Virus record (IMG/VR): IMGVR_UViG_3300020045_011116
Span: 1-38,558 of that record
Reading direction: 5' to 3' (one strand)
Length of the DNA stretch: 38,558 nt
DNA from: a virus
Taxonomy: Duplodnaviria > Caudoviricetes
Within the stretch, counting starts at the first letter, position 1. Each line of letters begins with the position of its first letter. This document shows, piece by piece, positions 1 through 38,558 of this stretch. The notes under the pieces were generated by a model that did no database searches, was not told the origin of the DNA, and worked only from the letters and a program-made list of their open reading frames with translations. The position numbers were made by a program, and so were the translations under genes.

Positions 1-2
1 AA

Positions 3-38
3 TTCAATGAATACAAACAACAAACTACGTTATTTTAA
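3..38 (+). CDS. 3' end of a truncated ORF (...FNEYKQQTTLF*), cargo of the leftmost cassette; C-terminus reminiscent of phage DNA methyltransferases
   Basis: Frame 3 is open from the window edge to TAA 36-38; product guess rests only on the QxTLF-type ending. Confidence 0.3.
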   Translation, partial: FNEYKQQTTLF

Positions 39-111
39 AAGTGCGGTGGCTTTTTTCTTTTTGTTTTTCCTTCACGGATTTTCAATTGGAACACGTCAGC
101 AAGGCATTTCA

Positions 112-206
112 TATAACGTTTTGCAGATTTGCGTTTGTGTGCCACGCAAAAATGTTTATTTCAAGGCACACTGTTTATTGGCACATAACGCAAATGTGCT
201 GTTATA
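112..206. repeat. attC-like imperfect inverted repeat 1
   Basis: Left arm TATAAC-GTTTT-GCAG-ATTTGCGTT-TG-TGTGCCA (112-144) pairs with right arm TGGCACA-T-AACGCAAAT-G-TGC-T-GTTATA (178-206). Confidence 0.85.
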
Positions 207-218
207 GGATAGTTAAAA

Positions 219-380
219 ATGAAAATTGATATGCACATACTTAAATCGAAAACCGTTTGCCATAACAGCGAGAAATTCCTGATAATGGTAGGACACAGAC
301 ATTGGAACTTAGGATTTCAAATACAAGACTGGGGAATAAGAATAATGCTGATATGGTGGCACGTATGCTTTCATTTTTAA
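219..380 (+). CDS. 53-aa hypothetical cassette protein MKIDMHILKSKTVCHNSEKFLIMVGHRHWNLGFQIQDWGIRIMLIWWHVCFHF
   Basis: Translated by hand (below the ORF-track cutoff); fills the space between the two hairpins. Confidence 0.6.
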   Translation: MKIDMHILKSKTVCHNSEKFLIMVGHRHWNLGFQIQDWGIRIMLIWWHVCFHF

Positions 381-385
381 TTTCC

Positions 386-504
386 TATAACGGTTTGCAG
401 ATTGGCGTTGTTGCCTCACAAATGTTTAATTGAAACACTAAACTTGATAATATGGAAAATGATAATTTGAAAACGGAAAGCAATAACGCCAATGTGCTGT
501 TATG
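386..504. repeat. attC-like imperfect inverted repeat 2
   Basis: Left arm TATAAC-GGTTT-GCAG-ATTGGCGTT-G-TTGC (386-414) pairs with GCAA-T-AACGCCAAT-G-TGC-T-GTTATG (480-504); same architecture as repeat 1. Confidence 0.85.
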
Positions 505-736
505 TGCAGTGCCATTGCCTTGCCCATTTTGCGGAGCGGAGGCTAATAAGGATAAGGTTTGGATGGATGCAGTATTTTATATTCAATGCTCGAATACTGA
601 TTGCGTGGCACAACCTTCAATTAGCGTAAAAGCTAAGTGCGTAGAGAATAAAGGTGATACGATTACATACAGCCCATTATGGGAAGATGCAGAAGCGGAG
701 GCAATAGCTAAATGGAACACGAGGCATTGCACATAA
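452..736 (+). CDS. Lar-like (restriction alleviation) zinc-ribbon protein, cassette cargo
   Basis: LPCPFCG...IQCSNTDC...AIAKWNTR matches the Lar family pattern. Confidence 0.7.
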   Translation: MENDNLKTESNNANVLLCAVPLPCPFCGAEANKDKVWMDAVFYIQCSNTDCVAQPSISVKAKCVENKGDTITYSPLWEDAEAEAIAKWNTRHCT

Positions 737-788
737 CATTGTATATGTATTACATCACATTTAACTAATTGATTTAAAATTAATTATT
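723..788. other. Candidate attI-like primary recombination site
   Basis: Terminal core CATAAC (732-737) is followed not by a hairpin arm but by short palindromes (ATGTA-T-TACAT 744-754; TAATTGATTT/AAATTAATTA) just before the recombinase ATG. Confidence 0.5.
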
Positions 789-1616
789 ATGGATATTTCT
801 GCTCACGCTATCTTCTTTGAACAGGAAATGAAACGAAGAAACTTTTCAATTCAGACCATTGAAAACTATTCGTCATGCTTGAAAAAATTCTTTAGTCAGT
901 CAAAATCTGACCACCCAAAAAATATTCACGAAAAAGAAATTCGTGAGTTTTTAGGAACGTTTGATGAACCAAATACACAAAGAGGTTACCACTCTGCAAT
1001 AAAAAAGTTTTATGAAGTTTGCATGAATCAAAAAGATAAATTTCGTTATATTCCTTATGCTAAAAAATCAAATAAATTACCAATAGTTTTATCAGTTGAC
1101 GAAATTCAAGCAATGTTTAATATGTGTGAAAACTTGAAACATAAAGTAATTTTAGGAATACTTTATTCGTGTGGTCTTCGTGTTTCTGAATTAATCAATT
1201 TGAAATGGTCACATATTGACAGGGGTAGAATGATAATAAATATAATTCAGGCTAAAGGCGCGAAGGATAGACAGGTTGCTTTACCGCAAAGTTTAATTCC
1301 ATTGCTTGAAAAATATTTTTTTAAATATAATCCTAAAGTATATGTTTTGAATGGTCAGAATTTTCCACAATATGATGAGCGAAGTGTTGGTAATGTAATC
1401 AAACAATTAGCAACAAAAGCTGGAATTAAAAAGAGGGTCTATACTCACTTAATAAGACATTGCACATTCACTCATCTCGTTGAGCTTGGCACGGACATTA
1501 ATTTAATTCAGAAAATAGCAGGACATAGTAACGTAAAGACTACTAATATTTACTGTCATATTTCAGACAACTTAATCAGTAAAATTCAATCGCCATTAAA
1601 TAATATTAAACTTTAA
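789..1616 (+). CDS. Tyrosine recombinase/integrase with N-terminal SAM-like domain
   Basis: Catalytic set visible: GLRVSE (R), KGAKDR (K), HLIRH (HxxR), AGH (H), TNIY (Y); N-terminal RNFSIQTIENY motif. Confidence 0.95.
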   Translation: MDISAHAIFFEQEMKRRNFSIQTIENYSSCLKKFFSQSKSDHPKNIHEKEIREFLGTFDEPNTQRGYHSAIKKFYEVCMNQKDKFRYIPYAKKSNKLPIVLSVDEIQAMFNMCENLKHKVILGILYSCGLRVSELINLKWSHIDRGRMIINIIQAKGAKDRQVALPQSLIPLLEKYFFKYNPKVYVLNGQNFPQYDERSVGNVIKQLATKAGIKKRVYTHLIRHCTFTHLVELGTDINLIQKIAGHSNVKTTNIYCHISDNLISKIQSPLNNIKL

Positions 1617-1638
1617 TTTTTTGTATTAAAAAAAGTAT

Positions 1639-1646
1639 TACCTTTG
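1639..1646 (+). promoter_or_regulatory. Bacteroidota -7 promoter element TACCTTTG
   Basis: Matches TAnnTTTG in intergenic DNA; nearest upstream TTTG (1620-1623) has a shorter than canonical spacer. Confidence 0.6.
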
Positions 1647-1788
1647 AATAAATCAACCGACAAATGAATAGTAAATCAATTTATTTAAAATAGTTTTAGT
1701 CCTGTTAGCTTAGTAGTATCTTCTTAGTCGGTTGTTGCGAAAGGTTAACGGGCTAAGACGAATTAACAACCGATTAAATAACAAACAC

Positions 1789-2562
1789 ATGGAAAAGAAT
1801 GAAATAATAGACATTTTTATTAGTGAGATTAAACGTGAATTTCCTGACCAAAATTGGAATTATCTTGAGTTTATTAAAACTAGATTATTAGGTAATAACA
1901 AATTCACCACTCCAAGCGAGGTTGTTGATGGTTCGTTGGAGGAAATAGCCGATGAATTATATGGGGAATTTTCGAGTTATGCAGATAATAACGCAAGTAT
2001 TATTGGAATGAATAGATTTCAATTTACTTTAGCATTAGAACAATTTGCCAAACAGAACCAACCAAAACAGGCGGTTGTTGTTTCGGATGAAATTATTAAA
2101 GCAAAATTAGTAGCGTTAAATTATGACCATGTTATTCAAGATTTTGCTTTTGAAGATGGTGCAAAATGGATGCAAGAAACCCTTTCCCAACAGCCGAAGC
2201 CGAAAACGAGTGACGAAAATGGAATTAATGTAGAAAAAGAGGCTAAAAGTATTTACATGAGCATGACCAGTTTCGCAAATTACAGCGAAATGAATGGTAT
2301 AAGTAGAGATTGGTTTTTAACTTGCATTCAAAACGGCTTAATAAAATTCGCACAACAACAACAGCCGAAGTCGGAGGCGGTGGATGAATTGGATGAACGC
2401 TTTAATTCAGATGTGTTTATTGATAATGTGTGTTTGAGTTATAGACATGATTTCGGATTAATGGCTAAACAGGATAAACAAAAATTAAGGTTTGAATGTA
2501 AGGAGTGGATACGAGGAATAAGAAATAACTGGATTTTTTTCACCCAATCCAAAAAACAATAG
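1789..2562 (+). CDS. Modular hypothetical protein (likely start MEKNE at 1789)
   Basis: ORF track 1732-2562; ATG 1789 follows an A-rich leader; internal QQPK linker repeats. Confidence 0.75.
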   Translation: MEKNEIIDIFISEIKREFPDQNWNYLEFIKTRLLGNNKFTTPSEVVDGSLEEIADELYGEFSSYADNNASIIGMNRFQFTLALEQFAKQNQPKQAVVVSDEIIKAKLVALNYDHVIQDFAFEDGAKWMQETLSQQPKPKTSDENGINVEKEAKSIYMSMTSFANYSEMNGISRDWFLTCIQNGLIKFAQQQQPKSEAVDELDERFNSDVFIDNVCLSYRHDFGLMAKQDKQKLRFECKEWIRGIRNNWIFFTQSKKQ

Positions 2563-2563
2563 T

Positions 2564-2752
2564 ATGAACAAAATAACTTACGGTGATAATCTATTAGAAT
2601 GGACTATCGAAGAAACAAAAAAAGAAATAATTGTATCAATCAATAAAGAAGCATTAACAAATAAGGCCATACTTAGTTTAGGTTCAAATATTTTTATGGT
2701 TCTTTTAGAAGCAGAAAGAAGAAAACAAATAAATTTACAAAACCCAAATTGA
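2564..2752 (+). CDS. Hypothetical protein
   Basis: ORF tightly packed behind the previous stop. Confidence 0.65.
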   Translation: MNKITYGDNLLEWTIEETKKEIIVSINKEALTNKAILSLGSNIFMVLLEAERRKQINLQNPN

Positions 2753-2767
2753 TTTAATTTAACCGAT

Positions 2768-3172
2768 ATGAAAAATGAAAGTATGAAAAAAGCGAAATCA
2801 ATTAAACAACTAGAGGCTGAAAAAAATAAAGTTCGAAAACAGCTACAGGAAATCAATAATGAAATTGAGGATTATAACCTTAAAAAAGAAATTCCCATGC
2901 TTAAAAAAAAGTATGAAGGAAAATACTGGAAGTATGATAACGGATGTAGTGCAGAAAACAGATGGTGGTTATATTCTTTTTGCAGAAAGGTTACAGGAAC
3001 AGATCAAGGGTTTTTTGATTCGTTTGAAACGACAAACGCAAATTATCGTCAAAACAACTTCAACTACAATGAAGAGCAATTTTTTCATTTATGCCAAATT
3101 GAAATATCAAAAGAAGAGTATTTAAAACAATTTAATCTTTTTCAAGGTCGTTTAAAAAAACTTAAACCATGA
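2768..3172 (+). CDS. Hypothetical protein with N-terminal coiled coil
   Basis: 134-aa ORF, operon packing. Confidence 0.7.
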   Translation: MKNESMKKAKSIKQLEAEKNKVRKQLQEINNEIEDYNLKKEIPMLKKKYEGKYWKYDNGCSAENRWWLYSFCRKVTGTDQGFFDSFETTNANYRQNNFNYNEEQFFHLCQIEISKEEYLKQFNLFQGRLKKLKP

Positions 3173-3339
3173 TGTACTTCCTCTCAATATTCGCCCCTGT
3201 TAGTATTGCTATGGCAGTTATAATGTACCTTACAACCTTCGGCAAAGAGCTATGGCATAAGTTCAAGTTCTATGTACTAAGGTATAGGTTTGAAGGGCAG
3301 AGAAGGATAACTAAATTATATAAAACCCCAATGATATGA
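3169..3339 (+). CDS. 56-aa small membrane protein
   Basis: Hand translation MMYFLSIFAPVSIAMAVIMYLTTFG...; ATGA overlaps on both sides. Confidence 0.6.
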   Translation: MMYFLSIFAPVSIAMAVIMYLTTFGKELWHKFKFYVLRYRFEGQRRITKLYKTPMI

Positions 3340-3509
3340 AAAAACAATTAATAATTATTTTAACCATTTTAGTGTTTACTTATTTATTATTTTCATTTGT
3401 AAAAAATGATTTTAATACTAGCAATTGGTTAATAGTAGATAGACTCGGTCTAGTACTTTCATTAGGTATTACATATCCGCTTTATAAACTAATGGAATTA
3501 AATAAGTGA
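3336..3509 (+). CDS. 57-aa small membrane protein
   Basis: Hand translation MKKQLIIILTILVFTYLLFSFV...; ATGA overlap. Confidence 0.6.
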   Translation: MKKQLIIILTILVFTYLLFSFVKNDFNTSNWLIVDRLGLVLSLGITYPLYKLMELNK

Positions 3510-3543
3510 AAAACATTTAGAGGATAAATTTAATAATTGAATT

Positions 3544-3705
3544 ATGGAAAAAATGACAAATTACGATGTTGTAAAAAAATTGATTGGTAACATTAGACCA
3601 GTTGGCGATGCAACACTATTAAGCACCGATAAGGCAATGTTGTTTATGAGGTGGATTAGAAAAGCTTTGGACAACAATACTTTTGAAACAGTATTTATTT
3701 CTTAA
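3544..3705 (+). CDS. 53-aa hypothetical protein
   Basis: Hand translation MEKMTNYDVVKKLIGNIRPVGDATLLSTDKAMLFMRWIRKALDNNTFETVFIS; converges on the lysis operon. Confidence 0.55.
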   Translation: MEKMTNYDVVKKLIGNIRPVGDATLLSTDKAMLFMRWIRKALDNNTFETVFIS

Positions 3706-4108
3706 TCCTAAACCAAGCCAACACGCCAAAGACTAAAATCAATAAAGCGATTAGCCAATTCCAGTTTATTCGATGCGCTTTGTAAATGTTATTTGTAATA
3801 GTTTTTTCTACAATTACCTTGAGTGAATCACATTTGCCTGATAAAAATATTGTGCTATCCTTTGTGTTATAAAAGTATCGCATCTCAAGCCTACCTTGGC
3901 GAATAATAGTAGTGTCCTTTTGAGTATGGTAAAACTTAAACAGCGTATCGGTTTCAACCTTGTTAATGTTAATCGTATCATGCACTATGGTTGTTTCAGT
4001 CGTAAAGCCACATTTTTGACGTGCTTTTTTTAAACGGTATTCGCAACCACAACTAGCCATTAAGCTCGTTATAACGCAAATAAATAGGGTTTTATACAGC
4101 CTTGTCAT
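3695..4108 (-). CDS. Lipoprotein with C-terminal TM helix; probable unimolecular spanin
   Basis: Lipobox LMAS-C, beta-rich middle, C-terminal WNWLIALLILVFGVLAWF followed by RIKK; last gene of the lysis module. Confidence 0.7.
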   Translation of the reverse strand: MTRLYKTLFICVITSLMASCGCEYRLKKARQKCGFTTETTIVHDTININKVETDTLFKFYHTQKDTTIIRQGRLEMRYFYNTKDSTIFLSGKCDSLKVIVEKTITNNIYKAHRINWNWLIALLILVFGVLAWFRIKK

Positions 4109-4301
4109 CCTTTTGATTCTCCTTCTCTTTTATAAAGCTCACAACCTCGTTAGCTACACCGCCTAAAGCAAGTATACTAATTGATAGGTATGGATGACCC
4201 TCAACTAATATCAAGCTACCCCCAACGATAGCGGTTGCCGATTTAATACTCAAACCAATTAGCTTAAGTTTTTCTAATTTTGTCATTGAAAATATTTTCA
4301 T
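4092..4301 (-). CDS. Small two-TM protein, holin/antiholin candidate
   Basis: Two hydrophobic segments, charged C-tail, adjacent to endolysin. Confidence 0.55.
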   Translation of the reverse strand: MKIFSMTKLEKLKLIGLSIKSATAIVGGSLILVEGHPYLSISILALGGVANEVVSFIKEKENQKDDKAV

Positions 4302-4840
4302 GGCATCAATTTTAATTCCTTAATCTTTTCTAAACTTACAAATCCCAATACTAAACTTTTACTTCTTTTCTGAAACTCTACGGCTCCACCGTTTGATTGA
4401 TGTCCTTTTAAACTCGTATTTCCTTCAATAGCATAAAAATAATTATTCTCAACCTCACCATAAAATATTCCAATATGGTCGCCCTTAACCCCTTTAGGAA
4501 AATCAAATATAACTAAGTCACCTTCCTTTGGTTCGTCAGTTAAGCAACCTAAGTCCTTAAACATTTGATATGCTTTTGGAACGTATGCTAAACCTTGTTT
4601 TCCCTTATTAGTGTCAGGTAAAAAAATAGCACTACCAACTACATAACAATAATTACAAAAGAACCCACACCAAGCAACGTTATTAAAATCAAAATAGTGA
4701 CCAAACATATTGTCATTATTCTCGCCCTCGGTATATCCTACATGGCTCAAGGCTTCCTTACAAACCTTTTCCCTATCGGTTAATTCATCCTTAGAATCTA
4801 ATCTTTTAAATTCTTGCTTTGCTAAATCTCTTAAATCCAT
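4298..4840 (-). CDS. CHAP-domain endolysin
   Basis: AWCGFFC (catalytic Cys), PKEGDLVIF, GDHIGI (His), IEGNT. Confidence 0.9.
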   Translation of the reverse strand: MDLRDLAKQEFKRLDSKDELTDREKVCKEALSHVGYTEGENNDNMFGHYFDFNNVAWCGFFCNYCYVVGSAIFLPDTNKGKQGLAYVPKAYQMFKDLGCLTDEPKEGDLVIFDFPKGVKGDHIGIFYGEVENNYFYAIEGNTSLKGHQSNGGAVEFQKRSKSLVLGFVSLEKIKELKLMP

Positions 4841-4842
4841 AG

Positions 4843-5040
4843 TTACTTCTTTTTAAAAAATTCAGTTATCTTTTTTCGGTTTAAAATTACGTAAATTATG
4901 AACGAAATCACCCCTGTAATTGGAAGTAATAACCTGCAAAATTCACTAGTTGCCTTAAACATTTCATACATTCCCCAACTACCAGCTCCAGCAGTTAGTA
5001 AAGTCCTGTCAATATATTCGTGTAGTTGTTCCTTGCTCAT
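4843..5040 (-). CDS. Holin candidate
   Basis: 65 aa, TM segment LLLPITGVISFIIYVIL, basic tail, directly upstream of endolysin. Confidence 0.55.
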   Translation of the reverse strand: MSKEQLHEYIDRTLLTAGAGSWGMYEMFKATSEFCRLLLPITGVISFIIYVILNRKKITEFFKKK

Positions 5041-5111
5041 TTTTTTACTGTATAAATAGTTAGTTCATCTTCAAATGCGTCATTCGGTTGTATTATAATT
5101 GGTTCGTTCAT
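5037..5111 (-). CDS. 24-aa micro-ORF MNEPIIIQPNDAFEDELTIYTVKK
   Basis: Fills the gap exactly; ATGA overlap with the holin start. Confidence 0.35.
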   Translation of the reverse strand: MNEPIIIQPNDAFEDELTIYTVKK

Positions 5112-5113
5112 AA

Positions 5114-5731
5114 TCATGGACATTCTGCAAAAACTTCATCTCCTACAAATACACCACCAGCAGCCTTACCCGTTGCGTTTGGATGCGTCCCGTCATAACC
5201 ACCACCCGAATACCAAGGATTTGTAATTAATGAATCTGAAAAAGTTGCTCCACCACCTCCCGACAAGTTATATAAATCAATTATAAAATCCCAATCCCCT
5301 GACGTATCAGCAACACATAAAGCGTTGTAAGTTGCTATGTTCGCCCCAGCATCATCGTCTGCAATGGCTGTTATTAATCCTATTTTAATACTACAAGTTG
5401 AGGGTAACGCAGCCCTTATACCTTGCACGTATGTTTTAGCTTTTGCGTATGCCTCAGCAGGTGTTGAGCCTCCTGTTACCATTTGATTACGTCCTTCTTG
5501 AAATATAAAAACGTTTTCTCTTGCAAAGCCTTGAATTTTATTGATAACATCAGTGCGAAAATTAGCAATCATATCGTCAAGGGTATTTCCTGACCCAGCC
5601 GAATTAGTATAAGTATAATTTCCTGCTCCATACAATGAATCTAATTGAGTAACTAAATCACTGCTATAAGCATTAGGAATTGAATTTCCTTCAAGAATTA
5701 TATTAATTTTTGTATTTGTATCTCTCGCCAT
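5114..5731 (-). CDS. SGNH/GDSL hydrolase (tail-associated esterase candidate)
   Basis: Block I EGNSI, block II SAGSG, block III EGRNQ, block V DGTHPN. Confidence 0.85.
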   Translation of the reverse strand: MARDTNTKINIILEGNSIPNAYSSDLVTQLDSLYGAGNYTYTNSAGSGNTLDDMIANFRTDVINKIQGFARENVFIFQEGRNQMVTGGSTPAEAYAKAKTYVQGIRAALPSTCSIKIGLITAIADDDAGANIATYNALCVADTSGDWDFIIDLYNLSGGGGATFSDSLITNPWYSGGGYDGTHPNATGKAAGGVFVGDEVFAECP

Positions 5732-5737
5732 AATATT

Positions 5738-6547
5738 TTAAACTACGTTTTGGTTGTATGTTTGAATGATTTGCATTAATACCGCTATCTCACTAGCCGT
5801 ATATGGCGTCCCGTTATAGGTTCCCCATATTGTAAAATTACGCTGTACGTCTACGAAACTTGCATTAACCGCATTATTATTTCTACACGCATCATTAGAA
5901 TCTTTTGCGCTCAATGCTCCAGTTGGTCTTGCCGTTTCTGCGCTTGGTGTAATTTTTATTCCGTCTTTATAAATAACAGTATTTGTTCCATCGTTACCAC
6001 CGTAATATAATCCTTCACCTGCTAATATACCATGACTTGTTCCTGTTAAAAATCCTGACGTTGCTGTGCTTCTTGGATAAAATAAATTTGAGTTTGCACT
6101 TGCGGCATCATTAGCCCCAAACTCATTACCATTAACAGTAATCGTATTACTTCGGCCAAGTATAACCCAAAAATTTTGTTTTGTTATTGCACTTGCTGAA
6201 TTGTTTAAGTCCCAACCTTGAGTAGAGCCATTAAACAAAACGCCTTCACTTGAATGAGTTCCGTCCGTTCCTATGGTTGTCACTCCTTGAGTAGTCGGAT
6301 ATTTAAAAGCGTTTTTTGCAACCGCTAAACTTGTAGGCGATACTGTGTTCAAATAAACAACGTCATTATAAAAGTTCTTGCCTAATGAATTTCCGCCTTT
6401 AAGACTTAATATAAGCCCGTTTAAAGCGTTCTTTTCAGCTGAACTTGTTATACCTTGAGCAGCTATAAACGCCAAAACATCGGCATCCCAAACTCGTGCG
6501 CTTCCAGAGCCTCCAGCCCATATTCCAAATCCAAATCCGTAACTCAT
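5738..6547 (-). CDS. Virion receptor-binding/lectin-like protein
   Basis: G/S/T/N-rich beta protein in the tail-fibre position; N-terminal YGFGFG plus Gly linker. Confidence 0.6.
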   Translation of the reverse strand: MSYGFGFGIWAGGSGSARVWDADVLAFIAAQGITSSAEKNALNGLILSLKGGNSLGKNFYNDVVYLNTVSPTSLAVAKNAFKYPTTQGVTTIGTDGTHSSEGVLFNGSTQGWDLNNSASAITKQNFWVILGRSNTITVNGNEFGANDAASANSNLFYPRSTATSGFLTGTSHGILAGEGLYYGGNDGTNTVIYKDGIKITPSAETARPTGALSAKDSNDACRNNNAVNASFVDVQRNFTIWGTYNGTPYTASEIAVLMQIIQTYNQNVV

Positions 6548-6753
6548 GGTTTATCTTTTATATTTTCATTTCTACTTGAATGATGCATTTTTATTGTTTT
6601 ATAACTACCATCTTTTTGCCTCTCGTTTAAAGTAGCAAATTTACCTTTACTAACAGCACTAGCAAACCTATCAAATACGTTTACATCATCAGTGTTTTCT
6701 ATACTTCTATCAAGTATTCCGTTTCCCGTGTATATTAGTAATTGATAGTTCAT
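6544..6753 (-). CDS. Hypothetical protein
   Basis: Tightly packed ORF. Confidence 0.6.
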   Translation of the reverse strand: MNYQLLIYTGNGILDRSIENTDDVNVFDRFASAVSKGKFATLNERQKDGSYKTIKMHHSSRNENIKDKP

Positions 6754-6754
6754 A

Positions 6755-7279
6755 TTAAAAATTAATTACGTTAACATTGTTAAAAGCATTCGTGTATAAA
6801 GATGCTTTAAATTTAAAATCTGAAACGGGCGGAACTAATGATGTATATTTTAAAACACCATCATAGTAATATTTTACATCAATCCCATCGCTTACTATTC
6901 TACACAATAACCCATGAACAACCCCAACAATAGCAAATGGATTGGCTCCATTTTCATATACGTATAAATTAGCATCGCCTTGTCTTGATAAGCAATAATC
7001 AATATCAGTATAATTATTTGCGACTTTTGCCATTTTAGCAACACCAAACATTATATTATTATTGTCATCAAGAGTAAAAGAAACGTCAAAAAGACTTGAA
7101 GTACTTACTTGTTCTGACCAAGGATTTCTAGCAGTCCAGCTTGAATCAACGCCCCCGTTCGACTCAATTGAATGACCATCGTTAGTCACTAGCACGTTAG
7201 TAGTATTGAACCAATCAATTGGCGCAACACCACCTCCACCGCTTTTGCCGAAGTAATATCCAAATCCGAATCTGTACAT
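6755..7279 (-). CDS. Virion lectin-like beta-sandwich protein
   Basis: N-terminal FGFGYYFG-GGGG; C-terminal VKYYYDGVLKYTS typical of ConA/LamG-like modules. Confidence 0.55.
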   Translation of the reverse strand: MYRFGFGYYFGKSGGGGVAPIDWFNTTNVLVTNDGHSIESNGGVDSSWTARNPWSEQVSTSSLFDVSFTLDDNNNIMFGVAKMAKVANNYTDIDYCLSRQGDANLYVYENGANPFAIVGVVHGLLCRIVSDGIDVKYYYDGVLKYTSLVPPVSDFKFKASLYTNAFNNVNVINF

Positions 7280-7283
7280 TTTA

Positions 7284-7577
7284 CTATTTAGCGTTTATCA
7301 ACGTTCCTTGTCCAGCACCCCATGTTACTGATGTAATTATAGTGCTATGACGAATAGTTTTTGGCTGACTTAATAAAGTACCAGCACCACAGCCCAATAA
7401 TGTTGTAACATCATTTCCATTAACGTCTAAAATTTCATCAATTTCAGAATCCGCTTCGTCTATTACTATGCCGTCAAAAAATCCAGTTGTTGTTTCCGTT
7501 CCTGAAATTCCTGTCGTGCCATAAGCTGCCGACATAAATTCAAGCGGGGCTAATTTTCTTGTTCTTGTTGTTGCCAT
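7284..7577 (-). CDS. Small virion structural protein
   Basis: 97 aa, T/G-rich, tail region. Confidence 0.55.
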   Translation of the reverse strand: MATTRTRKLAPLEFMSAAYGTTGISGTETTTGFFDGIVIDEADSEIDEILDVNGNDVTTLLGCGAGTLLSQPKTIRHSTIITSVTWGAGQGTLINAK

Positions 7578-7614
7578 TTTTATTTGTTTTTATAAAGTTA
7601 GTATTATTAATTTA

Positions 7615-8706
7615 TTATGGTATTACATAAGTTCCACCACTTGGTACTGTTGTTATTGTATTTCCGTCACTATCTTTTATTGTCACTGGTTCTGGATTAA
7701 TTCCGCTAGGTTGACAATTTTTTCTAAACCCAGTGTCATCATATTTATCCCTAAAATCAACCTCTACGTTATACCATTTTTTATATGTGTTATCCATTTT
7801 AGGCGAATAGCCGTTTGATTCTTTTACAACGGCTTTTCTTAAATAATCATGTTTTGATAATCTGTTATAATTAGTCACAACAATAGAGTTACTTTTAAAG
7901 GCTCTATTTTTAAGAATCGAGTGAATCCAATCAGGAAAATATCCAGAATTAAACTTATACTTTGGATTAGTTAAATCTCTTACACGCTCAACTTCTAAAG
8001 CATTTCCAGAATAATAAGACGTTTCAATTACTTCTTGTTCATCTTTATCATATCTAAAATTGCCAGTTAAGCGAATCATTTCCTGCCAATTTATATTACC
8101 ATATTCTGTAATTGAAAAGTCGTCATCACTATTAGAAATAAATCCGTTGTCATTCCATTCAAATTTTATTGTTCTATTTGCTGAATCAACTGAATATTCT
8201 TTTAAGCAATACAATGGCGAATACACAGTAGTTGTGTATGATATTATACCAACCGTTCTAACTATTTTAACCCTATAAGTACCTTCGCCAAACGCAATTA
8301 AAACTGGTCGCCACCGCATAATAAATCCAGTAAAAGTTGGGTAATCTGTAAAAATTCCTAATGGAAAACTAGTCCCGTAAGTTGAATTTAAAACTACTTG
8401 GTCAACCCAACTACCACCAACATATTTTTGAAGCGTTAATACAAGGGTTGATGAAGGAAATGCAAATTGATATAAAAAACTAGCATAATCATTTTTGTAC
8501 GAATCAGGGTCGTCAGTTGACGCTAATGCTAATTGAATAAAATTTTGATTAGGGTCACAACAATTACAAATATCGTCCGCCTCTGGTAATTCTATTTGAA
8601 GTGGAAACCCTTGTCCATTAGTTAAAATCCTTGCGTTTAATTTAGTTCTTAAATACGCAAAATCCATTGGATTAATATTCTCATTATATGTCGTTTCCTG
8701 TATCAT
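7615..8706 (-). CDS. Tail tip/minor structural protein
   Basis: 363 aa, position downstream of tape measure. Confidence 0.6.
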   Translation of the reverse strand: MIQETTYNENINPMDFAYLRTKLNARILTNGQGFPLQIELPEADDICNCCDPNQNFIQLALASTDDPDSYKNDYASFLYQFAFPSSTLVLTLQKYVGGSWVDQVVLNSTYGTSFPLGIFTDYPTFTGFIMRWRPVLIAFGEGTYRVKIVRTVGIISYTTTVYSPLYCLKEYSVDSANRTIKFEWNDNGFISNSDDDFSITEYGNINWQEMIRLTGNFRYDKDEQEVIETSYYSGNALEVERVRDLTNPKYKFNSGYFPDWIHSILKNRAFKSNSIVVTNYNRLSKHDYLRKAVVKESNGYSPKMDNTYKKWYNVEVDFRDKYDDTGFRKNCQPSGINPEPVTIKDSDGNTITTVPSGGTYVIP

Positions 8707-11700
8707 TATTGATTAACTAAACATACTTTTAAAAGACCAGTTACCGAAGAACTAAATGTAAATGTTCCAGCACTTAATGAACACCCTTTACTCGTTTGCT
8801 CTATTCCGTTAACAAACAACATTATTTCTTGCGGGGTTAACCCAACTAACAAAGCATTATAATAAGATAATGCGCCAGAAACAGAGTCGGTAAATAATGC
8901 TACGTGATGTGATATTTTTACTGGTTGTAATGCTGGGATAACCGAAATTTCACCAGTTCCACTATTAAACACAGTAGTGGATTTTGTTGTCCCCTCTGCT
9001 CCATTACTTCCAGCAAACAAAATAAAGTCATCAATTGATGCTCCTATTAAAGACGGGAAAATTACGGTTCCAACCCCATCAGTCACACCAGTTTCAGCAT
9101 CTTTTGAGCAACACACTTTAATAATTCTACCGATTGACGGTGAAAAAGTTAAGGTGTCTGAAGCAATTGAAACGTCCGAAATAACGCTTAGTTCTAAACC
9201 TAAATTCCATACTAATAAATCCAATAAATTAAATCCTACTAATGCTGGTGAACTAAATAAAGTTGTTCCAGAAGCTACTTGAGTCATAATAGAAATATCG
9301 CAAATAGTTTGCGCATATTTACCCAACCTAGCACTTAATTTATAGTACGGATAAGTCATGGTTAATAAAGTCAAATCCAATGTTGCTATAACATCAATTC
9401 TAGGAGGCGATGCATAAGGATAGGCAATTAACTTAGCTTTATTTACGGCCATTTCACCAATCCATACAGTTGATGCGCTTGGTTCAACTATTGTGCTAAT
9501 CGCATCAATTGTCGTAGTATTTCCGTTTGGCCTATCTATTTCTAAAATTCCATAGTAATCTGGACAAGTTGCTAAATTTCCTTCACCATTAGAATAAGAA
9601 CCACTGCCAGATAATAATTCTACAAATTCACATTCACCAGAGCCACTTGTTATATCGTCATAAATACAAGGAAATAAACTTTCCCCATAAAAAGAAGCTA
9701 TAACCATAGTATTTCCTAGTGTTGATATTTGTTGAAGTAAACTACCTCCAGATGTTGTATATGTATTTATTTCGGCTGTTTTTTCACAGCTTTCGTACTC
9801 ATCATAATTCTTAATATTTAATTCTATTTTATGAGTACGCTCGTATTGCTCAGTATCAGACCCATTAACTAAATCTGCCGTAATAACTACATTAATATAC
9901 ATTTGCCAATCTGGAGGCAAATCATAATTTGACCAATTAGCATTTGAACTTGTAAAATCTGGGTCAGTTGTTAATGTAACCCATTCCATCCATTGTAACT
10001 TGGTAGCGTATTCTAAAGCGTAATAACGATAATTGGCATCAGCCGTTAATTCATTAAATGATAAAGTATTTTTTTCATCTGTTGAGTTTAATACGTATCC
10101 CCTAGTTGTATTTTCAGGGTTTGATAAACTTAAACTTTCTAAAGTAAAATTTCTTGTAGAATCCGTAGCGTGTTCAACTGTTACGCTAACAACTACTGAA
10201 TTTAAAGTACACGTCCACTCATTCGATACTCCAACTAATTTTTTTAACCCAAATTTTGCTATTTGACCAGTTGATAAAGTTGTTTTTAATCCATCTTCAA
10301 CCCACCCTTTATAATCTGTTGAGGCAAGAGTTAAATCATTTGTTGAATGTTCGTTTACTAAGCCATTATCAAACGTAATAATATCGGTAGTGTCTATAAA
10401 TAATTCAAATTGCCTATAATCACAAAGGACAGCCATGTGGTCACTCTCAGCAGTTGAGGTAATAGTAGTGTCCCCAATATCACAAAAAATAATATATTTA
10501 TTATCGTTGTTTGGGGCTGTATATGTAAAGTTTATTGTTGCGACAGTTCCAGAAACCCCAACAGTTGCTCCAGTAATTAAACTATTTGCAATTGCTCCTG
10601 CGCTTGGTGTTAAATAAACATTACTAACCGTAAAGTTAGTCCAGACATCACTAGTATTGTTTGAAAAATCAGCCGTATCTTCTGGTAATTGAAAAACGTA
10701 TAAATCAAATCTAAAGTCAGCATCAAAATTTCCTGCCGATGTTTTATTAATTACAATCTCAACATCCGTATTAACGTTTTTAGAAATCTCATCCCTTGCG
10801 CCACTATCATAACTAATAGTATCTAATTCAAAATTAGCAGTTCCACCGTTTCTAAATTCATCATAAAATCCAGTGTCACCGTTTTGTAAAAACGTTGATA
10901 AATTTCCATTATCGGTTGTATGGTCAGTCCCACTTGTTACAAATCCAGCAACTATTCTAGGAACATATTTTAAGCAGTTTGATAAATTAAACCAAGAAAC
11001 TAACGCTTGAGAAAGTTCTTCTGAGCTATTTTCCCAATCATTTAAAATAGCTGGTGAAATATGAAAAACGTGAGTAATTACAAAACGTTGTTCATATCCT
11101 GTACTTGAACCGCTTGTTCCAATTCCAGCTTCTTCAATAACATTTAATGCTTGTTCGGTTGTTGTTCCTGTTAACCAAGATTTATTTAATGTTTGAGGTG
11201 TTAGTGTTGTAGTTCCTGATGCATCAGCATCTAATCCCGTGGCTCTAAATTGTTGTGTTTCTCCGTCAATTAAAGACGTGTAAACAGCACCAGAACTATT
11301 TTCAATTAATCCAAAATAATAATCAATAGCTGTTACTGGGGTGGTTCCATAAACCGAATAAGTTGAACCTATTTCGGTAGTAAATGCAAATGTTCCGCTT
11401 GTAGAATCTGAATATGTAACATATAAAATACCTGACGAAATTCCAGTAACTAAAAAAGTACCTTCGTTTGAATTGCTTCCAGAACTTAATTCATCATAAA
11501 CTAAAACAATCGTATCACCAACTTTAAATCCCTTATCAATAAAATTAGTGCCGTCATTAGAAATAATTTGATTTTCGAATAACGTGCAATCAAAATTTAT
11601 AGCTTCCCAGTGAACAATAAAATCTATTGTTACTTCAATATAAGAACCAATTGAACCAGTCAACGGCCTAACTCCAGTTGAATTAAATTTTGATTTTAGC

Positions 11701-11723
11701 GATATGTCTAAAACATCAATCAT
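8706..11723 (-). CDS. Large tail/baseplate protein
   Basis: 1005 aa, acidic, S/T/G-rich, beta-like; tail module. Confidence 0.7.
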   Translation of the reverse strand: MIDVLDISLKSKFNSTGVRPLTGSIGSYIEVTIDFIVHWEAINFDCTLFENQIISNDGTNFIDKGFKVGDTIVLVYDELSSGSNSNEGTFLVTGISSGILYVTYSDSTSGTFAFTTEIGSTYSVYGTTPVTAIDYYFGLIENSSGAVYTSLIDGETQQFRATGLDADASGTTTLTPQTLNKSWLTGTTTEQALNVIEEAGIGTSGSSTGYEQRFVITHVFHISPAILNDWENSSEELSQALVSWFNLSNCLKYVPRIVAGFVTSGTDHTTDNGNLSTFLQNGDTGFYDEFRNGGTANFELDTISYDSGARDEISKNVNTDVEIVINKTSAGNFDADFRFDLYVFQLPEDTADFSNNTSDVWTNFTVSNVYLTPSAGAIANSLITGATVGVSGTVATINFTYTAPNNDNKYIIFCDIGDTTITSTAESDHMAVLCDYRQFELFIDTTDIITFDNGLVNEHSTNDLTLASTDYKGWVEDGLKTTLSTGQIAKFGLKKLVGVSNEWTCTLNSVVVSVTVEHATDSTRNFTLESLSLSNPENTTRGYVLNSTDEKNTLSFNELTADANYRYYALEYATKLQWMEWVTLTTDPDFTSSNANWSNYDLPPDWQMYINVVITADLVNGSDTEQYERTHKIELNIKNYDEYESCEKTAEINTYTTSGGSLLQQISTLGNTMVIASFYGESLFPCIYDDITSGSGECEFVELLSGSGSYSNGEGNLATCPDYYGILEIDRPNGNTTTIDAISTIVEPSASTVWIGEMAVNKAKLIAYPYASPPRIDVIATLDLTLLTMTYPYYKLSARLGKYAQTICDISIMTQVASGTTLFSSPALVGFNLLDLLVWNLGLELSVISDVSIASDTLTFSPSIGRIIKVCCSKDAETGVTDGVGTVIFPSLIGASIDDFILFAGSNGAEGTTKSTTVFNSGTGEISVIPALQPVKISHHVALFTDSVSGALSYYNALLVGLTPQEIMLFVNGIEQTSKGCSLSAGTFTFSSSVTGLLKVCLVNQ

Positions 11724-11991
11724 GTATTTTCTTAATCATTAATTTAATTTCTTCATCCGTAATTCCTTCAACCTTTATAGTAATGTCTTTATTTTTTGTA
11801 ACATTTAAAACACCTTTTTTATTATTCATCACAAACGGATAAGACTTTTCAACTACAACAGATTCAAATATTGTTTTTTCACTTACCGCACCACCCATTC
11901 CACTAATTGCCTTTTGTAAAGCATCATTAATCCCATTAAACTTTTGATATAATAACGTTGGGTCTATTTTATTTGGGTCTAGGTTTTCCAT
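11716..11991 (-). CDS. Hypothetical protein
   Basis: 91-aa ORF within operon. Confidence 0.65.
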   Translation of the reverse strand: MENLDPNKIDPTLLYQKFNGINDALQKAISGMGGAVSEKTIFESVVVEKSYPFVMNNKKGVLNVTKNKDITIKVEGITDEEIKLMIKKIHD

Positions 11992-12000
11992 TGCTTAAAA

Positions 12001-13773
12001 TTACAAATAAATAGTGGATGAATTAGGGGTTATTTGCTTTGCTTTTAAATTATTCGTATATTTTTGATTAACCTCAAATTCTATATCGGCCATGCCAGTA
12101 TAAGGGTTCCATTTTACCGATGTTAGTTTTGCCGTGTTGCCTTGATAAGTGCCGTAGTTATTACCTAAAATTTGTAAATACTCCTCACAGCATAACGGGA
12201 TAGTCCCCTTATATTTTAACCATTGATTCCCTTCTGAACTCGTGTAAACAGGTTTTAGTATTTCGTTAAAATGAAAGTTTTGGATTAGTGTTGGAGTTCC
12301 TAAGTATGTAGATGTTAATGGGTTAACCTTTACACCTAGTGCTAAATAGGTTTTATGTTGGCTAATAAAATGGGTGTCTAATTGTAAACAACTAATATTC
12401 GCCCCTGCTGGAATTGCTGGGACTGACATTGATGGCGCACCAAATAAAGAGGCTATTCCACTGGCTAAATTAGCGTAAGTATTAAAAATCTTTGTCATTT
12501 TAATTTCTAATCCGGTGGTAGTTGTTTTAACATTTGGGAGGGTAAAAGGAATCGAACGAGTGGTAAGTCCTTTTAGTAAAATATTCTTTTTGTTATTAAC
12601 AGTAACGGGTTCACAAATTACTTGCGTTATTCTGTTGTTTGGAGCATCGTAATCATATAAATCAATCCCATCATACTCATACTCGACCACATAATTTGTA
12701 CTTACTTCACTTAAATTAGTTCCATAAACCCCAATTGATTTAACCGCTGGAATATTAAAAGTTGAGCTAGTTATAAAACTACCTTTTCGCTCAAAATAAA
12801 GAGTGTTTCCAATTATTTTTGTTTCGCCATTAAATTCCTCTATTAATCCACGTAATAAATCGCCCAAAGTTCCATCGTAATAACCGAAATCGCTTGGCGG
12901 TGCTGGTATGCCGATTTTAGAACCTTCATAATTTTTTGGAGGCATTATAGCCTGTCGATAATATCTACTTGTAGAAACCGAAAATATTGAGCTGTAAAAA
13001 TTTAACCCTAAATATGCGCATCCTTTTTCTAAAAGTGTTCTTATATACATTGCCTTATGATAATAAACAAATGGGAAAATTAAATCCATTAATTGATTAA
13101 GCAATTCAACTAAAGCGATTATTAATATTACAATATAAACGGTGAGAGCTAGTAATTGAATTAGGGATTCTATAAATCCAGTTAGCCCACCTAGAATGGC
13201 CGCAGCAACATCGGTAATCCTTTTTACTGTTTCGAAAAGTTCTTTTGAAATTATAAAAACACTAATTGAACTCATTAATATTTCCATTTTTTGGGGATAT
13301 TTCCCAACCATGTAATAAGTATCAATGTAATCTGCCGAGCTAATATATCCAGCTTCGGTTGACCCTAATCTTGAAAGTAATTCAAAACGAAATGAATCAG
13401 CCCTATCAGTTAAAAAATCTATTTTACCAGTTTCACGAATTGGAACTTTTACAATATCACAAAAATATTCAGCGGACTCATCAGCGAAATTTAAACAAGC
13501 CGTTACGACATCATAAAAAGTACCGTCACAATCTAAAACAGCTTTATATGGTAATCCTTCCGTAATTCCATAACCACCAGTTAATCCTTCGGTAATATAT
13601 TCGTTTATTAAAACAGCATTATCACCAAGCCATTCAAAAGCATTTGTACTTAAACGCCTTGTATCTTGAGTAAATGATAATTCAATTTCAGTATTTTTCC
13701 ACTCTTTTGGTGGATGAACTTCAATGAATCCTAAGCCATCTAAAAAATCAATATAATGTCTTATTATTTCCAT
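12001..13773 (-). CDS. Tail tip/hub protein with internal hydrophobic segment
   Basis: Immediately follows tape measure; 590 aa. Confidence 0.65.
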   Translation of the reverse strand: MEIIRHYIDFLDGLGFIEVHPPKEWKNTEIELSFTQDTRRLSTNAFEWLGDNAVLINEYITEGLTGGYGITEGLPYKAVLDCDGTFYDVVTACLNFADESAEYFCDIVKVPIRETGKIDFLTDRADSFRFELLSRLGSTEAGYISSADYIDTYYMVGKYPQKMEILMSSISVFIISKELFETVKRITDVAAAILGGLTGFIESLIQLLALTVYIVILIIALVELLNQLMDLIFPFVYYHKAMYIRTLLEKGCAYLGLNFYSSIFSVSTSRYYRQAIMPPKNYEGSKIGIPAPPSDFGYYDGTLGDLLRGLIEEFNGETKIIGNTLYFERKGSFITSSTFNIPAVKSIGVYGTNLSEVSTNYVVEYEYDGIDLYDYDAPNNRITQVICEPVTVNNKKNILLKGLTTRSIPFTLPNVKTTTTGLEIKMTKIFNTYANLASGIASLFGAPSMSVPAIPAGANISCLQLDTHFISQHKTYLALGVKVNPLTSTYLGTPTLIQNFHFNEILKPVYTSSEGNQWLKYKGTIPLCCEEYLQILGNNYGTYQGNTAKLTSVKWNPYTGMADIEFEVNQKYTNNLKAKQITPNSSTIYL

Positions 13774-16700
13774 TAACTATTGAATCCTTTAGGTTTATTA
13801 TTTTTGAAAATAGTTGTTTTAATCATTCGGCTTGTTTCAGTTCGAGTAATTAAATTTCCATTCCTGTCAATTAAAAAACTTGGCACAGGTTTATCATTTA
13901 TAGCTTGTTTCAAGCCCTTCATTTCATTTAACAATGGAGTTAAATTAGCCCCATAATTTTGACCTTGTTTTTGATTTACTAAAGCAATCATAGAATCATT
14001 TTGTACAGATAATCCCATTCTTTTTTGTGAACCTGTTTTTAATGAATCTTTAATTGCATAAAAATTATCTTTACCCAAACGAGCCATTTCTTTTTTAGAA
14101 AATATCCCCTCACTACCTTCGGCCTCGATTAATATTCCGCCTCTTTTATGTGAGTTACCTTGTAAAATACCACCATTTTGTTTTGCAACCTCATCACTAA
14201 TAACCCCACCATCTTCTAATCTTGCTGCAATTGCTTTAGATAATTGAACTTGAACAAACGCTTTTGCCGCTGCCGTGTTAGGGTCTTTTTGAGCATACGC
14301 AGCCATTAAATTAAAGAACGTTTCCATTTCCTTTAATTTTTGTTGCTTCTTTTGGTCAATTAAAAGTTGCTTTTCTTTTTCTGCTTGTATTGCTTTTTCT
14401 TGTGCAAGTGTATTTTCTAAACCACGTTCTGCAAGTGATTCTTGACGCTCAACATTTAATTTTTGTTTTTCTAATGCGTTTTGGTCTTTCTCAATCCTTA
14501 AATCTAATGCGTCTGAATATGCTTGAGTAATTGTTTCCATTGCCGAAATAGCCATTTCAATAGCTTCTTCTTCGGCTTGTTTTCTAATTTCTGCTTTTTT
14601 ATCCTCAACATACTGAACCATTTCAATTTCATTAGCAGCCCATTCGGCTTCTAGTTCGTCTTGGTCTAATTCTTCTTGAGCAAGTTCTTCTTTTGTTTTT
14701 TTAGTTTCATCAACTTTATCTTTATTCGCTTTTTTAAGAGCGTCTAATTGCGCACGTACAAATTCAAGTTCTGTTTTTTCAAATTCTTTATTATATTCGT
14801 GTTCAATTATTAATTTCTTTTCAAGGTAATCAACATTAACTTGTTTTAACGCTTGTGTTTTTTCTTCTTCATTAGATATGCTTCGTTCAATTGCGGTTTC
14901 ATTAAGTGTTTTTTCACGCTCAATAGCTTTTAAATCGTTTTGATATTGTTGTTCCCTGAATGCTTTTGCGTCTGCTAATGCTTTGTCTTTTGACCCTTGC
15001 TCACCACCTACTAAATCCCCAGTTGCATCGGTTATCGTGCCGTCCTTTTTTTCTTTTGCTGTCTTTTTATTTTGATTACGTCTTTTTAATTCTAAAGCTC
15101 TTAACTTATCAACTTCACGATAAAATTCAACAATATTTATTTTACCAGTTTGCAAAGATTTTATTAATGCCTCACCTTCGATTTGAGTTTCTTTTGTTGA
15201 CTCACCTAATACCTTATAAGCTAATGAAAGTTTTTTAGTTGCGTCAAATAATTCTAAAGTATTTATTTTACCAGCATGATGTAAATTATTTAATCCTTCG
15301 AAATAACCAGCGTTTTTATCAACCGCAGTGCTTAATTCATTAAACCCATCAATAACACCTCCAAAGTATTCAAGTATTCCAATTAACGCACTCTTAAATG
15401 AGTTTAAAATAGGGATTAATTTTTCACCAATACCAATTTTAAGAACCTCTAATTTATTTGAAAGTATTTCCGATTGCGCTGCTGCACTTCTATTGTTGAT
15501 AGTCGCTTGTTCGGTTGCTGTATTGGTTCCTGTAATTGCCTTGGTTAATTCCTTGTACTTATCTTGATTTTGAAGTAATATTTTACCAGCCGTAATGTTT
15601 TCAGCTCCAAATAATTTAATTTCTTTTTGCGCTCTTTTCGCTGGGTCTTGAATAGAGTTTAATTGTTTTTCAGCTTCTTTTAATGCCTCAGCAACATTGA
15701 ATTTTCCACTCTTAAATCCTAATCCAGCTTTTTGTAATTGTAACAATGAGCCTCTTAATTTTGTTCCGCCCTCAGCACCTTTTAATCCTTTTTCGCCTAA
15801 TATTTCTAAGAATGAAATTGTTTCTTCTAACGTTAAATTTGCTCCAGCAGCAACCGTACCGACATTTTTCATTGCCTCATCTAATTCAGGAACTTCAACC
15901 GCACCCTCTTTTGATGCTGCTGCCAATGCGTTTATTACTCGTGCAGATTCTTCACCTGATAAATTAAATTGATTTAATGAACTTGTTAAAGCACTCGCAG
16001 CAACTGGTAAATCTAAACCAGACGCTTGAGATAAAATTAATGCTTGGTCAGTAACTTCGGCCAATGCAACTTTATCTTTTAATAATTCAGGACGTGCTGA
16101 GCCGATTAATTTAATTGCATTTAAGTATTCGGAAGCCGAAGTTGTAGTTGAACTTCCAACTTCTTTTGCTTTTTCAGCGAAAAATTCTAAATCTGCACCA
16201 ACTAGTCCAGTAATTGCAGAAACCTCTTTTAATTGCTTATCAAATTCCTTGAACGCTTCGGTTGAGTCACGCATAAAAGAACCAACGGCCATTGCCCCTA
16301 ATGAAATACCACCTAAAGCCAATATAGTTGAACCTATGCCTTTAAAAGCACTTGCATAATTTCCAACGTTACGCTGTGAACGTCCTATTGCTAAATCATG
16401 TTTTTTTAATGCATCTGTATTGGTATTTATTTTTTGAGTTAATCCGTCAAATTCTTTTTTACCTTGTCTAGTTGAGGTATCCATTTTATCACGAATACGA
16501 ACCAAGGCATTTGTTTGATTTCTTAAATCTTCAATTGATTTTATTTGTGCTTTGGTAGCATTTTTTAAAGCTGTTTCATCTTTTATTAATTCCCTAACTG
16601 CTTTTTTACGTTCGTTTAATGCGTGTTGCGCTTTGACTTGCTGTGAAATTTCTTCATCAGTTAATATCTTCGCTTCTTTTTTCTTTTTATTTACATTATC

Positions 16701-16922
16701 AATTTCAACACCAACGTCTTTATAACCCTTTTTAAGTTTTTCAATTTCTGGTAATAATGAAGAAAATTCTTTTACAGTAGCAGATTTAGCCACTTGAATT
16801 TGTAGCTGTTTATTTATTTTTAGTATAGACTCGTATGATGCCTGAACCTCTTTTAATTCAGATACGGTTTGTTTTAGATTACCGCCCTGTGCAAAGTCGA
16901 GTAAAAACTGTATGTTCTCCAC
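13773..16922 (-). CDS. Tape measure protein (TP901-type core)
   Basis: 1049 aa helical; RNVGNY, FDKQLKEVSAITG, GLKGAEGGTKLRG motifs; GTG start. Confidence 0.93.
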   Translation of the reverse strand: MENIQFLLDFAQGGNLKQTVSELKEVQASYESILKINKQLQIQVAKSATVKEFSSLLPEIEKLKKGYKDVGVEIDNVNKKKKEAKILTDEEISQQVKAQHALNERKKAVRELIKDETALKNATKAQIKSIEDLRNQTNALVRIRDKMDTSTRQGKKEFDGLTQKINTNTDALKKHDLAIGRSQRNVGNYASAFKGIGSTILALGGISLGAMAVGSFMRDSTEAFKEFDKQLKEVSAITGLVGADLEFFAEKAKEVGSSTTTSASEYLNAIKLIGSARPELLKDKVALAEVTDQALILSQASGLDLPVAASALTSSLNQFNLSGEESARVINALAAASKEGAVEVPELDEAMKNVGTVAAGANLTLEETISFLEILGEKGLKGAEGGTKLRGSLLQLQKAGLGFKSGKFNVAEALKEAEKQLNSIQDPAKRAQKEIKLFGAENITAGKILLQNQDKYKELTKAITGTNTATEQATINNRSAAAQSEILSNKLEVLKIGIGEKLIPILNSFKSALIGILEYFGGVIDGFNELSTAVDKNAGYFEGLNNLHHAGKINTLELFDATKKLSLAYKVLGESTKETQIEGEALIKSLQTGKINIVEFYREVDKLRALELKRRNQNKKTAKEKKDGTITDATGDLVGGEQGSKDKALADAKAFREQQYQNDLKAIEREKTLNETAIERSISNEEEKTQALKQVNVDYLEKKLIIEHEYNKEFEKTELEFVRAQLDALKKANKDKVDETKKTKEELAQEELDQDELEAEWAANEIEMVQYVEDKKAEIRKQAEEEAIEMAISAMETITQAYSDALDLRIEKDQNALEKQKLNVERQESLAERGLENTLAQEKAIQAEKEKQLLIDQKKQQKLKEMETFFNLMAAYAQKDPNTAAAKAFVQVQLSKAIAARLEDGGVISDEVAKQNGGILQGNSHKRGGILIEAEGSEGIFSKKEMARLGKDNFYAIKDSLKTGSQKRMGLSVQNDSMIALVNQKQGQNYGANLTPLLNEMKGLKQAINDKPVPSFLIDRNGNLITRTETSRMIKTTIFKNNKPKGFNS

Positions 16923-16925
16923 GTG

Positions 16926-17327
16926 CTATTCATCTTGATTACGTTGACTCTTCGGCTTATTCGTTTTGCGAATAAAAGAGTTTAATCTATAAAATTCATA
17001 AACACTTAGGGAGGCAATCTCTCTAAAACTTAGCTTCATGTCAAATTTCGACATTGACATACAAAGCTCATCAAAGTTAACAAAATTTTCAATTAGTATT
17101 TTTGTAAGGGGTTTAATATTTTCGACCCTATAATCTTCAAGTTGTTTTTCTAAAACTTCCTTTTTTAAACTCAATTTAATGTACTCCATACGGCTCATAT
17201 TTCGACCCATAAGTTTAAGGTCAATTAAGGCTATGTCTTTAGAAGCTAATAAGTTAGGGGTTATTTCTTCCGACTCAGGGTCAGGAAATAGTATGTTTAA
17301 GCTATGAGAAGCCCCCCGATAAAAACG
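16926..17327 (-). CDS. Tail assembly chaperone, T-type extension (-1 frame)
   Basis: Frame is open 39 codons upstream of ATG 17210 and overlaps the end of the upstream chaperone ORF. Confidence 0.65.
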   Translation of the reverse strand, partial: RFYRGASHSLNILFPDPESEEITPNLLASKDIALIDLKLMGRNMSRMEYIKLSLKKEVLEKQLEDYRVENIKPLTKILIENFVNFDELCMSMSKFDMKLSFREIASLSVYEFYRLNSFIRKTNKPKSQRNQDE

Positions 17328-17722
17328 TTAACCGATTCAACTACTTGGCCTTGGGTCAATCCTAATTTACCAAATTGCTCAAGTTTTTCTTTAAGGTATG
17401 AGCTATCAGTTGAATTACGCATTTCGCCAACCTCGTCTGGTAAAAAAGTAATTAACGCATACATCATTTGTGAATGGTCATTACCGTGTTCGATTTGTCC
17501 TAATTTATAAATATAATCATAAACGGCTCGGTACATTCCCGACATACTTGACTTATCAAATTCTTGTGTAAATTGGGTAAATACTTTTTTTAGTGTTGGA
17601 ATATCAACCCCAGCTTCATCGGCAATCATTTCATTTTTAAAAGCAACCCAACGTTTTATTGATAAATCTTCAATTGTTTCGGCTTGTTCAAATTCTTGGT
17701 CGCCAATTTTAATTTTCTTCAT
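17297..17722 (-). CDS. Tail assembly chaperone, G-type
   Basis: Position upstream of TMP; ends across T5 and G6 runs. Confidence 0.65.
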   Translation of the reverse strand: MKKIKIGDQEFEQAETIEDLSIKRWVAFKNEMIADEAGVDIPTLKKVFTQFTQEFDKSSMSGMYRAVYDYIYKLGQIEHGNDHSQMMYALITFLPDEVGEMRNSTDSSYLKEKLEQFGKLGLTQGQVVESVNVFIGGLLIA

Positions 17723-18032
17723 GGTTTGGATTTATAAAACGGTATAAAAAGCACGACATTGAGGCTATAATAAAAGGGTAAAATAAATAATTCAAATCTA
17801 AATTCCAGTATCGTAAAAACAAAAAGTATGTAGCTATACAGGATAGCCAAAAGAAACGACAAGGAACGCATTTTAAAGACTTATCTAATAGTTTAGGTGT
17901 CTCGTATCTAAATGCCCAATCAAGAGCAATTACACGTAACCATTTCGCTGGTTTATACAACAAACCCTCCTTACTAATTAGTTTCATAAAGAACGCTAAG
18001 AAACAAGAAATATAAAATAGTTTTTCTAACAT
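17709..18032 (-). CDS. Membrane protein with CxxC motif (DUF1360-like)
   Basis: Hydrophobic segments, KCVPCRFFW. Confidence 0.6.
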   Translation of the reverse strand: MLEKLFYISCFLAFFMKLISKEGLLYKPAKWLRVIALDWAFRYETPKLLDKSLKCVPCRFFWLSCIATYFLFLRYWNLDLNYLFYPFIIASMSCFLYRFINPNHEEN

Positions 18033-18193
18033 ACTTTACATTCTATGGTGTCGCAAACCATTTCAGAAACTAATAATTTAAGCGTCTCAAGCTCATCTTG
18101 TTTTAATGGTTTATTTCTTAAGCACCGTCTCAAATACTTAATTACATCTCTGTGAAATCCTTTGTCGATTGAAAATTCAAATACATTTTTCAT
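18026..18193 (-). CDS. 55-aa hypothetical protein
   Basis: Hand translation MKNVFEFSIDKGFHRDVIKYLRR...ECKVC; fills the gap. Confidence 0.5.
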   Translation of the reverse strand: MKNVFEFSIDKGFHRDVIKYLRRCLRNKPLKQDELETLKLLVSEMVCDTIECKVC

Positions 18194-18208
18194 ATTAATT
18201 TTATTGGT

Positions 18209-18817
18209 TTAACATTCTGGACTAAATGAAGGGTCAAACGTTCCTGCACTTAAACAACTCAATGTTTCTTCATTGCTCATTGTAATCGTAATTTTAAACG
18301 CTGTGTTTGGGTACATAAAAGACTTTAATGTTGTGTAATCGTAACCGTATTTATTGAATACTTTGTCTTTATCTTTTGTTACGCTAATTGAGGTAATATC
18401 ATTTTTATAATATCCATCTTGTATTGCAATAACAACCGAGGCAATTAATTCATCAGTAAAATCATAAGTTCGTGAAGCAAGATTTTTAAGGTTTGCCCAA
18501 ACTATAATATTCATTTGAAACTCTACTAATTCATTGACAAAATCAAAATTATAATCCCCGTTTGGCAATTCAAAAAAGCATCCTGCACGTTCAGAGTCAT
18601 CAGGAAACATTTCAATATAATCTTTATTTCCTGTTTGACCAAATATGATTGGCACAATTACCTTCTCATTGTTTTCGCCAATTTGACGTTCACCCATTTC
18701 GGCTAAAGGATAAATTTTATCAATCCAACCCATACCGTCTAAGTCGTTTTGCATATTCGCAACAACGGCGTTATGTAGCATTGGATTTTGTAGAACGGGT
18801 GGAATTACGCAACTCAT
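18209..18817 (-). CDS. Tail terminator/completion-like protein
   Basis: Size and position in the head-tail block. Confidence 0.5.
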   Translation of the reverse strand: MSCVIPPVLQNPMLHNAVVANMQNDLDGMGWIDKIYPLAEMGERQIGENNEKVIVPIIFGQTGNKDYIEMFPDDSERAGCFFELPNGDYNFDFVNELVEFQMNIIVWANLKNLASRTYDFTDELIASVVIAIQDGYYKNDITSISVTKDKDKVFNKYGYDYTTLKSFMYPNTAFKITITMSNEETLSCLSAGTFDPSFSPEC

Positions 18818-19266
18818 TTACTTGTAATTTTAGATTTAACAATCTTAATTAATTCGGGTCTAAATCTATCTTCTGCTTTTTCGGCACGTACAGGTGAAAG
18901 TCCAAATATTTTATCAAATTCAGTTTTTAATTTTGTTGTTTTTGAATTAATGCTTGTAATATTAGCCTTTAGTTTTCCTGTTTTATATGTCCTAGTTCCT
19001 CTATGAAAAGCACCTGTAAGTTTCAAATCTACACGGTCAACTTTACCACCTCTCGCACGTTTATAAGCTGTATAACTTGGAGCGTATGGATAGTAAATAC
19101 CGTCATTTTTTTCAAGCAAATCCCCATCAGCATTTAAACCGTCATTTAATTGGTTTATTTGCTCATCCGTTACGATGTTAAGCATATTCGGCAACTGAGC
19201 GTCAAACGTATTTACTACGTCCCGTTCAAGCGACTCTAAATGTGCTATGAGTTTTTTTAATGGCAT
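18814..19266 (-). CDS. Neck/tail completion protein (likely start MPLKK)
   Basis: Basic; YAPSYTAYKR...RVDLKLTGAF...IFGL typical of virion morphogenesis proteins. Confidence 0.65.
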   Translation of the reverse strand: MPLKKLIAHLESLERDVVNTFDAQLPNMLNIVTDEQINQLNDGLNADGDLLEKNDGIYYPYAPSYTAYKRARGGKVDRVDLKLTGAFHRGTRTYKTGKLKANITSINSKTTKLKTEFDKIFGLSPVRAEKAEDRFRPELIKIVKSKITSK

Positions 19267-19267
19267 T

Positions 19268-20437
19268 TTATAACTGATGTAATCCAAATGTTTTTTTACT
19301 CTTTCCAACACAAACCTCATCTAAATTACTAAAGTCAATTGTAAGGTTTTCTAAATCGCCTTTAATGTAACGTCCTTCCTCTGCGTAACCATTTAATTCT
19401 CTTTCAAGTTTCTCAGCCATCATACGATAATCTGATTTTTTAGTTGAGGCTGTACCGTTAAATTTTGTACTGTTATAACAATCCCAAAGTATTTTAGCGC
19501 CAACCTCTTTTTGTAAAGCAGTTGCGAATAATTGAACGTTATCACAAAAAACCTGAGTCGTATCACAAACAACATTTACTTTTAAAAATAATCCGTTCGT
19601 GCTTTGACCATAACCGATATTATCAATATCAAATAATTCACGGCTTACATCATACGTTGCACTCGCTCCAATTTCTACTGGTACAATATGAACGTATTTA
19701 TTAAATTCAAATTTCTTGGTTTCAGTTGCGCAAGTATAACATGGTGTTTGAGTTTGCACTGCATTACCAGTTAAATCATTTTCATAATAACCAACCCAAT
19801 ATCTTTGACCATGACCATTATTTTCATTGATGTAATCGCACATAAATTGTAACGGTGAGGTTGCGACCCCTGAACCGCTTGGATTGTCTACAATTTCAAA
19901 CCATTCCAATGAATTTACTTTTGTAATATCAACCGTATATTCGCCTATTGGCTCAAGTTGTAATGACGAATAAAAATATATTGGTAATCCAGTTTGTAAA
20001 GTATCGAACGCACCACCGAATTGTAAAATTTCTGCACGTATTGATAAACTTTCTTTTGGTCTAATCTCAAAGCCAACAAAACGGCCTGACTTAGCGGTTA
20101 TTTTACGCATATTTTCAGCGTAAACCCCAATGTCCCCATTCTTTAAAAGTGATTTTGAATAAACATCTTTTTTCTGACACTTCACAAAGTCATCCATTAA
20201 ACGTTGTAGTCCTGCTGAATAAGCATTTTCTAAATATGTATTTACGTCTGGATAATCAGGTGTCATACACTCGTTAATTACTTCTAAATTCACCAATGGT
20301 AAATCATTAAAATAAATTCCTGATGTTGATGTTTGTAGTGAATCAGTAAGCTCATCAAAACAATTTGGAGCTTCTGCGCTTTCTCGCCAACCGACTAATT
20401 CGGTAAAGCAAGTGCTTATTTTTGAGCGATTAATCAC
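19268..20437 (-). CDS. Head-tail adaptor-like structural protein
   Basis: 389 aa, first gene of the head-tail block. Confidence 0.55.
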   Translation of the reverse strand: MINRSKISTCFTELVGWRESAEAPNCFDELTDSLQTSTSGIYFNDLPLVNLEVINECMTPDYPDVNTYLENAYSAGLQRLMDDFVKCQKKDVYSKSLLKNGDIGVYAENMRKITAKSGRFVGFEIRPKESLSIRAEILQFGGAFDTLQTGLPIYFYSSLQLEPIGEYTVDITKVNSLEWFEIVDNPSGSGVATSPLQFMCDYINENNGHGQRYWVGYYENDLTGNAVQTQTPCYTCATETKKFEFNKYVHIVPVEIGASATYDVSRELFDIDNIGYGQSTNGLFLKVNVVCDTTQVFCDNVQLFATALQKEVGAKILWDCYNSTKFNGTASTKKSDYRMMAEKLERELNGYAEEGRYIKGDLENLTIDFSNLDEVCVGKSKKTFGLHQL

Positions 20438-20458
20438 ATTGATTAAATAAAGTATTTT

Positions 20459-21202
20459 CTATTGTATTTCGTACACACACTTATTAGGCAATAAAGATAG
20501 TAAAAATCTATCCAAATTAGAGTTCCAAGCATTTTCAGTGTTATTCATCCAAAGTTTGCCTTTACAGGTCGCTTCAATTTGAGCCGTTGTCATTTTTTGA
20601 AACACCCCAGCTTTATACTTATTGTCGTTAACTAATACAACGTCAGGCTTTTCAAATAGCTCATTGAAGTATAATGTACTAATTAACAACGGTTTGTTTA
20701 AAAGATTATAGCTATTCATGACCAATTCAAGGTGACCCTTATTAAACATTCTAGGTAAATGAGTTTCATAGCTCCAAACGTTTTCCATTTGTAACAATTT
20801 TCTAGTATCGGTTAATAACTGCATCCACTTTCCCGACCCTCCAAATTTTGTTTTTTTAGGATTTGGTGCTAAATAATCCATTGCGATTACTTTTTGAAAG
20901 TCTGAAAGTTGGCAATCATTAACACAATAAACGTCATCATACATATAAATAAAATCATTTGAAACTAAATCACTTTCACAAATTGCCTTGATTTTTTTAG
21001 CAATATCATAAGCCTTTGCGAAATTTATATTTCTGACTTGTCCCGTTTGAATATGTTTTCCATTATACCAACTTGGTTTATCGCCAACAATTACAACATC
21101 AAAATCAAACTTAACGTATTTACATAGTGAGCGAATAGAATATTTCAATTCTTGTCCCTGTGCTAATTGCGCCATGTATGGATAAACGAATGTTGGTTTC
21201 AT
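20459..21202 (-). CDS. Stealth-like sugar-phosphotransferase / glycosyltransferase
   Basis: ELKYSIRSL, VIVGDKPSW, SNDFIYMYDD and ETHLP resemble Stealth conserved regions. Confidence 0.65.
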   Translation of the reverse strand: MKPTFVYPYMAQLAQGQELKYSIRSLCKYVKFDFDVVIVGDKPSWYNGKHIQTGQVRNINFAKAYDIAKKIKAICESDLVSNDFIYMYDDVYCVNDCQLSDFQKVIAMDYLAPNPKKTKFGGSGKWMQLLTDTRKLLQMENVWSYETHLPRMFNKGHLELVMNSYNLLNKPLLISTLYFNELFEKPDVVLVNDNKYKAGVFQKMTTAQIEATCKGKLWMNNTENAWNSNLDRFLLSLLPNKCVYEIQ

Positions 21203-21396
21203 TGAACAAATCCTATTTTATTTTTAGTTGGTAATCCTTCAATTTCTTTTTCGTGAATCCAAATGGTTTCTTTTTTACCGTCAACCATGTAAGTAAGTTC
21301 GTACAGTACATTTGTAAATGCTATTTGTATAATAGTTATAACTCCAGTTATGCCGTGTACTGTTGTTATTTTTTGTCCGCACTCAATTACCTCCAT
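21199..21396 (-). CDS. Small SH3-like hypothetical protein
   Basis: 65 aa, ends KIGF; overlaps neighbours. Confidence 0.6.
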   Translation of the reverse strand: MEVIECGQKITTVHGITGVITIIQIAFTNVLYELTYMVDGKKETIWIHEKEIEGLPTKNKIGFVQ

Positions 21397-21665
21397 TACC
21401 TTTTCGCTTTAGTTGCTAAACTTAATTTCGTTTTATAAATATGCTGTTTTATTTTATTACTTTCTTGGTCACTGTGCAATTGTATTGAAGTTATCCATCC
21501 AATCTCAATGCTTTTTAAGTGCATTTCGTGTAGCTTTACATACTCAACAGATACGTTACTTGCAAAGGTCATTCGTGCAAAGTTGCCAATGTTAGACTGA
21601 ACTAAATCGGTTAATTCTTTTTTCTTTTTTTGTGGCTCAGTAAGCTCTTTTGTTTCTTCGGTCAT
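21396..21665 (-). CDS. Hypothetical protein (likely start MTEETKE)
   Basis: ORF track 21396-21698; ATG at 21665. Confidence 0.55.
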   Translation of the reverse strand: MTEETKELTEPQKKKKELTDLVQSNIGNFARMTFASNVSVEYVKLHEMHLKSIEIGWITSIQLHSDQESNKIKQHIYKTKLSLATKAKR

Positions 21666-21764
21666 TTTAATTTTGTTAGGTCTATTGGTTTCTCGCAATG
21701 TTTACATATTAAAACATGGTTTGATTTAATTGCTAAAATTACTACACATTCGCAATACACTATT

Positions 21765-22415
21765 TTATCCTTTTGATTCATTTGCTTTTAAATAATAAAT
21801 ACTTTTCTTTTCGTTGAACTGATATTTTACTTCATATTTTACCTTAAACTTTTCGGTTAAGAAACTAGCAACTTCATAAGGCCGTTCAGTTCTAATAAAT
21901 ATGTGAGGCGTATATGTTTTTATTGTGCGTCTACACCCTGCTAAAATATTAAACTCATTTTCTTTTACATCAATATACATTATCGTAACAACGTCAAAAA
22001 TAACGGTGTCTACGGTTGTAACACGAACGTTAGCGATGTCTCTATTGTCTTTGATATAAACCAACCTTTCGCCTCTTTCTATTCGTGCTAGTCCAGCGTA
22101 ATCACTAACGGCATACGGTAACAAATTAGTTCTAATATCATTTAGCATTATATTTTTAGAAAGTTGCGCTCTTTTTATTTCATCTGGCTCAATACAATGT
22201 ACAAAAGCACCTAAAACACCGCCAAAAAACAAAGTATTATTTCCTATACTTGCACCTATTTCTATAATCGAACCATTAACGTAAATATTCTCAATGAAAC
22301 TTAATACCGACCTATTATAAAACAAACCATTATTCCAACTTTGCTGAGTTGTTTCGGTTGCGTTCTTTGTGTGAACTTTTATTGTTTTGTCTTTATAGAT
22401 TATTTCTTTAATCAT
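21765..22415 (-). CDS. FkbM-family methyltransferase (divergent)
   Basis: IEIGASIGNNT, VHCIEP, YAVSD, YIDVKENEFNILAG. Confidence 0.75.
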   Translation of the reverse strand: MIKEIIYKDKTIKVHTKNATETTQQSWNNGLFYNRSVLSFIENIYVNGSIIEIGASIGNNTLFFGGVLGAFVHCIEPDEIKRAQLSKNIMLNDIRTNLLPYAVSDYAGLARIERGERLVYIKDNRDIANVRVTTVDTVIFDVVTIMYIDVKENEFNILAGCRRTIKTYTPHIFIRTERPYEVASFLTEKFKVKYEVKYQFNEKKSIYYLKANESKG

Positions 22416-22945
22416 ATTTTGTGACCCTGTATAAATAAACGTTCATTTTGACCATTAGCGTAACTTCCAAACTGACCTTTTGTGCCAATGAACCAACCAG
22501 TAGATTGAAGCAAATAAATTAATTCATCCAATGAATAATGTTTTAAAACGGTTGGGTCAGGTACGTAATTAGGTTTTGGATTAGCCTGTAAAAACATTCT
22601 GTTAGGTGTAATTATTGTAATTGATTCTCTTATCCTATAACGTAAATCAATTAAAACGTCCGCAATATTTTCTACGTGGGCAAATGAATGCATAAAGTAA
22701 ACGTGGTCAAACTTTCTTTTTAATGCATCTAAATAAAATGGACTATCTGTATATTTCGTTTTATCATATCCATAAACCCTTTTAGCTTGTATGTGTTGCA
22801 TAGCATAGCCCGTTCCGCAACCCATATCTAAAACAGTATCTTGAGTTACATTACCAAGTAACTGAATTAAAAAACTCAATTCACGTCTGTATTTATCAGT
22901 TGAATTAAATTGAAATAGTTTTTGTTTATACTGTTCTAAATCCAT
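22412..22945 (-). CDS. Class I SAM-dependent methyltransferase
   Basis: VLDMGCGTG motif I; FDHVYFMHSFAHV; ITPN. Confidence 0.85.
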   Translation of the reverse strand: MDLEQYKQKLFQFNSTDKYRRELSFLIQLLGNVTQDTVLDMGCGTGYAMQHIQAKRVYGYDKTKYTDSPFYLDALKRKFDHVYFMHSFAHVENIADVLIDLRYRIRESITIITPNRMFLQANPKPNYVPDPTVLKHYSLDELIYLLQSTGWFIGTKGQFGSYANGQNERLFIQGHKI

Positions 22946-23051
22946 AATAAGCGATTATAGAATAAATAACAGCGACAATAATAAACGCAATTATACACCC
23001 ATAAGCAGGGTCTTCATCATTGTGTGGATTTTCCCAATTAGTACTGGCCAT
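22926..23051 (-). CDS. 41-aa single-TM protein
   Basis: Hand translation MASTNWENPHNDEDPAYGCIIAFIIVAVIYSIIAYYGFRTV. Confidence 0.45.
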   Translation of the reverse strand: MASTNWENPHNDEDPAYGCIIAFIIVAVIYSIIAYYGFRTV

Positions 23052-23970
23052 CAATATGTTTTTTTAAAATGTTTCCCGTTGCTTTAAACGAATGTCTTGA
23101 CCTAGCCCAATTATGAGTTAAAATCTGTTTTTCTTTTATTTCCGCTGGTGTTTTTTGAATCCACTTTTGGATAAATAATTTTAAATCAATATCATTATTT
23201 GCTACGACTAATTCATCTTTACCATAATATCTATTGTAAAGTTCCCTCCACATCATATTAGTAAATACTATTTTACCCATTGCAGAGGCTTCAATTGCAG
23301 TTGTTCCATAACTTCCATAAGGGTTTCCACCTTGAGTAGTTGCGCACATTTCAATATAAATATCACATTCGCTCATTCTTTGAAGTTGTCTTTTATGGTC
23401 AACTTTTGCGGTTGAATATTTATAATCAAATTTATCACCATGAACCAAGCTAAGCTCCTGCATGATTCTATTTATTGTATCGCTTCCTTTTACACTTGGG
23501 TTGCTTGGATAGTGAGCTATTTTTAATTTTCCACCTTCAAAAAAACGTGGCTCAGTTTGATGAACATCAGTAGTGATTCCTAAATAAATTGGATTTGTAG
23601 CTCCAAGGTTTTCAAATTCACCTAAAGCAATAAATACTTTTTCAGCTAATCCATTCCACCTTTCGTTGTGTTTATTCGGGTCACTTCTGTATCGTGTACC
23701 CGTATGAAAAACCCAAATTCGTTTTCCTGATTCTTTTACTAAATCCCACATCGTACCACAAGAATGAACTACAATAATTAAATCAGCCAATTTTATTTCT
23801 TGTGCAATAAACCTAGACGTTTTTCTAATAGACGAATTTTGATAATGAAATGGGTGAGAACCTAAACAATAAGACTCGCAATCGTAACCAACCTCTTTTA
23901 AAGATTTTGCTAAGTTTGCACTGTACGAGGCGTAATCTTGGTGGCAGAGCGTGATTATTCTCATGCCCAA
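23038..23970 (-). CDS. GT-B fold (GT4-like) glycosyltransferase
   Basis: IAHYPSNPSVKGSD, ECDIYIE, YGTTAIEASAMGKIV. Confidence 0.8.
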   Translation of the reverse strand: MGMRIITLCHQDYASYSANLAKSLKEVGYDCESYCLGSHPFHYQNSSIRKTSRFIAQEIKLADLIIVVHSCGTMWDLVKESGKRIWVFHTGTRYRSDPNKHNERWNGLAEKVFIALGEFENLGATNPIYLGITTDVHQTEPRFFEGGKLKIAHYPSNPSVKGSDTINRIMQELSLVHGDKFDYKYSTAKVDHKRQLQRMSECDIYIEMCATTQGGNPYGSYGTTAIEASAMGKIVFTNMMWRELYNRYYGKDELVVANNDIDLKLFIQKWIQKTPAEIKEKQILTHNWARSRHSFKATGNILKKHIDGQY

Positions 23971-24506
23971 TTCCTCCTCTGTAAAATTTTATCAATCATA
24001 TTTTTGGTTACACCAAATTTATCACCAAGCATTTTTCTTGTTAATACAAATGGCTTATAGGTTTTTCTTATTTCTTCAACATTTTCTTTATTTAGTTTCG
24101 AGTTCCCGTTTTTTTCACCAAAAGAATTTCCTAAAACCAGTGCCGAATGCGTACTGTTTTCTTTAGGCGTACACCATTCTAAATTAGATAATTTGTTATT
24201 TAGCTTATTACCATCAATATGATTGACTTGTGTTTTTCTTTCTGGATTTGGAATAAATATTTCAGCCAAAGCCTTATGAGCAAATACGCATTTTCGTTTA
24301 CCATCTTTTATTACTACATTGTATTTGTAACCCCAATGAGAATAGCAGTTTTGAAGTATTCTCTCTTTTTTAGTGCAGAGGCTTCCTTGTTTAGCTGGCC
24401 TTATTTTTTCCAAAGACTTTATTTCTCCAGATATATTTATTTGATACTCGCCTTCAAGTCCGATTATATCATACCATTTATTTTCTAATTCCATAATTAC
24501 TCTCAC
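23961..24506 (-). CDS. NUMOD4-HNH homing endonuclease
   Basis: WYDIIGLEGEYQINISGEIKS (NUMOD4); VNHIDGNKLNNKLSNLEWCTPKENSTH (HNH); GEKNGNSKL plus HTH. Confidence 0.93.
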   Translation of the reverse strand: MRVIMELENKWYDIIGLEGEYQINISGEIKSLEKIRPAKQGSLCTKKERILQNCYSHWGYKYNVVIKDGKRKCVFAHKALAEIFIPNPERKTQVNHIDGNKLNNKLSNLEWCTPKENSTHSALVLGNSFGEKNGNSKLNKENVEEIRKTYKPFVLTRKMLGDKFGVTKNMIDKILQRRNWA

Positions 24507-25060
24507 TTCTTAACCCCTTTTAAAATAAACCACCTGTCGAACTTTTCAAGAACCTCAATATTGATATACTTTTCATATTGCTGTGTTACTTGTTCGATTC
24601 TTGGAAAATATCGTATGTGTGCTGGGTCATCAAACTCTGGAACGCTTAGAATAATATTTTTACCCGATTCGATTTGTTCAAGTAATTTCATGTCATCAGT
24701 ATGTTCAAAAACTTCTAATGCTACTATTAAATTATAATCGTATTTTAAATATGCGGTTTTTGTTTGAGCGTCACCCTCAAAGAAAATAAAATCGTTTATG
24801 TTTCTTCCTGTTGCTAAATTAAGAGCGGTTACCGAAAAATCAAATCCTTTGTAATCAATTAAATTTTGGTCTTTTAAAAACTCAGCAAATTGCCCAGTTC
24901 CGCAACCAACTTCTAAAATACTCGGTTCTGGAATTGTTTTAATTAATTCAATTATCCGTTTCCACATTTCAAAATAACGTGATTCTGAGTAATGAGAATG
25001 GTATTTTTTATACCTAGTAAAAATATCATTATAATATTCTGCGCCTCTTATATGTCCCAT
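24503..25060 (-). CDS. Class I SAM-dependent methyltransferase
   Basis: ILEVGCGTG, GFDFS, EVFEH, LSVP. Confidence 0.88.
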   Translation of the reverse strand: MGHIRGAEYYNDIFTRYKKYHSHYSESRYFEMWKRIIELIKTIPEPSILEVGCGTGQFAEFLKDQNLIDYKGFDFSVTALNLATGRNINDFIFFEGDAQTKTAYLKYDYNLIVALEVFEHTDDMKLLEQIESGKNIILSVPEFDDPAHIRYFPRIEQVTQQYEKYINIEVLEKFDRWFILKGVKK

Positions 25061-25827
25061 TATAAAAACAATTGTTCCCTTTTAGGTCGGTTAATAATTA
25101 TGTTGTAAATGTCGTATTTGTATTTCCTACCTCGGTTGGTTCGGTACTGATTGCCTAATCCTATTCTATTCAATGAACGCTCTTTTCGGTAGCGGTTGTA
25201 TAGATAAATTACTTTCCAAACGATTCCAATTCGTTCACGTCCGCACATTTCTAAACAGCTAAACATAACCTCGCTTTCGGTTGTGCTTACTATCCAATTG
25301 CCGTCAGTTTTTAAATCATCTTCAGGGATTCGCTTATATAAAAAGTATTTGAATGTGTTCAAAGCGGTTGACCTATAAACGTCTTTTCTATAATCTCTAT
25401 TTGCGTGTATTTCATCTGAAAACTCAATATTAAAATTAGCACTTTGTAACGTTGTCCCGTTTTCATCTTGCCAATTTCCGTATGTCATCCACTTGCCATT
25501 TTCGTAATGTTTATTGATTTCTGTTAAAGCATCTGGGAATATTTCGTCATCTAAACCAGCTAAAATAATTACATCTTCGTCATCTAAATCAAGTGATTTT
25601 ATAGCGTGGTGTCTAGCGAATGCAGCCCCATTGTTTTGTGAAAATGAGAGTCCTTTAATGTTTGGATGTTGTATTGAGTCAACAAATTCGCTAGTCCCAT
25701 CTGTTGAACCGTCACTAATTAAAACAGCCATCCATTCGCCTTTAGCCTCTATTTTACAATATGATTCATAGCACTTTTTAGCGTACTCTAAACAATTGAA
25801 ACCACTTGCGATGATTACAAAACGCAT
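25060..25827 (-). CDS. GT2-family (GT-A) glycosyltransferase
   Basis: VIIASGFN, SDGSTDGT, NNGAAFAR, GLDD. Confidence 0.85.
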   Translation of the reverse strand: MRFVIIASGFNCLEYAKKCYESYCKIEAKGEWMAVLISDGSTDGTSEFVDSIQHPNIKGLSFSQNNGAAFARHHAIKSLDLDDEDVIILAGLDDEIFPDALTEINKHYENGKWMTYGNWQDENGTTLQSANFNIEFSDEIHANRDYRKDVYRSTALNTFKYFLYKRIPEDDLKTDGNWIVSTTESEVMFSCLEMCGRERIGIVWKVIYLYNRYRKERSLNRIGLGNQYRTNRGRKYKYDIYNIIINRPKREQLFL

Positions 25828-25910
25828 TTAATATGTTTCAGGTGATTTTATGGGTACAATATTAATAATTCTAAATAGAATAAAATAGTTTTGTTGTTAA
25901 CTTTACAATG

Positions 25911-26798
25911 TTAACTTATACAACCCCAAAAGCTAGTTGTTACCGTTCCCGGTGCTGCTGCTGTTGCTGGTAATGCTGTTGTTAATCCTGTTGTGCTTGT
26001 ACCGCCCATTGATGGGGCTGTTGCGCTTAATTGCCCTCCTACCTTTGCTGTATTTCCTTTTATAGTTGGAACCGTTGTAGCTGCTACCATTATCCCCAAA
26101 TAATGAATACCTGAATAGGTTGTAGTAAAGGCACTTGTTAAACTTAATGTTTTTCTTGAGTTCGCTGCCCACGCAGTTGATGTGTCATTAGTTGATGAGC
26201 GTAAAAGATTGTAAGAGCTATCAAATAAACCGAATAACTGATTTGTCAATGTGGCTCCTGCTGTCGTAGCTGACCAGAAACTAATTGAATTTATTGTTGT
26301 TCCTGCTGGTAACCAAATAGCTTGTAAACTTAAACGACCACTTGAAAGTAAAGCTGTATTTACTTCATCACAAAGGTTTCGGCTAAACGTTTCGTATAAT
26401 GCCCCAGAAGGCACATATCTATTATTTAATTGTGGTGTTAATGAATTGGTAGTGTTCTTCCATCCGCCTTCAGCTGTCCATGTTAAAACCTCCCCCACGC
26501 CAATAGTCGCCTTATATAAAATAGTTTCAGTTGCGCTAACGTCTAATTTGATAGTTACGTTTGCGGATACAGTATCATTATTAAATATATTTATATTTTC
26601 AATTACATAAGTTTCACCACTTGACGGTGCTCCTGCCAATGCTACATCAGTAGTGTTATTAGTGTTAATAGCAACTTTACCGTCTACCGTTGTTGATGTT
26701 GTGTAAACCTTATAAGATGTTAAACATTGTAATTGATTAGTGGTTACTGCGCTCCCTAAAACAATTTGTAAAATGTCGTTTGTTGTTGTTAGTTTCAT
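25911..26798 (-). CDS. Virion structural protein (head fibre/decoration-like)
   Basis: Very T/S/A/G-rich beta protein downstream of the capsid gene. Confidence 0.6.
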   Translation of the reverse strand: MKLTTTNDILQIVLGSAVTTNQLQCLTSYKVYTTSTTVDGKVAINTNNTTDVALAGAPSSGETYVIENINIFNNDTVSANVTIKLDVSATETILYKATIGVGEVLTWTAEGGWKNTTNSLTPQLNNRYVPSGALYETFSRNLCDEVNTALLSSGRLSLQAIWLPAGTTINSISFWSATTAGATLTNQLFGLFDSSYNLLRSSTNDTSTAWAANSRKTLSLTSAFTTTYSGIHYLGIMVAATTVPTIKGNTAKVGGQLSATAPSMGGTSTTGLTTALPATAAAPGTVTTSFWGCIS

Positions 26799-27464
26799 TT
26801 ATCTTCTTATTAATTGTCTTACTTGATATTGAGCTAATCCACTTCCACTTATAGTTGCTAATTCAAAATCGGTTTCTCCCGCATTTACCCTTACGACTTT
26901 TAACGTATTACCTGCATAGGATAAAGCTGCTAAACTTGTTAATTGCGCATCTGCATCTTGTTTACTTGCAGCTAGTCCGCTGTATAAAATATTGACTGCG
27001 TTATCGCCTGAATTTGTATTGCTTGTATTACCAATTACAGTTAACTGCGCATCGGTTACAAATCTTTTATTACTTGAATCGGTTTGGTTTGCTGTTGTGT
27101 CTAATCCTATGTTTGTTCGTGCTGTTCCAGCATTATTCAAATCACTTAAATTATTTAGGATTGCCAACTTTGTAGCGTCAACACCACCAACAACTAAATC
27201 TCCTGCTCCTAAAATAGTAGAGCCATTAATAGTTTTAATATTCGTTGCGCTTACAAGGGTCGCTTGTTTTGCATCCAACTCAGCCTGTAAATCTGTTTGG
27301 TCGCTTAATGTTCCTGTTATGCCTCCCCATACCGCTGCCCCTCCTGTTTGTTCAACCCATTCTGGATTAATTCCATCGGTAGTGCCAACTATTTTATTAA
27401 CCCCAATATTCGGTATTGCCTTTGCAAATTCTCTATTATTTGACTTTTGTTTTTCCGTTACCAT
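26799..27464 (-). CDS. Fibre protein
   Basis: Common phage fibre motifs WGGITGTLSDQTDLQ, KQATLVSATNIKTING, NNLSDLNNAGTARTNIGL. Confidence 0.7.
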   Translation of the reverse strand: MVTEKQKSNNREFAKAIPNIGVNKIVGTTDGINPEWVEQTGGAAVWGGITGTLSDQTDLQAELDAKQATLVSATNIKTINGSTILGAGDLVVGGVDATKLAILNNLSDLNNAGTARTNIGLDTTANQTDSSNKRFVTDAQLTVIGNTSNTNSGDNAVNILYSGLAASKQDADAQLTSLAALSYAGNTLKVVRVNAGETDFELATISGSGLAQYQVRQLIRR

Positions 27465-27482
27465 ATCAATATAAAAGTAAAT

Positions 27483-27513
27483 AAAAAAACCCCACCTTTT
27501 ATTGATGGGGTTT
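27483..27513 (-). terminator. Intrinsic terminator after major capsid gene
   Basis: Minus strand AAACCCCATC-AATAAAA-GGTGGGGTTT followed by a T run. Confidence 0.8.
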
Positions 27514-27533
27514 AATTATTTCTTGGTTAATTA

Positions 27534-28601
27534 CTAGCTGTATGAACCAGAACCTGATTGAACATCATTATCTGCGTCAAACTCGTATTTGTAAACACCC
27601 GAATTTGAATCCGAAGTGTAAGCAAATGGAGTAGCGTAGTCAAATGAAATTACAAACGATTCGTCATAATCCGCTTCCATTCCAGCACCTTTTGAAGTGT
27701 TGTCGTTACAACGTTTTTTAACTTTTAGTTCCATTGTGAAACCATAACGAGGGTCTTGGAAGGTTGTCCAAACGTCTGTTCCAATATCCTTACCATCACG
27801 AGCTAATTTGTTCGCCCAAGTAAGTAATGTGAACATTCCTTTTTCAAACATATAACCAGTCGCATAACGGCCAGTATTGTTTTCCAAACGGTTCGTATGA
27901 CTGAAACCAACTCCTTGAAATTGGAATCCTAAGTTGGTAACGTTACCAGCTCCTTGGTTGCCCATTGAGCTAACGATACCAGCCAAAGCAGGGTCACCAA
28001 CAAAATGAAGGTTATCCATGTTGATGTCATTTCTGCGAGCGTCAACTTTAGCACGATTCAACCAAAACGCTGCCGTGTTAGTTGTTAAATCGTATGCGCT
28101 TAATGGAACCTGTGAAGCGTCATTAAACTTTGTAAATTCAGTACCAAGTCCCTCGGTGTAATTTGCTTCTAAAGCATCAACTACAATTGTGTCAAGGCGT
28201 GAATAAATCGAAAGTAAACGTTGACGCAAACGAAGTTCAAACATTTCTTCATACGAATAATCGTTTTGAGCCATATCCAAATATGAAATTTGGAAAGTTT
28301 CAGAAAGTGTTGACCAGCTTAAAGTGGTTGAAGCCGTAGCCCCGTCACCTGAACCTGAACAAGCACGAGCTGTTCCGTTTCCGTTCGCTTCTTTTACGAA
28401 GGTGTAAATTTTCTCTGTTTGAGAACTTGCTTTTTTAAGTTTCTCAATTGTCGAATTTGGTAACAAAAGGTTTTTTTGTGCAAGGGCAGCATCTAGCGCA
28501 CCATACACAGAACCACGTGTTTCAAATTTTTGGAACATATCCGATTGCGATGCTTTATAAATCGCTGCTTGGAGTAATGTTGCCGAATAAGTAGTTGCCA
28601 T
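27534..28601 (-). CDS. Major capsid protein
   Basis: 355 aa, follows scaffold, followed by terminator. Confidence 0.8.
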   Translation of the reverse strand: MATTYSATLLQAAIYKASQSDMFQKFETRGSVYGALDAALAQKNLLLPNSTIEKLKKASSQTEKIYTFVKEANGNGTARACSGSGDGATASTTLSWSTLSETFQISYLDMAQNDYSYEEMFELRLRQRLLSIYSRLDTIVVDALEANYTEGLGTEFTKFNDASQVPLSAYDLTTNTAAFWLNRAKVDARRNDINMDNLHFVGDPALAGIVSSMGNQGAGNVTNLGFQFQGVGFSHTNRLENNTGRYATGYMFEKGMFTLLTWANKLARDGKDIGTDVWTTFQDPRYGFTMELKVKKRCNDNTSKGAGMEADYDESFVISFDYATPFAYTSDSNSGVYKYEFDADNDVQSGSGSYS

Positions 28602-28634
28602 AATTTTAGTAAATTATAATTTAATTTTTCTTTT

Positions 28635-29555
28635 TTAAAGTTTATAGCCTGTTGCTTTAGCCCATTTTCCGAATGCTTCGTTGGCTTCTTGGCTTCCTTT
28701 TGTCAAACGTTTTCCGCTTTCGGTTTGAAGGAATTTATCGAAACCATCAGCACCTTGAAAGGCTGACCAGTCTATTGAATCACTGTTTTGATTTTGGTTG
28801 TTGTTATTATTTCCACCCCGACCACCAGCAGGAACACTTTTCTTTAGAGGGATATTTGCCTCTGCAATATTTGAAATCACTTGCGATACACTTAGTGGTT
28901 GAAATGTAGTTTCATCCACAACAGGTGAACCGTCTTGTTTAAGTACAACGTACTTATTATCTTTTTTACCAATTTTTAATCCTTGTTTATCGAATTGAAA
29001 ACGTACAAAATCCAATTGACCGTCAACTTTTTCTTTGTCAACCTCAACTTTATCTCTTAACATTTCTAATGCGTTACCAATTAAAAGCCCGTTAATCTCT
29101 GAGCTATATGGTTTGATTGCATCTTCTAATTCGGTATCACGTTTTTGCGTTAATTCTAAAATCTTCGCATCACGTTTTTTAATTTCTTCGTTCGTGTCAG
29201 TTCCTGTTGCCTTTGTTTTTTCGGCAATTGCTTTTTCTAAAAGCTCATCAGTTGTCGCATAGTCAGTTCCAAGTTTCCAGTTGTCTAAGCCTAATTTACG
29301 CTTAACTTCCTTTTCAATCTTTTCGTGAATAGCAATTTTTGATTCTTTGTAAGCAGCGTCTTTAATTGGTTGCTCTTTTGCTTTTAAAAAATTATCTAAG
29401 AACTCGATGTGCTTAGCATCTGATTCAAACACTTTTAAGCCTTTCATTTTGGTTGCTACTTCTAAAGCGCCCTCATCTGTTTTGATTTTTTCGGTTAACT
29501 CCGTTTTGTCGATACCACTTAGGGTAGAAACCACTTCAATTAATTGTTCATTCAT
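28635..29555 (-). CDS. Capsid scaffolding protein
   Basis: Charged helical protein with GGRGG-polyN linker near the C-terminus, directly upstream of MCP. Confidence 0.7.
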   Translation of the reverse strand: MNEQLIEVVSTLSGIDKTELTEKIKTDEGALEVATKMKGLKVFESDAKHIEFLDNFLKAKEQPIKDAAYKESKIAIHEKIEKEVKRKLGLDNWKLGTDYATTDELLEKAIAEKTKATGTDTNEEIKKRDAKILELTQKRDTELEDAIKPYSSEINGLLIGNALEMLRDKVEVDKEKVDGQLDFVRFQFDKQGLKIGKKDNKYVVLKQDGSPVVDETTFQPLSVSQVISNIAEANIPLKKSVPAGGRGGNNNNNQNQNSDSIDWSAFQGADGFDKFLQTESGKRLTKGSQEANEAFGKWAKATGYKL

Positions 29556-29568
29556 AATTTTACACTTA

Positions 29569-29892
29569 TTAGATTGGTTTATTACTTAACACTTCGATTC
29601 TTTTTTGTAGTGAATCGGCTACTATTTTTGAGTTGGTTGCTAAATGAATAGCGCCCTTTAATTTATTTATGCTCTCCTGTTTTTCAATCCACTCTAATTG
29701 TTCCTTTGTTGTTTTAGGAAAATCAGTTGAAACTGTGACAGGATTTGCACGACTTACTTTTGGTTTATCGCCATCAACTAATTTCCACTTTGACTTTTTA
29801 AAGTTTATAAGTTTTCTTGCAATTGAGTCTTTATAATAAACAGGCTCACCAATCGGCAATCCTTTGTTATCTAGTTTTTGTAGTCTTGGCAT
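29569..29892 (-). CDS. Hypothetical head-module protein
   Basis: 107 aa between portal and scaffold. Confidence 0.65.
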   Translation of the reverse strand: MPRLQKLDNKGLPIGEPVYYKDSIARKLINFKKSKWKLVDGDKPKVSRANPVTVSTDFPKTTKEQLEWIEKQESINKLKGAIHLATNSKIVADSLQKRIEVLSNKPI

Positions 29893-29897
29893 AATGT

Positions 29898-30197
29898 TTA
29901 TTCGTTATCACCTATTAATAATTCGTTCAGTCTTTTTGTCGCTGTTTCCCTTACTGTTTTGCGAGGGTCTTGGGTAAAGTTTTGGATTTCGTTTTTGTCT
30001 TCACTAACCTTAATTTTTTCAATTAATTGTTGTAGTGGCAACGCTTCTAATCCTTCCTTTGGTCTTTCTTTTTTTGCTCTTTCCAAAATGACATAGTCCT
30101 TTGGAAAACTTTTTTTAATGTTTAACGCACTTTGCATTGAACGGCTAAACGTTCTAATCACTTTTGCTGTTGTTCTATCAACTTGCTGGATTAGCAC
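29898..30197 (-). CDS. Hypothetical head-module protein (likely GTG start near 30197)
   Basis: ORF track 29898-30248 overlaps the portal end; C-terminal DPRKTVRETATKRLNEL. Confidence 0.6.
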   Translation of the reverse strand: MLIQQVDRTTAKVIRTFSRSMQSALNIKKSFPKDYVILERAKKERPKEGLEALPLQQLIEKIKVSEDKNEIQNFTQDPRKTVRETATKRLNELLIGDNE

Positions 30198-31992
30198 CGT
30201 TTGTGATAGGTTCTGGTTTTGGGGGTTTGATTTCTTTTGCATATACACTTATTTGTTTTTGGATTTCACTTATTCTTTTTGAGTATTCTTGGTTTGGTTG
30301 AAACATTGTTATCGGCATCAATTCACGCTCAAATCTTTCAATCAAATCATTAAAATTTACTTTTATTAGTAACGTTTCAGGATTTGTGTAAGGTGCGATT
30401 AATGCTATTTCTTCAATCTTATTTCGGGTTGGTAGTGGCTCAATATCTAATAACATCAACGAGCGTTTTAAAGCCATTGGATTATTTTCAAAGCGCACGT
30501 AATATGTTTCTTCTAAAAGCTCTTTTAAAAATGCATCATTCATTCCACCGTCTTTTGCAAGTTGATATTCTTCAACCACACGTTGCTCAGATTTTAAAAA
30601 GTATTTACGACCGTAATGAATGTAAGAACCTTCATAATTATTTGGGAAATAAACAAAGCCTAAAAAATCTGTAAGCGTTTGGCGTACTTCTTCGGCATTA
30701 GATGAATAAGCGTTTAATGTATCGTGTAGCGGTTGTAAATCTGCTTCAACCTGTGTAGCTGTATTGGTTTTTGACGTTCCTTTATTACCATTAACACGGT
30801 TTAAAACACCCTCAACTCCTAACGCACCTTTTTCAATAAAACGTTCTTGGTCTTCAAGTTCTATTCGTTGCTCACGTATTGATTCATGGTCATTCGTCAC
30901 ATATCCTGCTGGGGCTTGTGCTGCTGGGTAACCATCTTCGTCATATTTTCCTACGGTTGGCAAACTAATACCCTGTAAAATATCCCCTTTTAAATATGAT
31001 ACTTGACCCTCGCCAAAACAACCACCACATTCTCTATCTGAACTCATCCACATTGAAGGGTTTTCAGGGTCAGGAACACGCATTGTTTTTGAGCCGTTAC
31101 AAGTTGGGCAAGTAACTGGGTAGCTATAAAATATTGGGTGTTGATATTTTTTAACGCATACTTGGTGGTCATCGCTAACCGATAAATAAGTGTCTGCGTT
31201 CGGAATTACTTTTGATACTGGGCTGTTTTTTAAAAATCCACTTCTAACATTAGCCCTGTAATTTGATACTTGAACAAATGGGACTTTCTTAAATATATTT
31301 GGGTATGAATCTTCTTTATCAATACCATTAACGTTAATGATATTTACTTTAAATTCTCCAGCCTCTTTGATATAAATAATATCCTTTTCGTCATCAATAA
31401 ATCTAAAAGCCTCAAGGGTTTCATCACCTCTTTTAACTTCAGTGCATAAAACGATGTATTCAATTATTTTCCCATCAATATCAACGTCATAAACTTCGCT
31501 TAATGGATAGAAACAAATCTTTGGTTCAGGAATTAATTTGTCTTTTAGGTTTTCTTCTTTCTCAAGTTCGATACCAAAAAAGCCATTGAACTCCTCAAAC
31601 ATAGCTTTGTTCCAAATCAATTGCATTAGTTCATCCATAGACAAACCATGCGAAACATCTTTTAAAATTTCTTTAAATTTAATTTCGGCTTCCTTAGAAT
31701 TATCTTTGAAATGATATTCAAAAACATCTCCTTTAGCCCTAAATATTTTAGAAAACTGCTTTTGTATTCCCTCAAATATCCTTGGAGTTGTTGGTTTACA
31801 AATGTGTTTTTTCTTTTCGTGTGTTGCTTTTGACTCAAAACCTTGTGCCTCTGAACCTAACCACCAATGATAATAACCTTCGCCAGTAATGTGAAGTTTA
31901 TGGTGTTTTTGAGAGTTAAGAGCGAGGGATTTTTCACCCTCGACTCTCGGCCTCTTTAAAATCTCAATTATTTCTTCGTTGGTATAGCCCAT
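30178..31992 (-). CDS. Portal protein with CxxC..CxxC insertion
   Basis: 604 aa between terminase and scaffold/capsid. Confidence 0.8.
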   Translation of the reverse strand: MGYTNEEIIEILKRPRVEGEKSLALNSQKHHKLHITGEGYYHWWLGSEAQGFESKATHEKKKHICKPTTPRIFEGIQKQFSKIFRAKGDVFEYHFKDNSKEAEIKFKEILKDVSHGLSMDELMQLIWNKAMFEEFNGFFGIELEKEENLKDKLIPEPKICFYPLSEVYDVDIDGKIIEYIVLCTEVKRGDETLEAFRFIDDEKDIIYIKEAGEFKVNIINVNGIDKEDSYPNIFKKVPFVQVSNYRANVRSGFLKNSPVSKVIPNADTYLSVSDDHQVCVKKYQHPIFYSYPVTCPTCNGSKTMRVPDPENPSMWMSSDRECGGCFGEGQVSYLKGDILQGISLPTVGKYDEDGYPAAQAPAGYVTNDHESIREQRIELEDQERFIEKGALGVEGVLNRVNGNKGTSKTNTATQVEADLQPLHDTLNAYSSNAEEVRQTLTDFLGFVYFPNNYEGSYIHYGRKYFLKSEQRVVEEYQLAKDGGMNDAFLKELLEETYYVRFENNPMALKRSLMLLDIEPLPTRNKIEEIALIAPYTNPETLLIKVNFNDLIERFERELMPITMFQPNQEYSKRISEIQKQISVYAKEIKPPKPEPITNGANPAS

Positions 31993-31999
31993 TTGGTTA

Positions 32000-32620
32000 C
32001 TATAAAGTTGAACCAGATTCGTTACTACCTTCGATTGTTTTTAAGAATGCTAATTGTCCGTAAGGAACAGGTTGGCAGTTGTTGTTCCAAGAGAACTCAA
32101 AAGGATTAGAGTTTTTAGTTCCGATTCCCATTTGTTGTAATGTTCCAGTTGTTACCGAAACGCTTGGTACACCCTCACCAGTTGTTGCATTTTGAACGTA
32201 AACGAAATTGTTGTTGTCCAAAAACCAAATACGTACTAAATCCCAACAAGTGATTTGATTCAATTGCGAAAGGGTATCGGCCGAAATGTATTTTATCATT
32301 CCAGTAATTGATTGTGGACGGTCAATGATTTCTTTACCACCGTAAGCAACAGCGTTTCCTTCTTCAACGTTTGGTTCTGCTGAAGGACGTTCTGCTCCAC
32401 CGATGTTAGCGAAAACCACAATGCGGTCATCGTTATCGGCAGCCAAACGGTCTTGCCAGTCAGCTTCAAGGTCAATGTCATTTCCAGACGTGCCATCAAA
32501 ATCAGTACCCGTCATTTTCTGAACGAATATTTTCACGATTTGATTACCAAGCTGGAGGGCTGAACACTTGTCGTTATCAGGACTTTGTAGTGGACTTATA
32601 CAGTCACAAGTTAAGCTCAT
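32000..32620 (-). CDS. Probable major tail (tube) protein (likely start MSLTCDC)
   Basis: About 206 aa, acidic and beta-rich, Cys-rich N-terminus then QIVKIFVQK; no other tube-sized candidate next to the chaperones. Confidence 0.55.
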   Translation of the reverse strand: MSLTCDCISPLQSPDNDKCSALQLGNQIVKIFVQKMTGTDFDGTSGNDIDLEADWQDRLAADNDDRIVVFANIGGAERPSAEPNVEEGNAVAYGGKEIIDRPQSITGMIKYISADTLSQLNQITCWDLVRIWFLDNNNFVYVQNATTGEGVPSVSVTTGTLQQMGIGTKNSNPFEFSWNNNCQPVPYGQLAFLKTIEGSNESGSTL

Positions 32621-32681
32621 AATAATTTGTATTAAATTGTTTTTTTGCGGAAAACGAATTAACACAGTAAAATTAAGGGCT

Positions 32682-32924
32682 TTAACTCTTTTGAAAGTGT
32701 TTGGTTGTGCCTCTTTTAGGCTGTTTTAATGCCAAACTAGATTTACGAAAGTAGAAACCTTTGCGCTCGAAATAGTCGATTGAGTTGAATTGGCGTTGAA
32801 TGGTGCGTATTGAAATAGGGAATTTGTACGCAGTTGGCTCCATTGATTTAAGGGTAATGAAATACCAATCTTCATTTGTTGCTTTGCAGTGAACATGGAA
32901 TATTTTACGGGATTTAGGCATCAA
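32682..32924 (-). CDS. Small basic hypothetical protein
   Basis: 80 aa, ATGA overlap with TerL. Confidence 0.6.
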   Translation of the reverse strand: MMPKSRKIFHVHCKATNEDWYFITLKSMEPTAYKFPISIRTIQRQFNSIDYFERKGFYFRKSSLALKQPKRGTTKHFQKS

Positions 32925-34354
32925 TAAAATTTAAGTCCTTTTTTCATAAAATGTTCTGTACAGGCCATAACTAAGCAGTCAACTTGGTCATCGTGTTTGC
33001 CGTTTGGGAAAACAGCGCACTCATCTAAAAAGCCATCAATCCAACCGCCTTTTACTAAGTAGACACGGCCTGATTCTACACTTGCTAAAATATCATTTAC
33101 ACGAGCCTCTTTGTCTTTTGTTGGGTTCTTTGATTCTCGTATGTTTAAAGCCGTACTTGCCTTCAAAGATTGTACGATACTTTTCCCAGAAGCCTTTGGT
33201 TCACAGCGTATTAGACTCGCATTTGTATATCCTTGGTCAACAACGTGGGTCTTAATAAACGCACATAATTCATTGAACTCTTTACGCACCGCAACACAAC
33301 TGTAAATATACAAATTACTTCCAACATAGGAATATGTAAGTATTGCGCTTGGGTCGTTTTTTTCTTCAGCCGTATAAGCTGGGTCAATCATAAATTGCTT
33401 AGTTGCTTTCGGGGCGTGTTCGGGGTCTATGATTTTGAAATATGCTTTCTTTAGCATTCCCCCATCAACGGGGGCTGGTCTTTGCATGAACTGACCAGCA
33501 TAACCGTAAGAACCCAAAGCAATTTTAAAATCTTCTAATACTTGCCTGTTTAATCGAATTGGGTCTAATAAGCCGTCAATGTATTTTTGTTCTAAAATAG
33601 GCGGGTTAATCGTATTATCAATTTCGGCTGGTAAACAAATATGCCTAACAGCTATGCCGCTTTCAAGCATTTTAGCTGACGGGTCATCTTGGTTAAGCCT
33701 TTGCATGGTTAACAATATCGGTGTCATTTCCTTATCCGTACAACGACTAGGTAATGTTTGCGACATGAAATTATTTGTTGTAAGTAACTCAGCCTTTGAT
33801 GCTGCTCTTTTCGGGTCAACAGGGTCATCCACCCCAATTATATCAAAGTGTTTTGAGGTTATTGTCCCTCCAATAGTGAACGCATAAAACTCACCATTAC
33901 TTGCTGTTTTGAAGTTGTGTAGGTTGTTTCGGTCTTTACGTATCTCAACGTTTGGGAAATACTTTTTATATTTTACACTACGCATTACAACACGAATGTT
34001 ATCCGCTATACTCGTAATAGCTGCATCTGAATAAGAACCAACGGCAACCCTTATGGAAGGTTTACGTGCAAAAGCCCAAGCGTTAGACATGACCGATACA
34101 ATCATGGTCTTACTCATTCCGGGCGGAATGTTGGTTAAAAGGTTGTATTCTTTTTTCTCACGTTTGAAAACACGCTCGTAAACTTCCTGAACTTCATTTG
34201 AAATAACGTCCATGTGAAACGACCAAATTAATTCATTCGGTACAACCTCATCCCAAAACTCTTTAATGAAAAACGATAGCGACCTCTTACAAAGCTCTGC
34301 GTTGATTTGGTCTTTGGTTACTTTTGAAAGTTTCTGTTCAAAGGTTAAGGCCAT
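32921..34354 (-). CDS. terL: Terminase large subunit
   Basis: NIPPGMSKT (Walker A-like), IGVDDP (Walker B), MQRL, GQFMQRP, IDPA, FPNGKHDDQVD nuclease motif. Confidence 0.95.
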   Translation of the reverse strand: MALTFEQKLSKVTKDQINAELCKRSLSFFIKEFWDEVVPNELIWSFHMDVISNEVQEVYERVFKREKKEYNLLTNIPPGMSKTMIVSVMSNAWAFARKPSIRVAVGSYSDAAITSIADNIRVVMRSVKYKKYFPNVEIRKDRNNLHNFKTASNGEFYAFTIGGTITSKHFDIIGVDDPVDPKRAASKAELLTTNNFMSQTLPSRCTDKEMTPILLTMQRLNQDDPSAKMLESGIAVRHICLPAEIDNTINPPILEQKYIDGLLDPIRLNRQVLEDFKIALGSYGYAGQFMQRPAPVDGGMLKKAYFKIIDPEHAPKATKQFMIDPAYTAEEKNDPSAILTYSYVGSNLYIYSCVAVRKEFNELCAFIKTHVVDQGYTNASLIRCEPKASGKSIVQSLKASTALNIRESKNPTKDKEARVNDILASVESGRVYLVKGGWIDGFLDECAVFPNGKHDDQVDCLVMACTEHFMKKGLKFY

Positions 34355-34442
34355 ACGCTACCAACAAGCCATAACGTACAAAATCATACCAAATATAAAT
34401 ACAGGTATCATGAAAAGAAATACAAACATATTTTCGTTTTCA

Positions 34443-34964
34443 TTACTCATCCTTCAAACTGTCTTTAAGCTGAATTAATAAATCGGTCGGGATTTTACCA
34501 AAGTCGATTGTTTGGTGGTTGATTTTTTCGCCTTGGGTGGTAACATCGGTATTTTCTTTGATGCCTTGAATACGAGCAACGAGATTGGAATTGTAAGCAT
34601 TTATTAACGCTCCCTCAATCTGGTTATTATCAATCATTTGCAAAGCTGCATTAGTGACCTCGAAATAATCGATGTAAGGAGGCTTGTTTGAAGCGTAATT
34701 TCTTATAGTATCCTCTGATATACAGGCAAATACAGCTAATCCTTTGCGAGTTAATGGAACTTGAACGGGTATTTTCATAACGGTTCCTGCTGATTCACCG
34801 CTTTTTATGGGCTCTAGAACGTCCCATTTTTGAGTTTTCATGTGCTCAAAATAAGCTACTAAAACCTCACACCATTCTTTTAGCGTATATGTTTTAAACT
34901 TACCATTTCCTTCACGAAAAATCCAAAATTCATTTCCTTTTTCAAACTTTGCCATAACAGCCAC
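34443..34964 (-). CDS. terS: Terminase small subunit (P22 gp3-like)
   Basis: FEKGNEFW N-terminus, PLTRKGLAVF, YNSNLVARIQG, DVTTQGEKI; upstream of TerL. Confidence 0.85.
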   Translation of the reverse strand: MAVMAKFEKGNEFWIFREGNGKFKTYTLKEWCEVLVAYFEHMKTQKWDVLEPIKSGESAGTVMKIPVQVPLTRKGLAVFACISEDTIRNYASNKPPYIDYFEVTNAALQMIDNNQIEGALINAYNSNLVARIQGIKENTDVTTQGEKINHQTIDFGKIPTDLLIQLKDSLKDE

Positions 34965-34990
34965 TTATTGTTTTATTACACTTATTGGTA

Positions 34991-34998
34991 CGAAGATA
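34991..34998 (-). promoter_or_regulatory. Candidate -7 promoter element (TATCTTCG) for the packaging operon
   Basis: One mismatch to TAnnTTTG, about 27 nt upstream of terS. Confidence 0.4.
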
Positions 34999-35011
34999 GT
35001 AAAATTTTGTT

Positions 35012-35230
35012 TTAGTTGGCTGAAAAATCCAGAGCAAAGCTAATTTTTATCTTTTGGTTAATTATTTCCATGCTACCCAATTCAAAACAATGAATCCTAT
35101 TTTTAAGTGTTTCAAGTGGTTGTGTAGTTATAACTTCAATTGGTTCAAACCACTTAAACTCCCTTTTAACCCTCGACCAATCCATCGGAGCCATGGTTAT
35201 TTTTATATTGTTAAGGCTGTGTTGGTTCAT
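35012..35230 (-). CDS. Hypothetical protein
   Basis: 72-aa ORF. Confidence 0.5.
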   Translation of the reverse strand: MNQHSLNNIKITMAPMDWSRVKREFKWFEPIEVITTQPLETLKNRIHCFELGSMEIINQKIKISFALDFSAN

Positions 35231-35249
35231 TTAATAAAGTTAATAATTA

Positions 35250-35282
35250 TTTGATGTGGTGGTTAAAAAAGTTTTATATTTG
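35250..35282 (+). promoter_or_regulatory. Bacteroidota sigma-A promoter for the replication operon
   Basis: TTTG (35250-35253), 21-nt spacer, TATATTTG (35275-35282). Confidence 0.75.
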
Positions 35283-35398
35283 TATTAAATAGTTCCAGAA
35301 AACTACTTGACTTTATTTATTAAAAACATTACCCCTGAGTAATAATGCCCATTCTTTCTGGAACGGCTAATGAAAGGGGGTAATAATATTTTTATATT

Positions 35399-35593
35399 AT
35401 GCTTAAAGAAATTTCTATTTTACCTGACCAAAAAACAATTAGAATAGTTACAACAAGTGACAGTACATCCATTCTTATATTTAAGGACTGGGATAAAACC
35501 CCGATAATTGCTATTAAAATGAGTGAAAGAGATATTGTTGAATTGCTTTATTCATTAGAAGATACACTTTTAACAATTAGAAAAAATGGCTAA
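35399..35593 (+). CDS. Hypothetical protein
   Basis: 64 aa, overlaps next gene. Confidence 0.65.
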   Translation: MLKEISILPDQKTIRIVTTSDSTSILIFKDWDKTPIIAIKMSERDIVELLYSLEDTLLTIRKNG

Positions 35594-36272
35594 GAGATTT
35601 ACAGATTCAGAAAAATGGAAAAAGCCATTCATAAGAAGTATAGAAACTCCTTATAAGTTGTTGTGGTTGTATGTTTTAGATGAATGCGACCACGCTGGAA
35701 TATGGCAAGTTGATATAGAAGTTGCTCAACTTAAAATAGGGGAATCATTTACAATAGAGGACGCTTTAAGAAATTTTAAAGGCAAAATAATATCATTTTC
35801 AAATAACGAAAAATGGTTAATAATAGACTTTATAGATTTTCAATACGGTGTTTTAAATCCAAAAAACAGGGTTCATGAATCAGTTATTACACAGCTTTCG
35901 AAGTATGATTTAATTGACGAGAGCTTGAAAATTAAGCCCCTTACTAGCCCCTTGCAAACAGCTAAGGATAAAGATAAAGATAAGGATAAAGAAGAAGACA
36001 AGGATAAAGCGACTCGTATTTTTAAAAAATTAATTACTGATGAATCGTTTTTAAATAACACGTGTTTAGGATTTCGATTGCCATGGAATAAAGAAACTAA
36101 TCATAACTGGTTGATTGAAAGATTAAAAGACTGGTTACACTTGAAAATTAGTGGGGCTGGTTTTGAAAACAGAACCGATGATGAAATTAAGGAATACTTT
36201 ATAAATCAGACTCGTAAGATAGTTTTAACCGACCCCGAAATAATAAAATTCAAAAACGTAAATTCAAAATAA
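35586..36272 (+). CDS. Phage replication initiator / replisome organiser
   Basis: MAKRFTDSEKW...LYVLDECDHAGIW N-domain, DKDKDK linker, directly upstream of dnaB. Confidence 0.8.
   Translation: MAKRFTDSEKWKKPFIRSIETPYKLLWLYVLDECDHAGIWQVDIEVAQLKIGESFTIEDALRNFKGKIISFSNNEKWLIIDFIDFQYGVLNPKNRVHESVITQLSKYDLIDESLKIKPLTSPLQTAKDKDKDKDKEEDKDKATRIFKKLITDESFLNNTCLGFRLPWNKETNHNWLIERLKDWLHLKISGAGFENRTDDEIKEYFINQTRKIVLTDPEIIKFKNVNSK
35935..36010 (+). repeat. Iteron-like AGCCCCTT x2 (11-bp period) and GATAAA/GATAAG hexamer run
   Basis: 35935-35942 and 35946-35953; hexamers encode DKDKDKDKEEDKDK. Confidence 0.6.
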
Positions 36273-37642
36273 TGGAAACCAACCCAGACCACATTGAACG
36301 CCAACTAATCGGTAAACTTTTAATTGACCCAAAGATATATTTAGACTTTCAAGACCTATTTAATGCTTATGAATTTCAAGGTATTAACGGTAGAATATTT
36401 ACCGAAATAGCTCAACAAATTTTAACAGGGAAAGTCAATTCAATTGCCATAGCCAAATCAGTTGGTGACCATTTTTTGGGTAAACAATCGGACGCTATTT
36501 TATATCTAAGTAATTGTAGGTCGGGCGTTGTGTTTAACGATGCAACTGATGAGCAACTTTTATTTTTAATTGAAAATAGAAATTCAAGCCAATTAGTTAA
36601 AGGGATTCAGGAGCTTATGTTCATGGCTAATGAAAACAAAAGTACTGATGAGGTTAAAAATAAGGCAATGGAAATCTTTGCTGGTATTGAAAGTATCGGT
36701 AAAAACGAAATAAAGCCGTTTATTGACAACCTAAGCGCACTTAGTGAGGTTATACACCTTAACAGGTCGGGCAAAAAAGAAAGCGGTTTAAAGACGGGTT
36801 TAAACGGATATGACCAGTTTAATGGTGGTATGCAGTATTCAGACCTTGAGGTCATAGCTGGGAAAAGCTCGATGGGTAAAACAGCTTTTGTAATTGGTCG
36901 GGCTAGATTCGTGGCAATGTCAGGTCATGCGGTTGGTATATTCAATTACGAAATGTCAGCCATTCAATTAACCAGTCGTATAATTTCGCCTGTTGTTCCT
37001 GTGTCGGGTAAAGACTTATTAATGTTTCCTTTGCCCGATAAAGGGTTGGATATATTTAACAAGGCAATTGCAACGGTTCAGGATTTACCAATATTTATTG
37101 CCGATACGAATAACTCAAGCCTTCAAAATTGTTTAAGGCAAATTCGGTATTTGTTTTATAAAAATGGTGTAAGATATTTTATTGTTGACTATTTACAGCG
37201 TATGAATATCGCTGGTTTTAGGGGTCAACGTGAACAGGAAATTGGCGAAATATCCAAACGGCTTAAAGATATTGCAAAGGAATTAAACGTTAAAATTGAT
37301 TTGTTAAGTCAGTTAAATAGAGATAAAATGCGAGAGGGCAAAGAACCTATTTTGTCAGATTTAAGGGACTCAGGCCAAATTGAGGAGGCTGCCGATATTG
37401 TTACGTTTATTCATAGGCCTGAATATTATTTAAAGGAAATGACCGAAGATAAAGACAAAGGAATGGCTAAAATAATTCAAGCCAAAGGACGTAATACAGG
37501 TGTGTTTGAATATAAAGTTAGGTTCAATCCTGTTTATACAACGTTTAATAATTTAGAAGAGGACGTGATTAAAACACCACCACAAAAAATAATTCCAAAT
37601 ACAAATTTTAGCGAACCAAAAGAGCATGAACACACATTCTGA
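36272..37642 (+). CDS. dnaB: Replicative DNA helicase
   Basis: SMGKT, YEMS, IVDYLQ, LSQLNR, LSDLRDSGQIEEAAD, AKGRN. Confidence 0.96.
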   Translation: METNPDHIERQLIGKLLIDPKIYLDFQDLFNAYEFQGINGRIFTEIAQQILTGKVNSIAIAKSVGDHFLGKQSDAILYLSNCRSGVVFNDATDEQLLFLIENRNSSQLVKGIQELMFMANENKSTDEVKNKAMEIFAGIESIGKNEIKPFIDNLSALSEVIHLNRSGKKESGLKTGLNGYDQFNGGMQYSDLEVIAGKSSMGKTAFVIGRARFVAMSGHAVGIFNYEMSAIQLTSRIISPVVPVSGKDLLMFPLPDKGLDIFNKAIATVQDLPIFIADTNNSSLQNCLRQIRYLFYKNGVRYFIVDYLQRMNIAGFRGQREQEIGEISKRLKDIAKELNVKIDLLSQLNRDKMREGKEPILSDLRDSGQIEEAADIVTFIHRPEYYLKEMTEDKDKGMAKIIQAKGRNTGVFEYKVRFNPVYTTFNNLEEDVIKTPPQKIIPNTNFSEPKEHEHTF

Positions 37643-37892
37643 AAGACAAAATCAATTTTTAAATTCCAAACATACCAATAGTTATTTAAAAGAATCAATG
37701 CGTTTGCAATTAAGCATTCGTGCACTGGAACGCAAAGCCAATCTAAAAAAAACACCGTCCGAAAATGCTATGGAAATAATCCAATCGTGTGAGGAAAGCA
37801 TGAGTGAATTGATAAAACAAGGTTATCCAAACCACCATAAAGACGTTCAATTTTATAAAAAATTGATTAATTCGGTAGTTAAATTTGTTTAG
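37626..37892 (+). CDS. Hypothetical protein
   Basis: 88 aa overlapping the dnaB end. Confidence 0.6.
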   Translation: MNTHSERQNQFLNSKHTNSYLKESMRLQLSIRALERKANLKKTPSENAMEIIQSCEESMSELIKQGYPNHHKDVQFYKKLINSVVKFV

Positions 37893-38025
37893 AATCGTTA
37901 TTAATAATGGTTTTAGTTTGTTTATTATTAGTAAGTTACGAATTATTTTACCTGTTTACATTACTTTAATGTAAAGTAGACCGCTTTAGTCCCTATCTTT
38001 ACATAAACTTAAAACAACCGACAAG

Positions 38026-38208
38026 ATGAAACATCAAACCGACAATCGAATCAGACCGCACTCAAGCGGTTCATTCCAACCAAAAACATCAATCTTCTTT
38101 TCGAACGGTGAAATCAAACCGAAAACAAAACTTTCGCCAGAGGAGATTATTGAAATACAAACCCTAATTGACCAGTACGGAAAATATACTAAAAACCAAA
38201 ATAAATAA
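38026..38208 (+). CDS. Hypothetical protein
   Basis: ORF after candidate promoter TATCTTTA (37994-38001). Confidence 0.55.
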   Translation: MKHQTDNRIRPHSSGSFQPKTSIFFSNGEIKPKTKLSPEEIIEIQTLIDQYGKYTKNQNK

Positions 38209-38210
38209 TT

Positions 38211-38414
38211 ATGAAAATAAACGGATTAACAGAAGAAGAATTGTTTCTATTGCTTGTAATAGAAAATTTTAAATCAGATTCACCTGAAACAGAGGAAACA
38301 ATTAAATTAGCATCAATTAGAGGTATTCTTATATTCAACAATACAGAACAGCGTCACGATTTTTGGTGGGAATTGAGTATAAAAAATCCAACCTTTCACC
38401 ACAAATTCATGTAA
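38211..38414 (+). CDS. Hypothetical protein
   Basis: 67 aa. Confidence 0.6.
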   Translation: MKINGLTEEELFLLLVIENFKSDSPETEETIKLASIRGILIFNNTEQRHDFWWELSIKNPTFHHKFM

Positions 38415-38438
38415 TTAAAAGAAACAAAATAAATAATT

Positions 38439-38558
38439 ATGAAAAAAACATTTAATCAATTAACTGTTGGGGACTTTATTTACGAGGTTTATATGAATGA
38501 TATGAGCTATAAAAAAATGGAAATAAATAAAGTTGACTCAAAATTAATATACTTTGAT
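38439..38558 (+). CDS. Truncated hypothetical protein (MKKTFNQLTVGDFIYEV...)
   Basis: Open to the window edge; same leader as the previous gene. Confidence 0.55.
   Translation, partial: MKKTFNQLTVGDFIYEVYMNDMSYKKMEINKVDSKLIYFD

What the first reader, a model, noticed from the sequence alone, without database searches (positions are those of the whole stretch)
112..504. The two hairpins show compensatory base changes and conserved bulges
Hairpin 1 pairs ATTTGCGTT with AACGCAAAT; hairpin 2 pairs ATTGGCGTT with AACGCCAAT, so a T-A pair has become G-C on both arms. Both keep the same irregularities: 5 nt versus 1 nt next to the core, and a G/G mismatch after GCA/TGC. Inner stems and loop lengths differ (95 versus 119 bp overall). 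Conserved structure with variable sequence suggests recognition of folded single-stranded DNA, as for attC.
Basis: partly seen in the sequence, partly recalled or inferred. Interest (0 to 1): 0.8.

Follow-up and report, generated by a model that had tools for sequence, protein, structure and literature searches.

The report
Folded recombination sites in phage cassettes
Two DNA hairpins in this phage belong to a large family whose stems keep pairing while the letters change, and they mark the joints of swappable one-gene cassettes beside a small recombinase that likely cuts them as folded single strands, as bacterial integrons do, although it lacks the protein segment thought necessary for that job.

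Summary
The T130-A192 to G404-C490 change, the 5-vs-1 bulge and the G/G mismatch are all present. The 3-4 nt bulge is conserved. The G/G is not (9 of 87); the two hairpins share it by descent. The conserved irregularity is a T facing a non-A, mostly G, at position 11 of both binding arms, which exists only in a folded + strand. The hairpins head cassettes 117-390 and 391-736 (Lar-like gene), which end at an attI-like site before a 275-aa tyrosine recombinase lacking IntI's I2 helix. Relatives shuffle the same hairpin+gene units at AA|C. Single-strand recombination is inferred, not shown. A published test found that IntI1 did not recombine one site of this family (PMC9892861). This scan has reported the system before on other DNA (11 distinct notes). 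My nine literature searches found no description of it as a system. Verdict: works like attC, is not a classical attC.

The parts
34..117 (+). 3' tail of a further, upstream cassette (cut by the contig start), ending in the TAAC core of hairpin 1
   Evidence: The same tail is followed by an attI-like site in L113 and by other hairpins in L122 and L031; contigs of runs X1, X3, X4 leave the window at 117-118
112..206 (+). Hairpin 1 (short class, no start codon in loop); inferred crossover AA|C at 116|117; bulge 118-122 vs T200; G126/G196; extra T136 before G137.T186
   Evidence: the same body heads other genes in 7 loci
117..390 (+). Cassette unit 1 = hairpin 1 + 53-aa ORF; own ends 201-218 and 374-391 are complementary
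   Evidence: I14; one contig of run X1 covers 113-398 and differs just before it
219..380 (+). 53-aa ORF of unknown function, likely coding
   Evidence: no Pfam/NCBIfam hit; 4 of 5 substitutions in runs X1/X2 are synonymous third-position changes (read)
386..504 (+). Hairpin 2 (long class; ATG 452 and first 15 codons inside); inferred crossover AA|C at 390|391; bulge 392-396 vs T498; G400/G494; G404-C490; G410.T484
   Evidence: related bodies (80% or more alike) in 19 other distinct contexts
391..736 (+). Cassette unit 2 = hairpin 2 + Lar-like gene; own ends 498-513 and 723-738 are complementary except G509.T727
   Evidence: I16; window 388-737 = L023 3001-3350 at 96%, with both flanks different
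452..736 (+). 94-aa Lar-family restriction-alleviation-like protein; starts in the hairpin loop, stop codon is the TAA of the next core
   Evidence: PF14354 28.7 bits vs cutoff 28.6; TIGR03655 below cutoff; Atlas 0.94 to Lar clusters; 9 of 10 substitutions at third positions
727..749 (+). attI-like fixed site: cassette-derived arm, AA|C at 736|737, 5-nt spacer, conserved ATATGTA arm (743-749); no significant fold
   Evidence: loose motif found in 131 of 141 loci with enough upstream DNA; z -0.11 / -0.15 as RNA
789..1616 (+). 275-aa tyrosine recombinase, R131-K156-H220-R223-H246-Y255 intact, no I2 insertion

Best explanation
The two hairpins are the joints of a row of swappable hairpin-plus-gene cassettes in a tailed phage, and the adjacent tyrosine recombinase likely binds the folded + strand and cuts it at AA|C, integron-style. 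SHOWN by comparison: the stems covary; each cassette's own two ends are complementary while neighbouring ends are not; the hairpin moves with the gene downstream of it; units begin and end within TAAC; an attI-like site sits about 55 nt before the recombinase gene. INFERRED: the folded + strand forms a two-arm tyrosine-recombinase site. The outer arm (GTTA...) and the inner arm (G-C/A-T-W...) point outwards from a spacer that is 6 nt on one strand and 9-10 nt on the cleaved strand (the bulge). Each arm has a T facing a non-A (mostly G) at position 11. Bulge and G.T pairs would pick the strand, in place of the extrahelical bases of attC. Hairpin x hairpin or hairpin x attI-like recombination would excise a circle in which the cassette's own ends complete a longer outer stem, and the circle would reinsert, most likely at the duplex attI-like site. 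Spacers are not homologous beyond the C, so only one strand exchange is expected, resolved by replication. Genes face the recombinase, the reverse of classical integrons, and long hairpins carry the gene's start codon.
For: Motif-only scan of 161 recombinase-anchored loci: 163 sites upstream on the + strand (468 kb), 0 on the - strand, 3 downstream (648 kb). MAFFT alignment of 53 sites: 89.0% of cells paired vs 66.1% shuffled, covariation 0.563 vs 0.155 (0 of 500) and 0.085-0.110 when slid; RNAalifold finds the same helix. Within 24 loop-defined lineages 36 of 46 double changes keep Watson-Crick pairing. + strand folds better in 74 of 87 (mean -2.28 kcal/mol); core closed 29 vs 0. G.T 64 vs T.G 8 and A.C 6, the same direction as attC bottom strands (PMC5027507, passages). 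Own-end pairing 0.79-0.85 (n=95) vs 0.26-0.50 in situ (n=139) at positions 2-6. Position-11 T in 175 of 175 outer arms, faced by A in only 4%; inner arm G.T in 129 of 189. Of 31 repeated-cassette groups, 5 changed only the downstream site, 1 changed both, 0 changed only the upstream hairpin. Identical units lie in different order in L112/L118 vs L115/L120.
Against: No biochemical test exists. The + strand is also the sense strand, so G.T bias and covariation fit an RNA hairpin too (both fold as RNA). I2 is reported as necessary for IntI1 cassette capture (PMC7790495, passages) and is absent here. Two of the five measures did not beat shuffles (pairs with both-side change 13 vs 12.6, 316/500; further pair types 48 vs 46.5, 165/500). 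The scan motif came from seeds chosen by pairing in the same loci, so the register is partly circular. The core closes in only 29 of 87 predicted folds. Four of the five shuffling cases come from one phage lineage. The same hairpin body heads many unrelated genes, which a single crossover point does not explain. No excised circle was seen; no run held this phage.
Confidence: 0.75

Rival explanations
1. The joints are recombined by the neighbouring enzyme, but the hairpin is selected mainly as RNA (translation control, processing or termination at the head of each cassette), with recombination using only the short duplex core.
For: The better-folding strand is the sense strand; G.U is an RNA-type pair; both hairpins fold as RNA (z -3.9, -3.5); 99 of 162 long hairpins hold an in-frame ATG in the loop, so folding would bury early codons.
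Against: Short hairpins keep the same stem without a start codon (5 of 116). The same position-11 mismatch appears in the outer arm. The wobbles are almost only 5'G.3'T (64 vs 8). A duplex core with one arm and a variable spacer is not a complete tyrosine-recombinase site (general knowledge: two inverted arms, 6-8 bp apart; PMC4792948).
Confidence: 0.1
2. The hairpin is recombined as a duplex mimic, as the CTX phage attP is by XerCD: pairing matters, but the bulge and mismatches are tolerated rather than read.
For: No I2 helix, W157 of VchIntIA aligns with I153, no conserved extrahelical base; the G/G is dispensable; precedent in PMC4792948 and PMC7790495 (passages).
Against: The bulge (89 of 107) and the avoidance of A opposite the position-11 T (4% of 175) are too constant for tolerated noise.
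Confidence: 0.1
3. Covariation is a by-product of template-switch repair of imperfect palindromes, and the sites are inert repeats exchanged by homologous recombination.
For: Many double changes have no sampled intermediate; 30 single changes break or restore pairs; near-identical bodies are shared by many cassettes.
Against: Such repair would erase mismatches, yet G.T at fixed places persists. Junctions fall within TAAC between dissimilar hairpins and at the attI-like site. Sites are confined to one side and one strand of the recombinase gene.
Confidence: 0.05

Closest known systems
Integron attC / attI / IntI (class 1; V. cholerae VCR and VchIntIA, PDB 2A3V)
   Same: AAC/GTT core, folded imperfect hairpin with variable loop, structure over sequence, G.T and energy bias to one strand (about 2 kcal/mol in both; PMC5027507 passages), non-folding attI next to the integrase 5' end, array read away from the integrase in site orientation; 2A3V is the best PDB sequence match (E 2e-29).
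   Different: The spacer is strongly asymmetric (3-4 nt bulge on the cleaved arm) and there are no conserved extrahelical bases. T.non-A at position 11 of both arms. Cassette-end complementarity runs 12 bp or more. Genes point towards the recombinase and often start inside the hairpin. The enzyme lacks I2 (21 vs 64 residues between the matched blocks) and scores 176 vs cutoff 265 on TIGR02249.
Phage CALINs of Qi et al. 2023 (PMC9892861; read: abstract, introduction, methods, results, conclusion, part 1 of 2 of the supplement)
   Same: Their P12002L_attC1 is a hairpin of this family (L222 30055-30009), cloned in the same strand sense as the + strand here.
   Different: They treated it as a classical attC without integrase; it was the one site of six not recombined by IntI1. 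Their 'divergent' attC2 is the tail end of the same methyltransferase cassette. They describe no cognate recombinase, attI-like site or site anatomy.
CTX phage attP / XerCD (IMEX)
   Same: Folded single strand recombined by an I2-less tyrosine recombinase with one strand exchange (PMC4792948, PMC7790495 passages).
   Different: CTX borrows host XerCD at dif and mimics a duplex. Here the enzyme is encoded in cis and serves many cassettes with a conserved bulge and mismatches.
Earlier notes of this scan on phage integron-like arrays (e.g. e1-5925966, e1-5939891, e1-5796582)
   Same: Same layout, I2-less recombinase, genes facing the recombinase.
   Different: Other genomes. These are unchecked AI notes, not independent support. 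The covariation counts, the G/G result, the position-11 mismatch and the link to the failed IntI1 test do not appear in the few lines shown.

Membership tests
Integron attC site | Conserved AAC/GTT core closing an imperfect hairpin | tested here: met
Integron attC site | Structure conserved over sequence (covariation) | tested here: met
   top 13 of 703 pairs; 0.563 vs 0.155; 36 of 46
Integron attC site | Recombined strand folds better and has more G.T | tested here: met
   74 of 87, -2.28 kcal/mol; G.T 64 vs A.C 6; which strand is recombined is inferred from junctions
Integron attC site | Two or three conserved extrahelical bases near the L box | tested here: not met
   An ungapped register pairs through 19 columns in most sites; H1's single extra T is not shared
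Integron attC site | Site lies 3' of its own gene | tested here: not met
   The hairpin travels with the gene downstream of it
Integron attC site | Recombined by IntI1 as a single strand | not testable with these tools
   Published negative for one family member, P12002L_attC1 (PMC9892861); one site, very short loop
Integron integrase IntI | RKHRHY catalytic residues | tested here: met
   R131, K156, H220, R223, H246, Y255
Integron integrase IntI | I2 helix insertion of about 20-25 residues | tested here: not met
   21 vs 64 residues between matched blocks against 2A3V; model has no helix between 180 and 197 (mean pLDDT 79)
Integron integrase IntI | TIGR02249 above curated cutoff | tested here: not met
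   176.4 vs 265 bits
Integron platform | attI-like non-folding site next to the integrase 5' end with variable cassette at a fixed point | tested here: met
   131 of 141 loci; identical right side with different left sides in L106-L121 group
Integron platform | Pc promoter near attI driving cassette genes | not tested
   Genes face the recombinase, so a Pc there could not transcribe them (inference)
Integron platform | Circular cassette intermediates, one strand exchange, replicative resolution | not testable with these tools
   Indirect only: own-end complementarity; no circle junction in the four runs laid
XerC/XerD/XerA | Curated model cutoff and dif-type duplex site | tested here: not met
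   NF040815 192 vs 220; TIGR02225 159 vs 330; TIGR02224 145 vs 335; dif not searched
Known structured RNA family | Rfam match | tested here: not met
   No match over 1-800; three chance hits elsewhere in 1-2000

The most novel reading that the evidence does not exclude
Bacteroidota phages run their own cassette system with a second structural code for single-stranded recombination sites: a 3-4 nt bulge in the spacer plus a T.G mismatch at the same place in both binding arms, read by a recombinase with no I2 helix and orthogonal to IntI1. It is a living I2-less, EHB-less form of the integron, of phage origin, of the kind proposed as the missing intermediate between Xer and IntI. Its reusable hairpin-and-tail shells, filled with different genes, would also show how new cassettes are made.
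Probability: 0.5. Interest if true: 0.87.

Novelty: new variant of a known kind. Interest (0 to 1): 0.68.

Why it matters
Papers state that I2 and cassette-type single-strand recombination occur only in integron integrases. They pose a chicken-and-egg problem for I2 and the extrahelical bases, and they speculate on a viral origin (PMC4792948, PMC7790495; passages). A phage system with covarying hairpin sites, no extrahelical bases and no I2 makes that question testable with a standard conjugation assay, and this analysis names the bases to mutate (bulge and position-11 G.T, not the G/G). It is common: about 1,500 metagenome stretches hold a recombinase pattern (estimate), and a cultured phage-host pair, Polaribacter phage Leef_1, has the layout. 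It would give phages a way to swap counter-defence genes such as the Lar-like gene here. A structure-defined site orthogonal to IntI1 could also be a tool.

Tried and rejected
G/G as a conserved recognition feature: rejected (9 of 87; 33 of 189). Rfam: no family. The search for related loci with the single protein found nothing; the alignment did. blastn of 380-790 against annotated phages: no match. A third detector hit at about 24078-24197 lies inside an ORF on the other strand, scores near the threshold, and the detector gave 10 reverse-strand hits against 361: treated as chance. No sequencing run holds this phage (best share 0.06). The four runs laid show only shared pieces and no clean excision joint, which is no evidence either way. 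Exact search for the start of cassette 1 in viral contigs: 0 hits; for the Lar cassette: only the L023 contig. Circularity of the contig: no terminal overlap, unresolved. Distant recombinases (under 45% identity, 61 genome loci) mostly lack the attI-like motif and upstream hairpins (17 upstream + strand, 16 downstream - strand hits); not followed up. No tree against IntI/Xer was built, so ancestral versus derived loss of I2 is open. R-scape is not available; MI-APC, shuffles, slid registers and within-lineage counts were used instead.

Full report
CONTEXT. The window is a whole 38,558-base contig of a tailed phage: terminase, packaging protein, tape measure, CHAP lysin-like protein, DnaB. A Bacteroidota host is inferred from the labels of the genomes that hold the closest recombinases, mostly Chitinophagaceae and Flavobacteriaceae bins with a few other labels. 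The two hairpins lie just upstream of a 275-aa tyrosine recombinase at 789-1616.

OBSERVATION. As DNA the + strands fold with z -3.14 and -3.20; the - strands fold less well (z -2.61, -2.40) and leave the AAC/GTT core open. The arms of the two hairpins are 90-95% identical, so the pair alone gives one compensatory event and shared ancestry explains the shared irregularities. I therefore built a larger set.

FAMILY SET. An alignment of 40 of 120 listed homologues fetched 160 loci anchored on the recombinase, 80 viral and 80 metagenomic, each the best 80 of a longer list. Among 107 candidates with 14 or more matches and a paired base outside the core, 64 had offset 4 and 25 offset 3 (not de-duplicated). 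The bulge is thus conserved, as 5-vs-1 or 4-vs-1. From these seeds I took fixed letters only (TAACG, two bases on the 5' arm, three bases plus GTTR on the 3' arm) and rescanned with no pairing test. This gave 163 sites upstream on the + strand (468 kb), 0 on the - strand, 3 downstream (648 kb) and 0 on its reverse; 6 ambiguous sites were dropped. The motif came from pairing-selected seeds in the same loci, so the register is partly circular, and columns 6 and 14 are fixed by it.

COVARIATION. In 87 representatives under 80% arm identity, the 13 best of 703 column pairs by MI-APC are all predicted stem pairs. A MAFFT alignment held both window hairpins and 51 of the 52 long-class representatives; the 24 short ones and the length outliers were left out. 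It gave 89.0% paired cells against 66.1%, 252 both-side changes against 92, and a score of 0.563 against 0.155, each 0 of 500 shuffles; slid registers scored 0.085-0.110. Two measures did not beat shuffles (13 vs 12.6 pairs; 48 vs 46.5 types). RNAalifold found the same helix. To allow for kinship I grouped hairpins by loop sequence alone: in 24 lineages (89 members), 36 of 46 double changes went from one Watson-Crick pair to another, against one third by chance. There were also 30 single changes that break or restore a pair and 13 to or from G.T. In the lineage of H2, L179 has T-A where the window has G-C.

WHICH IRREGULARITIES MATTER. The G/G is in 9 of 87 sites, and that column is Watson-Crick in 58; with a pairing-based detector it is 33 of 189. 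The next column has C/A in 14 of 87. Both columns are paired in 37 of 62 well-registered sites. A mismatch there is tolerated, not required. What is constant is different. G+1 faces T-1 (0.85-0.95 in seeds where neither base was required). At position 11 counted from the core G, the inner arm has G.T in 129 of 189 sites with T on the 3' side in 94%. The outer arm, formed by a cassette's own two ends, has T in 175 of 175, faced by G in 78% and by A in only 4%. The two arm profiles match position by position, as expected of two inverted binding arms. In a duplex that T is always paired with A, so avoiding A on the far arm makes sense only in a folded strand. Across stems G.T (5'G) numbers 64 against T.G 8, A.C 6 and C.A 16. 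The + strand folds better in 74 of 87, by 2.28 kcal/mol on average. attC bottom strands show 1.24 vs 0.39 G:T and 2.12 kcal/mol (PMC5027507, passages).

CASSETTES AND CROSSOVER. A TAAC-N4/5-ATATGTA-type site lies about 55 bases before the recombinase in 131 of 141 loci with enough DNA (loose motif); here it is 734-749, and it does not fold. Close relatives with the same right side have different DNA up to TAAC. Bases after the GTT of one hairpin pair with bases before the AAC of the next site at 0.79-0.85 (positions 2-6, n=95), but with those before their own AAC at 0.26-0.50 (n=139). In the window these own-end pairs are 201-218/374-391 and 498-513/723-738. Window 388-737 matches L023 at 96% and both flanks differ. 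The tail 34-117 is followed by H1 here, by an attI-like site in L113 and by other hairpins in L122 and L031. L112/L118 and L115/L120 carry identical hairpin+gene units in different order. Of 31 groups of repeated cassettes, 25 were unchanged, 5 changed only the downstream site, 1 changed both and none changed only the upstream hairpin; four of the five come from one lineage. So the unit is hairpin plus downstream gene, and the joint lies in TAAC of the 5' arm. AA|C is inferred by analogy with attC. The + strand plays the role of the attC bottom strand, and genes face the opposite way to classical cassettes. Long hairpins hold an in-frame ATG in the loop in 99 of 162 cases, short ones in 5 of 116. 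H2 is long and starts the Lar-like gene at 452; H1 is short. This accounts for 95 against 119.

ENZYME. The catalytic six are intact. The best PDB match is VchIntIA, but 21 residues stand where it has 64, and W157 aligns with I153. The model shows no extra helix. All NCBIfam models are below cutoff.

MECHANISM. Shown: covariation, strand bias, junctions, shuffling, fixed site, intact enzyme. Inferred: the + strand folds during replication or by cruciform extrusion; two monomers bind the arms; one cut at AA|C; exchange with another hairpin or with the duplex attI-like site; replicative resolution, because spacers share only the C; a circular cassette whose own ends lengthen the outer stem. Unexplained: the same hairpin body, and even the same 84-base tail, accompany unrelated genes, which needs a second route such as rare exchange at the 3' arm or cargo replacement.

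LITERATURE. Nine searches found no description of this system; subscription journals and bioRxiv supplements are not covered. Qi et al. 2023 (PMC9892861; parts 1-4 of 7, from abstract to conclusion, and part 1 of 2 of the supplement) tested six phage 'attC' sites. P12002L_attC1 is one of 11 family hairpins my detector finds in that phage, which has no recombinase hit. It was the only site IntI1 failed to recombine. Their attC2 is the tail end of the same cassette. PMC4792948, PMC7790495 and PMC2095811 (passages) define I2 and the extrahelical bases and discuss a phage origin. PMC8618304 (passages) adds only that integrons occur in Bacteroidota. Cultured Polaribacter phage Leef_1 has a related recombinase (33.6%), three detected hairpins and an attI-like site. 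Earlier notes of this scan report the same layout in other genomes; my reading was written before I saw them, and they are not independent support.

VERDICT. A real feature. It works like attC but is not a member by three tested criteria: no extrahelical bases, position relative to the gene, and no I2 in the enzyme. New variant of a known kind, seen before by this scan on other DNA. This report adds the quantified covariation, removes the G/G, and identifies the bases most likely read. Interest 0.68.

Noticed in passing
window 34-117; L113, L122, L031: An 84-base cassette tail is shared by cassettes with different genes, and L004 has the same hairpin and both end sequences as cassette 1 around a different interior: cassette 'shells' appear to be refilled with new cargo.
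   Followed up: partly
window 41-49; cassette 3' ends in L060-L219: A GTGCGGTGG-type motif is enriched in the last 100 bases of cassettes (15 vs 2 in four times more interior sequence), near where shared tails begin. Function unknown.
   Followed up: partly
window 452-500; L001-L055: The same hairpin-encoded leader peptide (ending NNANVLL) starts many unrelated proteins; starts inside loops use two of three frames almost exclusively (40 and 53 vs 6).
   Followed up: partly
L222 (P12002L) 30055-29200, - strand: The two 'divergent attC' sites of PMC9892861 are the head hairpin and the tail end of one methyltransferase cassette; this phage has 11 family hairpins and no recombinase hit.
   Followed up: yes
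L220 (Polaribacter phage Leef_1) 3800-6843: A cultured phage with the same layout: hairpins, small genes, attI-like site, recombinase; a ready experimental model.
   Followed up: partly
L123: The same cassette occurs three times in one array, each before a different site.
   Followed up: no
window 38440-38558 and 1-207: An open frame runs off the contig end and another runs in from base 1, reading on through hairpin 1 to 207; the contig may be circular, but there is no terminal overlap.
   Followed up: partly
L023 3350-3400: The Lar cassette there ends at a TAAC followed by neither a hairpin nor the ATATGTA motif: perhaps a second attI type or a secondary site.
   Followed up: no
L260, L249, L277, L280, L294 and others: Some distant recombinases (under 45% identity) in Bacteroidota genomes have detector hits downstream on the opposite strand (16 in 61 loci), a different layout.
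   Followed up: no

Follow-up and report, generated by a model that had tools for sequence, protein, structure and literature searches.

The first 1,616 bases of a tailed-phage contig carry an integron-like platform whose units have ends that are complementary to each other. It is probable that these units are integron-like cassettes of the phage and that their ends match because the cassettes likely move as single-stranded circles, which fold into what is likely the target of the recombinase encoded beside them. The observation of self-matching ends, first made in a sequence-only reading of this DNA, is real, general and predictive. Self-matching ends as such are to be expected of cassettes; the new element is a wobble-marked, symmetric arm of 15 bp.

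A cassette platform at the start of a phage contig

The window, by which we mean the whole stretch of DNA that was analysed, is an entire virus record of 38,558 bases; it is linear and estimated to be 81% complete, and its terminase, portal and helicase genes identify it as a tailed-phage contig. The integron-like platform at positions 1-1616 comprises two whole cassettes and one cut cassette, an attI-like site and a tyrosine recombinase. The end-matching units lie in the first 740 bases, directly before the recombinase gene. The features of the platform are as follows.

1-116, + strand: 3' end of the cut cassette; its homologues, about 805 bp in length, are cassettes for N6-type DNA methyltransferases
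103-117, + strand: 15-nt end arm of the cut cassette; T107 is position 11, and the putative crossover is at AA|C, 116/117
114-204, + strand: attC-like hairpin 1, from its fold and the family consensus; conserved inner T at 186
201-391, + strand: unit A, with complementary ends of 9 + G.T + 12 bp; cassette A, including hairpin 1, is 117-390
219-380, + strand: putative gene, a 53-aa ORF taken from the translation; no known family
388-502, + strand: attC-like hairpin 2; conserved inner T at 484
499-737, + strand: unit B, with 15-bp complementary ends that include G509.T727; cassette B, including hairpin 2, is 391-736
452-736, + strand: Lar-family restriction alleviation protein, 94 aa; PF14354 at 28.7 bits (cut-off 28.6), phrog_599
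726-753, + strand: attI-like docking site with an 11-6-11 layout; left arm 726-736 (cassette-derived), spacer 737-742, right arm 743-753
789-1616, + strand: tyrosine recombinase, 275 aa; PF00589 and PF13495

In both hairpins one arm consists of AAC, five unpaired nucleotides and the stem, and the other of the stem, one nucleotide and GTT; hairpin 1 is also present in four other loci (L006, L029, L033 and L035). The end sequences, coordinates and complementarity that the sequence-only reading had given for units A and B all proved correct. In unit A, 201-209 pair with 383-391 and 213-224 pair with 369-380, with a small internal loop and a G212.T381 wobble between them, and in unit B, 499-513 pair with 723-737 at 14 of 15 positions plus G509.T727. 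The further claim that these ends pair with each other and not with the neighbouring hairpin arm also stands: over positions 4-15, the ends of unit A match each other at nine of 12 ungapped positions, compared with six of 12 for the neighbour.

The 53-aa ORF of unit A has no PHROG match, and its start and stop codons both lie inside the paired end extensions of the unit. The Lar protein scores under the cut-off of TIGR03655; its gene starts within hairpin 2, as do the genes of many other phage units in their own hairpins (85 of 212), and its stop codon is the TAA of the terminal TAAC. Methyltransferase and Lar cargo points to a role in counter-defence. A blastn search with window 60-790 gave no match among cultured phages, Rfam gave no match, and a promoter scan returned 11 sites, too close to the 7.9 of shuffled sequence to be informative. 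Inverted repeats lie at 1690-1795, between the recombinase and the next gene (fold z of -1.7, no clear gain over shuffles; no Rfam match).

The host of the phage is likely a member of the Bacteroidota, because the relatives of its recombinase come mostly from Bacteroidota assemblies (five of seven genome loci) and also include an enzyme of the Polaribacter phage Leef_1. This cultured phage has the same arms, the attI-like site and the recombinase, and thus carries the whole system.

Self-matching ends and the wobble-marked arm

To survey the system we collected 226 loci by hairpin patterns, by recombinase homology and by an attI pattern, together with two cultured phages; a single-protein search of viral contigs gave no loci, and an alignment was needed to detect recombinase homology. 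In 1.61 Mb of sequence that includes the window, attC-like AAC/GTT hairpins, which were called from their inner stem only, number 554 on the main strand and five on the other strand, compared with one in shuffled sequence. End complementarity in homologous arrays, on which the earlier reading had staked its interpretation, is indeed found. We compared 259 distinct units, none longer than 1.5 kb: the two ends of a unit pair better with each other than with the array neighbour in 219, equally well in 24 and worse in 16. These counts are descriptive, since phages that are related do not provide independent cases. Own-end pairing far exceeds chance, with an identity at positions 4-9 of 0.82-0.98 for own ends, 0.29-0.89 for neighbours and 0.26-0.89 for random pairs, and 213 of the 259 units are well paired by the measure of at least five of these six positions. 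The 46 units that fail the own-end test include 26 that contain a missed internal partner and 20 that are unexplained.

The pairing profile of the phage units has a distinctive shape. After the high values at positions 4-9, pairing falls to 0.60 at position 10 and to 0.03 at position 11, returns to 0.63-0.78 at positions 12-15 and is at background from position 16. At the AAC end, position 11 is T in every one of the 213 well-paired units and in 455 of 483 sites. The base opposite this T is G in 170 of the units, C in 23, T in 15 and A in five, and in many of the cases without G a G is found one base further. Positions 12-15 pair at three or more of the four in 203 of 213 own ends, in 48 of 213 neighbours and in three of 64 Vibrio cassettes; a full arm is present in 203 of all 259 own pairs and in six of 259 neighbour pairs. 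From position 12 the run of pairs extends to at least seven bases in 24 of the 213 units, unit A being one example. An end arm consists of about ten pairs, an invariant T that mostly faces G, and then four pairs, for a total of 15 bp.

The sequence-only reading had held that pairing far beyond the 7-bp R box sets these units apart from integron cassettes. This contrast was overstated. Our control of 64 distinct cassettes from Vibrio integrons (L093, L103 and L104), which are sedentary chromosomal integrons with repeats of about 120 nt, also has complementary own ends that pair over 9-11 bp, with values of at least 0.92 through position 9, 0.64 and 0.70 at positions 10 and 11, and background from position 12. 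Self-matching ends longer than 7 bp are therefore an ordinary cassette trait. The circle interpretation itself fits every test that we ran; what it had missed was the invariant mismatch at position 11.

As an alternative, the same reading had proposed that the units are invertible segments, flipped between their inverted ends in the manner of shufflons and phase-variation switches. Each unit does have inverted ends and a tyrosine recombinase does adjoin the array. However, after a flip position 11 would be A in the start arm and C in the end arm, and this reversed pair is seen in none of the 213 units, so that the T/G polarity is fixed. In all 46 same-unit pairs both members share a strand, the longest ORF is on one strand in 209 of 213 units, and the units change position and neighbours instead. 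Inversion is therefore rejected as extremely unlikely.

In the phage units the gene points toward the recombinase (209 of 213), opposite to bacterial cassettes; integron cassette genes point away from intI and are read from Pc. The chromosomal arrays of host bacteria lie downstream of a related recombinase and hold their genes in the canonical direction (L243, L244, L246, L247, L250 and L252). Despite this opposite gene direction, all 11 nearest-partner units have the T on the site strand that bears it in phage units, from which it follows that the T is not a by-product of the gene. The host units come from six of 17 host loci; most of the rest stop close to the recombinase. In L243 two long-range 9/9 matches, which overlap other units, were left out of the count. 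A hairpin test run on the host units returned none, and the host hairpins are supported by separate analyses of these arrays. A loose host-site pattern applied across 41 genomes gave matches no better than the control. Several of the host enzymes have an N-terminal extension and are 370-400 aa in length.

The strand of the T also bears on the idea that the pairing of the ends is of use to the transcript or to the integrated single strand, by stabilizing RNA, controlling translation or pre-folding the array for excision, rather than being a relic of a circular site. Folded in its native form, the + strand of window 90-760 is predicted to pair its own unit ends (p ~0.98), the extension of unit A pairs the start codon with the stop codon, and own-end pairing wins in 28 of 40 phage units. 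Vibrio cassettes do likewise in 13 of 28, however, so that the behaviour is not specific, and array pre-folding by own-end stems is weakened as a special trait. In addition, the site strand that bears the T is unchanged in host arrays, where the transcript is the other strand, and the arm ends sharply at position 15-16, like a protein footprint. We regard such a function as an unlikely source of the matching ends, although it can coexist as a second role with that of the circular site.

What moves and how it may fold

Comparisons between arrays define the unit that moves. Among 1947 pairs of similar hairpins, 264 share only the flank on the GTT side, nine share only the flank on the AAC side, three share both and 1671 share neither. 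Because sharing is on the GTT side in 264 cases and on the AAC side in nine, the cassette is a hairpin together with the unit that follows it on the GTT side, cut at AA|C; it is at AA|C on the + strand that homologues diverge. In a few cases cassettes are seen to be mobile as units and to be reshuffled: a copy of unit B in L232 is 99% identical and has other neighbours on both sides, a 51-bp unit is located at attI in L060 and in the middle of the array (~3620-3675) in the related phage L061, and a 565-nt contig of run X1 spans window 113-398 with other sequence on both sides. A changed neighbour is found in only four of 33 same-unit pairs. The 51-bp unit of L060 and L061 is gene-less and has a second internal GTT start. 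In L232, from 3250 onward, unit B ends at AAC and is followed by neither a hairpin nor an attI right arm, possibly at a secondary target or a decayed site.

One hairpin with its 15-bp arms can also frame different genes. Window 388-513 and L028 (4002-4125 and 4752-4766) have this hairpin and these arms in common, with one compensated change. The cargo inside the shared frame is unrelated, Lar in the window and a methyltransferase in L028, and homology stops at the edge of the arm. Nine of 13 frame-sharing pairs have unrelated cargo, and contigs of runs X1 and X2 diverge from the window at 513. Reuse of a hairpin and 15-bp arms around unrelated genes may show how cassettes are born. In L028 (2729-4005), L112 and L128, multi-gene units of 1.2-1.5 kb occupy a frame that elsewhere holds one methyltransferase; about 60-80 bases inside this frame lies a second inverted repeat, rich in A/T.

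Self-matching ends predict missing sequence. From the end arm of the cut cassette, the sequence-only reading had predicted a matching start upstream of the window. The predicted sequence is absent elsewhere in the window, and the contig begins at base 1. We considered that the contig might simply be circular at base 1 and discarded this, as the predicted partner is also missing at the other end of the contig. In other phages the prediction is borne out: the start GTTATATGAAGTGCC is present in six of seven homologous units (L028, L112, L128, L157, L165 and L178), where the seven are those of eight listed distinct copies of the end that have the upstream site in available sequence. The exception, L175, starts with an unrelated arm and is a chimera. 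A match in L191 was left unscored, as it lies on the other strand of an unoriented locus. Over its full length window 1-117 is 95% identical to L157 and 93% identical to L178, and the L157 unit, which starts with the predicted sequence, codes for a DPPY-motif methyltransferase. The chimeric unit of L175 (~2795-3736) joins the start arm of one frame to the end arm of another.

The T that marks the outer arm has a counterpart within the hairpin. In the inner arm a T is found 15 bases before GTT in 462 of 473 sites, which were selected on a different base, and it mostly stands opposite G; beyond it four more pairs are found in 415 of 428 sites (three registers allowed). When the two arms are aligned on the T, the pattern A-T-six bases-W-A is common to both, with the motif in mirror position, and a circular site would likely have two matching Xer-like arms. 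The unpaired spacer is 5/1 or 5/2 nt in 132 of 162 sites, and mismatches and T.G wobbles take the place of extrahelical bases.

The docking site has a related organization. In 34 of the 41 loci with a recombinase, an attI-like AAC precedes the start of the recombinase gene by 47-56 nt, so placed that the site adjoins the integrase gene with entry at G|TT, and the sequence changes exactly at AA|C. To the right of AA|C the site is conserved; to the left it is variable except for T11, which is present in 31 of 32. A complementary start was found upstream for 21 of the 32 left arms, and 11 have no partner in the available sequence, several of these being near contig ends. Our interpretation is a site with two Xer-type arms separated by a spacer of 6 bases, in which the hairpin would carry a 4-base bulge on its cut strand. 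In L074-L085 and L092, a second group of phage recombinases (42-44% identity) occurs with a different right arm of the docking site and with the common hairpin family.

We envision that in a single-stranded cassette circle the two ends and the one hairpin would fold into the recombinase site. The recombinase would bind the two arms as Xer-type half sites and would read the wobble T as a landmark, the role that extrahelical bases have in integrons. Only the + strand would be cut, at AA|C, with the T.G wobbles favoring folding of this strand; the circle would then be inserted at attI and replication would resolve the junction. Pairing within the array would stop after the core because integration splits the outer arm between two cassettes, and genes that face the recombinase would be read from upstream phage promoters. 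In models of the junctions the circular form averages -26.5 kcal/mol and the array form -18.4 kcal/mol. The modelled circular junction is the more stable in 209 of 213 units, and the + strand is predicted to fold more stably than the - strand in 211 of 213. The back-joint of a circle was found in none of the contigs of four runs, and since no run holds more than 9% of the stretch, circles are not disfavored by this result. Against the mechanism stands an enzyme that lacks the I2 segment, which has been tied to single-strand recombination (Escudero 2016, PMC4792948).

An enzyme without the IntI insertion would suit a scheme in which cassettes move by double-stranded, two-exchange Xer-type recombination and folding is incidental. 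The recombinase resembles archaeal XerA about as much as it does IntI, and the attI-like site resembles the 11-6-11 core that is the layout of dif. However, arm sequences vary freely from cassette to cassette while keeping their pairing, the sites and attI do not have the same 5-nt stretch after AAC, and the T.G bias runs in one direction only. These observations argue for selection on the folded strand and not on the duplex sequence, and we consider double-stranded exchange quite unlikely.

It could also be that the arrays are host cassettes acquired passively by homologous recombination, in which case the recombinase would be an ordinary prophage integrase with its attP. Only three of 180 pattern-found phage loci have the recombinase within 3-5 kb, so most arrays would need the enzyme from elsewhere. 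The paper on Leef_1 takes integrases as a temperate trait, and its main text, in the part available to us, uses neither "integron" nor "cassette" (PMC8776804). Multi-gene and chimeric units, as in L028 and L175, suggest that homologous exchange also happens. On the other hand, the site in front of the recombinase has a left arm that derives from a cassette and switches exactly at AA|C between homologues, and the genes of phage cassettes run opposite to the host orientation, so that they are not plain copies. Passive uptake is thus a very unlikely account of the arrays, and we favor movement as folded single-stranded circles.

Relation to integrons and other known systems

The catalytic residues of the recombinase (R131, K156, H220, R223, H246 and Y255) are intact and align with those of IntI. 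The IntI-specific insertion with the I2 helix is absent: 21 residues occupy the region that has 64 in VchIntIA, with a gap relative to two IntIs. The protein scores 176 bits with the integron integrase model TIGR02249 (cut-off 265) and 192 bits with the XerA-type model NF040815 (cut-off 220), and it is under the cut-offs of TIGR02224 and TIGR02225 (XerC and XerD). Its fold model (pLDDT 80) matches XerA and VchIntIA equally, and its best PDB sequence match is VchIntIA (2A3V). A tree of 32 rows was built that includes five host Xer proteins, without L249 (which has no ORF) and without XerA or other simple recombinases. In this tree the phage enzyme groups with its host relatives and IntI, apart from the host XerC/XerD (99/97). 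The tree fixes no order among IntI, host and phage enzymes, so ancestral absence of I2 and its loss are not separated.

Parts of this system have been encountered before. Integron-like simple tyrosine recombinases have been described that include some members without the full insertion, and in the available part of that work we found no sites, arrays or function for the insertion-less members (Smyshlyaev 2021, PMC8138268). Bacteroidota are listed among integron hosts, with no mention of the present variant in the part of the paper available to us (Ghaly 2021, PMC8618304). In a study of phage CALINs, P12002L_attC1 from the Polaribacter phage P12002L was the only one of six sites that IntI1 failed to recombine and was treated as an ordinary attC without an integrase (Qi 2023, PMC9892861). 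By its 5/1 geometry and its position-11 T, this site belongs to the present family. The available portion of Qi 2023 (PMC9892861) contains no description that we could find of a cognate recombinase, an attI or end arms. Our literature search, which covered listings and the starts of abstracts, with subscription papers and preprint supplements outside its range, found no description of the system or of its 15-bp arm, although extended pairing may be mentioned in earlier studies of circular cassettes.

The prevailing view is that integrons require the I2 helix to act on folded single strands; the origin of integrons and the making of cassettes are long-standing questions. An enzyme that lacks I2, a docking site with a 6-bp spacer and symmetric arms marked by a wobble make both of these questions testable, and Leef_1 on Polaribacter provides a cultured example. 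Tentatively, we raise the possibility that the platform represents a surviving second branch of integrons, common to the Bacteroidota and their phages, in which single-strand recombination proceeds without I2 and a plain Xer-like fold reads a T.G landmark on both arms. Escudero 2016 (PMC4792948) links I2 to single-strand sites and raises the idea of an origin that was viral and Xer-like, and the platform may then show the pre-I2, virus-borne stage of that proposal. A system of this kind would account for how quickly methyltransferase and anti-restriction genes are exchanged between Bacteroidota phages. It would also account for the failure of standard integron tools and of IntI1 to recognize these sites. 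For delimiting cassettes and predicting missing sequence, a practical guide is the end rule (GTT plus 12 nt, with T at position 11).

The phage system is like integrons in its tandem AAC...GTT cassettes, in its crossover at AA|C and in an attI located at the 5' end of the recombinase gene. It differs from them in an enzyme that is about 43 aa shorter and lacks the IntI insertion, in a 6-bp attI spacer, in a 15-bp outer arm with an invariant T.G, and in the inverted direction of its genes. The unpaired spacer of its hairpins is 5/1 nt, whereas canonical attC sites have 5-6 unpaired nucleotides on both arms, together with 2-3 extrahelical bases (Nivina 2016, PMC5027507). The system probably works in an integron-like manner but falls outside the integrons by its enzyme, its site geometry and its gene orientation. 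CTXphi-like elements offer a second parallel: a folded single strand, mimicking a duplex, is integrated in them by a Xer-type enzyme that has no I2 (Escudero 2016, PMC4792948). CTXphi, however, uses the XerCD of its host and inserts its whole genome into dif, whereas the phage described here has an enzyme of its own and many small cassettes.

Follow-up and report, generated by a model that had tools for sequence, protein, structure and literature searches.

Integrons, and especially the sedentary chromosomal ones with sites of about 120 nt, share with the locus described here an array of cassettes, each with one gene, and a tyrosine recombinase that adjoins a terminal site, together with folded sites that have AAC/GTT cores, complementary cassette ends, one strand that folds better than the other and, by analogy, what may be the same cycle of excision and reinsertion at the terminal site. 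In classical cassettes stop codons are often found in the inverse core, the gene stands upstream of its own attC site and the recombined strand is non-coding. The bottom strand of attC has been described as the better-folding one, cut at the A-C step of AAC (PMC5027507, PMC7439510), with extrahelical bases carried by the arm that does not hold the cleaved AAC (PMC5027507). Membership of the integrons is held to need an integrase with an IntI-specific insertion in its catalytic domain (PMC8138268).

Phage-borne attC clusters were handled by Qi et al. (2023, PMC9892861) as ordinary attC sites without an integrase. One of these, P12002L_attC1 of a Polaribacter phage, which was not recombined by IntI1, has the same architecture as the sites described below, a loop of the short hairpin family and a methyltransferase cargo; the part of that paper drawn on here does not mention a cognate recombinase, an inverted polarity or starts inside the site. 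Sites that provide translation signals are also described, as ORF-11 and ORF-17 of attI1, as short attC ORFs and as fused cassettes (PMC8876359), but the cases given there are coupled ORFs of short length or chance fusions, located in the platform or arising once a site has been lost, whereas here the leader lies in the mobile unit. Folded sites read as protein have been engineered as synthetic peptide-encoding attC and put forward as a means of shuffling modules (Nivina et al. 2020, PMC7439510); those sites are driven by IntI1, and the present system would be their natural counterpart. A literature search covering few subscription journals found no paper on this system or on starts inside such sites.

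Here we describe the end of a cassette array in a phage genome. We consider it probable that the hairpin at 388-501 and the gene behind it form one TAAC-to-TAAC unit, likely moved at the AAC of the left arm by the adjacent recombinase family, with the hairpin loop likely giving the start codon.

The array end and its recombinase

The window, which is the whole virus record of 38,558 bases, contains terminase, packaging and helicase genes, and its phage likely belongs to Bacteroidota hosts, because four of the six closest recombinase relatives in genome collections sit on contigs titled Bacteroidota. The array end occupies bases 1-1616 and reads, all on the plus strand, hairpin 1, a 53-codon ORF, hairpin 2, a 94-codon ORF, the terminal site and a tyrosine recombinase. 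The record opens within a further cassette (1-113), the 3' end of which is covered by many contigs in 4/4 sequencing runs, and the array extends past the window. Cassette 1 (117-390) comprises hairpin 1 (114-203; TAAC 114-117 to GTT 201-203; fold z -3.83, 1/200 shuffles as good), the site of the upstream cassette, and the 53-codon ORF (219-380), which has its own start 3' of the right arm. Its ends, 201-209 and 383-391, are complementary at 9/9 positions, and one contig with nine differences spans 113-398. Candidate hairpins at 255-360 (fold z -0.17) and at the terminal site (fold z 0.67) were rejected, and bases 1-1800 gave no match to Rfam.

The cassette at 391-736 is the last of this integron-like array. 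It begins with hairpin 2 (388-501), in which the left core TAAC (388-391) is followed by a 4-nt bulge, a stem, a loop at about 415-479 and a right arm that ends in GTT (499-501). Folded as DNA, the top strand of 382-510 gives -16.9 kcal/mol (z -2.75; 2/200 shuffles as good), and since about 415-479 is unpaired in the centroid fold, ATG 452 is predicted to lie in the loop. The ORF that opens there (452-736; MENDNLKTES-NNANVLL-CAV-PLPCPFCG...RHCT) encodes a Lar-like zinc-ribbon protein of 94 aa, the first 17 codons of which (452-502) form a site-encoded leader with ten codons from the loop and seven, codons 11-17 (482-502), from the right arm. Residues 22-91 match the Pfam family Lar_restr_allev (E 1.6e-6; score 28.7, cutoff 28.6), and TIGR03655 gives 27.6 with a cutoff of 39.6. 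The stop codon TAA (734-736) lies inside CATAAC (732-737) and in the next core, TAAC 734-737. The 3' end of the cargo is followed by an attI-like terminal site, whose conservation begins at TAAC 734 and extends to roughly 756 (both within 726-756). The 5' end of the cargo (499-510) is complementary to 726-737 in 11/12 pairs, and this pairing would complete the stem in an excised circle. Within the right-arm family of hairpin 2, an in-frame loop ATG is found in 38/38 distinct copies; 36 stay open for at least 50 codons further, one ends with its contig and one stops at the arm, and 18/38 terminate in the next TAAC. A comparison of hairpin 2 with GenBank phages gave no DNA match.

The recombinase (789-1616, 275 aa) is related to IntI. 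Judged from its sequence, the catalytic residues of the tyrosine recombinase family appear intact, R131, K156, H220, R223, H246 and Y255 being invariant in 26/26 aligned proteins. Its best PDB match is Vibrio IntI4 (2A3V), but it differs from integron integrases in that the IntI insertion is absent, the region holding 21 residues as compared with about 64 in IntI4, and in that it scores 176 against TIGR02249, below the cutoff of 265. The XerC and XerD equivalog scores (159 against 330 and 145 against 335 bits) are also below cutoff. The system works like an integron, yet it is not one by membership.

While a locus search with the single recombinase sequence returned nothing, an alignment-based search gave 21 viral and six genome loci. 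The terminal core was found upstream of 23/26 recombinases (at least 53% identity), 52-57 nt ahead of the gene, and the terminal site is kept from TAAC onward and variable before it. As in integrons, it is a non-hairpin site that adjoins the recombinase; no hairpin follows the recombinase in 32/32 loci. Complementarity was at least 6/7 in nine of the 15 loci with both a terminal core and an upstream hairpin and 3-5 in three, the other three (the window, L077 and L085) being cases where the script had picked the wrong AAC. Many arrays have no recombinase nearby, which speaks against our reading. A second type of array end, without a recombinase and with a short inverted repeat directly after the core, occurs in L086 (3236-3258), and in many arrays the base after the terminal TAAC is T or A in place of G. 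One recombinase with a cassette of this type lies on a 2.3-kb contig (L144) titled as a non-Bacteroidota bin, which is probably mis-binned.

Extent and movement of the unit

A protein search turned up two further contigs with the Lar-like cargo, L086 and L130. Identity between L086 and the window spans from TAAC 388 to TAAC 737, and L130 has a different hairpin downstream of the cargo. All three DNA copies stand behind one hairpin family, and each is followed by something different downstream, namely the recombinase site, a further terminal sequence or a foreign hairpin. Against this reading, the loop part of the leader varies among the three copies although the cargo is 95-99% identical.

A scan of 400 loci gave 937 hairpin calls, where 11 are expected from shuffles, and 737 cargo units with 38 multi-member clusters. 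Many of the loci came from hairpin patterns, so the counts are biased in a way that affects cargos on both hairpin sides: 17 clusters retain the upstream hairpin only, with the downstream side changed, 13 change both hairpins and one is mixed (these last two classes being against our reading), four represent the same array, two are unscorable and none genuinely retains the downstream hairpin only. The single cluster called 'downstream only' was dropped because locus L279 had been called twice, and the 'both differ' pairs of L045 were based on a mis-called 5' end. The Lar-like cargo and the Baltic arrays described below were found by protein rather than by hairpin pattern. At the downstream edge, identity drops, a single base past AAC, from 1.0 to 0.39 (18 clusters); at the upstream edge it is 0.2-0.6 over the five positions that precede TAAC and, for the most part, 0.87-1.0 beyond it (15 clusters).

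Arrays of about 9-16 cassettes are carried by cultured Flavobacterium phages from the Baltic (L400, L401, L403-L410 and L412: stinky, filifjonk, hemulen, lillamy, sniff, snork, snusmum, mumin, hattifnatt and morran), and ten of the 11 could be followed as far as a single terminal site. Gains, losses and moves among these 11 arrays mostly concern hairpin-plus-cargo blocks. The near-identical phages lillamy9-1 and 9-7 differ by a 439-bp hairpin-plus-cargo block that has moved, TAAC to TAAC, from mid-array to the terminal site, with the donor junction restored and flanks that are 100% identical. The moved cassette was received at a terminal site comparable to that of the window, in a group where filifjonk9-1, the one whole genome searched, gave no recombinase match, so a host enzyme likely acts in trans. 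One case goes the other way, since the Baltic cargo C14 kept its downstream hairpin H5 while the upstream one changed. The Baltic arrays also share a common start flank and include several annotated methyltransferase cargos. Methyltransferase differences were noted, and one methyltransferase was linked to plating efficiency, by those who described the phages (Nilsson et al. 2020, PMC7077304), in a main text with no occurrence of 'integron' or 'cassette'; cultured phages with arrays and methyltransferase cargo mean that a testable system exists.

Complementarity of the two cargo ends was seen in 104/146 consecutive pairs, compared with 6/146 for the hairpin's own flanks and a mean of seven after shuffling. 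This is the pattern that a circular intermediate would leave, and which hairpin travels is not identified by the pattern alone. The stem is lengthened in circle form at 572/580 sites, and the fold is more stable on the gene-sense strand at 551/580, an asymmetry that bears indirectly on the single-strand recombination with replicative resolution expected of integrons. We propose that the gene-sense strand folds and is the strand recombined, like the bottom strand of attC, that excision would give a circle in which the complementary cargo ends complete the stem, and that the circle would be reinserted at the terminal site beside the recombinase. The TAA of the core doubles as the stop codon. No excision or circle joint for cassette 391-736 was found in the contigs of eight sequencing runs, in which the cargo is almost uncovered.

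Genes lie on the better-folding strand in 565/587 cases, and therefore the site here precedes the gene. They are inverted relative to classical cassettes, which places the site at the 5' end, where it is able to carry a start, and as they point towards the terminal site, a Pc promoter located there, which in integrons sits at attI and expresses the first cassette, could not drive them. The aadA7 oligonucleotide in the supplement of Qi et al., which we take to be the bottom strand, has ends (TAACG...TGTTA) that match the gene-sense strand here. Bacterial arrays with the same type of site, beside recombinases of 32-38% identity, have classical polarity in 6/7 intervals, a small sample, and it is probably the inversion relative to host cassettes that lets the site carry the start. 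Unlike in attC, and against our reading, the extra unpaired bases are on the AAC arm at 566/578 sites in predicted folds, the bulge being of several bases. Segments in both orientations, as in shufflon or invertase systems, were not found; arrays are co-oriented, with a single opposite-strand call in 6/108 loci.

Crossover at the AAC of the left arm is well supported by sequence comparison as the usual route, because the cargo copies, the clusters, the lillamy move, the terminal site and strand folding agree. With regard to the preliminary description, which placed the gene between the loop of hairpin 2 and CATAAC, the coordinates, frame and fold all check, and its unit of hairpin plus gene recurs as the same cargo from TAAC to TAAC in other contigs, in the cluster counts and in the block moved in lillamy. 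Its coordinates of 392-737 and the 391-736 given here, which takes the exact AA|C cut from integrons, denote one 346-bp unit with boundaries within the two TAAC cores, the cut position inside TAAC being beyond the reach of sequence comparison. If polarity were instead that of classical integrons, crossover would fall at the G|TT of the right arm, the cassette would be cargo plus downstream hairpin and the leader would be borrowed from the previous cassette; seen on the top strand, the sites do resemble R'' ... R', R'' holding the stop, and the side of the bulge and Baltic C14 with H5 fit as well, but the Lar-like cargo has no downstream hairpin in two of its three contexts and a foreign one in the third, and with 0/38 clusters genuinely keeping that hairpin alone we find this extremely improbable. 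Mosaics could also arise with no site-specific system at all, if hairpins that resemble each other undergo homologous or illegitimate recombination; the mosaic loops and arms and the many arrays without a recombinase might be cited for this. Base-exact cut-and-paste at a 4-5-nt core with a restored donor junction, a conserved terminal site 52-57 nt before the recombinase and stem extension in nearly every circle form make that very unlikely.

Probable translation from within the site

The loop of the hairpin likely supplies the start codon, and the site would be read as the first 17 residues. For cargos open from GTT behind hairpins of at least 100 nt, a hairpin ATG was found in frame in 217/260, as compared with 111/520 in the other frames (Fisher p ~1e-64, the sequences being not fully independent). 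Bacteroidota starts are reported to have A at -3 and at -11 to -13 (PMC6847099). In-frame loop ATGs have A at -3 in 58% and at -12 in 86%, other hairpin ATGs in 20% and 38%, and ordinary cargo starts in 67% and 69%. The distance from ATG to GTT is 47 nt in 35/37 copies of the hairpin 2 family and that from AAC to ATG is variable, with length changes that precede the ATG and none after it. The context of ATG 452 itself is good though short of ideal: position -3 is A, but -6 is G and only two of the four bases from -14 to -11 are A, which is against our reading.

It might be argued that the cassette moves as described while the protein starts after the hairpin, at GTG 509 or TTG 515, the loop ATG being incidental or a translational enhancer. 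The Lar match begins at residue 22, a distant relative begins a few codons ahead of its CPFC motif, and leaders are interchangeable and therefore probably dispensable for function; moreover, in 85/223 read-through cargos an ATG of their own follows GTT in frame by no more than 15 codons, so that some loop starts may go unused. Against this, the start context is poor at 509, 515 and 563 (509 and 515 have no A at -3 and 9-10 G+C in the 20 upstream bases, as compared with five for ATG 452), a start at the next ATG (563) would drop the first CxxC, all 13 clearly hairpin-led homologues hold the frame through the arm, and 69/223 read-through cargos lack an ATG throughout their first half, which leaves a start after the hairpin very unlikely. 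Hairpin and cargo might, alternatively, be equally independent modules, with both cores used at similar rates and pairing only transient. The change on both sides in 13/38 clusters, the junction at TTGTT by which mumin6-3 joins hairpin H5 to cargo C23 (which follows H23 in five other arrays) and the range of leaders on the Lar-like cargo could be explained in this way. Those leaders come from 17 database proteins, which are gene-caller products without DNA context: six have the NNANV leader, seven have other hairpin-type leaders in the same frame, of which six are on near-identical cargo (70-72/73 core residues identical) and the seventh on a more distant copy (56/73), and the remaining four are truncated, fused or unlike. 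Since the Baltic changes mostly involve hairpin-plus-cargo blocks and the upstream hairpin is kept in 12 of 13 informative pairs at 95% identity or above and changed in one, we regard full independence as unlikely.

In 59 of the 96 long hairpins ahead of own-start cargos, a loop ORF runs across the right arm, in most cases ending a short way beyond it; translational coupling is one possible explanation, and relics of out-of-frame swaps another. Hairpins of 185-294 nt, with loops that encode 46-71 residues, occur in L005, L063, L086 (~2140-2350), L118, L122, L124 and L145, and in some of them the loop-encoded part is longer than the cargo part. In P0132, a Lar-like cargo is joined via a degenerate leader to a 120-residue upstream domain.

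Leader exchange

An in-frame leader lies within the mobile unit in 223/552 cassettes, in two main frames (120 and 90) and a third (13). NNANVLL is one tag among many, there being 164 distinct right arms in the 223, and its family heads 23 cargo types. One protein per type was compared with Pfam, giving GIY-YIG, N6/N4 methylase and Lar, one sub-cutoff match and 19 blanks. A tag search supports the earlier expectation of a shared N-terminal peptide on unrelated cargo, and the excess in frame, the start context and the fixed spacing from ATG to GTT lend statistical support to a start supplied by the site. The preliminary description further held that the gene stays intact only if crossover occurs at the left arm; the left arm is indeed the rule, but 'only' is too strict, given six other in-frame leaders on near-identical Lar cargo. 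Crossover at the right-arm GTT, which it took to be incompatible with its reading, does occur, since cargos switch hairpins at TGTT, but it is rarer and the gene survives.

The contigs L019 and L091, for example, have a 95% identical cargo behind unrelated hairpins, with the junction at TGTT and the frame retained. At 80-95% identity the upstream hairpin is kept in 12 and changed in 19 of 31 pairs, and because change is common there and rare at or above 95%, hairpin swapping appears to be the slower event. Less often than whole-unit movement, then, a cargo would change hairpin at the right-arm GTT, and in-frame swaps would create a new leader-cargo fusion. Recombination of the other strand, for which the cut would be at G|TT, occurs at low frequency for some attC sites (PMC5027507), and we give this route slightly better than an even chance of being the means of the change, with homology-driven conversion falling just short of even. 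Mosaics of loop and arm show that other exchange happens too, and double strand exchange between folded sites is disfavoured because the 5-6 bases that precede GTT, judged by eye, are not carried along with the cargo. The start-bearing loop (417-477 in the window; H14 and H22 in the Baltic arrays) occurs between different arm pairs, the hairpins being mosaics of loop and stem.

We tentatively suggest, with less than even confidence, a natural protein-shuffling platform, in which one strand of the folded site moves cassettes and the other swaps in-frame leaders that bring a start signal and 10-50 residues. If so, the recombinase itself would build new cassettes and expression levels, which bears on how cassettes get their sites. 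Integron-style gene shuffling would extend to Bacteroidota phages, in cassettes that are inverted and with a recombinase expected to score below the cutoff of integrase detectors. The recombination site would be doubly constrained, as folded DNA and as coding sequence, which in the papers compared had been shown only by engineering. It would also explain the recurrent N-terminal tags on unrelated small phage proteins, tags that can mislead homology searches. Hairpin exchange together with paired change of the cassette ends may offer a handle on cassette genesis. Related cargos that are 80-91% identical (L030 compared with L047 and L185, L002 with L090, L032 with L164 and L155 with L316) have had both of their terminal 7-9-base ends replaced complementarily, and the hairpin with them, as though packed afresh into another site, and this may bear on how cassettes originate.
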